Origin: a phage
Sequence record: PQ826431.1
DNA: 64,000 nt
Reading direction: 5' to 3' (one strand)
Both the position numbers and the translations under genes were made by a program. The stretch's first letter is position 1, and every line of letters starts with the position of its first letter. The notes beneath the pieces are model-generated. The model saw nothing but the letters and a program-made list of their open reading frames with translations, made no database searches and was not told the origin of the DNA. Positions 1 through 64,000 of this stretch are shown here, piece by piece.

Positions 1-2
1 AG

Positions 3-149
3 GATGCAGCAAAACCTCTCCGCTTCCAAGCAGCTAAAGCTATTAAAGAGCAAGTAGAAGAATGGTTAGAAGAACATTATGAAGCTATGGAAGAAGAAAC
101 CCCTGCCGTGCAGAATACAGATGACGTTCCTAAAAAGATCGTAATCTAA
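3..149 (+). CDS. 3' end of an upstream gene (5'-truncated), hypothetical protein
   Basis: Open frame from window edge to TAA near 147-149; acidic C-terminus ...EEWLEEHYEAMEEETPAVQNTDDVPKKIVI. Confidence 0.4.
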   Translation, partial: DAAKPLRFQAAKAIKEQVEEWLEEHYEAMEEETPAVQNTDDVPKKIVI

Positions 150-199
150 TCCCTCTCCTCTCTTGGGGCTTTGCCCCCTCCTCCTTGTTATTTTTAACA

Positions 200-229
200 C
201 CCCTCTCCGAAAGGTTAGGGGCTTTTTTA
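200..229 (+). terminator. putative rho-independent terminator
   Basis: CCCCT...AGGGG stem followed by CTTTTTTATTTTT. Confidence 0.4.
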
Positions 230-239
230 TTTTTAATGC

Positions 240-269
240 TTGCAATTGTATATCATTTTGTGATAAGAT
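240..269 (+). promoter_or_regulatory. putative sigma70-type promoter
   Basis: TTGCAA -35, about 18 nt spacer, TGaTAAGAT extended -10; followed by GAGGAGG RBS. Confidence 0.35.
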
Positions 270-290
270 CAGATATGAGGAGGATAAAAT

Positions 291-467
291 ATGCGCAATT
301 TTGTAGTTAAAAATGATTTTAACCGTTCTTCTTATCATAAAGATAAAAAGAATGATTACACACGGGTTTGGAACTTGGAGGAAGAACTTTATGATGACAG
401 AGAAGACTTGGGAAGAGATCCTAGCGGAGGCTCAACCAATGGAAGTGAAGAAGATAGTTAACAACGC
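291..467 (+). CDS. small hypothetical acidic protein (57 aa, not in ORF track)
   Basis: ATG preceded by AGGAGG at correct spacing; MRNFVVKNDF... Confidence 0.3.
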
Positions 468-511
468 CCCTTCTCTTCCTAAAATAAAATTTTATGAGGA
501 AGTAGAAGATA

Positions 512-904
512 ATGAATCTAAAGACTAAAACTGTATTAAGTTTTGTTTTAATTGTTGTTCTTATTCTTGCCGGAATGTTTGCTTATAACAAGATACGTGA
601 GTCTGGCTACAAAGATGGTGTTGCCTATCAAACGCAAGTATATCAAGCAGCCCAAGCAAAAGCAAAACAAGATTTTGATGTTCTTCAAAAAAGAGCAGAT
701 GAAGAAAGAGCATTATTAAATACTCAAATAAACAACTTGTCTAAAAACAATGCACAATTAAAAGCAGATTTAGAGAAGAAGAAACAAACGATCAATGAGG
801 ATACAACGAATTATGCAAAAACTAATTCTGGCAGTATGTCTTGCTTTGCCCCTAATGATGACGGGTTGTTCATCATCAACAAAAGTTTCCCCAGTTCTTA
901 TTGA
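512..904 (+). CDS. putative i-spanin (Rz-like)
   Basis: N-terminal TM helix (VLSFVLIVVLILAGMFAY) then coiled-coil periplasmic domain; 3' end overlapped out of frame by a lipoprotein gene. Confidence 0.5.
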   Translation: MNLKTKTVLSFVLIVVLILAGMFAYNKIRESGYKDGVAYQTQVYQAAQAKAKQDFDVLQKRADEERALLNTQINNLSKNNAQLKADLEKKKQTINEDTTNYAKTNSGSMSCFAPNDDGLFIINKSFPSSY

Positions 905-1139
905 TGAGTGTAAGGCTGTAGCCATAGAAAAGGTTAAAGGTCCAGATTCGGACTTGATGGATAAAGTATCGACACCTGTGCCATACACTAAAAATCAAAT
1001 TGCAAAAGGGGCTAGTAGATCTGAAGTTGTTAACAACCAAACTCAAAACAATGCTCTTTGGGAGCAAGATAGACGAAAGGTTTTAGGTTTACAAACATAT
1101 ATTAAAACACTGCAAGAAAAAGGTATTATTGCTGAATAA
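795..1139 (+). CDS. putative o-spanin (Rz1-like outer-membrane lipoprotein)
   Basis: Lipobox LALPLMMTG-C after signal sequence; likely start at internal Met (about 813); embedded in the 3' end of the i-spanin gene in another frame. Confidence 0.5.
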   Translation: MRIQRIMQKLILAVCLALPLMMTGCSSSTKVSPVLIDECKAVAIEKVKGPDSDLMDKVSTPVPYTKNQIAKGASRSEVVNNQTQNNALWEQDRRKVLGLQTYIKTLQEKGIIAE

Positions 1140-1148
1140 GGAGGGAAT

Positions 1149-3224
1149 GTGGCAAAGAAAAAGGCAGCAGGTAGTTTAGCTGGAGTAGATATTGAAGTAA
1201 AGGCTCAACCAGGTAAACAGACTCTTGCAATGGATTTAATGCCAGAAGTTATGATTTATGGTGGTGCCGCTGGATGTGTTTCTGCTGAAACGGAATATCT
1301 TACAAAAGATGGTTGGAGGCAGATTAGTGAATATTCGGGAGAGGATATTTACCAATACAATCCTAAGAATAAGCGTTTAGAATTGGTAACACCTTATTTT
1401 GTAGAATACGATTTAAATGGAGATAACCTATACAGAATAACAAATGGTGTAGGATTATTCCAAGAACTTAGTATGGAACACCGTTTTGTATTCTATAAGA
1501 AAAAGAAATCAAAGAAACATTTCGAGATTCTTGTAGGAGATCTTATTGCATTACAGCAAATAGGAAAACCCCTGCAAGGTTATGTAGAAAATCCATTCGG
1601 TAAACGTGTTCCTTTTAACATACCTGGTAAAAAGAGCACTTACTTAAAAATACACGAGGTTATTTCAACAGATGATAAGAAATATTGTTTTGAGACTCCA
1701 AGCAGTTATATTGTCTTTAGACGTGGCGATCACTGCTTCGTTACTGGGAATAGCGGCAAGTCTCGTCTGCTATTGCTGAAAGCTTTAAAATACGCCTACA
1801 AAGACCCTTTGTTTGGTGGAATACTTTTCCGTAAGAACACCACTGCTCACCGTAAACCAGGTGGTCTGTTTACAGAAGCAAAACGTTTGTATCTTCCTTT
1901 ACAACCACACGTAAAAGAAAGTACAATGGATATCATTTTTGAAGCCACTGGTGGTGGAACCCTCAAATTTGACCATTTGGAAAATGATAACGTAACAGCA
2001 GAAACAAACCATCAGGGTACACAGTATTCAATGGTAGGTTTTGATGAGTTAACCCACTTCACACAATATGAAATGCTCTATCTTCTGGGACGTATGCGTT
2101 CAGAGTCAGAAACAAGTTTCATGTTGTGCACATGTAACCCTGACGCAGATAGTTGGGTTTTGAATTGGGTGTTACCTTATCTTGATGAGGGTGGTTATCC
2201 TAGAGAAGATATGTGTGGTAAACAAAAATATTTCATCATTGTTAACGATGAACCTGTTTTTGCTGACACACCTGAAGAACTGAAAGAAAAATATCCAGAA
2301 AACTGTTTCATGGAAAACCCTAATACAGGGGAGACAGTTGTTATTGAACCACAAACTTTCGTATTTATTGGTGGGACAATATTTGATAACCCAGAACTAA
2401 TTAGGCTTAACCCTAATTACTTAGCACAGCTTAAATCACAAACAGCTATCAAAAGAGCACAGCTTCTGGACGGTTGTTGGTTTGCACGTATCCAGAAAGA
2501 ATCTTTCTTTCAACGTGAATGGTTACATAAAATATCTTATAAAGATGTTCCTAACAATCTTAAACTAATGCGAGCATGGGATAAAGCTGTTTCAGTTCCT
2601 ACAGAAACTTACCGTTATCCAGACTATACAACATCTGTCAAAATGGGTAAAGACCAAGATGGTAATATCTACATCTTTGGCGACTATGATTATGATGCTG
2701 TGGATGAGAAAAGTAAAATTTTCGGAAGGTTTCGAAGACTACCTGGGGAAAGGGATAACCTGATTCTAAATCAATGTAAGATTGATGGACCAGAAGTTAC
2801 AGTAGTTCTTCCTAAAGACCCATCTGGTGCTGGGACAATAGAATATACAGAGTCTGCAAAGAAACTTATTCTAGAGGGTTTTGTTGTTAAACCAGATGCT
2901 ATGCCAGGCAACAAGAAAAAGCTTCAGCGTTTTATGCCTTTTAGTAGTGCGTGTCAAAACGGTTTTGTTTATATTGTTGAAGATTCTTTCCCTAATGTGG
3001 AAACTTTAACCCACTTTTATAAAGAATTGGAATCTTTCAATGGTGAAAGATCTACAGCCACTATTAAAGATGACATTCCCGATGCTGCTGCCTCTTGTTT
3101 TAATACTCTGTCAAAAGAGAATACTTTCAAAGCAGTAGCTATCCCTACAACAACAAATGCTCCTACAGGATACAGTAGAATGAACAGCGGATTTCACCAA
3201 CCGTATAGTGTCCGTAAAAGATAA
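1149..3224 (+). CDS. terminase large subunit, intein-containing
   Basis: Walker A GGAAG/SGKS split by a Hint domain, Walker B MVGFDE, large ATPase/nuclease-sized protein directly upstream of portal. Confidence 0.8.
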   Translation: MAKKKAAGSLAGVDIEVKAQPGKQTLAMDLMPEVMIYGGAAGCVSAETEYLTKDGWRQISEYSGEDIYQYNPKNKRLELVTPYFVEYDLNGDNLYRITNGVGLFQELSMEHRFVFYKKKKSKKHFEILVGDLIALQQIGKPLQGYVENPFGKRVPFNIPGKKSTYLKIHEVISTDDKKYCFETPSSYIVFRRGDHCFVTGNSGKSRLLLLKALKYAYKDPLFGGILFRKNTTAHRKPGGLFTEAKRLYLPLQPHVKESTMDIIFEATGGGTLKFDHLENDNVTAETNHQGTQYSMVGFDELTHFTQYEMLYLLGRMRSESETSFMLCTCNPDADSWVLNWVLPYLDEGGYPREDMCGKQKYFIIVNDEPVFADTPEELKEKYPENCFMENPNTGETVVIEPQTFVFIGGTIFDNPELIRLNPNYLAQLKSQTAIKRAQLLDGCWFARIQKESFFQREWLHKISYKDVPNNLKLMRAWDKAVSVPTETYRYPDYTTSVKMGKDQDGNIYIFGDYDYDAVDEKSKIFGRFRRLPGERDNLILNQCKIDGPEVTVVLPKDPSGAGTIEYTESAKKLILEGFVVKPDAMPGNKKKLQRFMPFSSACQNGFVYIVEDSFPNVETLTHFYKELESFNGERSTATIKDDIPDAAASCFNTLSKENTFKAVAIPTTTNAPTGYSRMNSGFHQPYSVRKR
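1275..1751 (+). mobile_element. mini-intein (159 aa) inserted in terminase P-loop
   Basis: Starts CVSAETEYLTKDGW (Hint block A), TxxH-like block SMEH, ends ...DHCFVTGN with +1 Ser restoring GxxxxGKS. Confidence 0.7.
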
Positions 3225-3227
3225 TTG

Positions 3228-3256
3228 TTGACAAAAGTCACTTTAAAGTGTATTAT
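3228..3256 (+). promoter_or_regulatory. putative sigma70 promoter upstream of portal gene
   Basis: TTGACA, 17 nt spacer, TATTAT; then GGAGG RBS and GTG start. Confidence 0.45.
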
Positions 3257-3325
3257 AACTAGATAGGTGAGGTTGTATATAATACAGCCTTGCCTTAACG
3301 ATTTTATACCTGACTGGAGGAACAA

Positions 3326-4891
3326 GTGTCAACAGGAAAAAGAACGTACACTAAAAAGTCAGAATACTGGGACAAAGGTGCTGCAAATAAAGCTGCTCTC
3401 TCTCCAACAAAAGAGGCAGAGAAAGAGAAAACGTTACTCCTGTCACCTGAAATAGGAACGATCGGATTAAACTCAATCAAAGCATTTACGAATTTCATGC
3501 AACCTTATGAGACTCGTTTCCCAGAATGTATTCGCACTTTTAAAGAGATGGGTGAAGACCCTGATGTAGCTACTGCTCTTGACGCTACATATATCTTTGT
3601 AGATAGAGCATTCTTTGATTTCAAGATAAAATACAATGTAAACTCGGCAAAGTCAAGAAAAGCTGCTAAGTTTATTGATTACATGTTGCGCAATATGCAA
3701 GCCCCTCTACGTCAATATGTTAGATCACTTTTGACATATAAGCAATATGGTTTTGCATTCGCAGAGAAAGTTTATGAGTTGGATGAAGATCCTAAAAGTC
3801 CTTACTTTGGGTATTGGCGATTAACCAAACTGGCTTTTAGACCACAAGACACTCTTCACATGGCTCAACCTTTTACATATTCGGCAGACGGACGTTCTAT
3901 TCTATCTGTTAACCAGAATATCACCAATACGATGTTAGCTCCAGGCAATACAACTTTAGAAACTGGTATTAAAGAAATTCCTTTCAGTAAAGTTTTATTT
4001 GTTGGTAGCAACATTACAGAGAATAACCCACTAGGAGTTAGTCCGCTTTTAGCTGTATATCGTAGCTGGCGTGAAAAATCTCTTATTCAGGAATTTGAGG
4101 TTATTGGGGTATCTAAAGATTTAGGTGGTATGCCAGTTCTTAAGGTTCCAAGTGACATTCTAAACAGGGCATCTTTAGATCCTGCTGGGGATGAAGCACA
4201 ATCTCTTCGAGTTCTCCAAGCCAACATCGCTAACCTGCACTCTGGTGAGCAAGCCTACATGGTATTGCCTTCAGACGTTTATGAAGGCACAGTGATGCGT
4301 CAATACGATCTTGTATTCCAAGGTGTTGATGGCACGGGTAAACAGTTTGACACTCAAGCACTAATCAAACAACGCAAGCTAGATATTTATAACCGCTTTG
4401 GTGCGGGTGTGTTGATTATGGGTGATGGTGATGCAGGAAGTTTTGCGCTTTCTGACAACAAACAAACACTATTGTCTCATTTTATTGAGCGAGATGTAGA
4501 TATTGTTGTAGAAGCTATAAACTCTCAACTGATCCCTCAAACACTACGACTAAACAATATCTTCCTTTCTGATGAAGATATGCCTAAGTTTGTCAGTGGT
4601 GAAATGGGTGATCCTGATATTGAAGTAAATGCTAAAGCTATTCAGCAGTTGGTAGCCTCTGGTGCAATACCTTTAACCCCAGAAGTTATTAACGAATTCC
4701 TTGAAAAAATTGGTTTTGAATATCGCATCCCTGACGATATTGTTGCCAATAAAGAGAAATTCTTTGAATTCATGGATAACTATATGCCTGACAAAACTTC
4801 ACGATCAGGAGATGGTTTAGCTACAGCGGGAACTGGAACGTCTGATACTGTTTATGCTCTAGATCCTTCAGCACAAAACCTGTCGAATTAA
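3326..4891 (+). CDS. putative portal protein
   Basis: 521 aa protein immediately after terminase; GTG start with GGAGG RBS; call by position and size. Confidence 0.55.
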   Translation: MSTGKRTYTKKSEYWDKGAANKAALSPTKEAEKEKTLLLSPEIGTIGLNSIKAFTNFMQPYETRFPECIRTFKEMGEDPDVATALDATYIFVDRAFFDFKIKYNVNSAKSRKAAKFIDYMLRNMQAPLRQYVRSLLTYKQYGFAFAEKVYELDEDPKSPYFGYWRLTKLAFRPQDTLHMAQPFTYSADGRSILSVNQNITNTMLAPGNTTLETGIKEIPFSKVLFVGSNITENNPLGVSPLLAVYRSWREKSLIQEFEVIGVSKDLGGMPVLKVPSDILNRASLDPAGDEAQSLRVLQANIANLHSGEQAYMVLPSDVYEGTVMRQYDLVFQGVDGTGKQFDTQALIKQRKLDIYNRFGAGVLIMGDGDAGSFALSDNKQTLLSHFIERDVDIVVEAINSQLIPQTLRLNNIFLSDEDMPKFVSGEMGDPDIEVNAKAIQQLVASGAIPLTPEVINEFLEKIGFEYRIPDDIVANKEKFFEFMDNYMPDKTSRSGDGLATAGTGTSDTVYALDPSAQNLSN

Positions 4892-4919
4892 AAATATTTA
4901 ATATTTTTTAATTTTTCTA

Positions 4920-4948
4920 TTGACAAAACAACAAATATCCTGTAGACT
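4920..4948 (+). promoter_or_regulatory. putative promoter
   Basis: TTGACA, 17 nt spacer, TAGACT. Confidence 0.3.
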
Positions 4949-4984
4949 AAGATTTATGGGATATCTGTTTTTAAGAGGTTTCAA

Positions 4985-5464
4985 ATGGAACTCAATAAAG
5001 ATACACTGTGGGAACTCTTCAAAACCTTCGCTGGTTTTAAAGAGAATTCTGAATCCCAACAAGATTCTATACCATCTCAAAAACCTGAAACTCTAGTCAA
5101 ACAAAATAAATTTGATGAAGAAAAGATGCAGGTTATTGAGGTCTTGTATTGTCCACCTGAAGAAGACGATCTCCACGGAGAGCGCATGTCTGATTTGGAA
5201 ATCAGGAAGATGGTTGACAACTTCAATGAGAATATTACCAATATTAGTGGTAATCTTGGTCACATGAAGAACACCGATAAGTTTGCTCCAATTAAAGCTT
5301 GGGTAAATGAAGTCGATTGTTACATTGGTGACGAACTCGTTGTGGAAGGAACTCCCCTCGTTAAAATCCAATTCAACGACCCTGAATTATATCAAGCTCG
5401 TAAAGACGGCGTTCTTAAAGGTTTGAGTATAGGCGCAATGGGCGTTAAAGTCAAGAAGGACTAA
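4985..5464 (+). CDS. putative prohead protease (XkdF-like family)
   Basis: Motifs resembling XkdF/S78-like phage proteins (VLYCPPEEDDLHGERMS ... GLSIGAMG) recalled from memory; sits between portal and scaffold. Confidence 0.4.
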   Translation: MELNKDTLWELFKTFAGFKENSESQQDSIPSQKPETLVKQNKFDEEKMQVIEVLYCPPEEDDLHGERMSDLEIRKMVDNFNENITNISGNLGHMKNTDKFAPIKAWVNEVDCYIGDELVVEGTPLVKIQFNDPELYQARKDGVLKGLSIGAMGVKVKKD

Positions 5465-5466
5465 TC

Positions 5467-6582
5467 GTGGCAAATACATATTTAACTAACGTAGACTTTT
5501 CAGGAAAAGCTACGGAAGAGTCACTAGGTGCTCATATTGCTTACACTTTTGATTTTCAAGGTGGAGCGGCATCTGGTTATAATACCCCCCTTTTATTTAA
5601 GTCAGACGGATCTCCAGACATAACTTTTGAAAAGTTAGAAGCTCTCACTAAAATGGGAGAAGATGTTACAGAGTTACGTAAAAGCTATATTCAACAAGTA
5701 ATGGATCGCATTTCTGAAAAAGTGCGTGAAAAATTTGAAGCTGGTTGGGATTGGGTTTACGTTATTGATGCTGACTTCGATGCGAACGTTGCAATTTTCT
5801 GTTCAGATAACGGTATGTTCTCTGTTGGCTTTAAAGTTGACGGACTGAATGTTGAAGTTGAAGAGGTTGCTAAACCTGTTGTTCGTGTTACTGATTATCA
5901 AGTTGTTGATGGTGATGTAATGATCTCCATTGATTTCTTTGAGGACGTTTTAGACGATGCTTTGAGTAATCTCGTTAAGAGTTCCTTGAAACAAAGTCAA
6001 GTTAAAGATTATTTAGTGAAAGCTCACGCTAAAGCTAATACAAACTCTGTGGATGCAGAGGCTAACCCCGCAGGTGATAAATCTGCAAACACAACTGGAA
6101 TCAATAAAGGAGAAACCCCTTTGGAAAATATCAACAAAGAAGAATTCCTGAAATCTGCTGAATTCCAAGAACTGATGAAAGCACAGATCGCTGAAGCTGT
6201 AGAAAAAGCAGCAGCAGATGCACGTGCAGCCGCAGAACTTGAAGCACAGGAAAAAATCGCTAAGGCAGAACAGGAAGCAGAAGAACTTCGTAAAGCTGAA
6301 CAAGCTCGTATCGAAGAAGAATATACAACTGTTGTTAAATCCTATTCTTTCGTAGAAGAAGACAAAGTTGAAGCTCTCGTTAAATATCTGGTAGACAATA
6401 AAGATATCGCTGAAACTATCGTCAAAGCATTCGAAAAAGCACGTGCAGAAGTGGACGCAGTTAAGAAAGAATTTGGAACAGAACGTGGTGTTGACGTGAT
6501 CAATACTCAACCTGTAGCTAAATCTTCTTCTGAACTGATTAGTCAGAAAGCTGCTGAACTTAAAAAAGCCCAGAAACAATAA
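5467..6582 (+). CDS. putative scaffolding protein
   Basis: GTG start; C-terminal half is highly charged coiled-coil (AELEAQEKIAKAEQEAEELRKAEQARIEEE); position before decoration/capsid genes. Confidence 0.4.
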   Translation: MANTYLTNVDFSGKATEESLGAHIAYTFDFQGGAASGYNTPLLFKSDGSPDITFEKLEALTKMGEDVTELRKSYIQQVMDRISEKVREKFEAGWDWVYVIDADFDANVAIFCSDNGMFSVGFKVDGLNVEVEEVAKPVVRVTDYQVVDGDVMISIDFFEDVLDDALSNLVKSSLKQSQVKDYLVKAHAKANTNSVDAEANPAGDKSANTTGINKGETPLENINKEEFLKSAEFQELMKAQIAEAVEKAAADARAAAELEAQEKIAKAEQEAEELRKAEQARIEEEYTTVVKSYSFVEEDKVEALVKYLVDNKDIAETIVKAFEKARAEVDAVKKEFGTERGVDVINTQPVAKSSSELISQKAAELKKAQKQ

Positions 6583-6601
6583 TCTTAGGAGATTAAATTA
6601 A

Positions 6602-7000
6602 ATGGCTAAAGGAATTACTTTATCTAACTCTCGCCAGGAATTCGGACACCTGGTTCTGGGTGGAGTGTTTAGCTCTGACCTTGGACACTGTGTACGTGAA
6701 GTTAACCTGGTTAAAACAGCAACCATGAAAATTGGTTCTATCCTGAAAGCTGACAACACTGAAGCTGCTAAAGCTGAAGCTGCCGATGCTGCTAAAGTTC
6801 TGATTTGGACTGATGCTCTGTTCGGTATTGACGATGTAGCAGTAGGTGACACTTTCACCGCAGTTGTTGGCGTACGTGATCTTACTCTGAACCGCTTTGC
6901 AGTATACTACAAAGATGGCTCCCTTGTAGATGAAGCTGGCGTAGCAGCACTGGAAACACATGATCTGAAACTGACCGAAAAAGTCGTTTTCACTTCTTAA
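6602..7000 (+). CDS. putative head decoration protein (gpD-like)
   Basis: 132 aa protein directly upstream of major capsid gene, strong RBS TAGGAGATTAA; loose resemblance to lambda gpD. Confidence 0.45.
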   Translation: MAKGITLSNSRQEFGHLVLGGVFSSDLGHCVREVNLVKTATMKIGSILKADNTEAAKAEAADAAKVLIWTDALFGIDDVAVGDTFTAVVGVRDLTLNRFAVYYKDGSLVDEAGVAALETHDLKLTEKVVFTS

Positions 7001-7021
7001 TTTTAATAGGAGATTAATATA

Positions 7022-8023
7022 ATGCCAGCAGTAATTTTAGATCAGGTTGTAGATTTCAGCCCTATGATCGAACTTCAGGATTCCCCTGATACACTGATTG
7101 CCAGCCTGAATCTGTTCAGTGTTGACTATCATTCAACTACCGCTATTGAAATCGGTAAAGAAAAAGCTGAAGATGCTCTGATCTCCGCTCGTGAGCGTGG
7201 TGGTGAGCGTAACTTCCTGAGCATGAAAAATCCAGAACTGAAAGCGTTCCGCATTCCGTTCTTCCCTCTGGATAAAAACATCAAAGCTCAAGATATTCAA
7301 TCTTTCCGTAGCTTTGCAATGGCAGGAATCAATGACTCTCTGCGCACAGACGCTGAAGTTGTTAACCGCTATATGTCCCAGATTCTGCGTGACGTAGCAA
7401 AAACCAAAGAGAAAATCTTTGCAGAAGCAGTTATGGGTCGTGCCTATAACGGCGTAGGTGGTGCAGCTAACTCTGCATACAACTGGTATACCGAATGGGG
7501 TGCTACCCAGAAATCTGTTGCTGTAGACTTTGCTTCTACCACTGTTTCTCCAGCAGCCACTATCGAGAAAGAAGCTCGTGCTTACATCATCGATACTAAA
7601 CAAGATGGCTCTACCGCTACTCGTATCGTAGCTCTGTGTTCTCGTGAATTTTTCGCATCTCTGGTTAACTCTCCATTTGTTCGCCAGGCATATCAGTATT
7701 TCCAGGGAACTCCTAACCTTCTGCGTGATCGCCTTAGCGGTAACATGGATGTTCAGGTGTTTGAATGGAACGGTGTAACTTACATTGAAGATATCCACGG
7801 TAACATCCCTGCTGGTGAAGCATATGTTCTGCCTATGGGTATCGAAGGTATGTTCCAGGCGCACTACGCTCCTGCGGATACTCCAGAACTGGCTAACACC
7901 CAGGCTCGTGAACTGTATACCTTCATGATCAGCCAGCACCGCACTATTCAGCTTCAGTCTGAATTCTCGCTGCTCGCAGTTAACACCCGTCCAGAACTGG
8001 TAGTTAAACTGACTACGGCTTAA
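7022..8023 (+). CDS. major capsid protein, lambda gpE-like
   Basis: C-terminal segment LANTQARELYTF matches lambda E MVLGNTQARGLRTYG region; 333 aa; strong RBS; followed by terminator. Confidence 0.8.
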   Translation: MPAVILDQVVDFSPMIELQDSPDTLIASLNLFSVDYHSTTAIEIGKEKAEDALISARERGGERNFLSMKNPELKAFRIPFFPLDKNIKAQDIQSFRSFAMAGINDSLRTDAEVVNRYMSQILRDVAKTKEKIFAEAVMGRAYNGVGGAANSAYNWYTEWGATQKSVAVDFASTTVSPAATIEKEARAYIIDTKQDGSTATRIVALCSREFFASLVNSPFVRQAYQYFQGTPNLLRDRLSGNMDVQVFEWNGVTYIEDIHGNIPAGEAYVLPMGIEGMFQAHYAPADTPELANTQARELYTFMISQHRTIQLQSEFSLLAVNTRPELVVKLTTA

Positions 8024-8044
8024 TAGAACTCTGTTAAGATTAGA

Positions 8045-8077
8045 GGCTCGTCCGTGATGGGCGAGCCTTTTCTGTTT
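8045..8077 (+). terminator. rho-independent terminator after capsid gene
   Basis: GGCTCGTCC-GTGAT-GGGCGAGCC hairpin then TTTTCTGTTT. Confidence 0.6.
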
Positions 8078-8107
8078 ACAATAAGAGTTTACAACGAGGA
8101 GATTGAT

Positions 8108-8452
8108 ATGTCAAACCCAGAATTGAAACGTTACTTTAGTTATCACGAAATGATTCGTGATTTCGAATCGCTTTCACCACTGATCGATGCTGATAAAACA
8201 TTAGTATCTGCGCCACCAATGTCTTTCTATCTGAAAGATGGTCGTATTGCATTAGGTGGAAACTTCATTCACTTCCTCACGCGTTTGAGAGAAGAAACAG
8301 GTATTCTTGTGCATCCTTTTGCAAGTGAAGAACACATGGGTTACTATCTTGTAAGTTACGAAGACTATGCGCCTGTAAAAATCAAAGAAGAAGTTTTAAA
8401 AGTAGAAGCGGTAGACACTCCAGCTAAAAAACGTTCCCTTCGTAAAAAATAA
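8108..8452 (+). CDS. hypothetical head-tail joining protein
   Basis: ORF 8054-8452; likely start at internal ATG (MSNPELKRY) preceded by GAGGAG, because the first ATG lies inside the terminator hairpin. Confidence 0.4.
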   Translation: MSNPELKRYFSYHEMIRDFESLSPLIDADKTLVSAPPMSFYLKDGRIALGGNFIHFLTRLREETGILVHPFASEEHMGYYLVSYEDYAPVKIKEEVLKVEAVDTPAKKRSLRKK

Positions 8453-8461
8453 GGTGGGCTT

Positions 8462-9010
8462 ATGCTGAATGCGGTAGAGTTGGCACCACTGATCCGAATT
8501 CTTGTTTATAACCCTTCTCAAGAAGTATTGCCAGATGCAATGCTGATTCAGATCATCCAAACTTGGATTGATATTATAGGGAATGAAGATAAGGATAAGT
8601 GTGCAGTATTGTGGAACAGCTTGATTTCTGTTTTAGAGTATTTATGGAACAACGATGTTCTTAACAACAGTACTCAAACAGGAGGAGCTATGTCCCGCAG
8701 AGAAAAGATGGGTGAAGTCGAAGTTGAAGTTAAATTTAACAACGGTCAAGTCACTTATAAGTCTCCGTGGGAAGATATCTATCATAACTATTTAAATGGT
8801 CTTATGGTCATTCCTGGGTGCACGGCAGGACGAGGAGCAACCAGTAAAGTTCTTATTGGCGGTGTGGATGCTCGTGAGATTGATCGAGTAAACAGCGATC
8901 CTAACTCTGTGAATGGTCTTGGTAATGTTGCAAGTGTTGATCGTAATACCCGCAACGTTAATTATTTGCGAAATTACGGACCTGTTTCTTTTTATCGTAG
9001 GGACAAATAA
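8462..9010 (+). CDS. hypothetical head-completion/neck protein
   Basis: ORF tightly packed in the head-to-tail connector block. Confidence 0.35.
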   Translation: MLNAVELAPLIRILVYNPSQEVLPDAMLIQIIQTWIDIIGNEDKDKCAVLWNSLISVLEYLWNNDVLNNSTQTGGAMSRREKMGEVEVEVKFNNGQVTYKSPWEDIYHNYLNGLMVIPGCTAGRGATSKVLIGGVDAREIDRVNSDPNSVNGLGNVASVDRNTRNVNYLRNYGPVSFYRRDK

Positions 9011-9498
9011 TGGAAAGTGAGATCTTACCAGGTGACGATACAGATTGGGAAACCATTATCAAAAAGATGATGGATCTTGAACAAGTTCAAATCGAAGCTG
9101 GTTTTTTAACAAACAAAAGGCATCCTGAATCAGATCTCACTATTCCTGCAATAGCAGCTATTCAACAATATGGTAATGAAACAAACAACATACCTGCTCG
9201 CCCTTTTATAACAGATGGTGCTGTTATCTCACAGAACAATATAGCTAAAAAGATGAAGCAGGTTTTTGCAAATTACCTAATGAACAATGTTGGGTTGGCT
9301 GTTTTTGAGCCTATAGCGAGAGCCTCTAGAGAAGGAATAGCTCAAGCGATTGCAATGCAACGTTATCGTCCTTTATCTCCTGTGACAATTAAGATACGAC
9401 AAGATAAAGGCAACTATTCTAATCATATCTTAATAGATACGGCATATATGATAAATGCAATCGAAACAAAAATCACAAAAAGCAAGTCTAAAAAATAA
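9010..9498 (+). CDS. hypothetical neck/tail-completion protein
   Basis: ATGA-type overlap with upstream gene. Confidence 0.35.
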   Translation: MESEILPGDDTDWETIIKKMMDLEQVQIEAGFLTNKRHPESDLTIPAIAAIQQYGNETNNIPARPFITDGAVISQNNIAKKMKQVFANYLMNNVGLAVFEPIARASREGIAQAIAMQRYRPLSPVTIKIRQDKGNYSNHILIDTAYMINAIETKITKSKSKK

Positions 9499-9499
9499 C

Positions 9500-9528
9500 T
9501 TGCATAAACTTTGTTTTTGATGTATACT
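9500..9528 (+). promoter_or_regulatory. putative promoter
   Basis: TTGCAT, 17 nt spacer, TATACT; followed by AAGGAG RBS. Confidence 0.35.
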
Positions 9529-9543
9529 AAAAAGGAGATACAA

Positions 9544-9960
9544 GTGTTACTAGATCAATTTACTCTCCTTGATCTAACTGAATACCAAGGCCGTAGACGA
9601 GTCTACAAAGAGGCAGTTGGTTCAGTTATTGCTAACTTAGAAAGTAGTGTAGAATATGAACCATTTACTATTGAAGCGGCAAGCTTACAACCGATATCTG
9701 GTAAAACACTGAATGCACTACCTGAAGGTTACAGATCTAAGGCTCAATATAGTTTCTGGACTAAAACAGAAATGAAGGGGTTACAACAAGGAACAGAACA
9801 GTTATCAGATCAGATATTGATAGATGGTAAATGGTATTCTGTTTATTCCCTTAAAGATTGGACCAGAACATCTTTCTTAGTCCATCATCACTGTGTTGCG
9901 ATATTAGACGATCAAAACAACTCCTGGTCTTATGGAACAGAAGGAGGAAACTTTGGCTAA
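9544..9960 (+). CDS. hypothetical structural protein
   Basis: ORF 9511-9960; likely GTG start at 9544 after AAGGAG. Confidence 0.35.
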   Translation: MLLDQFTLLDLTEYQGRRRVYKEAVGSVIANLESSVEYEPFTIEAASLQPISGKTLNALPEGYRSKAQYSFWTKTEMKGLQQGTEQLSDQILIDGKWYSVYSLKDWTRTSFLVHHHCVAILDDQNNSWSYGTEGGNFG

Positions 9961-10591
9961 TATTTACCAACAAATAGAAGCATACGAAAATGCCATCTAC
10001 TTAAATATAGGTGGCTTCCTTCAAGAATTAGTGGGGTTGCCAGTCTATGTTATGGATAAGCCATTCATTAAACCGGATACTCCTTACCTAGCACTACGTA
10101 TTATCACTTCCAGCGATTCTGGAGGTTGGTCTTACCGAAGCTCTATTCAAAATGATATGTATTCCTACGAGATGGATAATACCTACGAGATTGAACTTGT
10201 AGCCTATCGTGGAAGACCTACCACTTTGATGAGCTATGTTCTGGCTGCTCTCCGTGGTGCAGAGGAATTAAAATACAAACATCTCTATTCTAAAGGTCTT
10301 GGTTTTTTAGGAGCCTCTAATATAGCTCAAGCCAATACAATTGTAGACGGAGATAAGACTGAATTAAGAGCGCGTATGGTTATGACGTTCAACACTCGTA
10401 TGAGTATTGAAGATATTGCTACTACACCAATAGAAGCAATCAACATGCACATCCGTTCATTCAGAGATAGTTACAATGATCCTATCCCTTTAGATTTAAT
10501 TCTAAACAGGGTTTATGCAATTACTTTGGTTCCAGGCGAATACTCGTCAGTTAATCAAAATGGATCATTATTTAACAACCCTACCGAATAA
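9932..10591 (+). CDS. hypothetical tail-completion protein
   Basis: ORF; alternative TTG start near 9953 has a strong AAGGAGG RBS. Confidence 0.35.
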   Translation: MEQKEETLANIYQQIEAYENAIYLNIGGFLQELVGLPVYVMDKPFIKPDTPYLALRIITSSDSGGWSYRSSIQNDMYSYEMDNTYEIELVAYRGRPTTLMSYVLAALRGAEELKYKHLYSKGLGFLGASNIAQANTIVDGDKTELRARMVMTFNTRMSIEDIATTPIEAINMHIRSFRDSYNDPIPLDLILNRVYAITLVPGEYSSVNQNGSLFNNPTE

Positions 10592-10625
10592 ACTCATTGG
10601 AATTAAGTTTCTAACAGGAGCATAA

Positions 10626-11999
10626 ATGGCAACTTTTCGTGAAAAGGTAGCAACCGTAACTTTACTGTATGGTGCTACATCAATTCGTGAAACCCAGTTC
10701 GATATTCCCCTGATCCTTACAGGTCAGAACGTAACTGGCGAAGCGATTCAATATTACTCTTCTTCCGATGCACTTTTGGAAGCAGGTTATGGATTAAATG
10801 ATCCAGCGTATATTATGGCAGTCAAACTGTTTAACGGTTTGTTCCCACCAGATCAAGTCATGGTTGGTAAGCGTGAAGTTACAAACTTTACTCTAACTCC
10901 AATCGTAGAAGATAGTGCAACTTACACAATTACCATCAAAAATGGTACCAAGAAAAAAGAATTTAAATTCATTGCTGATGACACTGCAACTGCACAAGAG
11001 ATTGTAGTTGGTCTGACTGAAATGATCAATGCAGATCTTGTTTATGGCCCACTGTTTACAGTAGCTAACAACGGCGCTGCAATGACTTTCACTCCAGTAG
11101 AAGGTAAGTTTGGTTCTATTGACAGCACAGGTTTCACTCAAGAAACTGTCTATGCTAATGCTATTACGGAAGATATTGCTGCTCTGCATGATATTGATAG
11201 TAGCTGGTTCTGGACCCTTTCAGATTCCCATGAAACAGAAGATGTTCTAGCTTTGGCTGCATGGGTAGAAGAGAATGATAAAGTTTACTTCTTCTCTAGC
11301 TCTGAACCTGGAATTAAAACGAAAGCAGAAGATAACGTTCTGGAACGACTGAATGACCTCGGTTATAATAACACTTGCTTTGCTTTGTGGATGACCGATG
11401 CAGATTCTGTATTCCCAGAAGCAGCAGTTGTTGGTGCAATCTGTTCTCGTCAGCCTGGTTTAACTACTCTTCACGGTAAAACACTGGTAGGTGTAGAGAT
11501 CGAGAAACTGGATCAGACTTCGGAAAACAATATTGTTCAACAGAACGGTAACATCTATCGTAAAGAGCATGGAACTCTGTTCTATCGTGATGGATTGATG
11601 GTTAGCGGTTTCTTTGTTGACTATGTTGTTCATGCTTTGTGGTTTAAAGCTCGCACAGAAGAATCACTGTTTACACTGTTTAAACAACAGTCTATGCTGG
11701 GTGGTGGTGTTCGTGCTACTTCAAACGGTCTGGCTTTGATTCGACAAGCTGTTCTGGCTAACCCGATCCAAGTAGGTATCCTCAACGGTTCCATCGCTAA
11801 TGAAGTTGTTACTTCTGAAGAGACTGGTTTGCGTGTCGATCTGAAACCTATTGTTTATATTCCTTCTCGTGCTGATATGACTGATGCGCAAATCAATGCT
11901 CGTCTGGTCGATGGGATGAAGATTGAATATGTTTACGCTGGCTTCTTCCATTACGTTAAAGTTCAGGTCAACGTCCTGACTAACCGTACTGCAAACTAA
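10626..11999 (+). CDS. putative tail sheath protein
   Basis: 457 aa protein followed by about 160 aa tube-sized protein, chaperone pair and tape measure. Confidence 0.55.
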   Translation: MATFREKVATVTLLYGATSIRETQFDIPLILTGQNVTGEAIQYYSSSDALLEAGYGLNDPAYIMAVKLFNGLFPPDQVMVGKREVTNFTLTPIVEDSATYTITIKNGTKKKEFKFIADDTATAQEIVVGLTEMINADLVYGPLFTVANNGAAMTFTPVEGKFGSIDSTGFTQETVYANAITEDIAALHDIDSSWFWTLSDSHETEDVLALAAWVEENDKVYFFSSSEPGIKTKAEDNVLERLNDLGYNNTCFALWMTDADSVFPEAAVVGAICSRQPGLTTLHGKTLVGVEIEKLDQTSENNIVQQNGNIYRKEHGTLFYRDGLMVSGFFVDYVVHALWFKARTEESLFTLFKQQSMLGGGVRATSNGLALIRQAVLANPIQVGILNGSIANEVVTSEETGLRVDLKPIVYIPSRADMTDAQINARLVDGMKIEYVYAGFFHYVKVQVNVLTNRTAN

Positions 12000-12045
12000 T
12001 ACGGCGGGGGTTAAGCCCCCGTTATCAAAATAAAGAGGATCTATA

Positions 12046-12525
12046 ATGGATAAAATGCTTACTGGCGTAATGGCCTACGACCCATCTCAAGTTATCCTTT
12101 CATTAGGTGGTTGGGAACCGTGGGGTTTTGCGGCTGATACTAAAATCGTTATTGCTAAATCTAACGATATTATCAACCCTTATTCAGGGACTGATGGTGA
12201 CGTTTCACTAGCTTTGAGTCGTAACCGTTTGGGAACACTCACAATGTCTTTGCAACGCACATCTCCAGCTAATGAAGTACTTGCAACATATGCACAAACA
12301 ATGTATTCTACTCGTCAAGTAGCATTCAGCGTTTACTTGGAAGACCCACGTGGCTATTACATTAGCACGATTGGATGGATTCAAAGTCAGCCTGAAGATA
12401 CTATTGGCGAAATGATTACAGAGAACCAATGGGTTATTGGTCTTAAAGATGCAAGCCTTCTGCGTAATGAAGTTGGTGTAGGTTTGAGCACCCTTAACTC
12501 AATCTCTGCTCTGACAATTCAATAA
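12046..12525 (+). CDS. putative tail tube protein
   Basis: 159 aa between sheath and chaperone genes; followed by strong terminator. Confidence 0.5.
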   Translation: MDKMLTGVMAYDPSQVILSLGGWEPWGFAADTKIVIAKSNDIINPYSGTDGDVSLALSRNRLGTLTMSLQRTSPANEVLATYAQTMYSTRQVAFSVYLEDPRGYYISTIGWIQSQPEDTIGEMITENQWVIGLKDASLLRNEVGVGLSTLNSISALTIQ

Positions 12526-12532
12526 TAAATAA

Positions 12533-12552
12533 AGGGCAGAAATGCCCTTTTT
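12533..12552 (+). terminator. rho-independent terminator
   Basis: AGGGCA-GAAA-TGCCCT hairpin then TTTTT. Confidence 0.6.
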
Positions 12553-12570
12553 ATCATTAGAGAGGAAAAT

Positions 12571-13053
12571 ATGTCACAAGAACAAGATAACACAATTCAA
12601 AAATATGCTCGACCAGAAGAAGTAGTTGAGATTCCGTTAGATGGAAACAGATCTGTTACTTTCCGTATTATGAAGTGGAGTCCATCTAAAGTGTTTGACA
12701 GGATTCCAGAATTGGGTAGTGTTCTGGTTGTTCCTATGACTATGTACAGCACAGCAACAATGTCCGCAGACGAAGACCTTGAGTCACGTATTGCTATGGC
12801 ACTGATCCAACTTTTTGCAGGTTTGGAAGAAAAGAATTTAACTGTCTTTTTGCGTAAAATTTTAGATGAGGTTTATACTCAAGACGGTTATAACGTTGCA
12901 GAAAATTTTGACGAATTATTTATGGCTCACCCAGAACTAGTGTTAGATCTTACTGCTAAAGTTCTGGAGGTAAACTACGGCCCTTTTTTCAAACGAGGTT
13001 TCGGAAAACTGTTCACACAGCTTCAGGCGATGACGAGTTTAGCAGCAAATTAA
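12571..13053 (+). CDS. tail assembly chaperone (G-like, frame 1 product)
   Basis: Position between tube and tape measure; contains slippery heptamer near its 3' end. Confidence 0.55.
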   Translation: MSQEQDNTIQKYARPEEVVEIPLDGNRSVTFRIMKWSPSKVFDRIPELGSVLVVPMTMYSTATMSADEDLESRIAMALIQLFAGLEEKNLTVFLRKILDEVYTQDGYNVAENFDELFMAHPELVLDLTAKVLEVNYGPFFKRGFGKLFTQLQAMTSLAAN

Positions 13054-13319
13054 CACCTGCGATTGAACATGCTATCGACACAGCAACGAAAACCCTTACT
13101 TTGAAGTGGTATGAGGTTATTCTTTGCAAAGTCGTTAAAGATACCTCGGAAACACTGAAAACATTGGATAACTACGGTGTAGATTATCTTTTAAAACTAT
13201 ATGAGTATTTAACATACGAAGAGTATGTTGAAGCCATGTATGTTAAAGACACTTCAATAAAGAGAAAACATCAAAACCAGACAAATAAAATGTCAGATTT
13301 GTTTAAGAAACTTGTTTAA
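12571..13319 (+). CDS. tail assembly chaperone frameshift fusion product (GT-like)
   Basis: Joins ORF 12571-13053 with ORF 13101-13319 through a -1 shift at about 12990; the -1 frame has no stop between 12990 and 13319. Confidence 0.5.
12984..12990 (+). other. -1 programmed ribosomal frameshift slippery site T_TTT_TTC
   Basis: Heptamer in X_XXY_YYZ register in the chaperone frame; -1 frame stays open to 13319. Confidence 0.55.
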
Positions 13320-13339
13320 TCCAACACGAGGAACATACT

Positions 13340-15328
13340 TTGTTAGAAATTAACGCCTCCAAAATTAGTAACGTGGTTACGTTTAAGGTGGACAAGAACA
13401 GTCTCAAGGAAGCAAAAGATGCCGTGTTGAGTGTTCAGAAGTTTGCAAATAAAATGCAACCCACTATGAACATGACCAAGTTTAGACAACAAATGAAAGA
13501 GATTGAGCGTGAACTTAAGAAAGCTCAAACTCAAAGTCAAAAACCTATGCGAGCACCTACTCCCGCTGGAGCGGGTGCTCCTGTAGGTGGATCTGGCAGA
13601 CCAAGAACTCCTAAAACCCCGCAAGGAAGAGAAGAAGAAAAAGCTCGTAAAGCGGCTGAACGCGAAGCTAAAGCAGCAGCACGTAGGGAAGACTTAGGTA
13701 ATCTTCGTTTGCAAAACTTTAACTACCGAGCAAAAGCATTTAGTAAAGCCAGCCCTGGCGCTATACAAGAAGCTAGAGACGTTATGGGTAAAGCTGTAGA
13801 GCAATACAAAAAGGGTGAAATAACTCTTCAACGTATGAACCAAGCTCTTGCTCACCAGTTAGATGCCTTACGCAGATCTCATCGTGAAAAGAATGCTGAA
13901 ATAGAAGACGAGGTTCGCGGTCGTCGCCGTATTCGTAGAGAGCTAGAAGCAGAAGCTAAAATGCGTATACGTATGCGAAATCGTGAACTTAGAGATATAG
14001 AACGCAACCGTAAGCGTGAATTAGCTCAACAAAAACGTGATCGTGATCGTCGATATGGACAATTAAAAGAAGGTGCAGCAGGTCTTAATCCACGTATGAT
14101 TGCATCCTCTTTGATAGGTGCTGGGCTGTTTGCAGGTGGTTCTGTAGTTGGTAACACGTTGATGAATACTAACGAAAGAATTAAACTTGTAAGTCGTGGC
14201 GCTGAAAACGTTCAGACAAACGCCAACGCTATTTTGGCAATGACAGCTTGGGGTGAACAGAACGGTGTAGACTCTGCAAATATTATTAAATCAATAGATA
14301 ATATTAAAGACGTTCGTGAACGTCTTGGTAATACAGTTTTAGCCTCAAAATGGAATGAGAAAGAAGGGAAGTGGAAAGGCGGTGATAATGGCATAAATGA
14401 CATTATGAACTTGTTTGGATGGAATCCAGAACAGCTTAAACCTTTACAGAACGACCCTTTAGCTTTTATTCAGGCTACTGTTAATGAAGGTGAGCGTCGA
14501 GGTATGAACTCTGCTCAAATCGGGCGACTTCTTGAAAACCTTGGTGACGACCTTATGCACTACCAGCGCATGTTTAGTAAAAACGGCGAAGGGTATAATG
14601 AGGTATTGAAAATGCTTCAAAGAACAGGTGCAACATTAACTCAAGAACAAATAGATGCTTCTAAAGAGTTTACTCGTTTTGCTGCAACAGTTCAGCTTGT
14701 AGGTCAAGGTATGCAGAACCATTTCTTAGAGGGTTTTGTGAAAGCCTTACCTAAAGATGATTCTTGGTTGGATAACGTTAAAGTGCTAGATCAGTTTGCC
14801 AAAGATTTAGGTGAAGAACTTGGTAAAACAACAGTTCAACTTGGTGGTTTTGCTAAAGAATTGGGAGATGGTTTCGGATCTTTTACCAATTGGCTTAAAG
14901 AAACATTCCCAGATACCTTCGGAGACAACACAGATCCTAATAAATCTATGGCACAAAAAGCATACGAGGCAACGCAAAGTGGAGACAGTAACCCTGTAGC
15001 AGATTGGTTGTACAATTTAACAGGTATTGATACACAAGATATTGGTCGTATGTGGAGAGGAGAACAAACAAGGACACGTGCTTTTGGATTTGGTAATCCT
15101 CTTGAAGATTTACGTGAATCAGCCTATACACCTAACGTAAGTTTGGCTCGTAATCAACCTGTTGTTGAGAATACGGTAGCAATACCAAGTGATCTTATCA
15201 AAGTTACGATCAGTCCTTCTTCCGAGTTTGGAAATATTCTTGATGCAAGAATTCAAAATAGCGGAAATAGCATTTTCCAACGTTTGTCTCTTTCAACTCT
15301 AAGTGGACAATCTAGCACTGGTGGTTAA
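13340..15328 (+). CDS. tail tape measure protein
   Basis: 662 aa, Arg/Glu-rich coiled-coil (RRRIRRELEAEAKMRIRMRNRELRDIERNRKRELAQQKRDRDRR), hydrophobic Gly-rich segment; follows chaperone pair. Confidence 0.7.
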   Translation: MLEINASKISNVVTFKVDKNSLKEAKDAVLSVQKFANKMQPTMNMTKFRQQMKEIERELKKAQTQSQKPMRAPTPAGAGAPVGGSGRPRTPKTPQGREEEKARKAAEREAKAAARREDLGNLRLQNFNYRAKAFSKASPGAIQEARDVMGKAVEQYKKGEITLQRMNQALAHQLDALRRSHREKNAEIEDEVRGRRRIRRELEAEAKMRIRMRNRELRDIERNRKRELAQQKRDRDRRYGQLKEGAAGLNPRMIASSLIGAGLFAGGSVVGNTLMNTNERIKLVSRGAENVQTNANAILAMTAWGEQNGVDSANIIKSIDNIKDVRERLGNTVLASKWNEKEGKWKGGDNGINDIMNLFGWNPEQLKPLQNDPLAFIQATVNEGERRGMNSAQIGRLLENLGDDLMHYQRMFSKNGEGYNEVLKMLQRTGATLTQEQIDASKEFTRFAATVQLVGQGMQNHFLEGFVKALPKDDSWLDNVKVLDQFAKDLGEELGKTTVQLGGFAKELGDGFGSFTNWLKETFPDTFGDNTDPNKSMAQKAYEATQSGDSNPVADWLYNLTGIDTQDIGRMWRGEQTRTRAFGFGNPLEDLRESAYTPNVSLARNQPVVENTVAIPSDLIKVTISPSSEFGNILDARIQNSGNSIFQRLSLSTLSGQSSTGG

Positions 15329-15335
15329 TAAAATA

Positions 15336-15360
15336 CCTCGCTTCGGCGGGGTTTTTTCGT
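15336..15360 (+). terminator. rho-independent terminator after tape measure gene
   Basis: CCTCGC-TTCG-GCGGGG hairpin then TTTTTTCGTTT. Confidence 0.65.
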
Positions 15361-15365
15361 TTCCC

Positions 15366-15395
15366 TTGACACGAAGTTTCTATATGTGTTACAAT
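15366..15395 (+). promoter_or_regulatory. putative strong sigma70 promoter for baseplate operon
   Basis: TTGACA, 18 nt spacer, TGtTACAAT extended -10. Confidence 0.5.
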
Positions 15396-15454
15396 AATCA
15401 ATATGGGAAGATCTTGCATCTTCCTTTTGGCATTATCATTACTACGAGGTTATC

Positions 15455-16156
15455 ATGGCAGCAATGACTCCACAACAGTCGGTGAGAGCCGTCTATAAGG
15501 CAGAACAGGAAATCAACTCTACCGAGAATAAAAATACCTCGGCATCTACTGTAAAGGGTGATAATGGTTTCTGCATTTTAGCAAGTGTTTATAATAGTTC
15601 AAGTGATCAATACATTCAAAACTTTAAAGCAATTACTTTCGATTCAGTCCCTGAAGTAGGTGTAACTCGTGAGGCAGATGTTACAAGTTTTCCAGTAGAA
15701 TCGGGATCGGATGTAAGCGACCACGTTCAAATAAAAAACAACAGATTTAAACTTTCAGGTATAATTACCGAAACACCAATTCGGCTCATGCGAGATCAAT
15801 TATACAGTGCAGGTGTAAATGGGGCAAGGATTTCTCAAGCAATAGAATATCTAGATCAAATATTTGAGTCAAGACAACCAATAGTTCTTTTGACAGAACA
15901 CAGAACTTTTGAAAATGTTATTCTCAAAGGTTATTCGTATGATTATAAATCTGAATTTGCTATGCAATTTGATTTAGAGTTTGAACAAATCCGTCTCGTT
16001 TCTAAGGCCACTACTAACGCTATTGCTGTAAAAACAGCACCAAATAAGTCAACTGGTGGTGATGTGAAAGGTCAAGTTGCTTCTAATGGTCCTAAGTCAG
16101 ATATTACAGTAAGAACTGCTGAAGCTACTAATACCCCAACAAACAATGGAGGTTAA
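15455..16156 (+). CDS. hypothetical tail/baseplate protein
   Basis: First ORF of post-tape-measure block. Confidence 0.35.
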   Translation: MAAMTPQQSVRAVYKAEQEINSTENKNTSASTVKGDNGFCILASVYNSSSDQYIQNFKAITFDSVPEVGVTREADVTSFPVESGSDVSDHVQIKNNRFKLSGIITETPIRLMRDQLYSAGVNGARISQAIEYLDQIFESRQPIVLLTEHRTFENVILKGYSYDYKSEFAMQFDLEFEQIRLVSKATTNAIAVKTAPNKSTGGDVKGQVASNGPKSDITVRTAEATNTPTNNGG

Positions 16157-16158
16157 TA

Positions 16159-16572
16159 GTGACAACTTATTCTAAAACAACAAGGTCTACAAGTAATACT
16201 GGCTACAGTGCAGTTTATCTGGAGGACCATTCTACTTATTTTGCATGGTATCTGAAAACTGAAGAGTACCCTGATCAAACATATACAGTTACATTGGATG
16301 GAGTTGATTATGACATTCGTTTAAGGTGGAACACTAGGGACGAATCTTGGCAATGTCAAATGGGATTATCTGGAGATGATCCGAGTATAAGTTTCAAAGT
16401 TACAAATGGTTTAGATCTTCTTAAACCTTATAAATATCTTGAAAGTGTACCAGATGGTCAATTGTATATAGTAGATACAGTTAAGATTAATGGTCGTCCT
16501 GGGTATACAACTACAGGTCGAGATAAACGTTTTGTATTGGTTTATATTGATAACAAACCTAATCAGGCGTAA
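16159..16572 (+). CDS. hypothetical tail/baseplate protein
   Basis: ORF, compact spacing. Confidence 0.3.
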   Translation: MTTYSKTTRSTSNTGYSAVYLEDHSTYFAWYLKTEEYPDQTYTVTLDGVDYDIRLRWNTRDESWQCQMGLSGDDPSISFKVTNGLDLLKPYKYLESVPDGQLYIVDTVKINGRPGYTTTGRDKRFVLVYIDNKPNQA

Positions 16573-16581
16573 GGAGATAAT

Positions 16582-17592
16582 ATGGCAGAAAGAGAGTATA
16601 CAAAAGCTCCTGCCCCTAATTTAAACAGGGCATACAAATTATTAATTGGTTCTGCCACAAACACAATACAGAAGAGAACTAAGAACTCGGCATTTAAATC
16701 TACAGTAGATTTGGATACCAAGTTAGGGACAACAGAAAAATCCTCTTCTAATTTGTATTTGTTGCAAGACCATCAAATAACCTTCAGTATTAAGAAAGAT
16801 AATAACAAAGATCCTAACCAAGCAGAGATTGTAGTTTATAACCTTTCAGATGATACTGTTAACTATATAAACCGTGGTATCCGAAATAACTTGGCTGTTG
16901 CTTTAGCGGTAGGATACGAAGGTGAAGAGTTGGTTATGATCTTCAAAGGAACTATCCAGTGGGTTAGTGATACTTTTGACTCGGTAGACAGGAAAACCAC
17001 TTTACACTGTTTGGATGGTGGTATTAACATTGCAGAAGCAAGAACAAGCCGCAGCTATCCAAAAGGAACTAAAATCAAACGTGTTGTGACAGATTTGGTA
17101 AAGGATTTAGGGACTACAGAAGGTAATATACATGTAGACAATGACCAAACACTGTCTTCAGCAACAGCTATGTGTGGAAACACTTCACATTACCTAGAAC
17201 ATATTTGTAAGAGTATTGATCACAATGTGTCAATACAAGACGGATCTGTTTATGTTACTCCACGTTCCCAAATGTCTAGTGCACGTAGCGCCTACATTAG
17301 TCCTGAAACTGGTTTAATAGGAAGCCCAGAACCATTCCACAATGATATTAAACCTACTAAAAAAGTTACCAAATCCTCTAAGAAGGCAAAGAAACCTACA
17401 GATGGTGTTAAATTCAAATGCCAAATGAATGGTGCAATATTACCAGAAAAAACAATCTGGTTAAAAAGCCGAGATTATGATGGTCCATTTAAAGTAGTTT
17501 CTGTTTCTCACAACGGAGATAAAGAAGGTAAAGAGTGGGTTACTGAAGTGGAGTGTGTATCCGTGTCTGAAATAATGACTAAGGAGAAATAA
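16582..17592 (+). CDS. putative baseplate hub protein
   Basis: 336 aa ORF immediately upstream of spike-like gene; call by position. Confidence 0.3.
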   Translation: MAEREYTKAPAPNLNRAYKLLIGSATNTIQKRTKNSAFKSTVDLDTKLGTTEKSSSNLYLLQDHQITFSIKKDNNKDPNQAEIVVYNLSDDTVNYINRGIRNNLAVALAVGYEGEELVMIFKGTIQWVSDTFDSVDRKTTLHCLDGGINIAEARTSRSYPKGTKIKRVVTDLVKDLGTTEGNIHVDNDQTLSSATAMCGNTSHYLEHICKSIDHNVSIQDGSVYVTPRSQMSSARSAYISPETGLIGSPEPFHNDIKPTKKVTKSSKKAKKPTDGVKFKCQMNGAILPEKTIWLKSRDYDGPFKVVSVSHNGDKEGKEWVTEVECVSVSEIMTKEK

Positions 17593-18326
17593 TGGATGCA
17601 TTGAATTTTGTCACAGCAATGCGTGGCTTAATGACAGAACAATTAGCAGAAGTCCATACAGCCTTGCCAGTCCGTGTGACTGGCGTTAATTATGGTGCTA
17701 AGACTGTCACCTTAGAATCTATTGTTAAAAACACACGATCTAGTGAAGATGAAATAGATTATCCTACTTTTGAAGATGTTCCTTTCATGGTTAATGGTGG
17801 TGGGACAGGAAGAATCTCATTCCCTATTAAATCAGGAGATTTAGGGACCGTTATATTTTCTGAACGAGATCCTTCTAATGCACTGCAAACTAGTGGGGAA
17901 ACTTCTTCATCATCCACTTTTATGCAGCCTTGTGGATTATACCCTATTTGTTTTATTCCCAAAATAGCTACAGGAACAGATTCAACAGAAGCTGTAGATT
18001 CTGAAAAGGTAGTTATTTCTAATAACAAAAACACGTACGCTTCTTTCGACCCTACAGGTAATATTTCAATATGGAATAGTCAAGGGATGAAAATAGACAT
18101 TACTACCTCCGGTATTACTATTACAGATGGCACAGGGACTTTGGATCTAAAAGGTGGTAATTTAACTTTCAAAGGCGGCGTAGCAGATATTAATGGTCTT
18201 AAAATAGATCAGAACGGTTTGATGACAGATGGTAATGGCATCGGATTCCATACTCACACGCACACGGTTCGTAACATTCAGAGCGGTAGCTCAAGTGCCG
18301 AGTCCTTAAAACCAACAGGAGCCTAA
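17592..18326 (+). CDS. putative baseplate central spike (gpV-like)
   Basis: C-terminal Gly/Thr beta-rich region ending GIGFHTHTHTV (His-x-His apex motif). Confidence 0.4.
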   Translation: MDALNFVTAMRGLMTEQLAEVHTALPVRVTGVNYGAKTVTLESIVKNTRSSEDEIDYPTFEDVPFMVNGGGTGRISFPIKSGDLGTVIFSERDPSNALQTSGETSSSSTFMQPCGLYPICFIPKIATGTDSTEAVDSEKVVISNNKNTYASFDPTGNISIWNSQGMKIDITTSGITITDGTGTLDLKGGNLTFKGGVADINGLKIDQNGLMTDGNGIGFHTHTHTVRNIQSGSSSAESLKPTGA

Positions 18327-18327
18327 C

Positions 18328-18954
18328 ATGGGAATCCCTTTTGACTTAAAACTTGGACCAAACAACGACCTCATCATGGATGATGGGGATTTGGTCCTCA
18401 CCACAACCAGAACAGAAATTGCAGCACAAACTCTTGGGATAACTCTGAACACGTATCGTGGGGAGTGGTTTTTAAATACTAACTTCGGTGTTCCTTACTT
18501 ACAAGAGATTATTGGTGTTGCTAGAAAGAAAGATATTGTAGACAGAATATTTTTAGCAGAGATTGCCAAAAACGTTTACATAGATACAATAAACAGTTAT
18601 AAATCTGCTTATGATATGGATCAACGTTATTACTCAATGACAGTTATGGTCACAGTTGGAGCAGATACAGTAACATCTATATTCAATACTCAACCTTCTG
18701 AAGAGTTTATTTACCCTGAAGCTGGTGAAGACAATGCAGCGATCATTTGTGAAGCTTACAGTATTGTTGAGAATTCGAATAGACTTTATCGCTTTATCAA
18801 CTTTGTTGGTTTGCCACGTGATACCTACTCTACTTGGTGGAATGAATGGTCTACAGAGTCAGCAGTGGAAAGAATCATGGTTAACGAAAAAGGTGATGCA
18901 TTAGCTACAAACAATGACTTCGGTATAACAGCTATGACAGGAGTAGAAGAGTAA
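18328..18954 (+). CDS. hypothetical baseplate protein
   Basis: ORF in baseplate block. Confidence 0.3.
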   Translation: MGIPFDLKLGPNNDLIMDDGDLVLTTTRTEIAAQTLGITLNTYRGEWFLNTNFGVPYLQEIIGVARKKDIVDRIFLAEIAKNVYIDTINSYKSAYDMDQRYYSMTVMVTVGADTVTSIFNTQPSEEFIYPEAGEDNAAIICEAYSIVENSNRLYRFINFVGLPRDTYSTWWNEWSTESAVERIMVNEKGDALATNNDFGITAMTGVEE

Positions 18955-19427
18955 TGGCAGATTTAACTACGATCAAAATTTCTGATCTTACACAAACAAC
19001 CTCTGTGTCTGATACAGATTTCTTTGTAACAGATCAGGCTGGAATAACAAAGAAAACTTCTTTGAAAGTGCTGTTGAGTGGTGCAGGGGTAACTAGAAAC
19101 CGTCTGAATGCACGGGGAACAGTAACTAGCACCTTGGCATTAGATATTAGTTCAGCAGAATATTTTTCAGCAACTTTATCTTCTGCAACGTGCACAATTA
19201 GTTTTACTAATATTCCAGTAGCAACAAATGCAGTTTTAAACTTTACTTTAGCTTTGCGTCAAGGAAGTGGTGCAAATAAAGTCGTATGGCCTTCTTCTGT
19301 AAAATGGAGTTTTGGTCGCCCCCCAGTTTTGAGTTATCGTCAAGGTGCAACAGACACTTTTGAGTTTATCAGTTATGATAATGGAGCAACTTGGACAGGT
19401 AGCTTAGTTTTAGCAGGAGTTATTTAA
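18954..19427 (+). CDS. hypothetical tail protein
   Basis: ORF, start codon overlaps upstream stop. Confidence 0.3.
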   Translation: MADLTTIKISDLTQTTSVSDTDFFVTDQAGITKKTSLKVLLSGAGVTRNRLNARGTVTSTLALDISSAEYFSATLSSATCTISFTNIPVATNAVLNFTLALRQGSGANKVVWPSSVKWSFGRPPVLSYRQGATDTFEFISYDNGATWTGSLVLAGVI

Positions 19428-22303
19428 TGTCAAGAGTTAAGCACAATATTGACAACACGTTTCAGTTGATTGAAGGGTTGGTTCAGTTTTTGGAAAGAAA
19501 TACTGGTCTTACCATAGATCCTACGGTTCAGCATTACATTATCAACCCACAAAACGTATTGGCGAACAACAGACACTTTATTAACTGGACAGCGCAGGAA
19601 GGGCAACCAAACGGTGACGCTACTACCGAAGGTCAATCTGTGCTTATCACTGGTTTTGCTTATGCATATTTGGCTACAGGGGATAAAAAATATCTTGAAT
19701 CTGCCGAGAAGTATTGGCAAGCTTATATAGATCACTTCTTCGGGGGCCAACCTATTCCTGATCCTCCGGCTAAATATCGTCCCAACTGGATCATCAATGG
19801 TAAAGAACCACGTTTAGCACATTACCCTCTCACAGATGATGGGTATCCTACGCACGGTGGGTTCAAAGGTAGCATGATGACTTGGATTAACGGAAGGACT
19901 ATTATTCCTAAAGGTGCGCCACACTGGGGAGAATACTTAGATAAAGCTTGGTTTGCTTTCAATGGTAATCTTGGTTGGAACTCTGTTAACGCAACAGTGT
20001 ATGCAACTAACCCAGATGGTTCAACCAACTGGAAAGAATATGGAGATCAGTGGGACGTTGAATGGATTATAGACCGTCTAGGACGTAAAGTTGATTGGGA
20101 TGGTAACATTTTATCTACTGGTCATAGCTTTGCAGAATATGGAACAGTGCAACTTAAAAACGCTTCTGTGAACGGTGACTATAAATTCAACTACGCTACA
20201 TGCAACCCTGTAGAACACGGTGGGTATCTACTTAAACGTAATGAGATGTGGCATAACCGTCCTGTAAACGTTCCGGTAGAGTTAGGTTATCAAGATAATG
20301 CTTCCGATGCTGAAACGTGGTGGTGTGATGCAAACTACTTGATGTATCAGATCACAGGAGAGAGAAAATACTGGCTTTGCTGGCAATCTTCTTTATTGCT
20401 GTGTCAAGACTACTCAAACATCGATATGTTTGATAAATTCTTCCGTAGATCTACGACAGCAATAATTCCTTTTACAGATGGTATTTCTTATGATTACTCA
20501 TACCCATCTACAGCAATACCTAAATATTCTCGTGACGAATTAGGATACACAGTAATTCGCCAAGATGTTGCAGCACAAACAACTCTAGAACAACAGGCAG
20601 TTTGGTTCAGAGTGGATCAGAATTCAAAACTACGTATTGAGTTTCAAGGCGTAGATGATGCAGGGGAAGGTGTTCTTTTCCGTCCAGAGTTAGAATTAAG
20701 CAAGACTAAGAGTGAAACAGACACAGTGACATATCGTTGTGGCTTACCTCTTGGTGCAGCTAATATGACTAAGATGGATATACCTTTATCCAGTTTTATG
20801 CGCACTGAACCTCCTGGAGGTGGTGTATATATTATTGCCGAACCTAGAATCATTGTTGACTGGGGAAGCAATACTGTGATACAATATAAATATGCAACTG
20901 GTATTGCTGGGACAAATAGTGATCAGATAGTTTCTGCTAATATGGATTCAGATGGTGGTTTTACTATTGGGTTTTGGTTAACACCAACTAAAACAGCCAA
21001 TTTAAAATCTATTACGTATCGTTCATACGCAGATGATTTTAACATCACTATTACGGATTCCGCAGGTTGGAGATGGTGGGCTATGTTAGAAAAAACAAAT
21101 TCTGCATGGGTTACTAAAGCTTTAAGTCCTGCTGATTTCAAATTAAGTACTTGGCAACCTAATCACGATGACACAGAGACAAAACCTTCGTCAATAAACC
21201 TGACTGCTGTTGATCAGATCAACATTGCATTGGATTCTGAACCTGCAAATGGCTTGACAGGGGCAATCGACTTTTATTGCGTTAACGATATCCCATCTTT
21301 GTATTCTTCAGCCGCTGGCGATGATTACACAATGTATTTCAGGGTTACAGTTTCATCTGAAAATCCTTATACAGCAAAACTTGGAGATTGTACAATACTG
21401 GACTACAAACTTGACAGTTTGAATTATACTCCAGGAATCATTCCATTTTCCAATATTAGTGATCCTAATACAGCATTATATGACGGTTGGCGTGGTATTC
21501 CTTACCCAGGTTATCAATACCCATCCTTATATTGTTTTAAAGGGAGAGATATTGACTGGGTTCGTATGAACAACAGTATAGACTTTTTATATGATTCACA
21601 AATGTGGTTTTATAATAAGTTTGCCCCTGTAATGCCTGGGCCAATGGCACAAGCTTATGTTTGGGATCGTTGGGATGCTCATAAATATGGAAACAAAAAT
21701 GAGTTCACAATGTATCATTGGAACGATAAAGCTTGGGATGGTTATGAAGCACGAGCATTCTTCTGTGCGTGTCATACGGTATACGAACTAAAGCGACGAG
21801 GAGCCGAAGTTCCTGAAAAACTTTTAACAGTTTGTAAAAACTGGATCAACTACCTGAAGTGGTTCCAAGATAACAACGAAGGAAGAACACCAACAATATT
21901 TTATCCCAACGGAGAAGTGGCTGCGCCTGTAGATGACTTTACAAGTCACATGTCTGCGCTCTTTATGGCGGGATGTGCTATAATGGGGATGGCTGGATAT
22001 GATTCAGAAATTCCTAACATTAAAATAGTAGCAGACCGCTGTTTTGAACTTATTCAGGAAAACTATATTGTTCTTGGTCCTAATCACGTTATGAATGGTT
22101 GTTGGAGTGCTGCTCCTAGACCAGACAGTGATAACGGAGTCTTCTTTGGCTTCCACGCTGGAGAGTTGTTACGTGGTTTTGGGTTGTATGCTTTATACAA
22201 AAAACTTAATCCCCAAAATGCATTACCTGTTTTGGATTCGAGCAATATTCCTGCACTTACTGTTTTGACAATGGCAAACATTAGTGTGGACGTTACCGAG
22301 TAA
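19427..22303 (+). CDS. large virion structural protein (958 aa)
   Basis: Long ORF in tail block, Trp/Tyr-rich. Confidence 0.4.
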   Translation: MSRVKHNIDNTFQLIEGLVQFLERNTGLTIDPTVQHYIINPQNVLANNRHFINWTAQEGQPNGDATTEGQSVLITGFAYAYLATGDKKYLESAEKYWQAYIDHFFGGQPIPDPPAKYRPNWIINGKEPRLAHYPLTDDGYPTHGGFKGSMMTWINGRTIIPKGAPHWGEYLDKAWFAFNGNLGWNSVNATVYATNPDGSTNWKEYGDQWDVEWIIDRLGRKVDWDGNILSTGHSFAEYGTVQLKNASVNGDYKFNYATCNPVEHGGYLLKRNEMWHNRPVNVPVELGYQDNASDAETWWCDANYLMYQITGERKYWLCWQSSLLLCQDYSNIDMFDKFFRRSTTAIIPFTDGISYDYSYPSTAIPKYSRDELGYTVIRQDVAAQTTLEQQAVWFRVDQNSKLRIEFQGVDDAGEGVLFRPELELSKTKSETDTVTYRCGLPLGAANMTKMDIPLSSFMRTEPPGGGVYIIAEPRIIVDWGSNTVIQYKYATGIAGTNSDQIVSANMDSDGGFTIGFWLTPTKTANLKSITYRSYADDFNITITDSAGWRWWAMLEKTNSAWVTKALSPADFKLSTWQPNHDDTETKPSSINLTAVDQINIALDSEPANGLTGAIDFYCVNDIPSLYSSAAGDDYTMYFRVTVSSENPYTAKLGDCTILDYKLDSLNYTPGIIPFSNISDPNTALYDGWRGIPYPGYQYPSLYCFKGRDIDWVRMNNSIDFLYDSQMWFYNKFAPVMPGPMAQAYVWDRWDAHKYGNKNEFTMYHWNDKAWDGYEARAFFCACHTVYELKRRGAEVPEKLLTVCKNWINYLKWFQDNNEGRTPTIFYPNGEVAAPVDDFTSHMSALFMAGCAIMGMAGYDSEIPNIKIVADRCFELIQENYIVLGPNHVMNGCWSAAPRPDSDNGVFFGFHAGELLRGFGLYALYKKLNPQNALPVLDSSNIPALTVLTMANISVDVTE

Positions 22304-22311
22304 GGGGTAAA

Positions 22312-24465
22312 ATGAAACAAGCTATATTTACTGTCACGCGAGACAAGAGAGTAAATGCGAGTTCATTTAACTACACGACTGTTGACGGAACAGCAGTCGC
22401 TGGTAGAGATTATATTGCAAAATCGGGAACACTTGTGTTCCCTGATGATGCTGATTCTGCTACTATTGTGGTTGAAGTATTTGAACGACCAAAGAACTCA
22501 ATAGATCTTAACTTCTCCCTCCAAGTTTCAGGGATTAGTCAAAATAACATGATGGTTGAAACAACCATCAATTGTATTATAACTACTATCCAAGAAAATA
22601 CTACTCCAATAACTTGGACTACAAAAGACGTTAAAATGTTCTCTCCTATGTATTGGACAATAGATTCTCAAGCAACGGAAAGTTGTTCTATTGTATCTCA
22701 TGGAGACTCTTTTACTGCAAGATTTGTAAACAGAACAACAGCAGGTTTGGCAGGGGTTATCTGGAGCACAGTTGACAAATATGACCATAAAGGTGTTGGG
22801 TATTTGCCTCACACAGATTTAAGTTCAGAGAAACTTTGGTTTAAAATGGAAATTAGTCAAAACATGCCAGGTTTTAAAGAAGAACCTTTGGTGCCGACTT
22901 TAACTGTAACTCTCCTGGATAAAAGTGTTCATTATGTCAGTTTAGGATTCTACGCTTCAGATATTTCAGAAGATGGTAAAACAGCCACAATCAAGTTAGA
23001 TTTTGGTAATATCTTTTCTGGCCCTAATAATGATATTCCTTTGGATATGAGTGCTGTAGATAATATTTTCTTCTCTTTGATTACAGCAAGGTATGAAGAA
23101 ATAGAAGAGATTGTGCCTATTGATAGTCAAGAGGCTTGGTTTACTTTCACTCTTCTTGAACCTACTTCTGGTTACAGTATGATGAAAGTCAGCAACCTTG
23201 TCCAGCCTGAACATGATATTCGTATGTGCACATCTTATGATGATATGTATAACCTGACTCCAGAGAGAGTTATTTATAATACATATGCGCTAGGTTATCG
23301 TGGGATGATTAACCATTATAACGGAATGTCCCATTATTATGAGTTCTCATGGAATGGAACATCTTGGGCTTTAAATAGATCTGTCTTCCTGAATCCTGCT
23401 ACAGAAGCTTGGCTAAATAGTTTCCATTCTATAGCAAACGAGAAGGGCTACACAATAATGAACTCTTTAAGTTTTGAATTGATGAGCACAGTTTGTCCTG
23501 TAGAATGGGTCCAGCATGATTGGAACGATGCTCTTGCAGCAACAGGGTATAAGCCTCCTAGTTACGTGTTGTCTCCAACTATTGACGAAGGCATGGAATA
23601 TTTGCAAAATGTTATTAACAAAATAGCATCTATTTCTCAAGCTAATAACATTCCAGTCGTCATTCAAATTGGTGAACCTTGGTGGTGGTATAATACAGCA
23701 AGTAAAATGCCTTGTATATATGATTACACTACCAAACTGGCATTCAATACAGAAACAGGCTTATTTGCACAAGATGCAGGAACAATAGATAATTATAAAA
23801 CAGGAACGCCATTTGACGAATACTATGCATTTTTGTCTCGTAAACTAGGGTTAAGAGTTACAAAGTTTGCAACAGACACCAGAGCAACTTACCCAGGAGC
23901 TAAAGTAACATTGCTTCCGTTCTTACCATCGATTATCGGCAACGGTTTGATGGAGAAAGTTAACTTTCCGTCTGATTACTACATTCCTGAAGCTTTTGAT
24001 TTTTACTGTTCAGAGTGTTACGACTGGCTTCTGGAAGGTAAGATGATGAAAGCATTTGATGCAATTACCATACCACATGAAAAATTAGGTTTTGAATATT
24101 CTGATATTCACTATCTTTCGGGTTTTGTTCCAGATGCTACTCTTGCACCTTTGTATGGCTTCGATCCTGAATCAAACTACCGCACGTATCTTTGGAAAAT
24201 GATTATAGGTAATATAGTGTTGAACGCCAATAAGTTCAATGGGCTTACACAATACATATGGGCCTATCCTCAAATAATGCATGATTCTATCACGGTAGTT
24301 AATTCTCAATCCCAAGTTTTCTATATGGGTAACGTGCCTTTGAACGTTTATTTACAGGATATCACTCTTAAACAGGTAAATGTTGAGATTGCCACCATAA
24401 GTGGAATTACATTAGCCACTAAATCTGGAGAAGATTTAGTAACAACGCAAAAATTTTATATATAG
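22312..24465 (+). CDS. structural protein with N-terminal Calx-beta-like domain
   Basis: N-terminus TVTRDKRVNASSFNYTTVDGTAVAGRDYIAKSGTLVFPDD resembles Calx-beta signature. Confidence 0.4.
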   Translation: MKQAIFTVTRDKRVNASSFNYTTVDGTAVAGRDYIAKSGTLVFPDDADSATIVVEVFERPKNSIDLNFSLQVSGISQNNMMVETTINCIITTIQENTTPITWTTKDVKMFSPMYWTIDSQATESCSIVSHGDSFTARFVNRTTAGLAGVIWSTVDKYDHKGVGYLPHTDLSSEKLWFKMEISQNMPGFKEEPLVPTLTVTLLDKSVHYVSLGFYASDISEDGKTATIKLDFGNIFSGPNNDIPLDMSAVDNIFFSLITARYEEIEEIVPIDSQEAWFTFTLLEPTSGYSMMKVSNLVQPEHDIRMCTSYDDMYNLTPERVIYNTYALGYRGMINHYNGMSHYYEFSWNGTSWALNRSVFLNPATEAWLNSFHSIANEKGYTIMNSLSFELMSTVCPVEWVQHDWNDALAATGYKPPSYVLSPTIDEGMEYLQNVINKIASISQANNIPVVIQIGEPWWWYNTASKMPCIYDYTTKLAFNTETGLFAQDAGTIDNYKTGTPFDEYYAFLSRKLGLRVTKFATDTRATYPGAKVTLLPFLPSIIGNGLMEKVNFPSDYYIPEAFDFYCSECYDWLLEGKMMKAFDAITIPHEKLGFEYSDIHYLSGFVPDATLAPLYGFDPESNYRTYLWKMIIGNIVLNANKFNGLTQYIWAYPQIMHDSITVVNSQSQVFYMGNVPLNVYLQDITLKQVNVEIATISGITLATKSGEDLVTTQKFYI

Positions 24466-24473
24466 GAGTAAAA

Positions 24474-26150
24474 ATGTCAACTACAATTACTAATTTACCC
24501 GAAACATCAAAAGTTAACGGTTCAGATTACCTGGTTTTAGATCAACCTGATAAAACTGTTAAAAGCACAGTTTCCAATTTTCTTGCTGACACTGGGGTGG
24601 TTTTAGCCACCCAGTTGAAAGATACAGATGGAGCAGATTCAGGTTTATCCATTATCGGCACTAACCACCGGGGGACTTTACAGGAAGATTTAGATGCTAT
24701 CGACCGTCGTCCTGATGGGTATTCCAATAATATCCAAACAGTTCTATCGAATGGCCAGGATGTGCAGATTGCAAAAGATATTAATATCACAACAGTAATA
24801 TCGCCTGTGGCTGACTACCAAGTAATTCAAGGGGTAGGTGGTTTAGTCTCCAATACTACAAAAACGCAAGCTGTGAATATTAATGGAAAAAACGGGGTTA
24901 AAGTAAGAGATATACGTGTTTCTGGTTTAATTGTGAATGCCCCTACAACTGGGGGTAATGTGGCGTATGCTGTTAATGCTAATGACTGCTCAGATATTTC
25001 AATGATTGGTATTAATACATTTGGCTATACAGGCTCTGTGCAGCTGACAAGAGTTGCAGACTCAGTTGTTAGGGATGTGTATTCTAGAGGTAATAGATAC
25101 CATTCTGATGTTGTTGCTGGCGGGTATGGAGTTCTTCTTGGCGGGTGTAAGAGAGTTCTCATTGACGGTATTAATTTTGAGGCTGACCATGCAAAGGGCG
25201 ACTTAGGTCGCCATGCTCTGTATGTGTCCGTAGTACAGTCAGATGGTTCGTACTGTGAGGATATTATTGCAAAAAATATTATAGGTCGCTATTCAGGTGT
25301 CGATGACCGTAATATGTGGTTTATTAATATTCGCCATAGTAAGCGAGTATTGGTAGATGGGTTACTGCTGCAAGGTGGTAACGGTGGTGTAGCACTAAAC
25401 ACTGATGACGGAGAAGTTAGAGATACTCAAATAAAGAATGGGCATTTGCAAGTTCTCCAGTATGGAAGCGACACTGTCTATGGCATTAGTGGTACACCTG
25501 CTGATAGTTCTCTTCTTAACAACCTCCTGATTAGTGGTGTCTCTTTTGATATGCAAACCAAACTCGGGGTTACAGCCACCACAAACGGCATAATTCCGAT
25601 ATCTCTGAGTTGTCAGCGTTCACGTATCGAGAACATTAAAATAGCAGGTAACGGTGCGTCTACACCAATATTGCTAGGCTCCTGCTCACAATTAACCATT
25701 GATGGGGTCACTGATACGATAAACGCTGGTAGTGTTACCCAACCATTCTTGCGATTTCAGGGAACTTGCTCTGATATATCAGTGCTGAACATAGATACCC
25801 CTAGAGATACTATGTTCTTTGGGCTGGATAATGTAACTAACCTTACTGTCAACTGGGAGCGGTTTGGTCGTATTGTGAGTAACAACGGAACCATCAACAT
25901 ATCCGATAGCAACTCACTATTCAGTTCTGTCACTAGTACAGGTACTGGTGAGATTACTGTTGTATTCAAAAATCACGTTACCATTGATGCGGTCAGGAAT
26001 TGCACTGTAACCCCAGCATCGACGGCAGGATTTGTGTGTCTGCCAGAGGTTGTTGGTCGTAACTTAATTTTACGTTTCTATAATAGCAATGGTACGTTAG
26101 TTCCCCTTGCTTCTTCCATTGTATCGGCTGATGTTAGGTTACATTCATAA
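24474..26150 (+). CDS. putative tailspike/tail fibre (beta-helix-like)
   Basis: 558 aa, Gly/Asn/Val-rich repetitive beta strands. Confidence 0.4.
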   Translation: MSTTITNLPETSKVNGSDYLVLDQPDKTVKSTVSNFLADTGVVLATQLKDTDGADSGLSIIGTNHRGTLQEDLDAIDRRPDGYSNNIQTVLSNGQDVQIAKDINITTVISPVADYQVIQGVGGLVSNTTKTQAVNINGKNGVKVRDIRVSGLIVNAPTTGGNVAYAVNANDCSDISMIGINTFGYTGSVQLTRVADSVVRDVYSRGNRYHSDVVAGGYGVLLGGCKRVLIDGINFEADHAKGDLGRHALYVSVVQSDGSYCEDIIAKNIIGRYSGVDDRNMWFINIRHSKRVLVDGLLLQGGNGGVALNTDDGEVRDTQIKNGHLQVLQYGSDTVYGISGTPADSSLLNNLLISGVSFDMQTKLGVTATTNGIIPISLSCQRSRIENIKIAGNGASTPILLGSCSQLTIDGVTDTINAGSVTQPFLRFQGTCSDISVLNIDTPRDTMFFGLDNVTNLTVNWERFGRIVSNNGTINISDSNSLFSSVTSTGTGEITVVFKNHVTIDAVRNCTVTPASTAGFVCLPEVVGRNLILRFYNSNGTLVPLASSIVSADVRLHS

Positions 26151-26350
26151 TACTTAGCCCCTCTTTGTAGGGGCATTACTTAGAAAAACAAAGAGGTTGT
26201 TATGAACGAAATGTTCTCACAAGGCGGTATTGCCCCAGGTACTACTGCCATTAGTCTTAGTGCTGCCGGAGTATTAGTTCACTCTGCGGGTAATGTGGAC
26301 CTTGGGGAATTAGCTGCATATCGTGATTTAAAAAGTAATGAGAACGCACT

Positions 26351-26593
26351 ATGAGAAAATTTTTAATAGGTATGTTCTGTACATATCCTGATAATAAAGT
26401 CAGTTCTACGAAAGTCTGGAACGCTGTAGGCATGTCGGTTATGACAGGCATGTTTATCTTTTTAGGAATAGAAAAAGAAATTCCTGAATGGATGGGTTGG
26501 GCTTTTGTTTTCATGATAACTCCTTCTCGCCTCATGAAAAATCTTATTGATTTACGCTGGGGCAGATCACAATCTACCAAAGAGGATGACTAA
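26351..26593 (+). CDS. small membrane protein, holin-like
   Basis: 80 aa, two hydrophobic segments, charged C-terminus RWGRSQSTKEDD. Confidence 0.3.
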   Translation: MRKFLIGMFCTYPDNKVSSTKVWNAVGMSVMTGMFIFLGIEKEIPEWMGWAFVFMITPSRLMKNLIDLRWGRSQSTKEDD

Positions 26594-28080
26594 TGGACGA
26601 ATATGGTTTGACAGATGCGGGATTTGTAATCCCGACTTTTGACGATGTTTTAAACAACTACATGACAGCAGTAAAAAACACATTTGGTGCAGATGCAGCC
26701 ACTTCGGAAGATACTGTGATCGGACAACTGTTTAGAATAATTGCATACACAGATTACACATTGTGGGAAGGTATGCAAGGTGTTTATAATACTCAAACAC
26801 TGGATGGTGCAGAAGGTATTTATCTTGATGAAATCTTTTCTAAACGCGGTTTCTATCGAGCAGGGGCAGCAGCAAGTACAGGTTATGCATATGTTAAGAG
26901 TAATAACAAAGCAGCTTGGACTTATGAGCTAGGCACGGATATTTACTTCAACTCTGATAGTGATATGAACTACTATGTTAGCACACCAACTATGTTGAAT
27001 GCTAAGATTGCAGCTTATCAAATCTCTCGTGCTAATGCAACTGCTACAGGTGTTCCAAATATTACTTTTTATGCACAAAGTGCGGTCGATGGAGGACTAA
27101 ACAGTAAAACACTTGCACCTGGTTCTTCTACATTTATAACCGATCTTGAAACTTTTATCAAGGCGAATTTAACAGAAGCTGATCGTAGTCTTGTATTTTC
27201 TGATTCAGGTAACTTATCAATTGGTTTTACTTCTTTAACCAGTGATACTCCAGTGGGGCTGGTAACTCCTATTAAATTTTATGCTAGTGTTCCGGTTGGA
27301 ACCAAGTGGAGTGAGATTCCGGTAGTTGCAGCAGAGAAAGGATACAATCCTGTTGGTGTGGAGTCTATTACAGGGATATCTTCTACCTTTACAGGTTATC
27401 TTGATAGTGGTAACTTCTATTCATTTTCCCCTGGTCGAGATGTTGAGACAGACGCAGAATTCCGCTCTCGTTTCAATGACAATGTTGACGAAGCTAACGC
27501 AGGGACACGAGCAGCTATTGTGAAAGCTCTGCTACTTACAGATGGTGTTACTAAGGTGAAGATTTATGATAACCCTACGTTACATGATCAAGAACACGCT
27601 CCAGCTATGACTTTCCAGACTATAGTTTATGGTGGCAGTGCAGAAGAAATTGCAAATGTTATCTATAAAACCAAACCAATCAACACTTTGACACACGGAA
27701 CAACTAACATAACAGTTACAACAGAAGATGGAGGACAAGAAATTATTCGCTTCTCTCCTGGTGCTTCTGCTATGTATTCCGTAAAACTTGTTTATCAAAC
27801 TGTCAACGGAACAACTTTAAGTGGAACAGAAAAACAAAACATCGTAGAAGCTTTACAAAACCTGCAAGCTTACTTTGAATTAGGTTCTTCAGTAACGAAC
27901 GATCAAATCAAAGGTGTTATTTATGCAGCACTTGCTTTTGGACGCTTGACTTCTCTTCGTGTTTATGTTAAACTTAATACTGAGGATGACAGTAAATATA
28001 CAGAGAATAATATAGTTCCTGCTTATAATGTTGTCCCTTCTTTTGACCTTGATAACATTTCTTACGAGTATGGAGTGTAA
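26593..28080 (+). CDS. putative baseplate J-like protein
   Basis: 495 aa ORF in baseplate block; call by size and context. Confidence 0.4.
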   Translation: MDEYGLTDAGFVIPTFDDVLNNYMTAVKNTFGADAATSEDTVIGQLFRIIAYTDYTLWEGMQGVYNTQTLDGAEGIYLDEIFSKRGFYRAGAAASTGYAYVKSNNKAAWTYELGTDIYFNSDSDMNYYVSTPTMLNAKIAAYQISRANATATGVPNITFYAQSAVDGGLNSKTLAPGSSTFITDLETFIKANLTEADRSLVFSDSGNLSIGFTSLTSDTPVGLVTPIKFYASVPVGTKWSEIPVVAAEKGYNPVGVESITGISSTFTGYLDSGNFYSFSPGRDVETDAEFRSRFNDNVDEANAGTRAAIVKALLLTDGVTKVKIYDNPTLHDQEHAPAMTFQTIVYGGSAEEIANVIYKTKPINTLTHGTTNITVTTEDGGQEIIRFSPGASAMYSVKLVYQTVNGTTLSGTEKQNIVEALQNLQAYFELGSSVTNDQIKGVIYAALAFGRLTSLRVYVKLNTEDDSKYTENNIVPAYNVVPSFDLDNISYEYGV

Positions 28081-28082
28081 AA

Positions 28083-28712
28083 ATGGCAGTGAGTGTTGAC
28101 CATGTAACAACTTGGGCCAGTATCAATGAAGATGTTAAAAACCTTCTGATTGAAGATTTTAAATCTTCTCCTAACATTGTCAAGCTCCTCTACATCGTAT
28201 CCAGTGAAAAGCAAAAGATAGATCAGGCAATGATCTATCTTGCTAAACACCGCTTGATCTCTACAGCCACAGGCAAATACCTAGATATTCTAGGGGAAGA
28301 AATGGGGATCGAACGTAATGGCTCTGATGATGAAGAGTATAGAACAATATTAAAAATCAGGGCTTACCGCGTAGCCTCATCGGGGACTCGTGGTGACATA
28401 ATTGATATCTTCGCCCGTTTCACAGGAACAGAGCGTGAAACGCTTAATACTTACGTAGGTTTGAATAAAACCTTTGATGTGTTTTTCTACAACCTGTGTC
28501 TTCAATCTGATCAAGCTTTAGAGCAGTTGCTAAGTGTTTTCCCTATTATTAGTAGCTACCGTCTTGGAGCAAAAGCAGGATCAGCTTTTGGTTTTAGTTC
28601 TTATTATGCTACCAAACCGCCTCATGGTATTGGTGGTTTAGGTTCCCTGTACATGGAATCTACTGGGGATGAAACAGGACGCATGTGTACGCTTCTCAAG
28701 CAAATAGATTAA
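28083..28712 (+). CDS. putative baseplate/tail protein (gpI-like)
   Basis: 209 aa ORF immediately after J-like gene. Confidence 0.35.
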   Translation: MAVSVDHVTTWASINEDVKNLLIEDFKSSPNIVKLLYIVSSEKQKIDQAMIYLAKHRLISTATGKYLDILGEEMGIERNGSDDEEYRTILKIRAYRVASSGTRGDIIDIFARFTGTERETLNTYVGLNKTFDVFFYNLCLQSDQALEQLLSVFPIISSYRLGAKAGSAFGFSSYYATKPPHGIGGLGSLYMESTGDETGRMCTLLKQID

Positions 28713-28721
28713 GGAGTTTAA

Positions 28722-29783
28722 ATGGCGAAGCCAATATATTATCCTGACTGGGCTACACAAACTGTAACGCTCCCAGGAACTTTAAACACAAACAAAATTA
28801 GACCTAAAGAAACCATCCGCACAGTTGGTATGGATTATGGTCAAATCATGACTTGCGAAGAAATGAACTGGATTCTTAATAATATCGGTTTATGGATTCG
28901 CTATTTGGTGGATGATTTTCTTCCAACTTTACCTAATACCTACTTGCCTTTAGTGGGAACTAAGATTACAATGGCAGGTGATGCTACTGGTGAGGCCACT
29001 TGGAACGGTAACAAAGAAGTTACTTTATCTATCCAAGTTCAAGATAACAGTCATAATCACTTGTCAGCAAACATTACAGATGCCACTAGTTCAACAGTAA
29101 CACCAAACGTGCTGGTAAAACGTGATGCGGGTGGTGCTATTTATGGTGGCGATGTTTATGTTAACGGTACTTCCACAACAGATCCTGCAACACTGTTCTT
29201 CAAAAACTTTGCAGGACAAACAAATGGTGAGATTTCTGCCGAGTATCAAAGCGGAGGTCAGCTTTACATCTATCGTAGAAATCCTAGCACAGGTAGTGTA
29301 TCGGCAGGTATTCGTTTATATGACGCAGGTTATGTTCTAATAGATAATCCAAGATCAAACAGTGGACAAGATACTTCTAACGGAAATGCTTTAGTTCGTT
29401 TAGATTATCTGAACTCTCGTTTGACTTCCCTTCAGAACACATTGCAGACGAATATTAACACTGTTCAAAACAACTTGAATAATGTTAACAACAACCTCTC
29501 TTCTCGTATAAACAATGTAGAAAGTAATCATCAAAGTCAGATTACAAATAACTACAACTATGCTAACGGAACCTTTGTAAGAGATATTCGTTATACTAGC
29601 CAAGGTGTGTATTATCCACCAGGGAACGAGGTTTCTTGGACTTATATCTGTTCTTCTGGTTATGTTCTTTCTGGTATTATCGTACAGGAAACAGGACGTA
29701 GCTCTGCGGATAACATCGGTGGGGTTTACTTCAAACGCCTCCAGCGCAACGTTAACGGAAACTGGTACGATATTGGAGGCTAA
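28722..29783 (+). CDS. putative tail fibre protein
   Basis: Asn-rich heptad region (LQTNINTVQNNLNNVNNNLSSRINNVESN) typical of fibre shafts. Confidence 0.45.
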   Translation: MAKPIYYPDWATQTVTLPGTLNTNKIRPKETIRTVGMDYGQIMTCEEMNWILNNIGLWIRYLVDDFLPTLPNTYLPLVGTKITMAGDATGEATWNGNKEVTLSIQVQDNSHNHLSANITDATSSTVTPNVLVKRDAGGAIYGGDVYVNGTSTTDPATLFFKNFAGQTNGEISAEYQSGGQLYIYRRNPSTGSVSAGIRLYDAGYVLIDNPRSNSGQDTSNGNALVRLDYLNSRLTSLQNTLQTNINTVQNNLNNVNNNLSSRINNVESNHQSQITNNYNYANGTFVRDIRYTSQGVYYPPGNEVSWTYICSSGYVLSGIIVQETGRSSADNIGGVYFKRLQRNVNGNWYDIGG

Positions 29784-30329
29784 ATGATATTTACAAACTT
29801 TAAAAAATATATTCCTGAAGACCCTGAACTAAAAGAATTGGTAGAAGCAGAGAACATTCTTTTTCTTCGTTGCGATCAAGGTTACGATTGGTATGATTTA
29901 CGTAGCACAGAATTCAATAACGATAAAATGAAAGTCGTTTTTGATGATCAAAATCGTATTGTGTTTTGGAATACTGATCCTACACTACTTTGCCCTGAAG
30001 ATCTTTCTATAGCACAAGTAGACTTTAATATAGATACTTTTGAGGATATTAGGAACAAGGTTCTGGATTTAGAAACCTTAACTCTTAAGGATAAAGAGTA
30101 TTCCCGTGAAGAGTTGATGACACAAGCTAGTGCAAAAATTCGCTCTTTACAAGAAACAGCGGTAGCACTTATAACACCTTTACAGTATGCTAAAGATTTA
30201 GAAATGGCTACTGAAGACGAATTAGCTTATCTTAAAAATCTTCAAGTTTATGTAGTTAAACTAAATCGTGTTCCGCTTCAAAAAGACTATCCTTACGCTA
30301 TAGATTGGCCTACATTACCGACAGAATAA
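29784..30329 (+). CDS. putative tail fibre assembly protein
   Basis: 181 aa ORF directly downstream of fibre gene. Confidence 0.3.
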   Translation: MIFTNFKKYIPEDPELKELVEAENILFLRCDQGYDWYDLRSTEFNNDKMKVVFDDQNRIVFWNTDPTLLCPEDLSIAQVDFNIDTFEDIRNKVLDLETLTLKDKEYSREELMTQASAKIRSLQETAVALITPLQYAKDLEMATEDELAYLKNLQVYVVKLNRVPLQKDYPYAIDWPTLPTE

Positions 30330-30338
30330 GGGATCACT

Positions 30339-30674
30339 ATGGAATTTCAAGAAGCATGGGGACTTGCAAAGGATGCAATAATCCCTTTAATCGGAGTCAT
30401 CTGGTTCTTTTTCAAACAAAAAATGGATAAATTCGGCTCTGATCTTGAGGAAATGGAGGAGAAAAGTCGAGAGCTAGAGAAGAAGTTGGTCTTTGTTGAA
30501 TCAACTTATGCAACTAAAGCCGAACTTACCCAGATGCTAAATCAAATTAACTCTACATTAATGGCAAATAATAACACCCTTGAGCAAAAAATTGAAAAGA
30601 TTATGGACCTCAAGAATGCGACTATCCAAATGATGCTAGATGACATAGTTAAACGTACACAGAATAAGGGGTAA
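30339..30674 (+). CDS. membrane-anchored coiled-coil protein
   Basis: One N-terminal TM segment (AIIPLIGVIWFFF) then coiled-coil. Confidence 0.3.
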   Translation: MEFQEAWGLAKDAIIPLIGVIWFFFKQKMDKFGSDLEEMEEKSRELEKKLVFVESTYATKAELTQMLNQINSTLMANNNTLEQKIEKIMDLKNATIQMMLDDIVKRTQNKG

Positions 30675-30677
30675 TTA

Positions 30678-33600
30678 ATGGCAACATTCCCAACATATCC
30701 AGCAACGTCTCTCGAACAGGGCGTAGACCTGGTTATTTTCTCATCTAACCAACTCCATGATGTTATTAATGGAAGTGCTACAGAGAGTATTGAAACAGAA
30801 TCAGGGTTGATACCAACCCTGAGAAAAGCCCTTGTTGACAACTTTTTCTTTAAAAGCCCATTGGATTGGGCGCAAGGCACAAACGAAACAGTTTTTAACC
30901 AACTTCGTTATTTCCAGAATGGAGTATTGAGCGGTTATTACTATGCCCCTAACGCTACATTGGTTAACCCAATCCCTATGCAAGGGACTCCAGTAGGAGA
31001 TAACAACTGGGTATTGTGGGGACTGAAGACAGAACAATTGGCAACAGAAGTCACCCCTTGGGTATATTCTGGTGCAACTGGTTATGAAACAGTAATTAGT
31101 CCTCCTTACATCTTTGATAGTGCTATTGTTACGATCAATGGTGTTATTCAGGTTCTGGGGGAAGCTTTCCGTATAGAAGATAGTAAGATCATCTTATCTG
31201 AACCTTTGGGACACGATCCTGCAACAGGACTGCCAAACAAACTTTTTGCTTATATTGGCAAAATCGTAGCTTCAGCAGATACAGATCCTAATCTAGAGAA
31301 CCGTCTTGTTAGTTTAGAAACAAAAACGGAAGAACTAACAGAAAGCATGGATAAAGTCCCTCTGCAAACTATTGCTCGTAAGTATGGTTTGTTAGATGAT
31401 GAGGTGGCTTACGCAACAGCAGGTCAATCGTTAACAGGGATTAAAGCTCTGTATGATCCGGTAGCGCAGTCTTCCTACACATTACCTCCTAACATTACAG
31501 GCACTTTAACATCCTTGTCTGTTTCTGGAGTAATGACTTATTCTGGAGGATCTGTAGACCTTTCTGCACTGGCTGTTGAGCGTGGACAGTTTGTTCATTT
31601 GCCTACAAGCTTTGGTAATAATGTAACTCTGACAGCTAAAAATCAGACGATTGGACGTGGCGCTGGTCGTTATCGTTGGGCTGGAAGTTTACCAAAAAGT
31701 ATTTTGGCTTCCGATACCTTGGAGACGAGCGGAGGATTAGGTCCAAATGCATGGGTTCTGACTAATACAGAAGGACTGTTAACCCCTCGTGGTGGAACAT
31801 ACAACGATTTATTCGATGTTGTCTACTTGTCCGAATTTGCTAACAATATAACTACCTATACCACACCAGAAGCAGCTTTCCAAGCGGCACTGTTAGCAGC
31901 AAAAGCTTCGAAAAGCAAGATTCTCGATGCTTACGGTTGCGATATGACTTTCACGACAAGCTCTTTTGATATTCAAGGTATCACTTTGCGTGGGGGTGTG
32001 TTCCGTGGTCAACGCGACTATCGTGTGCAAAATGCTACAGTAGAAGGCACAACTTTCCGTAACTCTCGTGTTATGTATTGGGGTGGTGCTGTGCGCATGT
32101 TTGATTGTTTGTGGGACGGTGCTCCTCGCGCAGGTCAAGTTGGTAGCTTGGTATTCCAAGGCAACCCAATATCAGGTACTTTTGAAATTGATAACTGTAC
32201 TTTTAAAAACGGGTTGTATGGCATCCTTCAACAAGGAACAGGGGAACCAGTAACACGTGGTGTCTTCCGTAACCTTACCTTCATGGACATGCAAGGTGAT
32301 GCAATAGAACTGAACGTCATCAATAAACATTATGACGATGGTTGTGTGATTGAGAATATTTACCTGTCTAATATCGATGGGACTAACGCTCCTATTCCTC
32401 TGTCCAACTGGGGTATCGGTATCGGTGTAGCTGGTAAAGGACCATATGGTTACGGAATCCCTGATGATCAATATTGCAAGAATATTACAATTCGTAACGT
32501 TTTTGCAAAACGTTGTCGTCAGATTGTCCACGTAGAAGTTGGTCGTAATATCTCTATCGAAAACATTCATGGCGATCCAGATCAGACTGTATCTGTTGGG
32601 ACAGGTTTGGCAACTGGCGCAGTTGTAATGTACGGAAGTAAAGATTTTACGATTGACGGTGTTTACGGAGAGCCTAAAACAGACGGTAGCACACTTGCAA
32701 GTAATATCCGTATGATTTATTTGGAGTGGGGAACTAACGCAGTTCTGGACGAAGAGGGTAATCCGGTAGTTCCGGCACAGGGTAGACCTTCAAACCCATG
32801 CTTTAACTATTCTGTTCGTAATATTCACACCAAAACTGGGCGTGTTTTTGCAGGAGTTTCCGCTGGGCCAGGTTATGAAAACAGAGTTAGCTTTGAAAAT
32901 ATTCGTTGCGCTGCATTGCAGTTGTTCGGTATAGCTTCTTGGCTTTCAATGTCTAACATCACCTGTAATATCTTCGATTGTGTTGGTCAACCTGAATCTG
33001 GTCCAGGGACATTTTATGATGGATTCTTCCGTAGAGAAAAATCTGTTCTTGAAATGGTTAACGTAAACTGTTACCCAGATGGCAAGACGATGGTTACTGG
33101 TCGTCCACAGTGGAGCCGTTGCCGTTACTCGGATATTCATCGTGTCAACTGTAATGTTGAAGCTAATATGTATACCAATATCGCAGGTGGTATTGGAGCT
33201 ATTGTAGGAACAACTGGCAAAGTTTATTACTTAGAGCCTAATCCTAGTCGAAACATTGATGGAATGCATTTCCCAACAGGGAAAGAGTTTGACAAAGGTG
33301 ATATGATAGTCAAGGCGGATAATACGTTCTTCCTTGTAACAACAAGTGGGGCATATATTCCAGATATCCCAGCTTTCGGTATTCGAGCTACACAGGCAGG
33401 AGATACCTTCCTGACACAGAACTTGACTCCTAACGGGACAGCAACAAATGCTTCTTGGTTGTATCATTACCCTCTGTCAGCAGGGACACGTATCCGTATT
33501 CCTGGTGCTGGCGTAGGTGGAGCAGATTTGGACACAGTTATTACTCGTGCACCTTATCAAGATAATGATACGTGGACTAACCCAGTTAAAATAGACATTG

Positions 33601-33731
33601 CAGATCCAATTGTAACGCCTACAAGTGCTGGAGTTAGAATTAAAACCATACCTAATGATTCCAGTAATGTTTCTGTAGGTAATACTGCGGTTATTCGCCC
33701 AACGCCAGTAGTAGATGTGCCAACAACCTAA
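30678..33731 (+). CDS. putative tailspike/depolymerase (parallel beta-helix)
   Basis: 1017 aa; repeated N-I-x-I/V rungs typical of right-handed beta-helix. Confidence 0.45.
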   Translation: MATFPTYPATSLEQGVDLVIFSSNQLHDVINGSATESIETESGLIPTLRKALVDNFFFKSPLDWAQGTNETVFNQLRYFQNGVLSGYYYAPNATLVNPIPMQGTPVGDNNWVLWGLKTEQLATEVTPWVYSGATGYETVISPPYIFDSAIVTINGVIQVLGEAFRIEDSKIILSEPLGHDPATGLPNKLFAYIGKIVASADTDPNLENRLVSLETKTEELTESMDKVPLQTIARKYGLLDDEVAYATAGQSLTGIKALYDPVAQSSYTLPPNITGTLTSLSVSGVMTYSGGSVDLSALAVERGQFVHLPTSFGNNVTLTAKNQTIGRGAGRYRWAGSLPKSILASDTLETSGGLGPNAWVLTNTEGLLTPRGGTYNDLFDVVYLSEFANNITTYTTPEAAFQAALLAAKASKSKILDAYGCDMTFTTSSFDIQGITLRGGVFRGQRDYRVQNATVEGTTFRNSRVMYWGGAVRMFDCLWDGAPRAGQVGSLVFQGNPISGTFEIDNCTFKNGLYGILQQGTGEPVTRGVFRNLTFMDMQGDAIELNVINKHYDDGCVIENIYLSNIDGTNAPIPLSNWGIGIGVAGKGPYGYGIPDDQYCKNITIRNVFAKRCRQIVHVEVGRNISIENIHGDPDQTVSVGTGLATGAVVMYGSKDFTIDGVYGEPKTDGSTLASNIRMIYLEWGTNAVLDEEGNPVVPAQGRPSNPCFNYSVRNIHTKTGRVFAGVSAGPGYENRVSFENIRCAALQLFGIASWLSMSNITCNIFDCVGQPESGPGTFYDGFFRREKSVLEMVNVNCYPDGKTMVTGRPQWSRCRYSDIHRVNCNVEANMYTNIAGGIGAIVGTTGKVYYLEPNPSRNIDGMHFPTGKEFDKGDMIVKADNTFFLVTTSGAYIPDIPAFGIRATQAGDTFLTQNLTPNGTATNASWLYHYPLSAGTRIRIPGAGVGGADLDTVITRAPYQDNDTWTNPVKIDIADPIVTPTSAGVRIKTIPNDSSNVSVGNTAVIRPTPVVDVPTT

Positions 33732-33792
33732 TGGAATAGAGGGGGATTTCCCCTCTTCTTCCAATAGAATGGTCTAATGATAGGAGAGATAA

Positions 33793-35817
33793 ATGAATTT
33801 AACAAGACCTAATAGTGCGATAGCCGATCTGGTAGAAGCTACTTATCGAAAACGTCGCAGCTTTGAGGCAGGTTTTACATTACGTAATTCCCGTGAAGTT
33901 TTGCTGTTAGCAGCAGAAGGGAATTATTACCAATGGAAAGGAACTTTTCCTAAAGTAGTTCCAGCAAACTCTACACCAGCCACCACAGGTGGTATTTCTT
34001 CCCTTGCATGGCAAAGTGTTGGGACCGCTGATGATATAGCAATTATCAATGCCAAGTTTACGGCAATGCAGCAACAGATTGATGATCTGTCGGAAACAAT
34101 ACCTGAAGCTGGTAAATCGGCTTATCAGATCGCACTTGATAATGGTTTTGTTGGAACAGAAGCACAATGGCTTGCTTCTTTGAAAGGGGATACTGGTGCT
34201 CAACTTAATATTAAAGGATCATTAGCAAGCACTAGTGAACTACCATCCACAGGTAACGTTGCAGGGGATGGTTATATCGTAGGTGATGTAATCTACGCTT
34301 GGGATGGTTCTGTTTGGAAACTTATTTCTTCTCTTGGGCCAGAAGGTAAATCAGCTTACGAGGTATGGTTGGCAGATGGTAATACAGGATCTGTTTATGA
34401 TTTTCTTACCTCTATAAAAGGTGATAAAGGCGATGTTGGTCCTACAGGGCCACAGGGAGCACCTGGTGTTAACGCCAACGGTTTTGATTATCGTGGGGAT
34501 TTGCCTTCTACAAGTAACTTACCACAACCAAACTCTGAAAACGTAAGTCAAGCTTATTCTATCAATGGTAATCTTTATGTCTCTAATGGGACAGCTTGGG
34601 TCAACATGGGTAATATTGTTGGTCCTCAAGGTCCACAAGGTGAGGCAGGTAAAGACGGTCTTGATGGAACAGATGGAGATGAAGGGAAATCTGCATATCA
34701 AAGTTGGCTGGATGCTGGTAATGAAGGGACAGAAGTAGATTTTATTGCCTCACTTAAAGGTCCAAAAGGAGACAAGGGTGATCAAGGAGAGCGAGGTCCA
34801 CAAGGTGAACTAGGTCCACAAGGACCAGTGGGTGCAACAGGATCAGGCTTAGAGATTATCGGGGTTCTGAACAGTGAAGCTGAACTTCCTCCTACTGGAG
34901 AAGTAGGTGATGCATATAAAATTAATAATGATTTGTATGTTTGGATTCAAGATGCTACGGAATGGATGAATGTTGGCAGTCTTGGAGGAACATCAATTAC
35001 AGCTAAAGGTCATGTTCCGAACAGTGAAGCTCTCCCTGTTTATAATAACTATGGTGATGCCTACTTAACTGAAGACACTAGTAATCTTTACATCTATACC
35101 TACGATCAAGACACCAATTCCGCATCTTTTGTTGACATGGGAAGTATTAAAGGCGACAAAGGTGAAAAAGGGGATAAAGGAGATAAGGGTGATCCTGGAA
35201 CAAACGGAACCAACGGTACTAATGGGACCAACGGTAAAGACGGCGCACAGTGGTTTGTAGCAACAACTAATCCAGTCGCAGGTGATGGTGTTATCAATGA
35301 TTACGCTTTCAACACTACCACTGGAGCAGTGTTTAAGAAAACAGATTCTTCTACGTGGACACTTATAGGAACTCTTCCTAGTATACCAGAAGCACCTCAA
35401 GACGGCTTGACGTATGGTCGTTCTGATGGGAACTGGATCGAAATATCAGGATCAGATCCTACAGAAGCTATAACACCAACTAAAGTTACAGCAGGTTTCA
35501 TGGAACTTGAAACAACTACTGCCAACTCTGGAGCATCTTGGACTCCTTCTGGAACTTCCAATATGTATGTTGTTACAGTAACTGACGCTCTGACAGTTGG
35601 AGCATGGCCTGGTGTCACTGGCTCTACAAAGCCTAAAGCGTTTTCAGCAATGATTTATTTGATTCAAGATACAACGGGACACACGGTTACACTAGATGCG
35701 TCTTATGGAGCACTGAATGATACAGAAATAGCAACTACTGCTAACGCAGTAACAATTTTGCAATTAACGTATCCTGGTGTGGGTAATGTCGTGGACATGG
35801 TTGTTGTAACACGATAA
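33793..35817 (+). CDS. collagen-like tail fibre protein
   Basis: Several Gly-X-Y triplet runs (GDKGDVGPTGPQGAPG; GPQGPQGEAGKDG; GPKGDKGDQGERGPQGELGPQGPVG; GDKGEKGDKGDKGDPGTNGTNGTNGTNGKDG) alternating with a repeated GKSAYxxWLxxGN module. Confidence 0.6.
   Translation: MNLTRPNSAIADLVEATYRKRRSFEAGFTLRNSREVLLLAAEGNYYQWKGTFPKVVPANSTPATTGGISSLAWQSVGTADDIAIINAKFTAMQQQIDDLSETIPEAGKSAYQIALDNGFVGTEAQWLASLKGDTGAQLNIKGSLASTSELPSTGNVAGDGYIVGDVIYAWDGSVWKLISSLGPEGKSAYEVWLADGNTGSVYDFLTSIKGDKGDVGPTGPQGAPGVNANGFDYRGDLPSTSNLPQPNSENVSQAYSINGNLYVSNGTAWVNMGNIVGPQGPQGEAGKDGLDGTDGDEGKSAYQSWLDAGNEGTEVDFIASLKGPKGDKGDQGERGPQGELGPQGPVGATGSGLEIIGVLNSEAELPPTGEVGDAYKINNDLYVWIQDATEWMNVGSLGGTSITAKGHVPNSEALPVYNNYGDAYLTEDTSNLYIYTYDQDTNSASFVDMGSIKGDKGEKGDKGDKGDPGTNGTNGTNGTNGKDGAQWFVATTNPVAGDGVINDYAFNTTTGAVFKKTDSSTWTLIGTLPSIPEAPQDGLTYGRSDGNWIEISGSDPTEAITPTKVTAGFMELETTTANSGASWTPSGTSNMYVVTVTDALTVGAWPGVTGSTKPKAFSAMIYLIQDTTGHTVTLDASYGALNDTEIATTANAVTILQLTYPGVGNVVDMVVVTR
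34420..35240 (+). repeat. collagen-like Gly-X-Y triplet repeat blocks and three-fold internal module repeat
   Basis: Seen directly in translation and DNA (ggt-nnn-nnn periodicity). Confidence 0.6.
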
Positions 35818-35821
35818 CAGA

Positions 35822-35845
35822 AGCCCCGAAAGGGGCTTTCTTTTT
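35822..35845 (+). terminator. rho-independent terminator
   Basis: AGCCCC-GAAA-GGGGCT hairpin then TTTCTTTTTAT. Confidence 0.6.
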
Positions 35846-35858
35846 ATGGAGGGTTTAA

Positions 35859-38531
35859 ATGTTTCCAATTCCAATATTTACTATTATGACCAGCACTGGT
35901 GTCGTTCCTCTGCCAGCGGGTATTGTTAAAAAAGTAATCACTTTAGATTACCCATATAATGCTGGTAATTCTAACAGCAGTTTAGCAATTTTGCTTAATG
36001 ATGGTAGATTGTTTACTCAAGGCGCAAACCTTTTTGGTGAGATTGCAGATGGAACTCGTAGTGCACGATTCAATAATTTCCACTTAGCTTCTACTGTAGT
36101 AGCGGATGTGTTTACCGCAGATCGTTGTTTTGTTATTAAAACTAACAGTGGGGGATGGCAATATTCAGGATTGACAGCAGGGTTGGTAGGATCTATAGCA
36201 GCAGGTGGTACGGATGCATGTGTAACTACTTGGACCAGCTTTCCATCTGTAATAACAGGGACTATCTCTTTAGCCAATCTTAAAGAGGTTAAGGGAGGAT
36301 ATAACAACACTCTCTGGTTAATGAATAGTGGTGTTCTTTATGGATCAGGTCAAAACACAGTAGGTAGTTTAGGTGCAAGTACTACTAACGAAGTTTCTAC
36401 TCCTCGTCAGATAACAAGTGCAGCAGTTGCTTTTGATGCAGGTTACAACCAATGCTCTTATGTCAACAATGTGGGAACCTTGCGTGTTTGTGGAGCTAGT
36501 AAAGGTTTAGCAGGTAATAATAACACAACAACAGCTTTTGTCAATGCCAAGATATCCGCTACTGAAACAGTGTATGTCAAAGATTACATCAATACAGTTT
36601 CCCAGACAATAGTTGTAGGAGATACCTCCGGTGGCACGGGTGCAGTAAACTACTTATATGTTAGATCTAATACAGAAACAACCTACACTAAACTGGATAC
36701 CTTTGCAGCAGGTTTCTCAACATGGAAATTTCCACCAAGCCGCCACTCTTTTTTCGTTGGGATCAATAATTCCTTGTGGGCTATTGGTAAGAACTACACT
36801 GCAAACTTAGGTTTGGGGTATGATTCTGCGAGCGGAGATCCACTTCAAGTGGGAAAACCAGTTAAACCTGAAGGAGTGGGTTCCTGGGATATAAACAAGC
36901 TCACAAGCGTTCATACGCTGAATATGGATGTTACTAACCAATTAGGTTATCAAGGAACCTTTTTCGTTTATAATGGAGATATGTATTATTCCGGTATTTG
37001 GAAAGATGGGAAAGCCTCGTATCTGTTCAATAGTGGTCTAAACTATAATAAATTCACACCAATAGCAAGCTCTGTGATTACAGGGGATGTGCTGGCAACT
37101 AGCTTAACTACAGATTCTTTAGGAGTTTGTATTGTAGGTGGAACTAAACAGTTGACACATTCTGTTAGCCCAGAAGGAGGTAAACTTTTCAATATTAAAT
37201 ACACTTCTTCTGCCCCTGCAAACATGACAATATCATCTACTGGTTTAATGACTTTCCATGCAGAAGGTGGTTTTGATGCAGGTATGACAGCCTTAAACGC
37301 TGAAGGAACAACTTTATCAGATACCTCTGGAGGATATGCTTCAACATTGAGTGTTTACACCCCTAGCTTATCTGCGATGGATGTAGGAACAACACAAACA
37401 ATGGTAGCAGAAATAACGCCAACAGGGGCAGCAAGCTTACCTGGCATGGTTGTTGAATATACAACTACAGATCCTAGTGTTGCTACAGTAGATCCTACAA
37501 CTGGTGTAATAACTGGTGTTGGTGATGGTGGTTGTAGGATTGGTTGCACAGCTACGTATCAAGGTGTTGTTACCGCTTCCGATAGTTCTTATTTAACGGT
37601 GAATGCTGTTGCGGGAAAGGAGTTAGCTCCATCTCCGAGTAGTAGTTTAACGGTTCTAAACGGATATTTCAACCACTCGGCAGATGGGGCAATTACGTTC
37701 CCAATTTTATCGGGTACTGTCACACCAGCTAACTTTGTAGTTAAGGTGGATGACGTTGTAATACCTTCAAATAAAGTAATATTTAGAAATAAAGCTTTCT
37801 CTACAGTGGATAGTTATCCAGCAGGAGAATATAGACTGGCTATTGAATTTGCAAGTGCTTCAGTAGTGAATAGTGTTGATGTGTCTATGGAAGCAAATCC
37901 AGATCTTTTAGAATTATGGGGCGGCAACAGAATTGGTTATTCTACAAGCCCAGCCTCACAATTCTTAAAAGGTTGTGCTAACTTAAGACGAATAACTTCT
38001 GATTGTTTTAGTAACACATCTTACACCGGAACATCTATAAGTGGTATCTTCTCTGGCTGCACAAGTTTGACAGCTATCCCTGAAGGATTATTCAGTGATG
38101 CTTTATTTCCTTCAATGACAACAATGTCAAGCACGTTTGAAGGTTGTACATCTTTAACATCTATTCCTTCAGATTTATTTAAGAATCTATCAAAAGTTAC
38201 AAGATATTCTTACACTTTTAAAGATTGCACCTCTCTTGCAGAAGTTCCAGCAGGAATGTTTGATAATATTCCAACGAAAGTGACCTCTTTAACAGCTACA
38301 TTCCAAGGTTGTTTAGCACTTACAGATTTTAATAAAATCTTTAATGACAACCCAGGGTTAACTGTTTGTGGTAAACGTGGAGCATTATCTTCTTTCTTTA
38401 GTGGATGCACAAATCTTACAGGAACAGGAACAACATTAACAAATACATTAGGTGGAGTAGCTAATAGTTACCTATTCAGGTATTGCACAAAACTTTCTGA
38501 TTATAACAATATTCCTTCGGGTTATAAATAA
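35859..38531 (+). CDS. virion-associated protein with Big_2-like Ig domain and BspA-type leucine-rich repeats
   Basis: Big_2-like segment about 37360-37600 (TPTGAASLPGMVVEYTTTDPSVATVDPTTGVITGVGDGG); C-terminal repeats about 37960-38500 (FSGCTSLTAIPEGLF / FEGCTSLTSIPSDLF / FKDCTSLAEVPAGMF / FQGCLALTDF / FSGCTNLTG). Confidence 0.5.
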   Translation: MFPIPIFTIMTSTGVVPLPAGIVKKVITLDYPYNAGNSNSSLAILLNDGRLFTQGANLFGEIADGTRSARFNNFHLASTVVADVFTADRCFVIKTNSGGWQYSGLTAGLVGSIAAGGTDACVTTWTSFPSVITGTISLANLKEVKGGYNNTLWLMNSGVLYGSGQNTVGSLGASTTNEVSTPRQITSAAVAFDAGYNQCSYVNNVGTLRVCGASKGLAGNNNTTTAFVNAKISATETVYVKDYINTVSQTIVVGDTSGGTGAVNYLYVRSNTETTYTKLDTFAAGFSTWKFPPSRHSFFVGINNSLWAIGKNYTANLGLGYDSASGDPLQVGKPVKPEGVGSWDINKLTSVHTLNMDVTNQLGYQGTFFVYNGDMYYSGIWKDGKASYLFNSGLNYNKFTPIASSVITGDVLATSLTTDSLGVCIVGGTKQLTHSVSPEGGKLFNIKYTSSAPANMTISSTGLMTFHAEGGFDAGMTALNAEGTTLSDTSGGYASTLSVYTPSLSAMDVGTTQTMVAEITPTGAASLPGMVVEYTTTDPSVATVDPTTGVITGVGDGGCRIGCTATYQGVVTASDSSYLTVNAVAGKELAPSPSSSLTVLNGYFNHSADGAITFPILSGTVTPANFVVKVDDVVIPSNKVIFRNKAFSTVDSYPAGEYRLAIEFASASVVNSVDVSMEANPDLLELWGGNRIGYSTSPASQFLKGCANLRRITSDCFSNTSYTGTSISGIFSGCTSLTAIPEGLFSDALFPSMTTMSSTFEGCTSLTSIPSDLFKNLSKVTRYSYTFKDCTSLAEVPAGMFDNIPTKVTSLTATFQGCLALTDFNKIFNDNPGLTVCGKRGALSSFFSGCTNLTGTGTTLTNTLGGVANSYLFRYCTKLSDYNNIPSGYK

Positions 38532-38536
38532 GAAAA

Positions 38537-38560
38537 GGAGCCATTTGGCTCCTTTTCTTT
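38537..38560. terminator. bidirectional rho-independent terminator between convergent arms
   Basis: AAAA-GGAGCC-ATTT-GGCTCC-TTTTCTTTT; perfect hairpin flanked by A-tract and T-tract. Confidence 0.65.
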
Positions 38561-39087
38561 TATTCAGCGTTCAACCCTTCCCCATGTTCTTGATGCCAAG
38601 CTTCATGGTGCAGAGGACACAGCCATAGAACATCTAACGGTTTATCATAATCACAATGATGAGCATGAACATCAACAGACCCACACACTTGGCAAGGCTG
38701 TTTTACTAACTTTCCATCTCGGAGTGCGTTACCTACAGCTATATGAGCAGAACGTTTTTTCGGATTCTTTTCGATGTAACGTTTCTTAGCTTCATTAGCC
38801 TTATCTTTACCTTTCCCTTTTGCGTAAGCCTCTTTCAAAGCTTTGCGCTCTGGGGTCTGATCTCTGCTTTTATCATACTCTTTGTAATATTCAGATTTAT
38901 CTTTACGATTCTGTTTAACATCTTTCTTATTACATTCCTTGCATTTATTGACGTGACCGTCAGCCATAGCTTTATGTTTGTAAAATTCAGTGAGGGGCTT
39001 TAACACCCCACACTTGAAACAAACCTTAGAAGCAATGCAGGAAGTTTCGACCATATTGCAGTCCAATAGGGGCAAATGGAATATCAT
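38560..39087 (-). CDS. HNH endonuclease
   Basis: N-terminal Cys4 ribbon (CFKCG...CKEC), C-terminal HNH-type motif VHAHHCDY...LWLCPLHHEAWH; ORF track extends to 39252 but real start is probably an internal Met (39087 or 39054). Confidence 0.6.
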   Translation of the reverse strand: MIFHLPLLDCNMVETSCIASKVCFKCGVLKPLTEFYKHKAMADGHVNKCKECNKKDVKQNRKDKSEYYKEYDKSRDQTPERKALKEAYAKGKGKDKANEAKKRYIEKNPKKRSAHIAVGNALRDGKLVKQPCQVCGSVDVHAHHCDYDKPLDVLWLCPLHHEAWHQEHGEGLNAE

Positions 39088-39958
39088 CGTCGAAGTCCAT
39101 TGGAGGTTCTTCTTGATTACTTGGAGTTGGTTCTGGTTGTGGTTCAGGTTTCTTAACTTCTTTCTTCTCTTCTTTCTTAGGCTGTTCTGCGGAACCACGA
39201 ATGGCAGCAGCAACTTTATCAGACAGAGCCAGAACTTTACGAGCAGAATCAATCAGATCTTCTACAGAGACAGTCTTAATGGTATGGTCTTTACAAGCAT
39301 TGAGAATAGCGTGACCAACAGATGCCCCAAGATCATAATCATTAATATCAACGCCACGAGATTCAGCAATTTCAGATTTCAGCGTGACAGTTGCAGATTG
39401 AACAACCCCAGCGATATCGAAAGCATCGCCTTTAACACCATTACGAATCAGTTCCAGTGCACCATTTACTGCGTGACCAGTTTCCAGACCTACAGTATCA
39501 CGTTTTTTATAGGATTGCTTAGGAGCAGCATCGTTGGAACCTTTATTGCCAGAAGATTTGTTAGACTTCTGAACACCATCGGTAGACAATACTGTAATAC
39601 GAGATTTTTTAGTATTGTAGTAAGTTTTACCGCCTTTATTATCAACGCGATCAATATCAATACTTACTTCTACACCTTTTTCAATAGTGATCCAATTATC
39701 ACCTTCTTTGACTTGCAGGTTTTCATAACCTTCTTTCAGTTCAATGTCACCAAGAGAAATCCAAACACCTTTCTCATCTGGTTTAGCACCTTTCTCTTTC
39801 AGAACAAGAGAGGCTCGGTGAGTTGAAACAATCGTTTTTCCTTCCCAATGAAAAGTTTTAGGTTCAGCGAATTTATCCAGTTTAACGTAGTCTACGATAC
39901 CAGTTGCATAAGTTACGGTTTTGCCTTTACGATCAGTTTCAGTATTAATTACGGACAT
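39026..39958 (-). CDS. ssb: single-stranded DNA-binding protein
   Basis: Pro/Glu-rich linker followed by PPMDFDDDIPF (E. coli SSB acidic tip), then a 15 aa extension. Confidence 0.55.
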   Translation of the reverse strand: MSVINTETDRKGKTVTYATGIVDYVKLDKFAEPKTFHWEGKTIVSTHRASLVLKEKGAKPDEKGVWISLGDIELKEGYENLQVKEGDNWITIEKGVEVSIDIDRVDNKGGKTYYNTKKSRITVLSTDGVQKSNKSSGNKGSNDAAPKQSYKKRDTVGLETGHAVNGALELIRNGVKGDAFDIAGVVQSATVTLKSEIAESRGVDINDYDLGASVGHAILNACKDHTIKTVSVEDLIDSARKVLALSDKVAAAIRGSAEQPKKEEKKEVKKPEPQPEPTPSNQEEPPMDFDDDIPFAPIGLQYGRNFLHCF

Positions 39959-39974
39959 TATTATCTCCTCTACA

Positions 39975-40367
39975 TTACATTAATTTTGCACAGAAAGAAC
40001 GGAGTCTTTCCATATCATCTTGCTCTAACAGGTATTTACCTTTACCTATTCCAACTCCAATTTCACCATTAGGAAAATGAACTATTTGCACTGGGAAACC
40101 TCCGAGTTTAATTGTGGCAGCTTTGCCTTCTTCGTCTATAACGTTTCGGATTGTATCTTGCAGTGAAATGAATTCTTTGTTTGTAACAGTGGTTTCAATT
40201 ATTTCAGATTTTTCAACACGAGCAGTTAGCTTCTTGTTTCCACCTTGAATAACCAAAATTTGAAAATAAAAAGAGTTGTCAAGACCTACAACATTTTTCT
40301 CAACTAGTGTCAAACTGGTATAGTTTCCATAAACAGTTTCAACAGCTATCTTAGAACGTTCAGTCAT
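39975..40367 (-). CDS. hypothetical protein
   Basis: 130 aa ORF. Confidence 0.3.
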   Translation of the reverse strand: MTERSKIAVETVYGNYTSLTLVEKNVVGLDNSFYFQILVIQGGNKKLTARVEKSEIIETTVTNKEFISLQDTIRNVIDEEGKAATIKLGGFPVQIVHFPNGEIGVGIGKGKYLLEQDDMERLRSFCAKLM

Positions 40368-40412
40368 TGAATGCTATCCTATCATAAAATGTTTAATATT
40401 GTCAAGCTTTAA

Positions 40413-41006
40413 TTACCAAGGAATATCATCTTCTTCCAATCTGGTATCTACTTGAGGTGGACGTGGAACCTTAACCTCTTTCACAAAACGAAGATATGGG
40501 AAACGTGTAGCAATTTTAATAACGTGTTTGGCATCTTCTCTAACGTCTTTGTGCAAGAAGCAGATCCCTGTTTCCAAGGTTGTTTCAAAATCTTTAGAAT
40601 AATAACAATCCTTCCCATCAAATGCAGCCTGGCAGATGGACAGATCGAACTCATTTAGAAAGGTTGTCATTACGCTTGGTTCCATAATCATAAGGTTGCA
40701 AAGCTGACCATCACGTTCAAACTCAAAAACGTGTTTAAGACCAGTAACACCTTCATAATTGTCAGAAGCCTCTTTGTTTCCTAGTTTACGAATATTGGTT
40801 CCCATTAAAGCAGATGCAATTAATCCTTGTATTTGTTCTTCCGTCCGATGTGCAGGAAGGGATGTATAGAAATCCAGATCACGTCCAGCAATATCAAGAA
40901 TACGCCAATCACGAACAGCACCGCCAGCCAAGACAGAATTAGGATCAGCAATCTTTAATACGGTAAGAATTTCTTTGGCAATATTGATTTGTTTTGATTT
41001 AGTCAT
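40413..41006 (-). CDS. Pol-beta-like nucleotidyltransferase (CCA-adding/poly(A) polymerase head-like)
   Basis: AGGAVRDWRILDIAGRDLDF matches GGxVRD...DxD signature; C-terminus ends EEDDIPW. Confidence 0.45.
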   Translation of the reverse strand: MTKSKQINIAKEILTVLKIADPNSVLAGGAVRDWRILDIAGRDLDFYTSLPAHRTEEQIQGLIASALMGTNIRKLGNKEASDNYEGVTGLKHVFEFERDGQLCNLMIMEPSVMTTFLNEFDLSICQAAFDGKDCYYSKDFETTLETGICFLHKDVREDAKHVIKIATRFPYLRFVKEVKVPRPPQVDTRLEEDDIPW

Positions 41007-41217
41007 GGATACGCTCCACAGTTACTTTTACAACATCGTCCATATTAATCTCATCCCCCAAGACCTCAATAACACCTTCCTCATAAAGTCGAGCACATTC
41101 TTCCCACACTTCAGCTTCCGTCATTCCACCTGCAATCTTATTTGCAAGACCTTTAATAACATCTTCATTTTGTTCATCAACAAGAATTGAAACATTAAAG
41201 CTCACTAATTTACGCAT
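40999..41217 (-). CDS. hypothetical protein
   Basis: 72 aa ORF with AAGGAG RBS. Confidence 0.3.
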   Translation of the reverse strand: MRKLVSFNVSILVDEQNEDVIKGLANKIAGGMTEAEVWEECARLYEEGVIEVLGDEINMDDVVKVTVERIHD

Positions 41218-41227
41218 TGTTTTCTCC

Positions 41228-41395
41228 TTATACTTCTAAACGGAAAGTTTCTTTAGATACAAAATCGTATCCACCTTTTTCAAGCCAGTCATTGTAAACC
41301 TCATCGGCTTGAGACTCTATCATAAAATACCGAGTGGTAATTTCGTCTCCGACAATACGCACAATTTTATAGCAAATCATGATACCATTTCCCAT
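41228..41395 (-). CDS. small hypothetical protein (55 aa, not in ORF track)
   Basis: ATG overlapping upstream stop (TAATG), ends 10 nt before the next RBS. Confidence 0.3.
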   Translation of the reverse strand: MGNGIMICYKIVRIVGDEITTRYFMIESQADEVYNDWLEKGGYDFVSKETFRLEV

Positions 41396-41607
41396 TAATC
41401 TTCCTCCAGATCAATTTCATTATAACAATGTATGCAGAAACCATCATTGTGCATATGTTGTTCATAAGACATATCTTTACCACAAGACCAACAACGGATA
41501 TCCCCATCGTCCCATTCACGTTCTTCTTCACCTTCAAATTCATCTGGTAGATAAGGCATACCAAAATAATCTAAATCGTAACTCATATCTTCTCCTATCG
41601 AGTCCAC
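41395..41607 (-). CDS. small acidic zinc-ribbon protein
   Basis: CWSCG ... CIHC pairs of cysteines. Confidence 0.35.
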   Translation of the reverse strand: MDSIGEDMSYDLDYFGMPYLPDEFEGEEEREWDDGDIRCWSCGKDMSYEQHMHNDGFCIHCYNEIDLEED

Positions 41608-42191
41608 TCCTTACGTTGTTCAATATGTTCAAGCATATCATTATACAATGTTTTAAGATGTGGAACAACTCTTTGATCTTCTGTTTCAAAAAACTTTGTA
41701 AGCTGCTCTGCTTTAGCTTTTAGCCAACAAAGATGTGCCTCAAGTTCAGTATCAAAACGTCCGAGCGTTATAATACGACCATCTACTTTTATATGGGCTT
41801 TATATTTCTTACGATCTTTTTCGTAATGGAAGCCTACCATAGTGCCATGAGATCTTTTACTTACCCTGTAAGCTAAAAACTTGTTAAGATCCCCTGTTAC
41901 TAAAAGGCAGGTGGCGGGAGAGTAAACTCTCCCTCCTATAATATCTTTATCGAGTTCTAAGTTTTCCCAGTTGTCCCAAGTTTGCAACCAAGCGTAGAAG
42001 TTGGAAAACAGTTTCCATTCTTCACAGACCGTCACTCCGTGATAACAAGGATCACGTTCTTGTTGGCAAGGGGAGTAACACCTCCCCAACATAGCCATCC
42101 ACTTCATATAATGAGGAGTTAATTTCTTACTGCCAGGCAGTGTACTTTCACCCTCCAAATCATTAATACCTTCACCATACACAGTAAGCAT
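41595..42191 (-). CDS. AP2-domain DNA-binding protein, possible homing endonuclease
   Basis: C-terminal GFHYEKDRKKYKAHIKVDGRIITLGRFDTELEAHLCWLKA resembles AP2 fold; adjacent to intein-containing polymerase. Confidence 0.35.
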   Translation of the reverse strand: MLTVYGEGINDLEGESTLPGSKKLTPHYMKWMAMLGRCYSPCQQERDPCYHGVTVCEEWKLFSNFYAWLQTWDNWENLELDKDIIGGRVYSPATCLLVTGDLNKFLAYRVSKRSHGTMVGFHYEKDRKKYKAHIKVDGRIITLGRFDTELEAHLCWLKAKAEQLTKFFETEDQRVVPHLKTLYNDMLEHIEQRKEWTR

Positions 42192-42218
42192 AAAAACTCC
42201 TTTAAAGTCAAATAGATG

Positions 42219-45200
42219 TCAATGACATGTGGCCCAGGAATTACCCACATCGTATCCGGCAGTAAGCTGAACGTTAAGATTGTAAAATTCTCCAGCCTTA
42301 GTAACAGCTAAAGCAGCAAGTTCACCTGCCCGACTATAGGCTGTAAACCATCCACCTTTGGGAGATTCATGAATGTTAGCCCAAATTTGCCCTGTCTCTT
42401 TTTCCTTATTATGCTTCCATTCTTCGACTTTAGCAAGGCATTCTTTATCAATTTTCTTTTGTTCTTCAGGATCGTCTACTTTCTTCCAACCTAATGATTC
42501 AGGTGAAAACCATTTGAATTCTACAAGGTTACGAGAAACTTCAAGCTGGGCTTCATCGTGATATGCAATCATTTGTTGCACGAAGTCTTTATTCTTCCAG
42601 TCATCTTTAAAGAAGTCAACACTTAGCCCTTCTTCTTCGATCATGTCATCATAAATAACCATTGCACGTTTAGCACAGATAACCCCACCGCTTTGGAACA
42701 GAGAGTTAAGAATCGCGTGAGCAGAACGAGTAGGAACCTTACGACCGTCAATACCCAAAACATATTGTTTACCAGTCTTAACCCAGAAATCGTTTAAACG
42801 TTCTTTAAGACGCGCCAATGGGAATGCAGCTTCCCAGAAAGCATCGAACACCAGTTGCCCTGTGTATTTATCGCTACCAATTGTTTTAGCAACCTTGTCG
42901 GCTTGTGCACCATAGGTAATACCATACTTAACAGATTTAGCAGGACTACGTTCAAATTTACGTCCAATAGTTTCAGTGATACGTTTTGCCATCATTGTGT
43001 GAACATCATTAGGTTTCTCTAACAACAGAGCGTTACAATATTCGTGTGGCTCCGGCTCGTACCGCCAACAGTTTCCTGTGATGGTAATGCAGTCTTTCTG
43101 ACGCATGACCCACGTACCAAGTTCTGTTTGTGGACACCAAACATCCTCTACACCCCACTCTTCAATAGTCAAACTTTGAACAGGAATGTGAGAGCGGTTA
43201 GTCAATGTTGCCACTTTTACTTTCTGCTCTTTTGTATTGAAAGCTACAGAGATATTGCCTCCATGCACCAGGTACGAGGCAGTTAAAGCTGCTTCAAAAA
43301 GTTCACCTGGGTTCTGCGCCCAACGCCAAACAGGTTTTTGTTTATGTTCGTGCCAGTAACCATCTGCAATCAAGAAACCTTCCAAGAAAGCTACACGCTC
43401 GGCATGAGACATATTAACTACACGTTCTACCCACGGAACATCCCATTTACCTTGTTGAACAGAAGTTAAACTATTTACCTGATCTTGTTCCATGTTAAAT
43501 GGAGCATTACAAATAATGTTATCTCCTGTGCAAAGCTCGGCAGTTGTTCTGACTTTAGGCACATAAGTATTCCCTTTACTACGGGTATTAACATACCAAC
43601 GGTGATCTGCTGTTGCACGGTAAGTGTGTGATTTCCCTTTAATCTCAAACGTCTTACTATTTTTATAGAAGACCTTACCTTTTACTTTAGTCCATTCTTT
43701 CAGACCTGTTTCAGCATTGTACCCTAAAATCTCATCCCCTTCCTTCAGGTCGTGATATCCTACCCAACCTTTACGAGTCAAAGCTTGAGCATCCATCGGC
43801 ACACAGTAATGCGATTCAATTTTTGCTTCCAAAGAGTCGAAGTCGTAACCAATCTGGAAGTATTTAGGAACCTCTACACCAAACAAGTTACGCATCTCCC
43901 ATCCAAACAAAGATGTGACACGAGGAATATTAGCTACAGATCTGTGCTTCATACGAGAGGTTGCAGCATCACATGTAGCGGCTGGGGTAGGAATACGACC
44001 ATCCGCCCTTACTGCGGCTAAGAAACCTTTATCATATTCTTGGTCTTCTTCATCTTCTTCCCAATCAGCACCGCCACCTAAAATAGAGTTCCTACGATGC
44101 TTATACGTTAAGTATTCTACAATCTGTGTAGCATAAGGAAATTTCTCACCCAAAGCTTGCAGGTTAGGACAAATTTCTTTTTCCTGACCTTTGGTAAAAC
44201 ATGGGTTAGTCAATACTTTAAGACCGCGACCCTTACCTTTTGCTATACGCTCTTGAATCTTCCTCTCCAAGGTTTCCGGTGTGCACTCCAGATGATCACA
44301 ACGATCCTGACAAAAATTAGAAGACAGAGTTTGCTCAACGTAAGCTCGAATACCTTTCTGAAGTTCTTCCTCGCTCTTTTTAATCTTGGTGCCAGATTTA
44401 AGAGTCAAGTCTTTATCTTTATATTCAGACGGTACCCAACCTAATCCTACAAGCCAGTTTTTAATATGGGTTGTATCGTTCAATGTTGCAGGAATGTTAG
44501 GATCACATAGAGGCTCATCTGCTGCAACTGGCAGTTTCCACTCTTTCCCCAGCATAACTAACCACCAATCGCCATCCCTCTCTTCCAAATGACCATCATG
44601 TTTCTTAGCAAAATTGATCATATGGTTAGTTGGCTCTAAGTTCTTTTTAATTTGCAACTTAGGTGGAATAAAAGCCTTAAGATAACCTTTTGTTGCTGGT
44701 TTAGGTGGCAAAATAGGCTCAACGAGTAAACGAAGACGCTCCATTTCTGCATCCAAAAAAGCAAGGTTCTCTTCTGCTTGTTTCATGTTAAAAGCAAACC
44801 CACGGTGTTCCTGGCGTGTAATAATGTCTGCTACACGTTGTTCAAGTTCAAATGGACCTTCCCATTTATCATAATCACCCCATTCTTCCATAAGGTAATT
44901 ATATACGCTCGTATTGGCTTTGTTGTCATAGATACAGTAATAAAGCATATCAGCAGCAAAAGTCTTAAATCGATCTTCTTCTGGAATCTCTTTACGGAAA
45001 TCTATTTTTACATCACCCCCTGCCTTTCGAGAAAGTGCTGCCAAGCTATGTCCTGATTTGCCCTCAATCTTTCGATCTGGGTTTAACACTTTACTCAAAA
45101 TCAAGGAGTCAATAAGTTTTACCTTATTTTTGCCCCACGTATTATATTTAACACTGTAATCTAAACCATAAAACAGTTTTGTAGCCAACCAGTCATAGTT

Positions 45201-45551
45201 GATACCGTTGTGAGCCACAGCCATTTCAACCAGATATTCAGGTTTATCTTTAAAATAACCTTCATGATTAATAAAGTCTGGGAAATCTTTTAGTTGAAAA
45301 TGTGTGTAATCTTGCGCCACATACTCTTTAAGAACATATGTGTATTTACCATCTGACTCTTCATAAGGACGCCCATCAAAGATGTATTTAGGGCCATCGT
45401 GGAAAGCTACTATTTCTCCTGTTTCATGGTTCTCTAAGACAATACAGTGCATTTGAAATGTGTCTTTGAGACGATAAGGACTAGCTAAATAATCGATAGT
45501 GTCATTATTCAACAATCCGTTTGCTTCAATATCCCATGTAAACTTACTCAC
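42219..45551 (-). CDS. family A DNA polymerase (3'-5' exo + polymerase), intein-containing
   Basis: Exo I WDIEANGL; motif A GYDFDSLEAKI; motif B RSPAKSVKYGITYG; motif C AYHDEAQLEV; 245 aa insertion between motifs A and B. Confidence 0.85.
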   Translation of the reverse strand: MSKFTWDIEANGLLNNDTIDYLASPYRLKDTFQMHCIVLENHETGEIVAFHDGPKYIFDGRPYEESDGKYTYVLKEYVAQDYTHFQLKDFPDFINHEGYFKDKPEYLVEMAVAHNGINYDWLATKLFYGLDYSVKYNTWGKNKVKLIDSLILSKVLNPDRKIEGKSGHSLAALSRKAGGDVKIDFRKEIPEEDRFKTFAADMLYYCIYDNKANTSVYNYLMEEWGDYDKWEGPFELEQRVADIITRQEHRGFAFNMKQAEENLAFLDAEMERLRLLVEPILPPKPATKGYLKAFIPPKLQIKKNLEPTNHMINFAKKHDGHLEERDGDWWLVMLGKEWKLPVAADEPLCDPNIPATLNDTTHIKNWLVGLGWVPSEYKDKDLTLKSGTKIKKSEEELQKGIRAYVEQTLSSNFCQDRCDHLECTPETLERKIQERIAKGKGRGLKVLTNPCFTKGQEKEICPNLQALGEKFPYATQIVEYLTYKHRRNSILGGGADWEEDEEDQEYDKGFLAAVRADGRIPTPAATCDAATSRMKHRSVANIPRVTSLFGWEMRNLFGVEVPKYFQIGYDFDSLEAKIESHYCVPMDAQALTRKGWVGYHDLKEGDEILGYNAETGLKEWTKVKGKVFYKNSKTFEIKGKSHTYRATADHRWYVNTRSKGNTYVPKVRTTAELCTGDNIICNAPFNMEQDQVNSLTSVQQGKWDVPWVERVVNMSHAERVAFLEGFLIADGYWHEHKQKPVWRWAQNPGELFEAALTASYLVHGGNISVAFNTKEQKVKVATLTNRSHIPVQSLTIEEWGVEDVWCPQTELGTWVMRQKDCITITGNCWRYEPEPHEYCNALLLEKPNDVHTMMAKRITETIGRKFERSPAKSVKYGITYGAQADKVAKTIGSDKYTGQLVFDAFWEAAFPLARLKERLNDFWVKTGKQYVLGIDGRKVPTRSAHAILNSLFQSGGVICAKRAMVIYDDMIEEEGLSVDFFKDDWKNKDFVQQMIAYHDEAQLEVSRNLVEFKWFSPESLGWKKVDDPEEQKKIDKECLAKVEEWKHNKEKETGQIWANIHESPKGGWFTAYSRAGELAALAVTKAGEFYNLNVQLTAGYDVGNSWATCH
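43071..43805 (-). mobile_element. intein (245 aa) in DNA polymerase with LAGLIDADG-like motif
   Basis: Starts CVPMDAQALTRKGW, block B TADH, LAGLIDADG-like AFLEGFLIADGY (about 43356-43391), ends ...CITITGN with +1 Cys; boundaries checked against codons. Confidence 0.7.
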
Positions 45552-46345
45552 TATTCCTCCTTTCTAATGTTCTCCAGAACCCACTGAAGTTCTTTTAAAC
45601 TTAAACTTCTTACTCCCGCAGTTTTACTAGCTTCAGCTTTAAGTAACGGGTAAGCCTCAATGATACGCGTTTTAAGATCAGAAGTCAAGGCTTTTAAAAA
45701 ATAGGTAGATGCTTCAGATAAAGAATCTTCTTCTGATAACACTTTACCTGCACTTGCTCCCGCTCTCCTAACGGCTATATCGTAGTCTTTACTGTTACCT
45801 AATACGAATAGTCGATTCTCTCCTAAAACAACGGGAGAACGCTTCTCGTTGCGTTTAATCCATATCTGGAATACACAAGGAACATCCCAAGGTTCTCCAT
45901 GAAGAATAAAAGATCCTTTTGGACATTCTTCTTCGTAAAGAAGATGCATGTGGGGATTTAGTTTGTGTGCAAAAAAGATTTTTTGAAATGTGCGAGGCAA
46001 GATAAAACAAATACCACCTTCGTTATCCAACATTTCAGCACAATGGTTAAAGAACTTAATGGCAAGACTGGCATTTTTTCCAAACGGAGGATTACCGACA
46101 AAAGCAGTTACACTACCAACAGACTCAACAGATTGAGCTAAAAAATCTGCCTCAATACAATCTTCAAACTTAGGGTCAATATCAAAAGAAGTTATGTTTT
46201 TAAAACAAGAAGAGAAAGCTCCTTCTCCCGCAGATGGTTCTACGTAGTTAGCTTCCTCTCCAAAAATTTCTTTGATCTTATCACATAAGAACCCCGCATA
46301 AGCGGGGTTAGTGTAATATTGATCAAGTGTGTTCAACTTGCTCAA
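45551..46345 (-). CDS. DNA methyltransferase (gamma-class, N6-adenine or N4-cytosine)
   Basis: Motif I VEPSAGEGAF and motif IV NPPF; stop overlaps polymerase start. Confidence 0.65.
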   Translation of the reverse strand: MSKLNTLDQYYTNPAYAGFLCDKIKEIFGEEANYVEPSAGEGAFSSCFKNITSFDIDPKFEDCIEADFLAQSVESVGSVTAFVGNPPFGKNASLAIKFFNHCAEMLDNEGGICFILPRTFQKIFFAHKLNPHMHLLYEEECPKGSFILHGEPWDVPCVFQIWIKRNEKRSPVVLGENRLFVLGNSKDYDIAVRRAGASAGKVLSEEDSLSEASTYFLKALTSDLKTRIIEAYPLLKAEASKTAGVRSLSLKELQWVLENIRKEE

Positions 46346-46354
46346 TAGTCCTCC

Positions 46355-46786
46355 TTAGTTGTTAGCGAACTCAATAGTGAGGTCAACTTTACCATCATCA
46401 GAAATAACCATGTTTTTAGTATTTTTAAAGATGATATCTACTTTACCTTCACTTACACGACAGAATGCAACACCATCTGCAACTTTATCGATATAATATT
46501 TGTAAGAAAGAATACCCACTTTACTACGACCAGCACCTTTTGTGAAAGAAGGGCTTACATCGAAACGGAAACCTTTAGAAGAAACAACACGGTAAGAACG
46601 TCCAGTTGGGATATGTTCAATAACAGAAACATTATTCTCAACAACTTTTACAGCAAACTCTTCAGGATGATCCTCAACAATCATATGTGGGATGGCAAAT
46701 GCCAACGCTTGTTTGTGTTTAATAACACCAGCACCCAGAGCACCAGCAGCTTTAACTTTTGCATTCAGATCGATTGTCATACGCAT
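46355..46786 (-). CDS. hypothetical protein
   Basis: 143 aa ORF with own promoter and RBS. Confidence 0.35.
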   Translation of the reverse strand: MRMTIDLNAKVKAAGALGAGVIKHKQALAFAIPHMIVEDHPEEFAVKVVENNVSVIEHIPTGRSYRVVSSKGFRFDVSPSFTKGAGRSKVGILSYKYYIDKVADGVAFCRVSEGKVDIIFKNTKNMVISDDGKVDLTIEFANN

Positions 46787-46819
46787 TTTTACTTCTCCTC
46801 TTGTTTGGTTGATGAAACA

Positions 46820-46848
46820 AGTATAAGTCCCTTCCGCAAAGTTGTCAA
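46820..46848 (-). promoter_or_regulatory. putative sigma70 promoter (reads on - strand)
   Basis: TTGACA, 17 nt spacer, TATACT on - strand. Confidence 0.5.
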
Positions 46849-46850
46849 CA

Positions 46851-46879
46851 GGTATTTTTAATAAAAGGGCCGAAGCCCT
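46851..46879 (-). terminator. rho-independent terminator after primase-helicase gene
   Basis: On - strand AGGGC-TTCG-GCCCT then TTTATT. Confidence 0.5.
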
Positions 46880-48657
46880 TAATAGTTGCTATCCGTAGGC
46901 AAATTAGCAGGATTGTTGAAATACTGCTCTTTGTCATGCAGAGTTGCAGTTCTAATGTCATAGTAAAACTGCCCTGCCGGACCAGTTTCCGAGAACTCAC
47001 GGTTTTTTAGGATAAAGCAATGAGTCGTATTGCGTTCTACAGGGTCTTCAGCGGCTTTATCTCGTTCCAAAGCCAAGGTAATACCAGCACCTTTAGCCAA
47101 GAAACTACTACCCATTGCATCGTCCTCTGTTAAGTGTTCATTGCCACCATTAGCCGATTTCTTAACGTGTGAGATGACGATAATAGTTATAGCATACTCT
47201 TTCATGATGCGCTTCAACCATGTTGCTAACTCTTCCTGGGCTTGAACATCCATACCAGAAAGCAAATCAGAATAAGGGTCGATAACAAGAATTGTTACTC
47301 CAAAATAGATGATCATCTCCAAAACTTTTTCTTTGATAGACTCCACATCTGCTCCACGATCATCACACACATAAAAACGTGGTGATCCATCTTCTCTTTC
47401 GTAAAAATCTAGGATTTTTTCTTTATTCTCTTCCAAGATTTGAAATTTCTCTTCCGGTGTTTTCCTGTGCAGAGGAATATGCAGGAACGAGGACAACAGG
47501 TTACGAGAGTATTTCTTATAAGTTGCTTCCAATGACAGAATACCGAGGGTATGTTCTGGGTGTGCAACGATAATATGTTTGGTGATCTCATTCACCATCA
47601 AAGTTTTACCGATACTCGTCTTTGCCAGAATGACTGTAATCTCTTCCTCTACTAAACCACCACCAAGCATATTTGCAGCAACACGCATAAAAGGAGGCAA
47701 GGTAATCATCTTGGATTCCAAGCATTCTAATGCAGCTTCATACAAGACATTAGAAGCATAAACACCTGCTGGGGTGTATAGACGAGCACTCCAAAAAGCT
47801 TTTACGAAATCCTTTGCACGACCTTCTTCCAGATACTGATTGGCATCCTTAAGATCCATCTGCATACGGTAGACTTTGTTACGAGGCAGCACCTTAACAA
47901 TATTTTCAAATGCCTCATTACCTGCTTTGTCATTATCCATGCAAACAATAATCTTCTTAAATTTTTCAAAAAAAGGATATTGCGCCTGAACTTGTTTATA
48001 CATACTGGTTTCACCAGTTGTGCCACTAACTACTGCTGGAAGTTCATACTTGTTGTCCAAGTTTTCAGATAGCATTTGATAAGCTGCCAGAGCATCGTGT
48101 TCACCACCTGTAATTACCACAGTATGAGAACGGTCTGCAAAACGAATTTGTCCAAAAAGATCTACATCTTTACCTACTTGACCAATAGGTTTACTGAAAT
48201 CTTTAGGATGAATACGACGCTTAAAACCAACCAATTCTTTACCGATAGTAGTCGGATATAAACAACTTTCTACTACCATCTGATCCCCTTCCTGACGGTA
48301 TTCATAACGAACACCATAGAAAGATGAAACTTTTTCTTTAATGCCTCGATAACCACGTGGGTTGGTTGATGTTTCTTGAACAATTTTACGATGAATCTGT
48401 TTATTAAATTCCGAACCCACAATCTCCTCCTCTTCTTCTAAAACTTCACCATTTTCTCGTAACCATTCTACGCTAGGAATAGTGTATTCACACGCAAAGC
48501 ACTTAGCACCTTTATGCTCTCCATTAGAATCTAATCCATAAACCATCAGGTTATTACGAGAGCGATCCTTGCCATTTTTCATGCAGCGCGGACAACCTGT
48601 ATGCCCTTCCTTGCTAAGATCAACATCAAATCCATATTTAGTTATAATGTGCGACAC
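46879..48657 (-). CDS. primase-helicase (T7 gp4-like / DnaB-like)
   Basis: N-terminal Cys4 zinc ribbon (CPRC...CFAC), Walker A AKTSIGKT, Walker B-like LVIDPYSD. Confidence 0.75.
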   Translation of the reverse strand: MSHIITKYGFDVDLSKEGHTGCPRCMKNGKDRSRNNLMVYGLDSNGEHKGAKCFACEYTIPSVEWLRENGEVLEEEEEIVGSEFNKQIHRKIVQETSTNPRGYRGIKEKVSSFYGVRYEYRQEGDQMVVESCLYPTTIGKELVGFKRRIHPKDFSKPIGQVGKDVDLFGQIRFADRSHTVVITGGEHDALAAYQMLSENLDNKYELPAVVSGTTGETSMYKQVQAQYPFFEKFKKIIVCMDNDKAGNEAFENIVKVLPRNKVYRMQMDLKDANQYLEEGRAKDFVKAFWSARLYTPAGVYASNVLYEAALECLESKMITLPPFMRVAANMLGGGLVEEEITVILAKTSIGKTLMVNEITKHIIVAHPEHTLGILSLEATYKKYSRNLLSSFLHIPLHRKTPEEKFQILEENKEKILDFYEREDGSPRFYVCDDRGADVESIKEKVLEMIIYFGVTILVIDPYSDLLSGMDVQAQEELATWLKRIMKEYAITIIVISHVKKSANGGNEHLTEDDAMGSSFLAKGAGITLALERDKAAEDPVERNTTHCFILKNREFSETGPAGQFYYDIRTATLHDKEQYFNNPANLPTDSNY

Positions 48658-48669
48658 TTTGTTCTCCTG

Positions 48670-48948
48670 TTAAAATGGTTCGTTAGTCTCCATCATATAT
48701 TCTGCTTCTAGTTCTTCCATGTGCTTTCTAAATTGGAAAGCAATTTCTGCTACAGTTACATTTAAATCTTTTTCAAAAACTTCTGTAGAGCCTTCGTAAA
48801 AACGAATACCGTCAATTAAAAGCCCTCCGTGGTAATCCCAATCACTTTCACGAGAAAGCGGGTTAGGCTCTTCATAATAGTAATCCACCTCCACGACTAA
48901 GGCTTTCCCGTTACAAGTGGTGTATTCAAAATCAAAAGTGTTAATCAT
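48670..48948 (-). CDS. hypothetical protein
   Basis: 92 aa ORF. Confidence 0.3.
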   Translation of the reverse strand: MINTFDFEYTTCNGKALVVEVDYYYEEPNPLSRESDWDYHGGLLIDGIRFYEGSTEVFEKDLNVTVAEIAFQFRKHMEELEAEYMMETNEPF

Positions 48949-49892
48949 TATAGCTCCTCAAATAAAAGTCTACGACGCTCATTCAACACATCAATGTGAT
49001 AATGAGTCCTGACATACTTAGCTAATGCTAATCCTTTCTCCATGCAAACATCGGGAGCACTTAATAAGTATTCCGTAATATCTTTCCACTCGGAAGGTGT
49101 TTCAGCAAAGAACAACAGATCTTTAAACTCTTGTGTATGATAATTCTCACGAGGAGAACAGATCAAAGGTAAACCCTTAGCACCTGCCTCAAGAATTTTA
49201 AGATTGCTTTTTGCATTATTAAACACGTTATCAATCAGTGGCGCAAGACTTATTTGATGACCATCGTAAGATTCCATGTAGTTGGCATATGGTCTTACAC
49301 CTTCATAAACACAAGTTGGTGCTACATTTTCTCTGATTACAGACCATTCACGACTACTTAAAACTTCAGAATCCCTACGAAAACCACATATTGTAAGATC
49401 TTTACCAAAATCGGGCAAGATAGCCAAATCTTGCTTATGTGTTTCACTTCCAGCCCACACTAATGGAGTTTTGGAGTAGCGATCACGGGTCAACACAAAT
49501 TGACCTTCGTCATAAGGAAGTCCATTAGGGATTATGTGCACATTATCATTGTATTGTGAAAGTTCAACTTGCAAGGCAGGTGTCGTAGTTGTAACAAGAT
49601 CACTGTGCTCTAAAAACCATTTTAAATGTTCACGAATACCTGATTCAAAAATACCTTCTAACATGTGTCCTTTTGGAATAACTAAAGAGTCATCCAAATC
49701 CATAACCATTTTAAAGCCTAGGTTTTTAAGGGCTAAAAAGCCCTCTTTACCTTTTGTTGGCACTCCGTTAAAAACGAAAACATTGTATTTAGGTTGTGAA
49801 GAGAACTGCCTTGAGTAAGGCAGCACTACCCTATGGAAATCGCAGACACTATAATTGATTCCGTTACGATTGTCAAGAATTATTTGTCCCAT
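48948..49892 (-). CDS. glycosyltransferase-like protein, paralog 1
   Basis: C-terminal LKILEAGAKGLPLICS; clear paralogy with next gene. Confidence 0.45.
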   Translation of the reverse strand: MGQIILDNRNGINYSVCDFHRVVLPYSRQFSSQPKYNVFVFNGVPTKGKEGFLALKNLGFKMVMDLDDSLVIPKGHMLEGIFESGIREHLKWFLEHSDLVTTTTPALQVELSQYNDNVHIIPNGLPYDEGQFVLTRDRYSKTPLVWAGSETHKQDLAILPDFGKDLTICGFRRDSEVLSSREWSVIRENVAPTCVYEGVRPYANYMESYDGHQISLAPLIDNVFNNAKSNLKILEAGAKGLPLICSPRENYHTQEFKDLLFFAETPSEWKDITEYLLSAPDVCMEKGLALAKYVRTHYHIDVLNERRRLLFEEL

Positions 49893-49899
49893 ACTTCAC

Positions 49900-50847
49900 C
49901 TACAAACTTTCAATAACCTGGCGTCGCAACTCGTTTGCATCTGCCAGATTATAATGTGTTCGAACATGTTCAGCCAAGAACAAGCCACGATCTTCCCGAT
50001 AGTTTGGATTGCGAAGAAGCTTAACAATTTCGTAATGCCATTCTGCTTTATTCTCTGCGTAAGCAACAGCGCGAGCATCTACAGGGTTAAAATAAGGTAA
50101 TACCTTAGAACAAACAATCGGAATACCTTTTGCTCCAGCTTCTAGGATTTTGAGATTACTTTTACAATTATTAAAATCATTATCTACCAAAGGAGCTATA
50201 GCAATAGCATGACTTTCGTAAACACTCATGTAATTATCTAAATCTTTTACAGCGGCTTTATATTTGGCATTTGGTAAATTTCTGCGAATCTTAATCCACT
50301 CTTGTCCCGTGATGCTCTGCGATGCTTCATACCCCGCAATAGTAAGAAGTTCATCATCGAAAGTATTAGAGACTAGTCGTAAATCGGGTTCGTGACTAGC
50401 ACCGCCAGCCCATACAACAGGGGTACCGGATGAACGATCATTTGACAAAGTGAATTGTCCGCTATCAAAAGGAAGTGCATTTCGGATCACAACGACATTT
50501 CTATTTAAGTGACGGATCTTGTATGCCAAGTATTCCGTAGTTACAATAACCACATCAGCAAGCTTAACCATAGCCACAATAGCATGAGTGTTTGACTCGT
50601 ATAGACTCGCTAAGTAATGTTCTGGATTAAGTTGGTAGAAATCATCTAAATCTACAACAACCTTAACACCTTGACGTTTCAAAGATAAAACGTATTCTGC
50701 ACCTTTAGAGTGGATACGGTTAAACACAACAATATCTTTCTTAGGTTGAAAATTATTGTTGTTAAATGGCATAACAATACGATGATAGTCACAACCACTA
50801 TGAGGTTTTGCATCAATTTTTAGTTTAGACCATTTTTTATTTGACAT
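49900..50847 (-). CDS. glycosyltransferase-like protein, paralog 2
   Basis: ORF track 49900-50886; likely start at internal ATG (MSNKKW) preceded by GAGGAGG; shares CDYHR, VVDLDD, LKILEAGAKGIP with paralog 1. Confidence 0.45.
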   Translation of the reverse strand: MSNKKWSKLKIDAKPHSGCDYHRIVMPFNNNNFQPKKDIVVFNRIHSKGAEYVLSLKRQGVKVVVDLDDFYQLNPEHYLASLYESNTHAIVAMVKLADVVIVTTEYLAYKIRHLNRNVVVIRNALPFDSGQFTLSNDRSSGTPVVWAGGASHEPDLRLVSNTFDDELLTIAGYEASQSITGQEWIKIRRNLPNAKYKAAVKDLDNYMSVYESHAIAIAPLVDNDFNNCKSNLKILEAGAKGIPIVCSKVLPYFNPVDARAVAYAENKAEWHYEIVKLLRNPNYREDRGLFLAEHVRTHYNLADANELRRQVIESL

Positions 50848-51520
50848 GTGCCAGTGCCTCCTCATAGGAAATTCGGATTTTCCCATTTTTAATATCCTCT
50901 AAAGATGCTTTATATTCTTCCCAGTTAATCCCGATAGCAGCTTCTTTCTCTTCTTTTGTCAGATTAGCAAAAGGCATAGGGTTGTTTCCAAAAACATCGT
51001 CTGGGTGGATATAAGCCATGATACGAAGTGGACAAGGTGTTGCCTGAATACCATGATTCAAACCAGCAGCTTTCAAACGGTGTCCCCATTCAGCATCTTC
51101 AAAACCATAGCCGTGAGTGTAAGGACGGAAATAACCCATCTTCTCAACAACGGCACGAGAATACATTGCAAATTGACACATTGCAAGTTCCCAGAGAATA
51201 ACTTCTCCTTTGCTTCCAACAACTTTATCTTTGAAATACTCCGGCATACCAAAGAAATCCCATCCTCCAGAGACAGCTTGATCTACAAAGTATGTTTCCC
51301 ATCCCTCCATGACTGGGTAGCAATCGTCGTCAAAAATAAACCAATAATCATAACCTTCTTCATAAAACTGGTGCATAAGTTCATTCCTGGCATAAGCTAC
51401 ACCTTTACGATCTGGATCGTTGAATACTCGAAAATCTGCACGTGGATCTGTTACAAGGTAGTCTTTAAGTGGACGGACACCTACAGTGATAACACCCACT
51501 CCAATTTTAATATTTTCCAT
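50837..51520 (-). CDS. glycosyltransferase (GT-A-like, DxD)
   Basis: FIFDDDCYP acidic motif after hydrophobic strand. Confidence 0.4.
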   Translation of the reverse strand: MENIKIGVGVITVGVRPLKDYLVTDPRADFRVFNDPDRKGVAYARNELMHQFYEEGYDYWFIFDDDCYPVMEGWETYFVDQAVSGGWDFFGMPEYFKDKVVGSKGEVILWELAMCQFAMYSRAVVEKMGYFRPYTHGYGFEDAEWGHRLKAAGLNHGIQATPCPLRIMAYIHPDDVFGNNPMPFANLTKEEKEAAIGINWEEYKASLEDIKNGKIRISYEEALAHVK

Positions 51521-51528
51521 TTTCTCTC

Positions 51529-52092
51529 CTAAATAGTTTTACTGTGATCATGACAGTGTAATAAATGATGTATAGACCGTTGAGGATTTGTTTGACCTAA
51601 TCTGTAAATGTGAAACAGATACATTCCCCGCATCAATCCTAACCTCTTTCCTTTTTCATGTAAAGTGCGAGAGAAAATTAAGTCGAATTGGATAGATTTT
51701 TCTTCGAAAGGAATTTCATTCCACAATGATTTTCTAAAAAGCAAGAAGAAACCTGCCAGAGGTGTTCCGAAAGGAACTTCTTCAACACTCACTTTATGAT
51801 ATTCTCTTGCAATCTTAGCATATTCTATATGGTTTAGAATATCTGGATCATCGTTAATTTGGTTAGAGAAAAGCTGATAACCACTGCCTAACCTGTTACA
51901 AGTTGCACCTATTACATCAAAAGGCGGGTTTGACATAACAAGCTCTTCAAGCATAGATGGTTGATCAGGTAGGAGGAACATTGTATCGGTATCTCTTAAA
52001 CACACCCAACTATCATCTGGAAGAACGGCAATGGCTTCATTGATAGCCTTGCCGATATTTCCTGTCAGATAGGGAGTAATATAATAAATCAT
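51529..52092 (-). CDS. putative glycosyltransferase-like protein
   Basis: LRDTDTMF DxD-like motif. Confidence 0.3.
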   Translation of the reverse strand: MIYYITPYLTGNIGKAINEAIAVLPDDSWVCLRDTDTMFLLPDQPSMLEELVMSNPPFDVIGATCNRLGSGYQLFSNQINDDPDILNHIEYAKIAREYHKVSVEEVPFGTPLAGFFLLFRKSLWNEIPFEEKSIQFDLIFSRTLHEKGKRLGLMRGMYLFHIYRLGQTNPQRSIHHLLHCHDHSKTI

Positions 52093-52108
52093 TCTCCCCT
52101 CCGTTATA

Positions 52109-52300
52109 TTAACTGTCAGCTACAATCCCACGTTTAATCATTTCTTGTTGAATCTGGATCACACGATCTCGTGCTTCCATATATTCTTTAAAAGATTCTT
52201 GGAGATGGTCACGAGCTACATCCCGTAGTTTAATCAGTTTGTCGTTTGTCACTTCTTGAAGAGAGATTTCGCCAGTTTCATTGGTCCCAAGCGTTTTCAT
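52109..52300 (-). CDS. small hypothetical protein
   Basis: 63 aa ORF. Confidence 0.25.
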   Translation of the reverse strand: MKTLGTNETGEISLQEVTNDKLIKLRDVARDHLQESFKEYMEARDRVIQIQQEMIKRGIVADS

Positions 52301-52556
52301 TTACAACCTCCTTAATAGCTACTGCACAGTTCTTACAAATACATTGACCTTTGTTCTTAGAAATTTCAATGTAAGGTTCATTTTCGTTTTCTCCGCGTCG
52401 TGAGTCGTATATTACTGTATTGAAGCAGACAACGCAAATGTTTTTAATAACGACATATTTTTGCACTTTCTGTTTAGTGCGAAAATTGACTTCAATGACT
52501 TCTCCCATCAATGAATCTCCCCTAAAATGTTGTTTTGAGACATTACTGCGGAGCAT
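52278..52556 (-). CDS. small zinc-ribbon protein
   Basis: CVVC ... CICKNC. Confidence 0.3.
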   Translation of the reverse strand: MLRSNVSKQHFRGDSLMGEVIEVNFRTKQKVQKYVVIKNICVVCFNTVIYDSRRGENENEPYIEISKNKGQCICKNCAVAIKEVVNENAWDQ

Positions 52557-52792
52557 TCTACAGCATCATGAGTCCTTGCAAAACGCTCCCACAACACAGC
52601 ATCTACTTTAAGAACCATACAAGGATAAATACTGTCGTTGATCATATCAATGCTATATTTATCTACATCCTTTTCATCTTCCATAAACAAAGTAGCGTAT
52701 GCTTCCAAATGCTTACGGGTGTAGTATACGTCCTCTTCGGTAAGACCGACAACCAGGTAACTTGCTACAACAACAGTATTATCTTCTTGCAT
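52508..52792 (-). CDS. hypothetical protein
   Basis: ORF track 52508-52855; likely start at internal ATG after GGGGAG RBS. Confidence 0.3.
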   Translation of the reverse strand: MQEDNTVVVASYLVVGLTEEDVYYTRKHLEAYATLFMEDEKDVDKYSIDMINDSIYPCMVLKVDAVLWERFARTHDAVECSAVMSQNNILGEIH

Positions 52793-52793
52793 T

Positions 52794-53315
52794 TTAACTC
52801 CCCTTTGGTAGATAGAAACCATGCACTTTATCTCGATAAACAAGACGCATATCACGTTCCCAGTGTGTCCTTATATTCCGTTTCTTGAAGTATAGAGCAC
52901 CTTTAGTAACATCTAAAACAGACCGCAATTCAGGAAAATGTTTCTCTAAATAAAGTAAACGCTCCGCTATTGCTTTTGCTTCCTGCCACTTATCTTTCTC
53001 TGTTACGTTAAAAGTTTTCGCATATGAGAATTGTCCTTTCTGGAACAAGACTCCTCTGACTGTGTTAGGGAAGTAGGTATCATTTCTTCTGTTGATTACC
53101 ACATTCCCAACGGCATTCATTCCTTTTTTACCCAGACCGCGACCTTCTGCGTAAATTGCACAAGCTAATAGAATTTTATCATTATATTGCTTTGTACATT
53201 TGTGAACTACTTTAGCGGTTTTTACGTTTGCAGCTTCGGCTTTCGCCACAACAGGTGTAAATGTAAAAGCAGTTAAGGATAGTAACGCAACTGTTACAAA
53301 GTTTTTTATCAGCAA
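52794..53315 (-). CDS. secreted cell-wall hydrolase, SleB/CwlJ-like (putative endolysin)
   Basis: Signal peptide ending AKA-EAA; motif CAIYAEGRGLGKKGMNAVGNVVINRRN...VLFQKGQFS; TTG start with AAGGAGG RBS. Confidence 0.55.
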   Translation of the reverse strand: MLIKNFVTVALLSLTAFTFTPVVAKAEAANVKTAKVVHKCTKQYNDKILLACAIYAEGRGLGKKGMNAVGNVVINRRNDTYFPNTVRGVLFQKGQFSYAKTFNVTEKDKWQEAKAIAERLLYLEKHFPELRSVLDVTKGALYFKKRNIRTHWERDMRLVYRDKVHGFYLPKGS

Positions 53316-53347
53316 ATTTTGCCTCCTTTTTAAGTTAACGAATTTCT

Positions 53348-53376
53348 AGTATAACACGATAGAGGCTTTATTGCAA
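53348..53376 (-). promoter_or_regulatory. putative promoter for hydrolase gene (reads on - strand)
   Basis: TTGCAA, 17 nt spacer, TATACT on - strand. Confidence 0.4.
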
Positions 53377-53396
53377 GAGGGGGATTTCTCCCCCTC
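53377..53396. other. G-rich palindromic hairpin GAGGGGGA-TTTC-TCCCCCTC
   Basis: Perfect 8 bp stem; near-identical copy at about 33738-33756. Confidence 0.5.
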
Positions 53397-53414
53397 AAAA
53401 TCATTTGTTAATTA

Positions 53415-54017
53415 TTATGGACATTCATACCATTCTTTTTTACCACCGAAGGCCATCACCACATCACAAATATCCAGACCAGCTTTACCTACACCATATG
53501 CTTTCAGCTTCCATTCCCCATCTTCACGAACCAAGGAAGCCACGTGGCAGATTGTGTTGCCAGCTACTTCAGGAGCCAGGAAGTCAAAATCCAGAATTTC
53601 CACATTGCGCTCGGAGTCGAAGATTTTAAGCATACCTTCAGAAGCATGACCAAAACGTTTCAGACCTGTATCATCATCAATGGTCAGAACAAAGGCAATC
53701 TCTTGTGCATCAGGAGAGATTTTAGCCAGAGTAATATCAATCTGCTCCATGCTGCCAGTTCCATCACGAACATCGTCACCAGCGAAGGTAGAACGTTCAG
53801 GATCAAACTTGTTAGCATAGCAAACCAGATGACGTGCAGACAGCATTTCAGGATTACCAGCGGCATTGTGACGACAAACCAGTGCACTTACATCCAGATC
53901 CAGTTTAGAATCAGATTTCCAAGAGAATTCCAGGCGCAGTTCTTTCAGAGCCGGAGCAACTTTCTTCAGGGAAATTTTTTCGCTAGAGCCTTTTTTCAGG
54001 GAAATTTTATCAGTCAT
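53415..54017 (-). CDS. terD: TerD-family stress protein
   Basis: N-terminal KISLKKG, DLDVSAL, EIAFVLTIDD, GEWKLKAYGVGKAGL match canonical TerD blocks (compared with E. coli TerD from memory). Confidence 0.8.
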   Translation of the reverse strand: MTDKISLKKGSSEKISLKKVAPALKELRLEFSWKSDSKLDLDVSALVCRHNAAGNPEMLSARHLVCYANKFDPERSTFAGDDVRDGTGSMEQIDITLAKISPDAQEIAFVLTIDDDTGLKRFGHASEGMLKIFDSERNVEILDFDFLAPEVAGNTICHVASLVREDGEWKLKAYGVGKAGLDICDVVMAFGGKKEWYECP

Positions 54018-54032
54018 CTTTTGTCTCCTCTA

Positions 54033-54302
54033 TTATTTAAGTGTAATACCAGTTACAGTCAATTCTACTTCCAAAAGCTTAGATGTGTTTTGGATTGATA
54101 CTAATTGTGCATGATGGTTTAGTTCTACAGCAGAATAATCATTTTCCCCATCATCTACTTTTAAATAAACAATGATTTCACTAAGGTCTAAACCATTTTC
54201 GTCAAATGCATTTTCATAGACGAAAGTATCTCCTACATCCAAATCTTTAATGGTAAGGCATCGTTTATTTACTTTTTGCTCATCAATTTCGAAGTTTAAC
54301 AC
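54033..54302 (-). CDS. small protein, paralog B of a phage-specific pair
   Basis: Shares DLDVGDTF ... ELTVTGITLK with the 55324-55602 product. Confidence 0.4.
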   Translation of the reverse strand: MLNFEIDEQKVNKRCLTIKDLDVGDTFVYENAFDENGLDLSEIIVYLKVDDGENDYSAVELNHHAQLVSIQNTSKLLEVELTVTGITLK

Positions 54303-54531
54303 TTCTTCCTCCTAATGTTATCTCCGGTTTGTATATACGAAGAATTATAGCATTTTCATTTTCTTTGTCAACCCATTCTTCATAATCGGGCCATACATGA
54401 ATCTCCACTCTACTTACAATATCTTCCATTCGCACAGTCCCAATGAAATACTCTTTGAGACTGCGCATAATGAAAGCTTCTCTCTCGCGCCAATAATTTT
54501 CTATGACTTGAGAGGCAAGCTCGTCGATCAT
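54283..54531 (-). CDS. hypothetical protein
   Basis: 82 aa ORF. Confidence 0.3.
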   Translation of the reverse strand: MIDELASQVIENYWREREAFIMRSLKEYFIGTVRMEDIVSRVEIHVWPDYEEWVDKENENAIILRIYKPEITLGGRSVKLRN

Positions 54532-55322
54532 TTTTTAGCACCTACTTTAACAACCCACTCTCCGAACTCTTCAGATAAGAGTTTGTCATAAAGCTCTGAA
54601 TCTGTCAAGTCTAAATCTTTAATGCCAATAAAACCAACATTATCATAAGCATTTGCCAGTTCTTTCAGGAACCCAAACTTCTCATTACCAACGCCAACCA
54701 TGAACCAATAAATAGGTTTATTCTTATTCTCTTCAATAAGACGACGAACAGCACTAGGATCACCATTCTCACCATCCGTCTGGAAGAATACAACACCAGG
54801 GGTAACGTCAGCACCTGGTTCAGATACAGCTACAACTTTTTCACGCTCTACAGACACTGTTTCAGTTTTACCAAGCAGACGATTAAAGAAGCCTTTCTTT
54901 GGAGCCTCCTCTTGTACCACTTGTTTAGTGGTAATATATTTGGTAACAGTGCCAAAATACTCATCGTAGATATCTGCCATTACAGGGGCGTAATTTGTTC
55001 CACCTCCGATACGAACATTACGCATACATTTACCAACATAGTCATCGTAAACGTCTGCTGTTGCTGGAGTAAGCTCTTGGGAACTCGTATTGAAGGCCCA
55101 CATATCAATTTGTTGATTATCGTCGAACAGCATACCAAAAGGAAGCAGTTTACCTACAAAATCACTCACTACCCCACTAGAATATAGACCATGCATACTA
55201 CCAGAAATATCTAGAGCACATGCTACACGAAGAACAATCTTACCTTCATTCAGGTTCTTATTCTTTTTCAGAGAGAAAGCAAGGTTTTCTTGACGTTTTT
55301 TCAGGCTGATTTTCTCGGACAT
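54528..55322 (-). CDS. vWA-domain protein, TerF C-terminal-like
   Basis: MIDAS motif ALDISGSMHG; N-terminus KISLKK like TerD. Confidence 0.6.
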   Translation of the reverse strand: MSEKISLKKRQENLAFSLKKNKNLNEGKIVLRVACALDISGSMHGLYSSGVVSDFVGKLLPFGMLFDDNQQIDMWAFNTSSQELTPATADVYDDYVGKCMRNVRIGGGTNYAPVMADIYDEYFGTVTKYITTKQVVQEEAPKKGFFNRLLGKTETVSVEREKVVAVSEPGADVTPGVVFFQTDGENGDPSAVRRLIEENKNKPIYWFMVGVGNEKFGFLKELANAYDNVGFIGIKDLDLTDSELYDKLLSEEFGEWVVKVGAKK

Positions 55323-55323
55323 A

Positions 55324-55602
55324 TTATTTCTCCTTCTTAAGTGTAATATTGGTAACTTCTAAATCTACTTCCACCATATTTGTATCTGGTGGGATGCAAT
55401 GAGTATAGCCTCGTTGTGCTAGTGATCCATTAATACAAATCGCACTGTTTGTGGAATTTTTAATGAACACCAAGTTACGGTAGGTATCCAACCCTGCGTC
55501 TTCATAGGCATCATAATACATGAATGTGGCCCCTACGTCAAGATCTTCGAAAGCAATAGGTAAATCCTGACTTTTTTCTTCTTGAATATTGAATCTAAAC
55601 AC
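55324..55602 (-). CDS. small protein, paralog A of a phage-specific pair
   Basis: ORF track 55324-55668; likely GTG start after GAGGAGG; DLDVGATF ... LEVTNITLKKEK. Confidence 0.4.
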   Translation of the reverse strand: MFRFNIQEEKSQDLPIAFEDLDVGATFMYYDAYEDAGLDTYRNLVFIKNSTNSAICINGSLAQRGYTHCIPPDTNMVEVDLEVTNITLKKEK

Positions 55603-56158
55603 GCATACCTCCTCTACCAATTTTGAAGCCCAAATCGTAAGCTTCCTTAGTGATCTTTTGTAACTCACTTATAGGAAGTGTTACAAGAGGATCATCTTCT
55701 TCAATTTCCATCTTGTCATCTTCTGTTTCAATGAGAGTATTATGCACTTTGTGATAAGGGTTGTCAACACGTTTAAACTTATTCTTTTCTGTGCTGAAAA
55801 AACAATCTGGATCTTCTTCACCATCACCCCAACCTTGGTTAGGATCTCCGTCAGATTGTTCTGTAGGGATTTCACCTGTAAAGTACTCTTCCAGCACCAT
55901 AGCAATACCGTCCCTTGGATTTGAGGAATGCATTAAATCACAAACCTTACCCCAATCCATAGCCCATTCGAACCGTTCACGAACGCCATTTTCATCCTCC
56001 TTTCCAGAGAAAACACAACCATAACTATCATAGTTGCCATACATCTCTTCAATAACAACACCGTCCTTCAAAAGAAAGAGGTAGCAAGGTGATCCGTCGA
56101 AAGAAGTAGAAAGGGCAGCTTTGCCCGATTCTTTGCACAAAAAGCTAAAACAACCCAT
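55595..56158 (-). CDS. hypothetical acidic protein
   Basis: 187 aa ORF. Confidence 0.3.
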   Translation of the reverse strand: MGCFSFLCKESGKAALSTSFDGSPCYLFLLKDGVVIEEMYGNYDSYGCVFSGKEDENGVRERFEWAMDWGKVCDLMHSSNPRDGIAMVLEEYFTGEIPTEQSDGDPNQGWGDGEEDPDCFFSTEKNKFKRVDNPYHKVHNTLIETEDDKMEIEEDDPLVTLPISELQKITKEAYDLGFKIGRGGMRV

Positions 56159-56361
56159 TACAAACCCTCCTTCAGATTATCAAGAGCTACAGTGGTTTCA
56201 CAAGAGTCTCCATAAGTTTTATGATGTTCCAGAAAAGCTTCGGGTCCACCCCAGTCATTATCTTGTGTATTCCAGCCATCAATAAAAGCATCTTCAATGA
56301 TTGTGATCAGTTCTTGTCGGGTTAACTGGATAATATTAGGATCGTTATCGTAGTTAAACAT
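56158..56361 (-). CDS. small hypothetical protein
   Basis: 67 aa ORF. Confidence 0.25.
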   Translation of the reverse strand: MFNYDNDPNIIQLTRQELITIIEDAFIDGWNTQDNDWGGPEAFLEHHKTYGDSCETTVALDNLKEGL

Positions 56362-56527
56362 CTTCTTCCTCCTCTAAAATATGGAACCCGTAATTACAAT
56401 AATCCTGAAAGGTTTCGTGCGCAAGATCTTCTATATCCTCTTGAGACATATCATCTTCAATTTCGATATCCACAACCTCATTGCATCCACACCAAGCAGT
56501 TTCAATATTCACTCGTAATGTTTTCAT
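56354..56527 (-). CDS. small Cys-containing protein (57 aa, not in ORF track)
   Basis: ATG overlapping upstream stop (TAATG). Confidence 0.25.
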   Translation of the reverse strand: MKTLRVNIETAWCGCNEVVDIEIEDDMSQEDIEDLAHETFQDYCNYGFHILEEEEDV

Positions 56528-56724
56528 TACTCCTCCTCCTCATTGAAGTCAATATCTGCAAGGAGTTCGAATTTACGGAAGTTACGACAACCTTCATAAA
56601 TATAACAATCACGACAAACTGCTAGAACACTTGCGGGATATATACCTCCCATCGGTGCGAATCGTTTTTCGTCATCATAACGGACACCAATGTCTTCATC
56701 AATTATATAGATACGGATTCTCAT
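56527..56724 (-). CDS. small hypothetical protein
   Basis: 65 aa ORF, CRDC...GC. Confidence 0.25.
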   Translation of the reverse strand: MRIRIYIIDEDIGVRYDDEKRFAPMGGIYPASVLAVCRDCYIYEGCRNFRKFELLADIDFNEEEE

Positions 56725-57833
56725 TTACCAAGCCCTCGTTTCACAGCAGCTACCATCCCGTCTTCCAGAGATTGAACTTCATTAATATAATCAACACGAG
56801 CAGCACGGGCTTCCGTATTGATGCGGTTAGTTTCTTCCAACATCTTAACCAAGTTTTCCTGATCGTGACGCAGAGTTTCAATATCCAACACTTGACGGTT
56901 AGCCAGTGCTGCTGCTTCGATCTGATTCTGTGTGGCAAGATCGCTACCCAGTTTAATTGCCAGGTTAAATTCATCAAGAACGTTATTCTGCGTCTCTGCT
57001 GCTTTCATTTGACGTAAGCTCTCGATATACATTGAGAAGTTAGCAGAGTAAGCAGGAATAACATTATTTACTATGTTACGCGCAGATCGCATTAAGCTTG
57101 CAGAAACTTTTTGCATACCTTGTACACGCGGTCCCATTTGGACACACAGTAGGCGCAATGCTTTTAAATCTGCAATACGAATCTCCAGAAGATCCAAAGT
57201 ATCTCGGATCACTTGTCGCTGTTCTACTGCATCTTCTGGAAGAGCAGCCAAAGCTTGTTCTTCTTTTTCATAGGTTGCTGTTAGAAGCTGCATATCTCGG
57301 TTCAAACTTGCAGCATATTGTCCAATAGCTTGATGCAGCTTTTCAAGATATACCAAGGAATCTTCTTCTTTGCGAATATCCATTTGAAGGTTCTTTACCA
57401 ACTCTTCAATACGGTTATTAACATTATCAAACTCCCCGAACAGGTCTTCTTTCATACCCATAACTTTTTTAATGAGTTTAGTAATACCCTTGCTTTGTTT
57501 AATAGAGTTTGGATCAAGTTGTTTTGCCTGTTTAATCAAAGCTGTGAGTCGTTCACTCATCTGATCGCCTTGATTACTACGTTGATGTTTTAACACCTCG
57601 GCATTCAAGGAACGCAAGGTTGTTCCTGCCTCTGCCCCAATCTCTTCAATCTCTTGTCGGGTCATAGAAGGCAAAACTGGAACTTCTTGCGGTGCCGCTG
57701 GTGCATAAACAGGACTGGCATCTAACACGCTTGGAGCGAATACAGATTTACTTGCATCTGTTGTTGCAGCGAATACACTCATTTCAGACTTCTTCTGACC
57801 ACCAGTAGCTGCTTTTAAAAATGGACTTGTCAT
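56721..57833 (-). CDS. telA: TelA-like toxic-anion-resistance family protein
   Basis: 370 aa, all-helical, acidic; call rests mainly on size, composition and the TerD/TerC/vWA neighbourhood. Confidence 0.4.
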   Translation of the reverse strand: MTSPFLKAATGGQKKSEMSVFAATTDASKSVFAPSVLDASPVYAPAAPQEVPVLPSMTRQEIEEIGAEAGTTLRSLNAEVLKHQRSNQGDQMSERLTALIKQAKQLDPNSIKQSKGITKLIKKVMGMKEDLFGEFDNVNNRIEELVKNLQMDIRKEEDSLVYLEKLHQAIGQYAASLNRDMQLLTATYEKEEQALAALPEDAVEQRQVIRDTLDLLEIRIADLKALRLLCVQMGPRVQGMQKVSASLMRSARNIVNNVIPAYSANFSMYIESLRQMKAAETQNNVLDEFNLAIKLGSDLATQNQIEAAALANRQVLDIETLRHDQENLVKMLEETNRINTEARAARVDYINEVQSLEDGMVAAVKRGLGK

Positions 57834-58420
57834 TCTTCATTCTCCTCTTCTGCATCTCTTATATATGGTGAAACACCGTACTCTTTAGCTACTTTAACCC
57901 AATCATCCCATTTATACAACCATAATTTTCCTTCAGTTCCTTCTTTATCTGATTTCAACCACATGTTAGGTTGCTTGCCTGGGTACATGCGATTAGGTTT
58001 ACGATTATAACCTCTAACACATCTTGTCGCAAACCTATCTACCAGAACAAGAACATATTTATATTCGTGGTTCAACGGCTCTTTGGAAGTGGCTTTAGGA
58101 TTAGCCCCTAACTCTGCTGCCAGTTTTTGCCAATGAGCACCGTGTCTACTAAACTTACCCATACAACCATCAATAGCATGAGCAATTTCGTGCTTCATTG
58201 TATCCACGATCATATCTCTTGTGGAGTTCTTATGCAAGTGCCAATTTACAACAACAATTTTATCTCGGTAGTTGCACCAACCGAAAGAGTTATTCACTTT
58301 GTTTCTAACACAAGCTTTATATCCTGCTTCACGTAACATGTTGTAGTAAACAGGAAAATCTTCTTTTATTTCCTGCATCACTTCCCACCACAAGAGTTGC
58401 AAGTCTCTCTCGGTATGCAT
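57830..58420 (-). CDS. SprT-like zinc metalloprotease domain protein
   Basis: HEIAH zinc-binding motif followed by HGAHW. Confidence 0.5.
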   Translation of the reverse strand: MHTERDLQLLWWEVMQEIKEDFPVYYNMLREAGYKACVRNKVNNSFGWCNYRDKIVVVNWHLHKNSTRDMIVDTMKHEIAHAIDGCMGKFSRHGAHWQKLAAELGANPKATSKEPLNHEYKYVLVLVDRFATRCVRGYNRKPNRMYPGKQPNMWLKSDKEGTEGKLWLYKWDDWVKVAKEYGVSPYIRDAEEENEE

Positions 58421-58423
58421 AAC

Positions 58424-59017
58424 TTACACCTTAAAAGCGAAATGCGTGGTCGTGGCTTCAAAATCAGGGCCAGATAAACTTGCACTGAAATCTGAAATAT
58501 TTGTAATTAAAAAGCTTTTATGCATACCTAACACAGCCACGCTTTCAATATCTTCTACTAACATTTCAATCATGTTAGAAACATGGCTGAACGTATAGTT
58601 TTGTTTTTTGATGGTGTAGAAAGAAAGACTCCCACCTGCTGTATAAGATACCTCTTCAAAATCTTTAATCGTATATTGTGTGCCATCAGTAAAGAAAATG
58701 GTAGCTTTATTAGTAGCACGTTTCTTGTTTTTTGGTCCTTTTTTACGTTTACTGCGAGTAGGCAAACCGTTTGGAAATACTGTAGCTACAAATTCTTCAG
58801 GAGAAACCTCCTTACCGAAATCATAACCGTAAGAAACAGCGTCTATAAACTCGTCGTCTTCATTTTTAAAATAATGAAAATAGGGCCAATTTGAGAGATT
58901 ATCGAGCATCTTATGCTCATCCACAGCAGAGAACGTATCCCTCAAAGCACGTGTGATTTGCAAAGCATTAGGCAAACTTTTAACACCTGTAATGGAAGTA
59001 CGAATAGAAATTGTCAT
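58424..59017 (-). CDS. hypothetical protein
   Basis: 197 aa ORF. Confidence 0.3.
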   Translation of the reverse strand: MTISIRTSITGVKSLPNALQITRALRDTFSAVDEHKMLDNLSNWPYFHYFKNEDDEFIDAVSYGYDFGKEVSPEEFVATVFPNGLPTRSKRKKGPKNKKRATNKATIFFTDGTQYTIKDFEEVSYTAGGSLSFYTIKKQNYTFSHVSNMIEMLVEDIESVAVLGMHKSFLITNISDFSASLSGPDFEATTTHFAFKV

Positions 59018-59031
59018 TGTTTTTCTCCTTA

Positions 59032-59469
59032 TTAACGTCGCTTGCTACGAGATGAACTCTTTTTACTTAAAGGGCTATTGTAAGATTTACGAGTTGTATA
59101 GCTACTATTTGTTTTAAAAGTTTGTCTCGGCTTTTCATAAGTTTTTATCTCTTGTTTAGGCTTACCATAAAAATTAGTTTTCGGTTTAGGTGTATTATAA
59201 TGCTTATTAATAATCGTTCTGTTATCGTTATAATCCCCACTGTTACGATTACTACCACCACTCATCATATGCCCTAACAACATACCTGTAGCAAACTCAC
59301 CAACACCGCTACTACTAGAACCGCCACCATTGTTGATAATAGTTGTATCTCCGTCAGATCCTTGTTGAGCGTATTGTTGAGGAGGTTGTTGGTATTGTGC
59401 AGGATTTGTTTCATCCTCGCAAGCTGTTAAAAAGATACAACCAATTAAAATCAGGGCTAGTTTTTTCAT
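59032..59469 (-). CDS. lipoprotein
   Basis: ORF track 59032-59544; likely start at MKKLALILIG after AGGAAAG RBS; lipobox LTA-C; Gly/Ser/Asn-rich mature part. Confidence 0.5.
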   Translation of the reverse strand: MKKLALILIGCIFLTACEDETNPAQYQQPPQQYAQQGSDGDTTIINNGGGSSSSGVGEFATGMLLGHMMSGGSNRNSGDYNDNRTIINKHYNTPKPKTNFYGKPKQEIKTYEKPRQTFKTNSSYTTRKSYNSPLSKKSSSRSKRR

Positions 59470-59656
59470 ATTTGCTTTCCTCATTTTGACTATTAATACA
59501 TCTGTGTTTGAAATCTCCAGAGAAGCAATAAAGTTGCTCTCCATCTCGGTATAAACTCACTTTACTGCCGTTGATTACGCTTGTCAATACAAAAATTACA
59601 ACAAACAACCCTATTGCAAAACAAATATTTTCAAACACAATCAACAAGTATTTCAT
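59411..59656 (-). CDS. small membrane protein (uncertain)
   Basis: 81 aa with one TM segment; overlaps lipoprotein start by about 60 nt. Confidence 0.2.
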   Translation of the reverse strand: MKYLLIVFENICFAIGLFVVIFVLTSVINGSKVSLYRDGEQLYCFSGDFKHRCINSQNEESKYEKTSPDFNWLYLFNSLRG

Positions 59657-60003
59657 TTTAAAAATACCTCATCATCAGTTTCATTATCCCAGAAGAACAA
59701 ATCCCAACCATTCGGATCATTCCATTTGGCTGCTGGAGAAGTCCATATTTGTTCGATATCAATATTCAAAACTTCACCGTTTCGTTTTGAAACAGCTTTA
59801 GTTAATTCCCAACGAGATACAGGCTCTACTTCCCCTGAACCACTCCCACAACAAGCTACCACGTTAGGAGGCAAATTAATTGGATCTTTGGTCACGATCA
59901 TAACGCTTACCCCAGGGTAAACTTTTGAAAGATAATCTAAAACGTAATCCACATCACCAGATAAATCCCAAACAAGTTCTTGAATTTCATCAAAATTATT
60001 CAT
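59653..60003 (-). CDS. hypothetical protein
   Basis: 116 aa ORF. Confidence 0.3.
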   Translation of the reverse strand: MNNFDEIQELVWDLSGDVDYVLDYLSKVYPGVSVMIVTKDPINLPPNVVACCGSGSGEVEPVSRWELTKAVSKRNGEVLNIDIEQIWTSPAAKWNDPNGWDLFFWDNETDDEVFLK

Positions 60004-60045
60004 AAGTCTCTCCTATAAAATAGCCTCCCGAAGGAGGCTCATCTA

Positions 60046-61020
60046 TTAAACAGCAGCTTCTTCTTTTTCAGGGAAGATAAAGCTTGCAATAACACCAAGA
60101 GCTAATGTGCTTAGAACAATCATCAGACTTACGTTAGGGGAAATATCATGCGGGAGGAATGACCATTTGGCATGAAGTGTTTCACCGAACGGGTGATACA
60201 TAAGTTTAGCACCGACAAACACCAGAACCACAGCAACAGCTTTCTCTAAGTGAACCAGATATTTCACAGCTACACTTAACACAAAGAAAAGTGCACGTAA
60301 ACCAAGAACAGCCATCAGCATTGCAGAATAAACTAGCAGAGGTTCTTGTGTCACACCGATCACAGCCGGAACTGAATCAAAAGAGAAGACAATATCTGTA
60401 AGCTCAATAACAAACACACAAAGAAGAGCAGGAGTTGCATATTTAATACCATTCTTAATGGTGATGAACTTTTCACCATCCAGTGCATTGTGCACAGGCA
60501 GAACTTTACCTACTAAACGAACAGCCCAATGCTTAGAGTAATCAATATCCTCTTCTTCGTCACCACCTTTGATGATAGCCACGGCAGACCAAGCTACAAT
60601 CAAACCGAACAACACTTGGACCGACCAATGAAGGTTAAACAAAGCGGTCCCTGCTGCAACAAAAATACCTCGGAAGACAATGGCTCCTGCAATCCCCCAA
60701 AGTAAAATCTTATGTTGGAGATGTGTGCTCTTAATTCCAAAGCTTGCAAAAATTGCCATGAACACCATCAGGTTATCTACAGAAAGACTCTTTTCCAACA
60801 CATAGCCACTTAGGAAAAGCGCGGCAAACTCTTTACCATGTTCTACCCAAATGAATGCGTAATATCCTAAAGCTAAAGCAATCCAAAAAACAGACCAAAG
60901 CAAAGCAGATTTAATTCCAATTTCTTTATTCTCTTTATGACCAAAGAAATCGATACCAATAGACAATGCCAAAATACCAACTAAAACAACTACATCAATA
61001 ATTGGGAAACCAAGTTGCAT
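60046..61020 (-). CDS. terC: TerC-family integral membrane protein
   Basis: Multi-pass membrane protein with signature YVLEKSLSVDNLMVFMAIF. Confidence 0.7.
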   Translation of the reverse strand: MQLGFPIIDVVVLVGILALSIGIDFFGHKENKEIGIKSALLWSVFWIALALGYYAFIWVEHGKEFAALFLSGYVLEKSLSVDNLMVFMAIFASFGIKSTHLQHKILLWGIAGAIVFRGIFVAAGTALFNLHWSVQVLFGLIVAWSAVAIIKGGDEEEDIDYSKHWAVRLVGKVLPVHNALDGEKFITIKNGIKYATPALLCVFVIELTDIVFSFDSVPAVIGVTQEPLLVYSAMLMAVLGLRALFFVLSVAVKYLVHLEKAVAVVLVFVGAKLMYHPFGETLHAKWSFLPHDISPNVSLMIVLSTLALGVIASFIFPEKEEAAV

Positions 61021-61037
61021 TCTTTTCTCCTCTCTTT

Positions 61038-61096
61038 GCGGGGAACTATTCCCCGCTTCATGTGATACATCTTACTCTTTTTAAGAACTATGTCAA
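61038..61096 (-). promoter_or_regulatory. putative promoter plus 5'-UTR hairpin upstream of TerC gene
   Basis: On - strand TTGACA, 16 nt spacer, TAAGAT, then GCGGGGA-loop-TCCCCGC hairpin and AGAGGAG RBS. Confidence 0.4.
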
Positions 61097-61099
61097 CAC

Positions 61100-61321
61100 T
61101 TATTTTGTTGAATGAGAGGAAAAGATTCCTCGTAATACAGCCAGAATAAACGAAACACAAACCACGGTCCAGAAGGTTACTGGGACAGTGATATCTGCAT
61201 GACCCATAACTTCAGCAACATAGTTGTAAGCCAGCAACAGTAACCAAGCTGGAATCAAACTAAGCATAAAAGCAATAACAAAAAAGCTTACCACTGCAAC
61301 AATACCTGCAAAAACACCCAT
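61100..61321 (-). CDS. small membrane protein
   Basis: 73 aa, two hydrophobic helices. Confidence 0.35.
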   Translation of the reverse strand: MGVFAGIVAVVSFFVIAFMLSLIPAWLLLLAYNYVAEVMGHADITVPVTFWTVVCVSFILAVLRGIFSSHSTK

Positions 61322-61333
61322 ACTAATCTCCTC

Positions 61334-61807
61334 TTAAAGTTTATAAATAGTCACATCGTGACCTGTTTTTACTAAAGTTTCTTCAATCATCACTTGGATG
61401 ATAGCCCAATTACCTCCAGCATATCCAGCGCCAATCATAGGTAAGCCGATCTTACATTTTTTGTCACGGAGAAGCAAATCGTTAGCCATAGCTATTAGTG
61501 CATCGTAAAGTGCATCATAGTCCAACTGACGACCTTTAGCATTGTATCCGTAACGGTATTGCCCGTATAGATTATATACCAAAGGGTCTGATTGTTCGTC
61601 TGGCACCCCTAAACTAAAACAACCTAGTTTACTTTGATCACCAGCCATTGTGTCTAAGTCTGCTGCATATGCGTAAGGAAATGCTTGTTTGATTTGTGGG
61701 GCAATACCTGCCCCCATATTACACATACAGTTGCAACAATGAGCAATAACAGTTACTTCACCTGCTTTAGCGGCATCAATAAGATTACCTCTTTTCATTT
61801 TAAGCAT
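61334..61807 (-). CDS. macro-domain protein
   Basis: VIAHCCNCMCNMGAGIAPQIKQAF fits macro pattern; ORF track extends to 61912 but AAGGAG-supported ATG at 61807 avoids overlap with upstream gene. Confidence 0.45.
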   Translation of the reverse strand: MLKMKRGNLIDAAKAGEVTVIAHCCNCMCNMGAGIAPQIKQAFPYAYAADLDTMAGDQSKLGCFSLGVPDEQSDPLVYNLYGQYRYGYNAKGRQLDYDALYDALIAMANDLLLRDKKCKIGLPMIGAGYAGGNWAIIQVMIEETLVKTGHDVTIYKL

Positions 61808-61820
61808 TTTTAGCTCCTTA

Positions 61821-62648
61821 TTACAGAATGTGTTGTTTTGTGTAACGATCCAAGAATTCAAAGTTTTCAGCATACTTTGAAATTCGGTTGTAACCTTCTC
61901 CCAAACATCCAAAGAAAAGTTGCTCTACATAGTAATGTGGCAATTGGCTAAGAATGATTTTGAAGTCTTCATGATTTTGGCCCATAAGATACTTAATAGG
62001 ACGAACAAGACACTGTGCATCACGTTCTTCATTAATCATTTTAACAAACGCTTCTGGTGTATTAATGTAGTTAAAATTCAGTTTAGCTTCGGTATCTGCT
62101 TGATTACCTTCGTATTTTGCAAAATACAAGAAGTAAACATCATTTTTAACTTGATTTTCATCAAGGATCTCAATCAGTTTGTCTTCATGCGTTCCAGTGA
62201 TATTTACATCATCAATGAATACAAGCTTCTTATCACCCCAGAATTCTTTGTTGCAGTAGAATGTATCCCCATCAATAAGTTTCTTACGACTAGCTTTATC
62301 CAAGAAACCATAATCGTTGATATAGCTAACTTTACGATGAATAATGTCCAGTTCTGCTGAACGACCTTGATCATATTGTGATTGCAACATATTAAAATAA
62401 TTAATAAAATGATTTGTCATCATTGTTGCAGCATTATGCACATGGTTATAAGGAGAAGGAATGATAACAAATTGTTCCCCAATATGTTTCATTGCCACTT
62501 GAGCAAAAAACTGAAGTGCCAATTCTTTACCCATACGACGCGCAGCTTGGTTACTACCAAATTTTAATTTTGAATAATCTTGGATATCAAAAGTAGCAGT
62601 TTCCAGGTCATCAAATTTATTTGCAAAAATTTGAGTTTGATTACGCAT
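61821..62648 (-). CDS. phosphoribosyltransferase-domain protein
   Basis: PRPP-binding motif KLVFIDDVNITGTHEDK. Confidence 0.55.
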   Translation of the reverse strand: MRNQTQIFANKFDDLETATFDIQDYSKLKFGSNQAARRMGKELALQFFAQVAMKHIGEQFVIIPSPYNHVHNAATMMTNHFINYFNMLQSQYDQGRSAELDIIHRKVSYINDYGFLDKASRKKLIDGDTFYCNKEFWGDKKLVFIDDVNITGTHEDKLIEILDENQVKNDVYFLYFAKYEGNQADTEAKLNFNYINTPEAFVKMINEERDAQCLVRPIKYLMGQNHEDFKIILSQLPHYYVEQLFFGCLGEGYNRISKYAENFEFLDRYTKQHIL

Positions 62649-63297
62649 TTACAATTTCTCCTCTTTTAAGTTTCTCTAGTAAGTCGTTAGGGTTCTTAAT
62701 ATGACAGAAGTTAAATCCTAAGTCAACACATTTTCCATCATATTCTTCACTATCGCCTACGTGCAACACTTCGTGCCCTAACAGAGGGATCGGAGAATAC
62801 GTGAGCGTGCGAGCAAAGAATCGCGGATCTGGTTTACAAAGTAAAGCTTCATCCGAGAAATGGGTGAACTCAAAACAATTCCAACTATCAAACTTACAAG
62901 CACGACGCAGGATATCCCCTGATATGAAGTTGGTATTGCTCTTAATACTCAAATCATAACGCCCTGAAAGATACAGCAAGTATATCGGCAGATCCACGGC
63001 TACGTGTGGTGGAAACTTAAGGAACCACTGTTCACACTCGAAACGAAGCTTTGCAGACTTCCAAGGCGTTATCCCAAGTTCAGAACCAAGTCTTTCCCAG
63101 GCGTATGCTGCACACTCGGCTTTGCCTTGAAGTGCTGCATTATCCAGTTCCTTTTTGATCTTTTTATAAGCTGCTCTTGCTTCCACTTCCGTAATATCTC
63201 CATATTTTGCGATAGTCCAGGCTCGCATGTCTGCGTAATTGGAGTTTGCTGTGATCAGTGTGTTCCATACATCAAAAGAGATATGTTTAATAGTCAT
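62641..63297 (-). CDS. HAD-superfamily hydrolase
   Basis: Motif I ISFDVWNTLI, later K-containing CKPDPRFF and acidic HVGDSEEYD. Confidence 0.55.
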   Translation of the reverse strand: MTIKHISFDVWNTLITANSNYADMRAWTIAKYGDITEVEARAAYKKIKKELDNAALQGKAECAAYAWERLGSELGITPWKSAKLRFECEQWFLKFPPHVAVDLPIYLLYLSGRYDLSIKSNTNFISGDILRRACKFDSWNCFEFTHFSDEALLCKPDPRFFARTLTYSPIPLLGHEVLHVGDSEEYDGKCVDLGFNFCHIKNPNDLLEKLKRGEIVNA

Positions 63298-63298
63298 A

Positions 63299-63904
63299 TT
63301 AAGCCCACCATGCGTCTAAGTTAAGATTACTGTCCACTACCACTTGTTCTATGTGGTAGCCTTTTATCTGTATCCCACTGTTCAAGAGCATATCATACGC
63401 TTCATTGAAACGCAACTTATCTTCTGCGGAATATAAGCGAGCATTATAAAATCGGTAATCAATTTCTTCAGCATTAGAAGAAATACGGAAGAAGTTTGTT
63501 TCTACTTCGGGATCACTTGCTGAAGTCTTAATGTGAACTTCTCCGTAATTTTCTTTACTTAGATCCATGAAAAGAACACAGGCAACATGTTTAAACATTC
63601 GTTCCAGTTTGTAACGAACAACATTGAAACCTGCATTCTCAAGTTTTTCTACACACTGCAACATTAAAGTAGTGTCGAGATCGCTTTGATACTTTGTTAA
63701 CATACGATCACGTTGAGACTTTGTATCCCGATGTAAATCAATTGTTGTGCATTTGGCACCAATAATCTTAGCTGCTTTCATCAACTCTTCAGAACTAACG
63801 TTAGATAAAGTAAGATGAAAATGAGCTTTCCACACTTTTTTAGCAGGGACACCAAAAGATTTATCCCCACTATTCGGCATGTTGACTACTACACTATGTT
63901 GCAT
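63299..63904 (-). CDS. hypothetical protein
   Basis: 201 aa ORF with GAGGAG RBS; contains HLTL, no confident family assignment. Confidence 0.3.
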   Translation of the reverse strand: MQHSVVVNMPNSGDKSFGVPAKKVWKAHFHLTLSNVSSEELMKAAKIIGAKCTTIDLHRDTKSQRDRMLTKYQSDLDTTLMLQCVEKLENAGFNVVRYKLERMFKHVACVLFMDLSKENYGEVHIKTSASDPEVETNFFRISSNAEEIDYRFYNARLYSAEDKLRFNEAYDMLLNSGIQIKGYHIEQVVVDSNLNLDAWWA

Positions 63905-63919
63905 TACTTATCTCCTCAC

Positions 63920-64000
63920 TTAAAATGGAAGTCTTTGAAGTTCATCTCCTCCGATATCAAGTAATTTAGCAACATCTCGATCAGAAAGCAACTCTTTTCT
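63920..64000 (-). CDS. 3' end of a further upstream gene of the same operon (5' outside window)
   Basis: Open frame to window edge ending ...LLDIGGDELQRLPF. Confidence 0.35.
   Translation of the reverse strand, partial: RKELLSDRDVAKLLDIGGDELQRLPF

Follow-up and report, generated by a model that had tools for sequence, protein, structure and literature searches.

Bacterial tellurite-resistance (Ter) clusters reportedly contain a biosynthetic module consisting of a Ter-associated phosphoribosyltransferase (PRTase) and a HAD enzyme, together with TerB, ATP-grasp and C-C lyase genes, as Anantharaman, Iyer and Aravind are said to have described in 2012. The PRTases and HAD enzymes of Ter systems have been predicted to yield a nucleotide or nucleoside derivative, and phage-borne Ter systems containing these enzymes have been reported (PMC7824862, section 3.4.10; PMC5512222; PMC8115787). 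The macrodomain protein SCO6735 cleaves thymidine-linked DNA ADP-ribose, a reaction that requires Asn27 and Gln85, and also hydrolyses protein ADP-ribose (PMC9411070). In phage T4 the Tk.4 protein is AdfM, which is needed against the DarTG2 system (bioRxiv 10.1101/2025.11.20.689424), and the AdfM of PhiKZ takes DarT2 marks off DNA in vitro (PMC13309987).

The locus described here was found in a window of 64,000 nucleotides, this being the whole stretch of phage DNA that was analysed (PQ826431.1). Its HAD and PRTase genes form a known two-gene module of Ter clusters that has already been reported from phages. The best reading of the locus is that this pair and the macrodomain (macro) gene beside it add new members to known kinds and do not constitute a new NAD pathway.

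Gene order and Ter setting of the locus

Sequence comparison of the window identified the source phage as a Phapecoctavirus with 98–99% identity to phAPEC8 and many relatives. The genes of interest lie on the minus strand in a compact run with the order p201, HAD, PRTase, macro, a 73-aa membrane protein and TerC. Within the first four genes the spacing ranges from an 8-nt overlap up to a 13-nt gap, and a consensus scan gave no convincing internal terminator in this part of the run. The four genes are probably transcribed together, and their packing is also compatible with functional coupling. The first-pass annotation had described a PRTase gene followed by a macro gene with a well-spaced ribosome-binding site and adjoined by a HAD gene, all of which was borne out.

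The predicted membrane protein (61100..61321, minus strand) is hydrophobic in sequence and matches phrog_16065 at 6e-43. It lies between the macro gene and a TerC-family integral membrane protein (60046..61020, minus strand; Pfam TerC, E 3e-40). Directly 3' of TerC the consensus scan picked out a terminator-like hairpin with a T-rich tail (60022..60039, minus strand), which is the probable end of the transcription unit. An Rfam scan of 52–64 kb at E ≤ 1 returned no match, and hence no riboswitch or other known RNA was found before TerC.

The window also encodes, all on the minus strand, a TelA protein of the toxic anion resistance family (56721..57833; Pfam TelA, E 3.2e-33), a vWA-TerF-like protein (54528..55322; PF10138, E 1.6e-37) and a TerD-domain protein (53415..54017; Pfam TerD, E 3.2e-28). 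The same set of TerD, vWA-TerF, TelA and TerC flanks the HAD and PRTase_3 pair in unrelated large phages. In Tannerella and Pedococcus the pair is located inside classical ter clusters containing TerD paralogues, a TerY vWA protein with TerY_C, PP2C, a kinase, TerC/DUF475 and a second PRTase_3. Near the Rhizobium/Ensifer PRTase loci no Ter genes were picked up when single phage protein sequences served as queries, which may reflect the sensitivity limit of such searches. In PADLOC no model matched the PRTase, HAD, TerD, TelA, TerC or vWA proteins.

The phosphoribosyltransferase and its HAD partner

The PRTase gene (61821..62648, minus strand) has an ATG start and a TAA stop at 61821–61823, and encodes a ComF-like protein of 275 aa. 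Residues 11–266 were matched to Pfam PF15610 (PRTase_3) with an E value of 1.8e-41 and a score of 142.7 bits, against a cut-off of 28.7. The PRPP loop VFIDDVNITGT is formed by residues 143–153 (nt 62190–62222), and its sequence, LVFIDDVNITGTH, contains the superfamily signature of a hydrophobic run, two acidic residues and T-G-x-T. Residues D146, D147, T151, G152 and T153 were invariant among 37 homologues. The AF2 model of the protein gave a pLDDT of 92, and a Foldseek search with this model revealed a type I PRTase fold, matching HGPRT, PyrR and ComF(C) (7p0h) with a probability of 1.0, the TM-scores to these type I matches being only 0.3–0.5 with identities of 10–17%. The protein is a member of the type I PRTase superfamily and of the Ter-associated Pfam family PRTase_3.

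No match to PF00156 (Pribosyltran) was obtained at E ≤ 0.1 and none in NCBIfam, while comparison with PDB sequences gave nothing below E 0.79. An identity as an ordinary purine or pyrimidine salvage enzyme (HGPRT, APRT, OPRT or UPRT) was rejected on the missing PF00156 and NCBIfam matches and the low TM-scores; the grouping with such enzymes that was named as a refutation of the original proposal is therefore not seen in homology search or structure prediction. The database label 'orotate phosphoribosyltransferase' is unsupported by the same family searches and by the PDB sequence comparison. NAMPT, NAPRT and Namat, the known nicotinamide/nicotinate enzymes, are type II PRTases. An assignment to this group (NAMPT/NadV, NAPRT or Namat) was also rejected, as there was no match to the Pfam families NAPRTase or NAMPT_N and the fold matches were to type I only.

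The partner gene (62641..63297, minus strand) encodes a HAD-IA hydrolase of 218 aa, overlaps the start of the PRTase gene by 8 nt and matches phrog_14393 at 8e-117, with weak matches to Pfam Hydrolase and NCBIfam REG-2-like/YjjG. Its nucleophile, D9, is retained, as are motifs II, III and IV. Motif I has the form D-V-W-N-T, in which Trp takes the place of the general acid at Asp+2, both across the family and in PDB 2om6; without this acid the enzyme may be something other than a plain nucleotide 5'-phosphatase. The occurrence of the pair was followed across 42 PRTase_3 loci from phages, Rhizobium/Ensifer, Bacteroidales, Peribacteria and Pedococcus, 20 of them bacterial. In 41 of these, phage and bacterial alike, the gene immediately upstream encodes a HAD enzyme in the same orientation, which makes the HAD gene the invariant, obligate partner of PRTase_3.

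A different role for the pair was considered in which the PRTase_3 would be a ComF-like handler of nucleic acid, binding or modifying DNA, and the HAD enzyme would process nucleic-acid termini, with no metabolite being synthesised. The Pfam name 'ComF-like' and the presence of ComFC (7p0h) among the fold matches are in keeping with this, as is the occurrence of PRTase domains in DNA-related conflict proteins (PMC5512222). However, the protein has no additional DNA-binding domain, its complete PRPP and catalytic signature is invariant, and it is steadily paired with a capped HAD-IA enzyme of the small-molecule type and with Ter membrane proteins, so that a nucleic-acid role is considered very unlikely.

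The pair is instead best described as the conserved enzyme pair of Ter stress/conflict systems, placed within a phage-borne Ter set. From family membership and published predictions, the type I PRTase would use PRPP and Mg2+ to join 5-phosphoribose to a base-like nucleophile, and the translationally coupled HAD enzyme would then strip the phosphate to leave a nucleoside-like small molecule. A nucleoside-like product of the Ter PRTase/HAD pair is itself a published computational prediction. Such a molecule could serve the membrane-associated Ter proteins as a signal or ligand, and the Ter proteins of the phage may in turn exclude superinfecting phages or buffer the infected cell against stress.

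The macrodomain protein

The macro gene (61334..61807, minus strand) encodes a stand-alone macrodomain of 157 aa that belongs to the ALC1-like/TARG1/DarG/SCO6735 class. The automatic list of open reading frames puts its start at TTG 61912, overlapping the PRTase gene. The real start is ATG 61807, 13 nt after the PRTase stop, which is preceded by a GGAG ribosome-binding site (61814..61817, minus strand) read from the sequence, with a spacer of 6 nt.

The match to Pfam Macro was borderline, at 22.4 bits against a cut-off of 22. When the single sequence was compared with solved macrodomains, the matches were SCO6735 (E 2.5e-12), DarG (5m31; 2e-6) and TARG1 (3e-6), and a profile of the family matched BT1257, SCO6735, TARG1 and DarG with E values from 3e-21 to 8e-10. 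The PADLOC DarG model was matched at 6e-10. The PRTase_3 match and the matches to solved macrodomains are much too strong to have arisen by chance. Across 33 sequences N26, Q83, G34, G126 and G128 were invariant and G32 was conserved in at least 90%, with N26 and Q83 aligning with Asn27 and Gln85 of SCO6735. As judged from these alignments, the protein retains the ADP-ribose-site residues and the glycine-rich diphosphate loops, and the possibility raised with the original proposal, that the reading frame would lack an ADP-ribose pocket, does not apply.

The protein was also considered as a full DarG antitoxin (NCBIfam NF048014) and rejected, the match being confined to residues 3–49 of the 157-aa sequence with a score of 34.9 bits against a cut-off of 250. 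No darT-like gene was found beside the macro gene.

Comparison with T-even phages was made using Tk.4 of RB51 as a stand-in for T4 Tk.4. BLASTP gave 34% identity (E 3e-20), and phrog_335 was the best match for both the macro protein and the T-even Tk.4, over the same region of the profile. The label 'phosphatase' that is attached to phrog_335 stems from ADP-ribose-1''-phosphate phosphatase. The only member of phrog_335 with a reported phenotype is T4 Tk.4, the phenotype being DarTG2 resistance.

By homology and key residues, the macro gene thus resembles the phage genes whose enzymes remove ADP-ribose from DNA to overcome DarTG2, from which a similar activity and substrate may be inferred. The protein would then be an orphan antitoxin of the AdfM type, an ADP-ribosylhydrolase of the DarG/TARG1/SCO6735 class that would remove the ADP-ribose placed on phage-DNA thymidines by the host DarT2 toxin, allowing replication to be restored. 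The substrate could differ from that of AdfM, as the identity to Tk.4 is just 34% and the substrates of the class extend to proteins (SCO6735, TARG1) and ADP-ribose-1''-phosphate (Poa1p). Relevance of the gene to some ADP-ribose-based host defence is very probable.

A role on small molecules or proteins rather than DNA was therefore weighed, in which the enzyme would be an ADP-ribose-1''-phosphate phosphatase, an O-acetyl-ADP-ribose deacetylase connected with phage Sir2 or RNA repair, or a protein de-ADP-ribosylase. The family profile matches yeast Poa1p (E 2e-9) and TARG1 (3e-17), SCO6735 also hydrolyses protein ADP-ribose, a Sir2 is encoded elsewhere in the phage genome, and relatives of the macro gene occur near SIR2 and Thg1 genes. 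The top matches, however, are the SCO6735/BT1257 subgroup and the T-even Tk.4, the one phenotype reported within phrog_335 concerns DarTG2, and the Sir2 gene is approximately 100 kb distant. A role of this kind is rated as rather unlikely, though less so than the other alternatives, and removal of ADP-ribose from DNA is the preferred reading of the macro gene.

Two modules or one pathway, and comparison with described systems

The first gene of the tight run, p201 (63299..63904, minus strand), encodes an uncharacterised protein of 201 aa that matches PADLOC 'AbiEi' models at 4.7e-13 and has no match in Pfam or NCBIfam. A fold search against BFVD returned uncharacterised viral proteins only. 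Fusions with nucleotide hydrolases of the NUDIX and HD_4 types occur among relatives of p201, and one homologue adjoins Acb1, making p201 a candidate nucleotide-processing or anti-defence enzyme. An assignment as a 2H phosphoesterase was rejected, as two HxT/S motifs on a 2H fold could not be identified. The gene is found in part of the related phages and is missing from two loci (L028 and L032).

Unlike the HAD gene, the macro gene does not accompany the PRTase consistently. Among the 42 loci it was positioned within 1 kb of the PRTase gene in a single phage lineage, that of the Stephanstirmvirinae-like loci, two of which (L029 and L030) contain an additional gene between the PRTase and macro genes. 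No homologue of either the macro protein or p201 occurred within 10 kb of PRTase_3 in any of the 20 bacterial loci. Relatives of the macro gene were present in 2,980 phage records compared with 157 for the PRTase, a distribution approximately 19-fold wider, and in other phages they adjoin NADAR, NAMPT and SIR2 genes without any PRTase_3. Inside the lineage the gene order including the macro gene is retained down to approximately 48% macro identity, and in two further phage lineages (L004 and L006/L037) macro homologues are located 6–8 kb downstream of the HAD/PRTase pair. As approximately 40% of medium-sized phages encode a macrodomain (PMC9503650), some lineages should have a macro gene close by through chance alone.

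The distribution bears on whether p201, HAD, PRTase and macro form one pathway in this phage, with the macro protein, possibly assisted by p201, binding, trimming or regulating a ribosylated Ter metabolite, or supplying ribose phosphate derived from ADP-ribose. The order and tight spacing kept across Phapecoctavirus- and Justusliebigvirus-like loci, the downstream macro homologues of the two further lineages and the NUDIX and HD_4 fusions of p201 relatives are consistent with such a pathway. The loci that lack p201 or have an interposed gene, the bacterial loci and the expected chance proximity argue against it, as does the active-site signature of the macro protein, which is that of hydrolases of ADP-ribosyl bonds. 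Overall a shared pathway is considered unlikely. A broader version, in which the four genes of the Stephanstirmvirinae link the Ter system to ADP-ribose-based immunity, is thought slightly less likely still. Here the macro protein and p201 would release or trim a ribosyl compound derived from ADP-ribose or from a defence system, and the PRTase and HAD enzyme would convert this compound, or the compound would control the making of the nucleoside-like Ter signal. If true, this pathway would open the Ter metabolite to chemical study for the first time.

The first-pass annotation had proposed that the PRTase, macro and HAD proteins act together in synthesising or recycling a nucleotide resembling NAD or ADP-ribose, of relevance to NAD-depleting defences; such a nucleotide would counter these defences much as the phage NAD reconstitution pathways do. 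The conserved pocket residues of the macro protein (as aligned), a PRTase that is no standard salvage enzyme and the close packing of the genes are all compatible with this proposal, and relatives of the macro gene in other phages share islands with NAMPT, NUDIX, NADAR, SIR2 and a Prs-like gene. The evidence from the locus itself points elsewhere. The PRTase has the type I fold and belongs to the Ter-associated PRTase_3, whereas the known nicotinamide and nicotinate enzymes are type II; its constant companions are the HAD gene and Ter genes, with the macro gene absent beside PRTase_3 in bacterial loci and in most phage lineages; and the scanned proteins of 52.8–64 kb included none resembling NAMPT, Prs or NMNAT. 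The family of the macro protein includes the T-even Tk.4, the T4 orthologue of which is AdfM, an enzyme that targets ADP-ribosylation of DNA rather than the level of NAD. The NAD proposal is consequently regarded as highly improbable.

With moderate confidence, the locus is interpreted as two functionally separate modules, the Ter HAD/PRTase_3 pair and the AdfM-type macro gene, placed side by side in one run. Their adjacency would reflect the way accessory and conflict genes cluster in this lineage of phages, with no common pathway being involved.

These assignments affect the annotation of many phages of E. coli and Klebsiella, some of them considered for therapy, in which these genes carry the misleading public labels 'orotate phosphoribosyltransferase' and 'phosphatase'. 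The former would be more aptly called 'Ter-associated PRTase_3', paired with a HAD enzyme, and the latter 'AdfM-like macrodomain'. The macro gene is predicted to let phages of Phapecoctavirus and Justusliebigvirus resist DarTG2. With its single PRTase and single HAD enzyme, the minimal Ter module of this tractable E. coli phage would also be convenient for identifying the 'nucleoside-like metabolite' of Ter systems.

Compared with the Ter PRTase/HAD module (Iyer et al. 2021, Viruses 13:63), the version described here likewise has a PRTase_3, an upstream HAD gene and TerD, TerC, TelA and vWA-TerF neighbours in a large tailed phage. Relative to bacterial Ter clusters it is minimal, with one PRTase and one HAD enzyme, and Pfam scans of the proteins of 52.8–64 kb found no TerB, ATP-grasp or C-C lyase. 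The macro gene and p201, which border the pair, are both missing from the bacterial clusters. The phage NAD reconstitution pathways (NadV/NAMPT with NMNAT; Adps with Namat) are similar in being phage accessory systems that bring PRPP-type chemistry into ADP-ribose/NAD conflicts, and relatives of the macro gene in other phages occur near genes of this type. The locus differs in having a type I PRTase_3 rather than an enzyme of the NAMPT/NAPRTase type, and the scanned proteins included no Prs-like or adenylyltransferase partner.

The nearest solved relatives of the macro protein are SCO6735 and BT1257 (PDB 5e3b and 2fg1), which are bacterial and chromosomal whereas the macro protein is phage-encoded. 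The glycine-rich loops are conserved, as are the equivalents of Asn27 and Gln85, and the Lys84/Asp125 dyad of TARG1 is absent. In the alignment with SCO6735, Val25 is replaced by Cys in the macro protein, which also does not have Lys89 of the mobile loop. DarG of DarTG2 contains a homologous macrodomain; the phage protein has no C-terminal DarT-binding domain, and the catalytic Lys80 of DarG is replaced by Gln. The PhiKZ-type AdfM (gp104) is distant from the phage macro protein and keeps the DarG-like lysine (PMC13309987). The T4 AdfM (Tk.4) is, like the macro protein, a stand-alone phage macrodomain, of approximately 155 aa, in which the Asn is kept and Gln occupies the position of the catalytic lysine; its gene sits between vs and tk, whereas the macro gene described here is located between the PRTase and TerC.

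Gene organization and identity of the phosphoribosyltransferase

The window belongs to a ~148 kb myophage of E. coli, a phAPEC8-like Phapecoctavirus, and its 59–64 kb portion is 98–99% identical to dozens of deposited genomes. Every gene from 53 to 64 kb is carried on the minus strand. The phosphoribosyltransferase (PRTase) ORF (61821–62648, −; 275 aa) contains the PRPP loop VFIDDVNITGT at residues 143–153 (nt 62190–62222) and terminates at a TAA codon (61821–61823), followed by GGAG (61814–61817), a 6 nt spacer and the ATG of a 157 aa macrodomain ORF (61334–61807, −). This confirmed the first-pass annotation of a PRTase followed by a macrodomain ORF behind a well-spaced ribosome binding site, and the HAD phosphatase-family neighbor was likewise verified (62641–63297, −), with an 8 nt overlap at the PRTase start. 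A TTG start for the macro gene at 61912, taken from a mechanical ORF list, would overlap the PRTase and was rejected in favor of the ATG behind GGAG. The gene for a 201 aa protein, p201 (63299–63904, −), ends 1 nt ahead of the HAD start, and these four tightly packed genes are probably co-transcribed. Downstream of the macro gene are genes for a 73 aa membrane protein (−) and TerC (60046–61020, −), with a strong terminator-like hairpin (60022–60039, −) directly after TerC. The 79 nt gap before TerC (61021–61099) contains a sigma-70-like promoter match, TTGACA-16 nt-TAAGAT (61096–61069, −); a search upstream of this TerC/Alx-like gene detected no Rfam elements, yybP-ykoY included.

The PRTase matched Pfam PRTase_3 (PF15610, "PRTase ComF-like") with an E-value of 1.8e-41, and gave no match to the general Pribosyltran family, any NCBIfam model or any PDB sequence. 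A large protein collection yielded 242 homologs, with the PF15610 annotation on all 120 matches listed. In an alignment of 37 homologs D146, D147, T151, G152, T153 and many other residues were invariant. A confident AlphaFold model (pLDDT 92) was matched by Foldseek to the type I PRTases HGPRT, PyrR and ComFC (7p0h) with a probability of 1.0, TM-scores of 0.3–0.5 and identities of 10–17%. The invariant residues, together with type I matches at such low TM-scores and identities, therefore indicate that the modeled protein is a type I PRTase, competent-looking in its catalytic residues and remote from the ordinary salvage enzymes, with which it does not group. A NAMPT/NAPRT architecture was rejected given the type I fold, and no support was found for the deposited label "putative orotate phosphoribosyltransferase." The suggestion that these genes synthesize an NAD-like nucleotide was consequently left unsupported, the PRTase being a non-NAMPT/NAPRT, PRTase_3 enzyme found with the HAD protein in a Ter context.

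Motif I of the HAD protein (residues 8–14) reads F-D-V-W-N-T-L, placing a tryptophan at Asp+2, the position of the usual general acid of HAD phosphatases. HAD proteins linked to PRTase_3 carry Trp, Tyr or Leu at this position across the family, and PDB 2om6 has Trp; motifs II–IV are intact. As the general acid is replaced, the enzyme may depart from textbook nucleotidase chemistry and may be something other than a simple 5′-nucleotidase.

The p201 protein, found in part of the phage lineage only, had no Pfam or NCBIfam match; full-length matches to two PADLOC "AbiEi" models were obtained (4.7e-13). Residues H28, H30, T32, H124 and K126 are invariant; a 2H-phosphoesterase identity failed a fold test. 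Among 1.84 billion representatives 256 relatives were found, with recurrent NUDIX fusions and one fusion each to HD_4 and HTH. In one phage the homolog immediately precedes Acb1, and a NADAR gene is close by; structural relatives in BFVD are uncharacterized proteins of phages, including ME3, and giant viruses. Overall p201 looks like a nucleotide-directed protein, possibly with an anti-defense role.

The macrodomain protein

The macro protein scored at the borderline of Pfam Macro (22.4 bits against a cut-off of 22) and matched the solved structures of SCO6735 (2.5e-12), BT1257 (1e-8), DarG (2e-6), TARG1 (3e-6) and Poa1p (1e-3); with a family profile, matches to solved macrodomains reached 3e-21. 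SCO6735 removes thymidine-linked ADP-ribose, the DarT product, from DNA and also protein ADP-ribose; it lacks the Lys/Asp dyad of TARG1 and requires Asn27 and Gln85 (PMC9411070). These residues align with N26 and Q83 of the macro protein, which are invariant along with the glycine-rich loops in 33 family sequences, so that the alignment retains the ADP-ribose-site residues. The PADLOC DarG model also matched (6e-10), but DarG proper was rejected because a C-terminal domain is missing and the NCBIfam score falls well short of the cut-off.

Of 50,697 phage records, 2,980 contain a relative; T-even tk.4 is among these relatives. Tk.4 of RB51 shares 34% identity with the macro protein (E 3e-20), and phrog_335 is the best match of both, each aligning to the same part of the profile. 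Loss of Tk.4 sensitizes T4 to DarTG2, hence the recent naming of this T4 protein as AdfM (bioRxiv 10.1101/2025.11.20.689424), and AdfM of a chimallivirus takes DarT2 marks off DNA in vitro (PMC13309987). Relevance of this gene to ADP-ribose conflict is very probable, which partly supports the first-pass reading. From homology and active-site conservation we infer that the macro protein would act as an orphan antitoxin, erasing DarT2 ADP-ribosylation from phage DNA, which yields a prediction of DarTG2 resistance.

Two loci of other phages with macro relatives at 49% identity (L044, 461–11066; L045, 2902–10694) are dense NAD/ADP-ribose islands containing NUDIX, NAMPT, NADAR, Macro, HAD_SAK_2, SIR2, Prs-like and Thg1 genes. 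The NADAR and macro genes are direct neighbors in L045 and have one small gene between them in L044; they may represent a paired anti-DarT1/anti-DarT2 arrangement. A Sir2 NAD-dependent enzyme is encoded in the same phage type (EF1-1 genome, 22448–23263), outside the window and ~100 kb from the macro gene.

Relationship between the PRTase and macro genes

Both domain calls of the first-pass annotation were correct; the functional coupling it drew between them was not borne out. In 42 PRTase_3 loci from phage and bacterial collections, searched by tblastn and with custom-built profiles, a macro gene lay within 1 kb of the PRTase solely in Stephanstirmvirinae-like loci, with an intervening gene in two of these (L029, L030). 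Two other phage lineages have a macro homolog 6–8 kb away, and none was found at the bacterial loci (0/20). PRTase_3 occurs in 157 phage records versus 2,980 for the macro family. A macro domain is encoded by ~40% of medium-sized phages (PMC9503650). PRTase_3 is absent from the islands holding the close macro relatives. Against independence stand the tight packing and probable co-transcription of the four genes; a coupling specific to this phage lineage is considered unlikely, and on the comparative evidence the two genes probably have no functional link. Judged by sequence, both are new members of already known families, which corrects their annotations.

The HAD/PRTase_3 pair and the Ter system

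In 41 of the 42 loci PRTase_3 was directly preceded by a same-strand HAD homolog; these loci span Stephanstirmvirinae-like, jumbo and T4-like phages, Rhizobium/Ensifer, Bacteroidales, a Peribacteria MAG and Pedococcus. The window encodes a near-complete Ter set (53415–61020, −) comprising TerD (53415–54017, −), a vWA-TerF-like protein (54528–55322, −), TelA (56721–57833, −) and TerC; TerB was not found among the window proteins scanned. Interspersed are a SprT-like metalloprotease gene (57830–58420) and several small genes, and four consecutive glycosyltransferase genes (~48948–52092, −) lie just downstream. In unrelated large phages the pair is found amid TelA, vWA-TerF-like, TerC and TerD genes, with TerD directly after the PRTase. 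In Tannerella and Pedococcus it lies within classical ter clusters with TerD paralogs, TerY vWA and TerY_C, PP2C, a kinase, TerC/DUF475 and a second PRTase_3. One T4-like 198 kb phage contig (L004, 9345–13168) has the pair without Ter genes, adjoining an RNA ligase, a DUF2828/DUF7788 protein and a 2H-SAK phosphoesterase; the pair can therefore move independently of the Ter membrane proteins.

In the proposed mechanism PRTase_3 would move 5-phosphoribose from PRPP onto a base-like nucleophile, the coupled HAD enzyme would dephosphorylate the product, and the resulting nucleoside-like compound would act on the Ter membrane proteins of the phage or through them. The phage offers a minimal, tractable version of the Ter metabolite module.

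The product predicted for Ter-system PRTases and HAD phosphoesterases is a derivative of a nucleotide or nucleoside (PMC7824862; also PMC5512222, PMC8115787). Two tandem PRTase_3 paralogs follow the HAD gene in Pedococcus (L027, 9908–11628), in agreement with the "two PRTases of the Ter system" of the literature; the phage has only one. Iyer et al. (2021, PMC7824862) described the PRTase/HAD Ter arrangement in Acinetobacter phage ME3, mentioned phage Ter systems in "certain other related smaller tailed phages" and proposed a role in competition with superinfecting phages. The HAD/PRTase/Ter arrangement of the window is that of this predicted Ter nucleoside module, whose occurrence in phages is already on record.
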